13,989 nucleotides of DNA, from contig JBDGUI010000021.1 of assembly GCA_042216015.1 (NCBI GenBank), positions 1 to 13,989 on the forward strand. The letters are read 5' to 3'. A program made the translations under genes and the position numbers. The DNA is from Halodesulfurarchaeum sp. GTDB lineage: Archaea > Halobacteriota > Halobacteria > Halobacteriales > Halobacteriaceae. The notes under the pieces are model-generated. The model was not told the DNA's origin, did no database searches, and saw nothing but the letters and a program-made list of their open reading frames with translations. Below, one piece after another: positions 1 through 13,989 of the stretch; position 1 is the stretch's first letter; every line of letters begins with the position of its first letter.

Positions 1-2364
1 ATTTACCGCGAAAACGACGCCCAGGCAGTCGGCACGAATACCTTCGGCGACCGACTCACGGCGGTGACCGTCGAGAACAACGGCTCGCTTGCGAACCGCT
101 ACATCGAGTCCATCGCACTTAAATCCAATTCGACCACGGTCGCGACCGTCACGAGTCCCACCCCAAATGGAACCTGGGTAATCGAGCCCACGCCCGACCA
201 GGGGTGGTTCGGACCGGCAGAATCCAGAACGTTCAGTCTCCACCCGACCCTGACTGCGGGCGCACCTGGCGGGGAAACCGTGGCGCTCGAAATTCCGCCC
301 GTCAGTGATTCCGACAGCGACGGAGCCTACGATCCGGGCGAAACGGGGCTCTTTTTCGAACAGGACGATCCACGGGGCGGATTCGGGCCGGGCCCGCTAC
401 TGCGGGTCCCGGGTGATGCGGGCGGCCCAAGCGAGCCGGAGCCGCCCTCGCCAATTGCGCTGTCAATCGACGGTCCGGACGGGAACGTGACGATGACCGA
501 GACGGGCCTGTTCGTCTCGATCACCGGCAACGTCTCCGGCCGGGCGATCGTCGCCACCCTGCAGAACGCCTCCGACGGCACGGCTGTGCAATCGAGACCG
601 ACGACACTCAATTCCACAGGCAGTACCACAGTCGTTTTCGATCCCCGACCCGGCTGGTATCGAGTGCTCGTGAAAGCCGTCAAATCCAACGGTTCGGCAG
701 TCACGGATCCCTTCGCCGTCATGTCGCCGGAACAACCCGGATTCAGAACCCGGCCGGCGTCCGTCCGTCGAGGCGAACGGACCGCCTTCGAGATCGAACT
801 CGGGGCCGCCCCAAATGGGACCCTCCGCCTCGAGGGGCCGACCGGGCACGTCCTCAAGACGGTGAAGCTCGTTCCCCGAGGCGATCATTCGGCCCTCGAA
901 CTCGCCCTCGCGACGGGGGGAATTCGACATCCCGCACCCGGGATCGGATTCGACATCCGGACATCAGAACGGGGGAGTGAAACTGGGAGTTGGATCGAAG
1001 GGAACTCGACCGAACGAGGCGCAAACGTCTCTACAGGCTGGGCCGGCGAGTCGAATCGCGGAGGGAGCGTTGGCGAGCGGGCAGGCACAAACGACACGGA
1101 GGAGATGCCCGGTCCAACCGGGCCTGGACGAAACGGGACGGTGGAAGGACCACTCGAAGCGGGCACGGGGTGGGTCGGACCCGACCCGCTCGACGTCGGT
1201 GAATATCACCTCACACTCCTGACAAACGGTGAGAGTCGGGCGAGTACCGCATTCGAGGTGCGTGCGGAGTGGAACGCGAGTTTCGAGAGCTTCGTCGTGC
1301 CGCGAACGGTCTCGCTCGACTCCCCAGCGGACGTGATGGCCCACGCCAGCCGTCGGGACGTGGTCGCGATCGGGGATCAGATCGTCGTGGCGGTGACCAC
1401 CAGCGGTCTGGGCGGCTTCGCCCGGAACATCTCGGTGAGCCGCGATCCACCGGCCGCGAATGCGTCGGCGGTCGCGCGAGTGGCTACCGCCGGGAACCGT
1501 GTCGGGCCGGGGCCACGGGTGCCGGGATCACCACCGGCGTTCGTCTCTCTCGGTCCGAAGCCTGGAACACCCAGTGCGCCATCGAATCGGGGGATGCCTG
1601 TCTTCCGAATCAACGGGTCGACACCGGGCCAGTTCTACGTCGTCGCCGAGGTGGCTGGCGAGGGAATCGAACCGGGTATCGACCTCGAAACGGCACTGGT
1701 GCTCACAACGCGTTCGCCGTTCGTTTCCCCCGGCGGGGAGAACGAGTCCGTCGATGCCGCTATCGACGTTATCGAGGCCGAAGCCGCTTTCGACGGACTC
1801 TCGCCCGACGGAACACTCGATCTGCTCCCGAGAGCGAACGCGCCGATCGAAGGAACGACCTCCGTCGCACCGGGGACGAGACTCAGTGTCCACATCGACG
1901 GGGCGAACGACTCGTTTGCGGAGACGGCGTCGGCGATCGTTGCGGACGACGGCAGCTACGAGACGACGGCGAACCTGAGTGAATACGAGCCGGGGACTGA
2001 CTACACCGTCAGCGTCACCGCCGATGGCGACCGGCTCAGCCCGACGCGATCCGGCCAGTTCATCGGTGGGGAGTCCGACCCTGCCGCAGCCGGCAGTGGC
2101 GGTGGTGGGTCCCGCTATGAGGTTCGAAGCGAGGGAGAACCCACGGAGGTTGCCGGTGAACAGACCCCGACGGCGACGACGGTCGAATCCGACGGTCCCG
2201 CACCGAATCCGATTCCGGAGTTTCCCGTGGATGCCCTCAGACAGCAGTGGTCGGCCGTTCCGAGACCGCTTCGAATCGGCCTGTCCGCGCTTCTCGTGAT
2301 GCTGCTCGGGGGACTCGCGCTGTTCTCGGTCGGACTGGGAGTGAAACGGCTCCTCTGGCCGTAG
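1..2364 (+). CDS. Cell-surface glycoprotein, 5'-truncated by the window; Ig-like/BGTF-type surface domain near the C-terminus and a C-terminal transmembrane anchor
   Basis: Frame is open from base 1 (IYRENDAQAVGTNTFGDRLTAVTVENN...), so the true start is upstream. About 20 N-X-S/T sequons counted by eye; T/S/G/P-rich. Segment IEGTTSVAPGTRLSVHIDG...AIVADDGSYETTANLS resembles the C-terminal domain of haloarchaeal surface proteins. Ends with a linker, a hydrophobic helix (IGLSALLVMLLGGLALFSVGLGV) and KR. Confidence 0.8.
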   Translation: MYRENDAQAVGTNTFGDRLTAVTVENNGSLANRYIESIALKSNSTTVATVTSPTPNGTWVIEPTPDQGWFGPAESRTFSLHPTLTAGAPGGETVALEIPPVSDSDSDGAYDPGETGLFFEQDDPRGGFGPGPLLRVPGDAGGPSEPEPPSPIALSIDGPDGNVTMTETGLFVSITGNVSGRAIVATLQNASDGTAVQSRPTTLNSTGSTTVVFDPRPGWYRVLVKAVKSNGSAVTDPFAVMSPEQPGFRTRPASVRRGERTAFEIELGAAPNGTLRLEGPTGHVLKTVKLVPRGDHSALELALATGGIRHPAPGIGFDIRTSERGSETGSWIEGNSTERGANVSTGWAGESNRGGSVGERAGTNDTEEMPGPTGPGRNGTVEGPLEAGTGWVGPDPLDVGEYHLTLLTNGESRASTAFEVRAEWNASFESFVVPRTVSLDSPADVMAHASRRDVVAIGDQIVVAVTTSGLGGFARNISVSRDPPAANASAVARVATAGNRVGPGPRVPGSPPAFVSLGPKPGTPSAPSNRGMPVFRINGSTPGQFYVVAEVAGEGIEPGIDLETALVLTTRSPFVSPGGENESVDAAIDVIEAEAAFDGLSPDGTLDLLPRANAPIEGTTSVAPGTRLSVHIDGANDSFAETASAIVADDGSYETTANLSEYEPGTDYTVSVTADGDRLSPTRSGQFIGGESDPAAAGSGGGGSRYEVRSEGEPTEVAGEQTPTATTVESDGPAPNPIPEFPVDALRQQWSAVPRPLRIGLSALLVMLLGGLALFSVGLGVKRLLWP

Positions 2365-2555
2365 CCCACGGTTCCGAACTGAAACCCCCTCGGCGTGGCG
2401 TCCAGACGATCATCGACACCTGGAACGACGATGAGAGAGTGATTCGAACCGCACCCAACGAGCGGTTCCGAAGATAAACGTCGGGTGTGAGTGCCAGGCA
2501 GTGGGAAATTGAGCCCACATTTTTGCAGCAGGGTGGCAAATAGTGTGTCGAAGTC

Positions 2556-4427
2556 ATGAGCATCGAACAGGAAGTGGAGTACGACCTCCCGATGGACCGA
2601 CTGGAGGAATCAGAGCCGCAGTGTCCGTTCGGGACAGCCGGGAGCTGTTGTCGGGTCTGTTATATGGGACCCTGTCGGGTGAGCGACAGTGAGCATGGAA
2701 TGGATCGCGGGGTCTGTGGCGCCTCGCCAGGTACCGTCGCCGCCCGGAACCTCTATCGGGCGATCGCTGCCGGGACCGCGAGTCATGCAGACCACGCCCG
2801 CGAAATCGCCGAGGTGCTGGTGGAGATCGCCGACGGGAGCCTGCAAGACTACGACATCCGAGAGCCGGAAAAACTCCGCAACATTGCCGAGGATCTGGGA
2901 CTGGATGTCTCGGGCAGTGACGGGGAAGTGGCCAAACGGGTCTCGAAAGCGGCAATCGAGGACTTCCAGGAGGGAGGTGACACGCTCAACTGGCTGGAGC
3001 GGATGCCGGCCGAACAGCGCGAGCACCTCGCCGAGCGGGGCATCCAACCACTGGAAAGCGTCGACAAGGAGGTCGCCCGGGCGATGCACCGAACCACGCA
3101 GGGGAACGACGCCGAGCCGGCTCACCTGCTCACGGGTGGGCTCGAGGCGGGACTGGCCGACGGCTATGCGGGCCTCACGATGGGGACGGACCTCCAGGAC
3201 GTCGTCTTCGGTACTCCCCAGCCGGTCCAGACGACGGCGAACCTGGGCGTGATGGAAGCGGACCAGGTCAATATCGCCGTCCACGGCCACTCGCCGGTCC
3301 TCTCGGAGATGGTGGTCAAGTACGCGGACGAGCTTGAGGACCAAGCGAAGGAGGCCGGGGCCGAGGGTATCAACGTCGTCGGCATCTGTTGTACGGGGAA
3401 TGAACTTGCCGAGCGCCAGGGGGTCCCGTTGGCGGCCCACAGCAGTCAGGCGGAACTCGCAGTGACGACAGGCGCTCTCGACGCCATGGTTGCGGACATT
3501 CAGTGTATCTGGCCAGGCATTGGTGACATCGTCGAGTGTCACCACACCCGGCTTATCACGACGGTCGACTACGTCAATATCCCCGGCGCAGAGCATGTGT
3601 CATTCGAGCCCGAGACGGCCGAATCCGACGCGAAAGATATCGTCGAGCGGGCCATCGAAGCCTTCGGAGACAGACACTCCCGCCAGGATTACGCAGTCGA
3701 AATCCCGGAAGAGCCTCGCGATGCACTCGTCGGCGTCTCCGATGATTTCGTCCTCGAAGTGCTGACTGCAGCTAACCCGGAGAGTCCCGCCCAACCCATT
3801 GTCGATGCACTGGCGGAAGGTCACCTCAAGGGAATTGTCGGAATCGTCGGTTGCCCGAATCCCAAGTCCAGGCGTGCGGAAATGACCGAAACCCTCATCG
3901 AGGACCTGCTCGCCCACGACGTGTTGCCGGTCGTGACCGGGTGCATCGGGCATATTACCGCCCAGGCTGGTTACCTCGACCCGGCGATGACCGACGAACT
4001 CGCCGGCGACGGCCTCTCGGCAGTCCTCCACCAGCTGGGAGAAGCTGCCGGCCTCGAAGGGCCCCTGCCGCCGGTCTGGCATATGGGCTCCTGTGTCGAC
4101 AACTCCCGGATTGGGAATATCGTCCGAGCGATTTCGGAGGATTCCGGTGTGCCGACACGTGAACTCCCGATCGTGGCGAGTGCGCCCGAACTCATTGCGG
4201 AGAAAGCGGTCAGTATTGGGACGTGGGCGCTGGCCCTTGGATTGCCGCTTCACACCGCTCCGACACTCCACATGGAAGATAGCGAGGAAGTCACCCACCT
4301 CATGACCGAGGCGCTGAAGGACATCACCGGCGGCTATGCCATCCAGGAAGAAGATCCGGAAGCCGCCGCCGAGGCGATCCGGGCCGCACTGGACGAGCGC
4401 CGCGAGGCCCTCTTCGGGGAGGCCTGA
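2556..4427 (+). CDS. cooS: Anaerobic Ni,Fe carbon monoxide dehydrogenase catalytic subunit
   Basis: D/B-cluster cysteines in QCPFGTAGSCCRVCYMGPC...GVCGA; proton-relay HADH; C-cluster ligand motifs AVHGHSP, GICCTGNE, DIQCIWP, IVGCPNPK, VTGCIG, HMGSCVDNSR; catalytic Lys in AEKAVSIG; 623 aa; adjacent cooC. Confidence 0.97.
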   Translation: MSIEQEVEYDLPMDRLEESEPQCPFGTAGSCCRVCYMGPCRVSDSEHGMDRGVCGASPGTVAARNLYRAIAAGTASHADHAREIAEVLVEIADGSLQDYDIREPEKLRNIAEDLGLDVSGSDGEVAKRVSKAAIEDFQEGGDTLNWLERMPAEQREHLAERGIQPLESVDKEVARAMHRTTQGNDAEPAHLLTGGLEAGLADGYAGLTMGTDLQDVVFGTPQPVQTTANLGVMEADQVNIAVHGHSPVLSEMVVKYADELEDQAKEAGAEGINVVGICCTGNELAERQGVPLAAHSSQAELAVTTGALDAMVADIQCIWPGIGDIVECHHTRLITTVDYVNIPGAEHVSFEPETAESDAKDIVERAIEAFGDRHSRQDYAVEIPEEPRDALVGVSDDFVLEVLTAANPESPAQPIVDALAEGHLKGIVGIVGCPNPKSRRAEMTETLIEDLLAHDVLPVVTGCIGHITAQAGYLDPAMTDELAGDGLSAVLHQLGEAAGLEGPLPPVWHMGSCVDNSRIGNIVRAISEDSGVPTRELPIVASAPELIAEKAVSIGTWALALGLPLHTAPTLHMEDSEEVTHLMTEALKDITGGYAIQEEDPEAAAEAIRAALDERREALFGEA

Positions 4428-4430
4428 TCC

Positions 4431-5318
4431 ATGTGTGAGGACTGTGGTGCCCACGGTGAGGACGCGGGTCATTCCCATCCTGCCAAATCCCGGCACAGTC
4501 AAAGTCAGGACCACGGGGCGGATCACACCCATTCGGAATGGGAACGGGCCGGTGAATTGTCGGACGGGATTCGCGTCGCAGTGACCGGCAAAGGTGGCGT
4601 GGGAAAGACCACCCTCTCGGCGGCCATCGCCGCTCATCTCGGGGCCCATCGTGAGGTGGTTGCCGTCGATGCGGATCCGGACATGAACCTGGCCTCCGCC
4701 CTGGGCGTTGAAGAGCCGCCACCCATCACGACGGAGCGCGAACTCATCGAGGAACGCGCCGGCGGGAGCGGGCTCGTCAACCTCACGCCCGAAGTTCGAG
4801 ACGTGCTTGACTCACATTCGACCGAGTTCGGGGGCGGTGGTCGATTGCTCACCATCGGTGCCCCGACGGGGGCGAACAGCGGGTGCATGTGCCCGGAGAA
4901 CAGTTTCGTTCGGACCCTGGTCTCGACGGCTCTGGGCGAGGATGCGGTTGTCCTCGACATGGAGGCGGGCGTCGAGCATCTCGGCCGTGGCACCGCCGAG
5001 TCCGTCGACGCGATGCTCGTGGTAGTCGAGCCCTCACAGGCCTCGATCGACACGGCCACGCGGATCCAGGAGTTCGCCGACGAGCTCGGCATCGAGAACG
5101 TGCAGGCCGTCGTGAACAAAACCCGCGACAACGCCGATCTCGTCGAATCGGCCCTGCCCGTTCCGGTCATCGCCACCCTGCCATACGATGAAGATATCGC
5201 CTCGGCAGCGATCGCCGGCCGGCCGCCGGTCGGTGAGAGCCGGGCACTTCGGGGGGTGGCTGCACAGATCGTCACTCGGCTGGCCGAGGCCAAAGAAGAG
5301 ACCCTCCCGACGGCGTAG
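4431..5318 (+). CDS. cooC: CODH nickel-insertion ATPase CooC with an N-terminal Cys/His-rich extension
   Basis: Deviant Walker A GKGGVGKTT, VDADPDMNL, metal-binding CxC (GCMCPEN), DMEAGVEHLGRG; ATG lies 3 nt after the cooS stop. Confidence 0.94.
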   Translation: MCEDCGAHGEDAGHSHPAKSRHSQSQDHGADHTHSEWERAGELSDGIRVAVTGKGGVGKTTLSAAIAAHLGAHREVVAVDADPDMNLASALGVEEPPPITTERELIEERAGGSGLVNLTPEVRDVLDSHSTEFGGGGRLLTIGAPTGANSGCMCPENSFVRTLVSTALGEDAVVLDMEAGVEHLGRGTAESVDAMLVVVEPSQASIDTATRIQEFADELGIENVQAVVNKTRDNADLVESALPVPVIATLPYDEDIASAAIAGRPPVGESRALRGVAAQIVTRLAEAKEETLPTA

Positions 5319-5365
5319 CGACTCTGCCGCTGGGTTGACGGAGTCGTTTGGTTATTTCCGTTATT
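5317..5365 (+). terminator. Hairpin plus T-rich tract directly after cooC; candidate terminator between convergent genes
   Basis: CGACTC (5319-5324) and GAGTCG (5341-5346) are inverted arms, extendable by G-U pairs, followed by TTTGGTTATTTCCGTTATT. Confidence 0.55.
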
Positions 5366-5372
5366 GAACGCT

Positions 5373-6500
5373 CTACGATCGCTCAGTTTGACTTTCGGTG
5401 ATGTCCGCAATGACTGCTTCAAGAGTCTCGATGGGAATGTCGTACTTCTCCGAGAGCTCCTGCAAGTCCGCGGGTGAGATGGGTACCCCATCACTATCGG
5501 TTTCAGGTTCGATTGAATTGGAGTCGGACTTGTCGACCGGATCGAGCGTTTCCTCACTCACGTCGAGTGAAACGGCGTCCCACCGGGTGTAGTGGCCCAT
5601 GGCATCGAAGTAGGCTTTCGTCGCACGGCGCTCGTCGCGGTCGAACTCGGCCGTCAGCAACCCCTCCTCGTCGAGGAGTGGCCCGGCCCTGACGATGCCG
5701 GCTGGATTGACGAGCATGCTTCCCCCGGCGCCGACGTTGAATCCGAGTTCCTCCTCGGAGAACGCTTCCGGAATGTCATCGCTCATGTACGCCGAGGCCG
5801 AGACGACGAAGGATTGGGTCTCGAAGGCGTATTCCCTCACGGCCGGATAGATGTCACAGCTTTCGGTCGCTCCCGCATCTTCGGCCCGGGTTTTGTCCCC
5901 GGGGTGGACGTGTTGCTCCCAGAAGCCCGGCCAGACGGCGGCATGGATCTCCTCGCCCTGCGCCATGAGGGCGGCCTTGGAGAGCGTCATGTGATTCTCA
6001 TAGCAGACCAGTCCACCCAGCTGGCCGATGTCGCTTCCGTAGGTTTGGAGACTCGCGGGATCGCCCCGACCCCAGATCGCCCGTTCCTCGTGGGTCGGCA
6101 TCAACTTCCGGTGGCGGCCCACCAGGTCGCCGTGCCGGTCGAAGTAGAAAAGGGAGTTGTAGAGCGTATCGCTTCCCGGCCGGTCACTCAGTTCGTTCGT
6201 CCCGAGGACGAGATAGAGGTCGGCCTCGGCGACCGCATCGCCGATGATATCGATCGCGTCGTCCTCGACGTGGAGGCTGTGTTTCTGCAGGTCGACCATC
6301 AGCTCGGTCCATCGGGGGATGGACACACTGCCGCGCCAGTAGGGGTACCCCGGAAAGTACGTTTCCGGGAAGACGACGAGGTCCGCCCCCCGGTCGCCCG
6401 CCTTCTCGATCCACCGACAGGTCTTCTCGAGTGTGCCTTCCTTGTCGTGATAGACGGGTTCGACCTGTGCGGCAGCGAGTGTGAACGATTCACGATCCAT
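5373..6500 (-). CDS. Nitrilase (carbon-nitrogen hydrolase family, nitrilase branch)
   Basis: Glu-Lys-Cys triad in VVFPETYFPGYP, HRKLMPTHEERAIWG and GGLVCYENHM; N-terminal LAAAQVEPV; C-terminal FDAMGHYTR. Start placed at ATG 6500 (MDRESFTL), not the ORF-track start at 6566. Confidence 0.9.
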   Translation of the reverse strand: MDRESFTLAAAQVEPVYHDKEGTLEKTCRWIEKAGDRGADLVVFPETYFPGYPYWRGSVSIPRWTELMVDLQKHSLHVEDDAIDIIGDAVAEADLYLVLGTNELSDRPGSDTLYNSLFYFDRHGDLVGRHRKLMPTHEERAIWGRGDPASLQTYGSDIGQLGGLVCYENHMTLSKAALMAQGEEIHAAVWPGFWEQHVHPGDKTRAEDAGATESCDIYPAVREYAFETQSFVVSASAYMSDDIPEAFSEEELGFNVGAGGSMLVNPAGIVRAGPLLDEEGLLTAEFDRDERRATKAYFDAMGHYTRWDAVSLDVSEETLDPVDKSDSNSIEPETDSDGVPISPADLQELSEKYDIPIETLEAVIADITESQTERS

Positions 6501-6523
6501 ACGTCGATAGTCGTCGGGTCTCG

Positions 6524-6536
6524 TGAAAGTTGTTCG
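6524..6536 (-). promoter_or_regulatory. Weak BRE/TATA-like element for a leaderless nitrilase transcript
   Basis: Minus strand CGAACAACTTTCA at -36 to -24 relative to ATG 6500. Position fits a haloarchaeal promoter, but the match to consensus is poor. Confidence 0.25.
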
Positions 6537-6582
6537 TACGGGTGGTATTTTGGCCGGCACAGCCAACCGATACTGACCCGTT

Positions 6583-9309
6583 TTACGAATAGAAGATCAC
6601 CGGTCGCCGGTCTTCGCCGTACTCCTCCTCGGGCACGTATTCAGCCAGCACGTCGCGATCCGCCACACCAAGGAGTTGCTCGAGGACGTCGACGGCCGAG
6701 GCCCGCAACAGCGGCTGGTTGTCGTTCCCGCAGTTTTCATCGAAGGTGCAGGCCGGACAGCCGTTTGGCTGGCCACAGTCACAGTCCCGGAGTCGATCGC
6801 GGGCCCGCTCGGCCAGATTCTCGAAGTTCTCGTAGATGCCCCGGGCAAACCCCAGACCACCGTCGATGCCATCGTAGATGAACCAGCCCGAGGCCGTCGG
6901 GCCCGATAACTCGGTTGAGCGACGTTCGAGTGCGTGAGTGGCGGCCTCGAAGGACTCGCCGATCGAGTCCGCGATGTCGTCGTAGTCGGAATGGGAATAG
7001 TGGGTATCCATCACGAGCGTCGAGAGCCCGCCGAGGTCGTTCTTGTCCACGCGGAGTTCCAGTGGCGCGGTTTTGATCGTCGCGTGTTCGGCGGCGTGCA
7101 ACCCGGCGACGTATCCGAGATGCGGTGAACCGGTCTCGTCGGAATCGACGCCGGTTTCGACGCCATACTCCTGGTATTTCCGAATCAGCGGGGTTTCGAC
7201 TTCCGCGGGAACTTCGACCCAGGTCAACTGCGTCTCCATCAGGATCGGTTGGGATTCCGTGGGGATCATCTCCTTTTTCAGCTCGCTATTCCTGATGTAC
7301 TTCCGATCGTAGGCGTAGTGATGGACCATCACGGTTCCGCGACCGAAGTGAAGGGTGAAGCCGTTGAGCTCCCGGGAGCGCGCTGACTCGGCGTCGAAGA
7401 CCGTGACTTTGCTTCGGGATGTCGTGTAGTAATCCGAATCCACTGGCCGGAGTTCGATCGTTGGTTCGTGTCGGGTTTCGTCGACGGAGACGACCTCGAA
7501 TTGCTGTCCGTGCTGTAACCTGACGGCGCCCTCGTGATAGTCGCGGGAGGCCCGATTCCGATCGATCGGTTCCAGATCGAGATCCTCGGGCAACCCCCAC
7601 CGATCTCGATCGACGTCCGCTGCGAGTTGCAGGTGGAACTCCTTCTCACTGGCACCGAAGAAGTTGATGCGGGTCTGTGGCCGATTCGGCCCACTGTAGT
7701 GCACCCCGGCATCGAGAGACCCCTCGACGAATCCGGATTCCCGCCACATCTTGGCGGCCGCCCTGAGGCGTTCTTCCTCGGCGAACGTGTCGATATCGGC
7801 TTCATCGAGGGCGATTTCGTCCGCGGCACAGAGCACGTGTTTCGCAAAGACCGAGTCGTTCGACGTGTCGACGACGGCATCCTCGACGTCGTTTTCGAGG
7901 AGGTACTCGGGATGGTTGATGACGTACTGATCGAGTGTCCGGTGATCGGCGACCAACACCGCGAGACTCGCACTCATGCCCCGCCCGGCGCGGCCGATGC
8001 GTTGCCAGAAGGACTGGCGTTGGCCCGGGTAGCCCATCAAGACGGCGGCGTCGAGACTCCCGATATCGATGCCGAGTTCGAGTGCCGACGTCGTCGCGAG
8101 CCCGGTGAGTGCACCCGATTTGAACTGGTGCTCTCTGGAGTGACGCGTCCGCCGCCCCAGCCCGGCGTTGTAAGCTGCCCAATCGGGCGAGCCTGTTTGT
8201 CCGTCTGCCCGGGGATTGTTGTGCCGATGCTCCTCGGCGCGCTCGATACTGAGTTCCGTGAGTTTCCGACTCGGACAGAACAACAACGACCGAACACCCT
8301 GAGCCGTCAAGTGGCCGAATACTCGTGGCGCTTCGACGCTGGCCGGAACCCGATCCGCCACGAAGTAATCGTCGTCGGTGTCGAGGGCATCTGTCTCGGA
8401 TTCGAAATCCGGCATCACGTCTTTGCCATCGTTCTCGCGCTTTTCCACTGGCGGCGGATTCCACAACACAATATCCCGAGGTCCATGGGGCGAGCCGTCC
8501 CTGTCGACGACCGTCACCGGCTGATTGATCAGTTGCTCGGAGTGAGCGGCCGGATTGCCGATCGTCGCGGAGGTGAGCACGTACTGTGGATTGCCACCAC
8601 AGTACTCGGCCACGCGTTGGATTCGCCGGAGGATCCAGGCGACGTGCATGCCCTCGATCCCCGTGTATGTGTGTGACTCGTCGATCGCGACGAGGGAAAG
8701 CGCGCCGTAAAATCGACTCCACTTCTCGTGATGTTCGAGATAGAGATTGAGGCCGACGAAGTTCGTCAGGATGACGTCGGCCTCCTCACGAATCGCCCGT
8801 CGATTGCCGGTGGTGTCGCCGTCGTAGATCCGAACCCGGATGTCGAGTCCAAGTTCGTCGTAGAGATCCTCGAGGGCCTCTTTTTGGTCGTTCGTGAGCG
8901 CCTTCATCGGATAGACACACAGCGCCGTCGAAGCCGCGTTGTGCTCGGCGGCCCTCGTCCCGTCCGGTTCGAGCACGCCGGCGTCGAGGAGATTGCGGGC
9001 GATCTGGAGCGCATAGATGTGTGTCTTCCCGCTGGAGGTAGACGTGGTGACGGTCACGTTCTCGCCCTCGGCGAGCGCATCGAGGGCCTCGGCCTGGTGT
9101 ATGAACAGCTCGTTCGGATAGTCTTCGCTCAGCGTCGGGCGCAGGATCTCAGTTGGTGGCGTCGTCTCCGCCGGCTTGGCGGGCATCTCGATGCGTTCGA
9201 CGAACGGCGAGTCAGTCGTCAATCCCGCCCGAGGAAACGTTTCGATTAGCTCCCGTCCGGTGAGCCCGATATCCCGTCCCAGATCTGCGGTCGTGTCTCG
9301 CTCGCTCAT
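6583..9309 (-). CDS. DEAH-box SF2 helicase with C-terminal DUF1998 Zn-binding domain (Hrq1/MrfA/YprA/SftH family)
   Basis: Q motif LFIHQAEAL, Walker A TSTSSGKT, YPMKALTNDQ, DESH, SAT, ATTSALELGIDIG, QRIGRAGR, HAAEH, and four-Cys CDCGQPNGCPAC...C. Start ATG 9309 overlaps the upstream gene's TGA (ATGA). Confidence 0.93.
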   Translation of the reverse strand: MSERDTTADLGRDIGLTGRELIETFPRAGLTTDSPFVERIEMPAKPAETTPPTEILRPTLSEDYPNELFIHQAEALDALAEGENVTVTTSTSSGKTHIYALQIARNLLDAGVLEPDGTRAAEHNAASTALCVYPMKALTNDQKEALEDLYDELGLDIRVRIYDGDTTGNRRAIREEADVILTNFVGLNLYLEHHEKWSRFYGALSLVAIDESHTYTGIEGMHVAWILRRIQRVAEYCGGNPQYVLTSATIGNPAAHSEQLINQPVTVVDRDGSPHGPRDIVLWNPPPVEKRENDGKDVMPDFESETDALDTDDDYFVADRVPASVEAPRVFGHLTAQGVRSLLFCPSRKLTELSIERAEEHRHNNPRADGQTGSPDWAAYNAGLGRRTRHSREHQFKSGALTGLATTSALELGIDIGSLDAAVLMGYPGQRQSFWQRIGRAGRGMSASLAVLVADHRTLDQYVINHPEYLLENDVEDAVVDTSNDSVFAKHVLCAADEIALDEADIDTFAEEERLRAAAKMWRESGFVEGSLDAGVHYSGPNRPQTRINFFGASEKEFHLQLAADVDRDRWGLPEDLDLEPIDRNRASRDYHEGAVRLQHGQQFEVVSVDETRHEPTIELRPVDSDYYTTSRSKVTVFDAESARSRELNGFTLHFGRGTVMVHHYAYDRKYIRNSELKKEMIPTESQPILMETQLTWVEVPAEVETPLIRKYQEYGVETGVDSDETGSPHLGYVAGLHAAEHATIKTAPLELRVDKNDLGGLSTLVMDTHYSHSDYDDIADSIGESFEAATHALERRSTELSGPTASGWFIYDGIDGGLGFARGIYENFENLAERARDRLRDCDCGQPNGCPACTFDENCGNDNQPLLRASAVDVLEQLLGVADRDVLAEYVPEEEYGEDRRPVIFYS

Positions 9310-10835
9310 GGGTGAAATTCGGTAAGTCCGGCCTGTTGGCCGGTCCCGTCGTCGGTTTGACTGTCGGTCACGTCTCGTCGAGTCGCCTCCGTGATGGATC
9401 GATACACGTGCCAGAGCGCCCGGCAATCGTCCTCGCAGTAGGCCTCGTGGCGGTCCCAGTCGGGCTCTCGGTCCGGGTCGTCCGGGTCCCGCCTGAACGC
9501 CCGGTAGGCGGCAGCCGTTTGTGCACCGGTCAATCCGGTCTCACCCCCTTCGTGGCCGAGCGCGCGTGCGACGTGATCGAGTTTGTTCGTCCGTCCGGGA
9601 AGCAAGGCGTTCCCGTCCCGGACGACCCACTCGTACAGGTCGTATTTCCACAGACCATCCCACGCCTCGACGTACTGCGGGAGATGCTGCTCGAGAAACT
9701 GTCGGATGTAGTGATAGTCGAAGCCATACCCGTTCCACGTGAGCAGCGTACGATCCGCGTGGTTGGCGAGCAGCCAGTGCAGAAACGCTTCGAGGACGGG
9801 TTTCGGGTCCCGTGGGTGGTTCCGCTCGATGAAGGACTGGTGTCGGTCCGTCGCCGGGTCGTAGACGCCGAATTGCCAGATGATCGTGGGCGAGAGCCCG
9901 TCCGTTTCGATATCCAGGCAGAGCGGTGGGCGCCCGTCGCGGGTTTTGATCGGGCGCTCGTTCGTCAGCACGAGCGGCTCGCCCGAGTCGATGACGTCGG
10001 CGTGGGCGTGAATTCGCTCGGCGGTCGACCGGCCGATACCGGGGAATTCCTGAAGCTCGGAAACCGGGAGTTTCCGAACGTCGCTCCGGGTTTCATGGCC
10101 CCGCTTGCGCAAGCGGTCTGCGGTCTTCTCGCCGATTCCGGCGAGTGCCTGGAGCCCGAATCGGTCGGGCTTGACCGCCTCGGCAGCGACACGTCCCTGG
10201 GTCGTGAGGGTATGCTGGGCGACGTCCGCGGTTCCCTCCGCTGTCGCCCCGAGACCCACCACGGGAACAGACACGGTCGTCCCGTCCACGGGGAGCGACC
10301 ATTCGTGATGATATTCCGCCGGCATCCCGCCGGCCAGCACCGTCATCGGCTCCGGAAGCGTCTTTCCGATTCGGGCGAGCCTCTCGGCTCCCGGGAGCGT
10401 CGTGGAGAGGGTCGTCGGGTCCCGCTCGACCCGCAGCTGTGGAACGTGCAGATACGTCGCCGCCGCTTGTGCGGTGTCCCGCTCGCCAGCCACGAGGTGG
10501 TCGGCGACGCGGTCCAACAGGTCGTCGCTCTGGACGCTGATGAGGTCGATTGCCCTCGTTTCACCGCCCCCACCAGTTTCCGTGCACACGCCGATTTCCG
10601 GAGTGTATCGGTACTGCTTCACGTGGGTGCCTCGCTGGGCGAGTTGCGGGTGATCGACGGCGAGGTCCGCCCCAGCCTGCCGAACGGTCGCGTATCCCTG
10701 TGCGTCGATCGAACCCGGGATCGTGATCATGTCCGGATCGAAGTACTCGACGGCGTCTCGAACGGACTCAAGCGAGAGGCGGTCGAGGCTCCGTGAGGGG
10801 AGACTCAGCAGGTCGAGGGAAGCGGGGTCCGCCAT
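9306..10835 (-). CDS. RNase H-like DEDDy 3'-5' exonuclease (YprB/MrfB-like) with tandem helix-hairpin-helix motifs and an N-terminal domain of unknown function
   Basis: ExoI LDIETDG, ExoII WNGYGFDY, ExoIII YCEDD; HhH motifs LAGIGEKTADRL and FPGIGRSTAERI. Start at ATG 10835 (MADPASLDLL) is supported by a TATA box at the expected distance; the longer ORF-track start would overlap artA. Confidence 0.87.
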   Translation of the reverse strand: MADPASLDLLSLPSRSLDRLSLESVRDAVEYFDPDMITIPGSIDAQGYATVRQAGADLAVDHPQLAQRGTHVKQYRYTPEIGVCTETGGGGETRAIDLISVQSDDLLDRVADHLVAGERDTAQAAATYLHVPQLRVERDPTTLSTTLPGAERLARIGKTLPEPMTVLAGGMPAEYHHEWSLPVDGTTVSVPVVGLGATAEGTADVAQHTLTTQGRVAAEAVKPDRFGLQALAGIGEKTADRLRKRGHETRSDVRKLPVSELQEFPGIGRSTAERIHAHADVIDSGEPLVLTNERPIKTRDGRPPLCLDIETDGLSPTIIWQFGVYDPATDRHQSFIERNHPRDPKPVLEAFLHWLLANHADRTLLTWNGYGFDYHYIRQFLEQHLPQYVEAWDGLWKYDLYEWVVRDGNALLPGRTNKLDHVARALGHEGGETGLTGAQTAAAYRAFRRDPDDPDREPDWDRHEAYCEDDCRALWHVYRSITEATRRDVTDSQTDDGTGQQAGLTEFHP

Positions 10836-10860
10836 TCGTTCGTGGGTTGTGTTAGGTCGC

Positions 10861-10867
10861 CTATAAG
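10861..10867 (-). promoter_or_regulatory. TATA box of the exonuclease-helicase operon
   Basis: Minus strand CTTATAG, with TTATA at -31 to -27 from ATG 10835, the usual spacing for leaderless haloarchaeal mRNAs. Confidence 0.7.
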
Positions 10868-10883
10868 CCCCCGCTGAGCGGAG

Positions 10884-10894
10884 TGAAAGTGATT
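10884..10894 (-). promoter_or_regulatory. Candidate DNA-damage/UV-response element (AATCACTTTCA)
   Basis: 9 of 11 bases match TTTCACTTTCA, the motif I recall upstream of UV-induced genes in Halobacterium NRC-1. It lies 49-59 nt upstream of the ATG of a DNA-repair-type operon, just upstream of the TATA box. Confidence 0.5.
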
Positions 10895-11093
10895 TTGGCC
10901 GCGCTCCACTCACTCTCGCATTGGGACCGTCCCCTTTACCCGGTCGGGGAATCGGCATGGCTACGAGAATGGGAAAAACCGGGAAGCCGTCGAGCGGGCA
11001 AGGGCGGTTCGGCCACCCACTCGGGAACGCCGCCAGTCGGCTTTCTTCCACGATCGATACACACTTCCGGGGACGATTCCTTTCGGCGAACAC

Positions 11094-11984
11094 ATGGCTG
11101 CGGTCCCCGATCTTTCGGCCCTCACCGACCCGCTCGCGTGGATCGTCCTCGCGGCCTTCGCCGGAAGTGCGTTCCTCGCGTTCCGGGACTCGCCCTACGA
11201 GCGACACGCCGCCACGGCCTCGTGGTCCATCTTTGCGCTCTTCTGGGCGCTCATGATCCCCCACTACGCGATCGAGATGCGGAGCATCATCGAGGGGGCT
11301 CTTAGCGTCGTTGCGGTGCCGGCCACCCTGTACGTCGCGTGGCTCATCTGGACCGAACGACGATCGTTTACCGTCCTGACGCGGGCGGTTGCCATCATGG
11401 GCTTGGTCTACCTCCCCTTCGAGACGATCGCGGTCCTCCGGAGCGGGTCGATCGAACTCGTGGCCCGGAACGTGGAGGCGATCCTCGGGCTCCTGGGCGT
11501 CGAACCGACGGTCATCACCGGACCGGACGGATTACGGAGCACCTTCGTCTTTGTCGCCGAAAACGGCCACCGGCTCACGACCCGCGTGGTGCTCGCCTGC
11601 ACCGGAATCGGGAGCATTTCTATCGTGACGGGGTTGACGCTGGCCGTCGACGCGGCCCCCAGGCGAAAGGCACTCGGCGTCGCCCTCGCCGTACCGATCA
11701 TCTACGGACTGAACGTCCTTCGGGTGGCATTCATCGCCCTCGCACACGGGTTCCAGTGGTTCGCCGACCTCCGGGGACCGGTCTTCTTCCTCTTCCGCAT
11801 CGAGGACCCCTACCTCGTCTCCTATATCGTGGCCGACCGGGTCATCTCCCAGTCCCTGTCGCTGGTCGCCCTGATCCTCATCACGCTTGGCCTACTCAGA
11901 CTGGTACCGGAACTCGGAACGGTCGTGGAGGACGTGCTCTTCCTGGTCACCGGGACCGACGCCGACCTCGAATTCGATCGGTAA
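11094..11984 (+). CDS. artA: Archaeosortase A (PGF-CTERM processing)
   Basis: Multi-pass membrane protein with catalytic Cys in VVLACTGIGS, Arg in LNVLRVAFI and a second Arg in VADRVISQSLS; C-terminal PEL...ED pattern typical of haloarchaeal ArtA. Confidence 0.88.
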   Translation: MAAVPDLSALTDPLAWIVLAAFAGSAFLAFRDSPYERHAATASWSIFALFWALMIPHYAIEMRSIIEGALSVVAVPATLYVAWLIWTERRSFTVLTRAVAIMGLVYLPFETIAVLRSGSIELVARNVEAILGLLGVEPTVITGPDGLRSTFVFVAENGHRLTTRVVLACTGIGSISIVTGLTLAVDAAPRRKALGVALAVPIIYGLNVLRVAFIALAHGFQWFADLRGPVFFLFRIEDPYLVSYIVADRVISQSLSLVALILITLGLLRLVPELGTVVEDVLFLVTGTDADLEFDR

Positions 11985-11985
11985 C

Positions 11986-12849
11986 TCAGTCGGTGGGTTT
12001 CTGTTCGAGATCGGGGTGATCGGCGATGAACACGACCGTGTGATCGGGGACGTCCTCGCTGATCCAGGAGTTGGCGCCGATGGAGACGTGATCGCCCACC
12101 TCGACGGGGCCCATGATGTTCGAGCCGGCCCCGATGACCACGTGATCGCCGATGTCGGGGTGTCGCTTGTACCCCTTCCGAAGCATGTGCTCCTCGTCCT
12201 CTGCCTCCTCGAAGTGGAGCGCCCCGAGCGTGACGTTCTGGTAGATGCGAGCCCAGTCCCCGACCGTGGCCGTCTCGCCGATGACCACGCCAGTCCCGTG
12301 GTCGATGAAGCAGTACTCCCCGATTTCGGCTCCCGGGTGGATGTCGATGCCCGTCTCGGCGTGGGCGGATTCCGCGAGTTCGCGGGCGTACTCGGGCGCC
12401 CCCGCCTCGTAGAGGGCGTGGGCGACCCGATGGATCAGGAGGGCGTGAAATCCCGGGTAGGAGCGAATGACCTCCCGATAGCTCTTCGCGGCCGGATCGC
12501 CCTTGTAGGCGGCGACGACGTCCCGCTTGAGGGTCTCCCGTATTTCGGGAGTGCGATCGAGGACCGCCGTCACGATCCCCCCGGAATCGGACCCGCCGTA
12601 GGCACGGATGCCGGTCTCGAAGCGGTCGCCGAGTTTCGAGAGACAGCGCTCGATCCGCTCCGGGCTCCCGACCCGGTCACCCGCGTTCCACAGCCGGGGG
12701 AAAAAGAGGCAGTTGAGGAGGCTGACCTCCTCGCGCATGGGTCGGCGCTCGGGCGCCACGATGTCGGTGTTCGTCTCGAACGGTTCCTCGTCGCCCCGAT
12801 AGGACTCATCGAGTCGTCGGGGGGTTTCCGCTGCGTAGTAATCGTCCAT
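11986..12849 (-). CDS. cysE: Serine O-acetyltransferase (CysE/EpsC type)
   Basis: GDPAAKS, YPGFHALLIHRVAHAL, TGIDIHPGAEIG, FIDHGTGVVIGETA, YQNVTLGA, KRHPDIGDHVVIGAG; hexapeptide repeats. Confidence 0.93.
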   Translation of the reverse strand: MDDYYAAETPRRLDESYRGDEEPFETNTDIVAPERRPMREEVSLLNCLFFPRLWNAGDRVGSPERIERCLSKLGDRFETGIRAYGGSDSGGIVTAVLDRTPEIRETLKRDVVAAYKGDPAAKSYREVIRSYPGFHALLIHRVAHALYEAGAPEYARELAESAHAETGIDIHPGAEIGEYCFIDHGTGVVIGETATVGDWARIYQNVTLGALHFEEAEDEEHMLRKGYKRHPDIGDHVVIGAGSNIMGPVEVGDHVSIGANSWISEDVPDHTVVFIADHPDLEQKPTD

Positions 12850-12920
12850 GGTGCTCAGTTAGGGTCCCCTACGAGGGGCACGGGTACAAATCCCTCGAAA
12901 GGGGCCAACCGCTCGCGGGC

Positions 12921-13640
12921 TTATCGCCCGGTCGAAATCGCAAGGATCCGCTCGCGCTGCCAGTACCCGAGAAGGACGACGACGCTCACGAAGGCGAGAA
13001 TGACCGCGGCGTCGAGGGGTCGATGATTCGCGAACCGACCGCCCGCGAGGGCCAGCAATGCGTACCCCGGAATCCGTCCGAGAAAGGAGAGCACCACGAG
13101 GCCCCGGACCGGAATCGGCGTGAGGCCACTGAGAAAACAGAGGGCATCATCGGGCAATCCTGGCAGCAGAAAGACGAAAAAGACCCCGAGGCGACCGTGG
13201 TCCTCGAGGAACCCGTCGACGGTCGAGAGCGTGTCGGGATGGACCAGCCGCTCGACCGCGGGCCGGCCGAAGCGTCGACTGAGCCAGAAGGCAAGGGCGC
13301 TGCCGATCGTCGCCCCGATCAGGCTGTAAACGGTGCCGAGAAGCGGGCCGAAGACGTAGCCGCCTGCCAGCGCGAGCACCTGACCCGGGATCGGCGCGAA
13401 GATCACCTGGGCGACCTGGAGGGCGATGAAGGCCAGCGGAGCGAACACCCCGAATCCTTCGACTGTCTCCTGGACCGCTTCGGGATCGAGCACCGTTCCG
13501 ACGGAATGATCGAAGAGGACCATCCCGAACGTCGCGAGCGAGAGGAGGCCCAGCAGGCCCGCGATTCCGATCCACCTGGCCGCGGGTGAGACGAAGAGTG
13601 GCGGAATCCGAGGGGTTGAATCGGAGTTGGGCGGGGGCAT
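12921..13640 (-). CDS. TVP38/TMEM64 (DedA/SNARE-associated, VTT domain) membrane protein
   Basis: APLAFIALQVAQVIFAPIPGQ, GGYVFG...G..YS..GATIGS..AF.LSRRFGRP, FLLPGLPDDALCFLSGLT, GRIPG. Start uncertain (13640, alternatively 13664). Confidence 0.88.
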   Translation of the reverse strand: MPPPNSDSTPRIPPLFVSPAARWIGIAGLLGLLSLATFGMVLFDHSVGTVLDPEAVQETVEGFGVFAPLAFIALQVAQVIFAPIPGQVLALAGGYVFGPLLGTVYSLIGATIGSALAFWLSRRFGRPAVERLVHPDTLSTVDGFLEDHGRLGVFFVFLLPGLPDDALCFLSGLTPIPVRGLVVLSFLGRIPGYALLALAGGRFANHRPLDAAVILAFVSVVVLLGYWQRERILAISTGR

Positions 13641-13771
13641 GGGTCCGTCGGGTCCTATCCCCATCCTCGGGAGGACGCCACAAAAATCAGCCGCACTGGG
13701 CCCAGCCGGAACCCAACCCAAATCAATTGGGCAGTCTCCGTATTCGTCCCCTACCCATTGATCCTGGTGGG

Positions 13772-13942
13772 ATGTCACAGCAAGTAGAATGCATCGTCGA
13801 CGGCTGTCACGGCGTCTGTGAAGGCGAAACGGAAGAGGAGGTTATGGCCGAAGTCGAGGCTCACGTCGAGGACGCACACCCCGATCTGACTCTCGACACC
13901 GAGACGGTCGAAGCGATCAGGGCGGAGATCGAGACGGTCTGA
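13772..13942 (+). CDS. Small putative metal-binding protein, DUF1059-like (56 aa)
   Basis: MSQQVECIVDGCHGVCEGETEEEVMAEVEAHVEDAHPD... has C-x4-C, GETEEEV and H-x4-H; highly acidic. Internal ATG 13772 of the longer ORF-track entry. Confidence 0.8.
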   Translation: MSQQVECIVDGCHGVCEGETEEEVMAEVEAHVEDAHPDLTLDTETVEAIRAEIETV

Positions 13943-13989
13943 GAGGGTCGAGGCCGGAAATCGGGACGGGTGAAGCAATGATCGTGACG

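Follow-up and report, generated by a model that had tools for sequence, protein, structure and literature searches.

A Cys2/His-rich N-terminal leader on the CODH maturation ATPase CooC of Halodesulfurarchaeum sp. and its possible role in nickel capture

The cooS-cooC locus and the ATPase core

The window, a 13,989-nucleotide stretch of a Halodesulfurarchaeum sp. contig belonging to a 1.68 Mb assembly (completeness 86.6%), carries the gene of a monofunctional Ni-CODH catalytic subunit, cooS, followed by the gene of the CODH maturation ATPase CooC (Table 1). The cooS gene is intact, its product contains the cluster-ligand motifs, and it is the sole CODH gene found in the assembly (one match). 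Its stop codon TGA (4425–4427) is followed by TCC and then by the cooC ATG at 4431, which is the 3-nt gap pointed out in the first-pass annotation. Eight genomes of a 401-genome Halobacteria sample have this type of CooC, five with and three without the N-terminal leader described below, and cooC lies immediately 3' of cooS in all eight. Because the flanking genes (surface protein, nitrilase, helicase) are not the same in relatives, cooS and cooC can be regarded as a two-gene unit. The minus strand after cooC (5373–11264) encodes a Nit6803-like nitrilase, an MrfA/Hrq1-type helicase, and an RNase_H_2/HhH protein, and archaeosortase A is also encoded in the window. One Halodesulfurarchaeum MAG has two cooS-cooC loci (L004 and L030) with the leader on both, reflecting either duplication or bin mixture; the apparent frameshift at L030 is an assembly gap of Ns inside the leader.

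Table 1. Features of the cooS-cooC locus, in window coordinates.
Feature	Coordinates	Strand	Evidence
cooS, monofunctional Ni-CODH catalytic subunit, 623 aa	2556..4427	+	TIGR01702, 606.5 bits against a cut-off of 478
cooC, CODH maturation ATPase with N-terminal leader, 295 aa	4431..5318	+	homologues named CO dehydrogenase maturation factor; PDB match 3KJE
N-terminal head M-C2-E-D-C5-G-A-H8, candidate tight metal site	4431..4454	+	conservation of C2, C5, and H8 in homologues; binding putative
His/Asp/Gly-rich disordered tract with 6 His; variable-length linker, candidate weak multi-metal sites	4455..4568	+	pLDDT; comparison of homologues
In-frame TTG, codon 43, possible alternative start	4557..4559	+	unconserved; shared solely with L001 among 8 leader-bearing loci
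Deviant Walker A, GKGGVGKT	4587..4610	+	same in CooC1; invariant in 51/51 aligned homologues except T/S
CxC motif, Cys152/Cys154, canonical CooC inter-subunit Ni/Zn site	4884..4892	+	aligns with CYC (Cys112/Cys114) of CooC1 (3KJE); invariant in alignment

Among named homologues, those from Halodesulfurarchaeum are closest (86%). CooC1 of C. hydrogenoformans (3KJE, E 2.9e-37) is the one PDB entry to match at E ≤ 1e-10, and the match starts at residue 48 of the haloarchaeal protein, shortly before the Walker A motif at residue 53. The deviant Walker A motif on a MinD-type fold, the CxC motif, and the gene position next to an intact cooS are all shared with CooC1 (3KJE/3KJG/3KJH/3KJI) and with the CooC proteins of R. 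rubrum and D. vulgaris. By every feature that can be checked in the sequence and the model, the protein is a CooC, and ATP-dependent loading of CooS with nickel is its putative function. However, CooC1 (254 aa) begins at the first strand, whereas the Halodesulfurarchaeum protein has 46 additional N-terminal residues, including Cys2, Cys5, and seven histidines.

The N-terminal leader and its conservation

As first annotated, a leader of about 46 residues precedes the ATPase core: positions 4431–4568 translate to exactly 46 residues with two cysteines and seven histidines. The chain reads MCEDCGAH at its start, and it had rightly been noticed that the third cysteine of the corresponding HypB motif is here an alanine (Ala7) followed by a histidine (His8). 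A Pfam search with the leader gave nothing at E ≤ 1. The AlphaFold2 model gives pLDDT values of about 46–52 for residues 1–40, with most of the core above 85, and the low values suggest that the leader is a disordered arm. Of the genome's 26,976 stop-to-stop segments, one alone has MCxxC followed by at least three histidines within 45 residues, and it is the cooC leader, which argues against a chance pattern.

The first-pass annotation took the leader to be probably translated and stated that no other methionine precedes the P-loop. A further ATG is indeed absent, yet the annotation overlooked a TTG in frame at codon 43, and a start at this codon could yield a CooC of canonical length in Halodesulfurarchaeum sp. 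The homologues nevertheless bear out translation. Among the eight leader-bearing loci compared, three (L003, L004, and L005) have no ATG, GTG, or TTG from Met1 to the P-loop, and in two more (L006 and L037) the only alternative start is a GTG two codons ahead of the P-loop. As these loci have no usable alternative start, their leaders are necessarily translated.

We defined the haloarchaeal type of CooC as the top 54 of the 120 homologues listed (query included, E ≤ 1e-75). All but one of them, the partial sequence P0008 that was left out of the tree, form a single strongly supported branch of 53 proteins in a quick tree, for which the careful search is unfinished. The leader is widespread, as the alignment proposed with the annotation confirmed: 46 of the 54 proteins have it, and seven of the eight without it constitute a sister branch. 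The leaders fall into the classes CxxCGxH (23), CxxCGCH (10), CxxCxxH (3), and single Cys (10), and the ten CxxCGC leaders are found at three places on the tree. All 46 leaders have Cys2 followed by an acidic residue at position 3. Cys5 is retained in 36/46, and His8 accompanies it in every one of those 36; nine of the ten leaders lacking Cys5 have a histidine instead, that is, an alternative ligand. Leader length varies from 22 to 89 residues with the reading frame maintained, and the histidine count from 1 to 31 (median 11), with merely one or two histidines in two leaders. Histidine makes up 25% of the leaders versus 1.6% of the core. The codon of Cys2 alternates between TGT and TGC across leader-bearing loci, and the aligned homologues display no conserved interaction segment in the linker. 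This pattern of conservation shows selection for a cysteine at position 2 and for histidine richness, not for length or sequence. No leader was seen in the remaining 66 of the 120 listed homologues, which are of the methanogen and ANME type, or in 77 CooC-like frames from other loci. The metagenome scan returned no haloarchaeal loci, and the plasmid searches gave one distant match each. An ATCUN motif has histidine as the third residue; read after Met removal, it fits 9/46 leaders, which does not exceed the expectation from the 25% histidine background, and this interpretation was rejected.

A profile of the leader and the P-loop, searched against 1.84 billion representative sequences, recovered further Met-Cys/His-rich starts outside haloarchaea, ruling out a leader confined to this group. 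P0145 defines a bacterial CooC clade whose members, where named, come from Myxococcales, Ca. Kentron, Chromatiaceae, and Steroidobacteraceae. A Met-Cys start is found in 116 of the best 120 members, followed by D/E in 107 of the 116, with a median of seven histidines; CxxC occurs in 22 of these 120 proteins, Cys2 alone in 94, and CxxCGC in none. The bacterial clade lies far from the haloarchaeal one in a tree of the cores alone (130 rows, FastTree, with long-branch warnings), and the AU test, made on 28 hand-picked rows with LG+G4, rejected a single clade of five plus five leader-bearing cores against 18 others (p-AU 5e-107). Since the ATPase cores of the two clades do not group, the arm was gained or kept more than once; the rejection is equally compatible with separate gains, with transfer of the arm, and with its repeated loss. 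What is constant across the clades is an N-terminal Cys2 with a His tract and not CxxCG, and it recalls Cys2 of CooT and the His-rich region of CooJ as much as HypB.

A third small group (P0137, P0273, and P0274), with a Met-Cys-Gln start and four to five histidines, branches beside the haloarchaea. The CooC-like frame L083:330-1337, which branches with this group, has a His-rich C-terminal tail (eight histidines in the last 50 residues). Two 301-genome phylum samples contained no members of the bacterial clade; a third phylum sample contained three, each immediately 3' of cooS and each with a His-free extension. In P0362 and P0364 of the bacterial clade, a charged, probably helical, His-free N-terminal extension likewise replaces the Met-Cys/His leader. 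L144:1816-2688 and L145:2091-2963 encode CooC proteins with the His-free extension within ferredoxin-cooS-cooC-flavoprotein operons.

It could be argued that the leader is a neutral low-complexity extension, or that it stays untranslated in Halodesulfurarchaeum sp. owing to a start at the TTG of codon 43. The wide spread of length and histidine content and the occurrence of leaderless relatives would be in line with the former, and the TTG present in the source cooC and in L001 with the latter. We consider both highly improbable, because Cys2 persists in all 46 haloarchaeal leaders despite synonymous codon change, the frame is held over 22–89 residues, the leader recurs in bacteria, and several loci have no alternative start.

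Comparison with HypB, CooT, and CooJ

The leader was initially likened to HypB because of CxxCG and the histidines. The likeness holds for the layout of CxxCGC plus histidines in 10/54 homologues, but CxxCG is not the conserved unit of the leaders, which is Cys2. According to the accessible text of PMC13202556, the N-terminus of type-3 HypB consists of CxxCGC and a His-rich region. Type-3 HypB proteins (Bradyrhizobium, Rhizobium, Azospirillum, and Sulfurimonas) resemble the haloarchaeal CooC in having Cys2, CxxCG, and a disordered His tract ahead of a P-loop metallochaperone domain, and the type-2 HypB of E. coli likewise has a Cys2 and CxxCG start (MCTTCGC). Four type-3 HypB sequences compared directly have CxxCGC and a His tract. 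However, HypB is a G3E GTPase dedicated to hydrogenase, whereas the carrier of the leader is a MinD-type ATPase dedicated to CODH. The third cysteine of the HypB site is present in only 10/54 haloarchaeal and 0/120 of the best bacterial CooC proteins, with His8 conserved instead, and the full Cys2/Cys5/Cys7 site is incomplete in the source CooC because of Ala7. In HypB, this site is square-planar, has picomolar nickel affinity, and includes the N-terminal amine.

These similarities raise the question of whether the leader descends from a type-3 HypB N-terminus (CxxCGC plus His tract) that was grafted onto CooC and has since eroded. The CxxCGC leaders at three places on the tree and the four HypB proteins with identical layout would agree with such a graft. 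Several observations make it doubtful: BLASTP against E. coli HypB gave no significant similarity (E 0.19 over six residues), although low complexity blurs any homology, position 8 is His in 36/36 CxxC leaders versus Gly or Ser in the five HypB proteins seen, CxxCGC is absent from the best 120 bacterial-clade leaders, and the six haloarchaeal HypB proteins examined (from the source genome and five others) have no CxxCGC to donate. A motif swap between HypB and CooC in haloarchaea was also rejected, since HypB is without CxxCGC in 6/6 genomes, leader-bearing and leaderless alike. The hyp cluster of the source genome (contig C2:44092-48288; L031 and L032) encodes HypA and a HypB without CxxCGC. 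Ahead of the G domain, haloarchaeal HypB proteins share a short AHRxGH motif, and His tails are present at the C-terminus of several.

The E. coli HypB site binds nickel through the N-terminal amine and Cys2/5/7; this nickel is required, yet HypA does not receive it, and the N-terminal extension touches the G-domain (PMC12284835, accessible text). The analogy with HypB alone therefore does not imply storage plus hand-over. It might instead suggest a regulatory site, in which the head would bind and keep one nickel (or zinc) ion and the loaded arm would contact the ATPase domain, switching ATP turnover or dimerisation. A similar role has been proposed for the E. coli extension, whose nickel is needed but retained and which contacts the G-domain (PMC12284835, accessible text), and the head of the leader is much better conserved than its His tract. 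We nonetheless consider this unlikely, as a sensor has no need of up to 31 histidines, most bacterial leaders have just Cys2, and the linker shows no conserved segment that could mediate the contact.

CooT binds nickel via Cys2 (PMC6006190; bioRxiv 2026.03.10.710785), and CooJ binds about four nickel ions via its His-rich region (PMC6006190), with a site of the form HWxxHxxxH (bioRxiv 2026.03.10.710785), according to the accessible parts of these sources. The likeness to CooT (PF10133) thus lies in a Cys2 that is the key nickel ligand of a CODH accessory protein, matched by Cys2 in 46/46 haloarchaeal and 116/116 bacterial leaders, and not in family membership: CooT is a protein of its own, a 7 kDa dimer with a beta-sheet fold, whereas the CooC leader has neither a Pfam match nor a predicted fold. 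CooJ, another CODH accessory protein, likewise contains a His-rich region that is disordered, but it has a helical core bearing its HWxxHxxxH site, a motif missing from the leader. Clade B Ni-CODHs provide a further parallel with His-x-His tails in cis, proposed to be built-in nickel chaperones in the accessible text of Inoue et al. 2019 (PMC6344411); their tail sits on the enzyme, whereas the haloarchaeal one sits on the maturase and is headed by a fixed Cys2. The leader belongs to none of the HypB CxxCGC, CooT, and CooJ families, although it would work like them if it is a nickel-binding arm.

The first-pass annotation had further asked whether the leader is specific to loci without cooT and cooJ, and suggested that it would explain how a two-gene locus matures CODH. 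Neither idea survived the comparison. CooT was detected in none of eight haloarchaeal cooS-cooC genomes (the source genome, four other leader-bearing, and three leaderless ones), in a search whose control gave PF10133 matches in 2/14 reference genomes; with CooT undetected irrespective of the leader, the leader does not single out loci without cooT or cooJ. The CooJ pattern has a variant with Trp or Phe at its second position, and H(W/F)xxHxxxH was absent from the six frames of the genome and from 15 loci, a weak negative given how poorly CooJ is recognised from its sequence. The three leaderless genomes have the same cooS-cooC pair with CooT undetected. Nor does a locus of two genes have to be accounted for specially, because CooC is the sole maturase of the D. 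vulgaris CODH, a common arrangement (PMC6006190; bioRxiv 2025.09.14.676152; accessible text of both). A His tail on CooS that would compensate for a lost leader was sought and found in none of the three leaderless loci. At these loci (L136-L138), the acidic extensions at the N- and C-termini of CooS are longer than at leader-bearing loci. The leader is dispensable, given that 8/54 homologues do without it and that the three complete leaderless genomes show no CooT, no nearby CooJ-type motif, and no His tail on CooS.

Possible function of the leader

We favour the interpretation, with a probability of roughly 55%, that the protein is a canonical CooC maturing the adjacent CooS and equipped with a tethered, optional nickel-capture arm. 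The invariance of Cys2 despite the length range of 22–89 residues and the same design in 116 of the best 120 proteins of a distant bacterial clade support a nickel-capture arm. Cysteine as a small penultimate residue permits removal of the N-terminal Met, and CooT also uses its N-terminal amine for nickel. In the haloarchaeal CooC, Met1 would be removed, and the free amine and Cys2 would make one tighter nickel site, assisted in haloarchaea by Cys5 and by His8 or Cys7; Cys2, Cys5, His8, and the amine are thus the candidate ligands in the source protein. The His/Asp tract might hold several further ions weakly. The flexible arm could enrich nickel locally, around CxC or around the CooS C-cluster opened by CooC with ATP, and the tether would be long enough to reach either CxC or CooS. 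The arm might thereby perform in cis part of the work done in Rhodospirillum by CooT with its Cys2 and by CooJ with its His-rich region. Added nickel rescues cooC, cooT, and cooJ mutants of R. rubrum, and the genes matter at low nickel (PMC6006190, accessible text). The arm would likewise matter mainly under nickel scarcity, as expected in sulfidic brine sediments.

Cys/His arms also bind zinc, cobalt, and copper, and the preference for nickel is only presumed. The arm could therefore be a filter removing zinc or other competitors from CxC and the open C-cluster, or a metal buffer, and zinc does compete at CxC (PMC6006190, accessible text). Such a role seems more improbable still than a regulatory one, for it leaves unexplained why cysteine is fixed in two separate clades at position 2, the nickel position of CooT and HypB. 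The nickel-capture reading might be extended, as a tentative and less probable proposal, to a hitherto unrecognised class of self-supplying CooC that arose at least twice, in haloarchaea and in a large clade of Gammaproteobacteria and Myxococcales. The two Cys2 arms of the dimer would together build a nickel site resembling that of CooT, with the His tracts serving as a tethered CooJ; a single polypeptide would then capture nickel and deliver it to CxC or directly to the C-cluster.

The route of nickel to the CODH C-cluster is unsettled: CooC may donate the metal or do no more than remodel the site, and what CooT and CooJ contribute is unclear (PMC6006190, accessible text). Natural CooC pairs that differ in the Cys2/His arm, while their two-gene loci are otherwise identical, offer a clean comparison by deletion or swap. 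If a self-supplying CooC exists, deletion of this single module could separate nickel donation from remodelling of CODH, and such a self-scavenging CooC could also help to load CODH with nickel when the enzyme is produced heterologously. On the sequence evidence, the leader is real, conserved, and recurrent, but it varies a known theme and is an optional feature among close relatives. The full-text literature searched, a body that excludes supplements, most subscription journals, and the main haloarchaeal CO paper, contains no CooC with such a leader, nor is one described in the accessible text of PMC6344411, PMC11247825, and PMC10134865; within this scope, the leader is apparently undescribed. 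We judge its significance as moderate at most, because nickel chaperones with His-rich tails are familiar and close relatives manage without the arm.

Other His-rich and CooC-like proteins were observed alongside. The source genome encodes a chelatase-like protein with a long His-rich C-terminal tail (contig C24:16363-17613), presumably a CbiX-like chelatase. A second haloarchaeal CooC-like clade is leaderless, with GKGGSGKT and CMC motifs, and occurs in 8/401 genomes with no cooS within 1.5 kb (L042-L049 in G320, G140, G344, G367, G345, G356, G292, and G268). No CODH match was found in G344 and G356, both 99% complete; hypE adjoins L047, and a hydrogenase maturation protease is encoded at L044. 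The ATPase of this clade possibly serves [NiFe]-hydrogenase maturation. P0055 (505 aa) has two CooC-like CxC motifs and is apparently a tandem CooC fusion.
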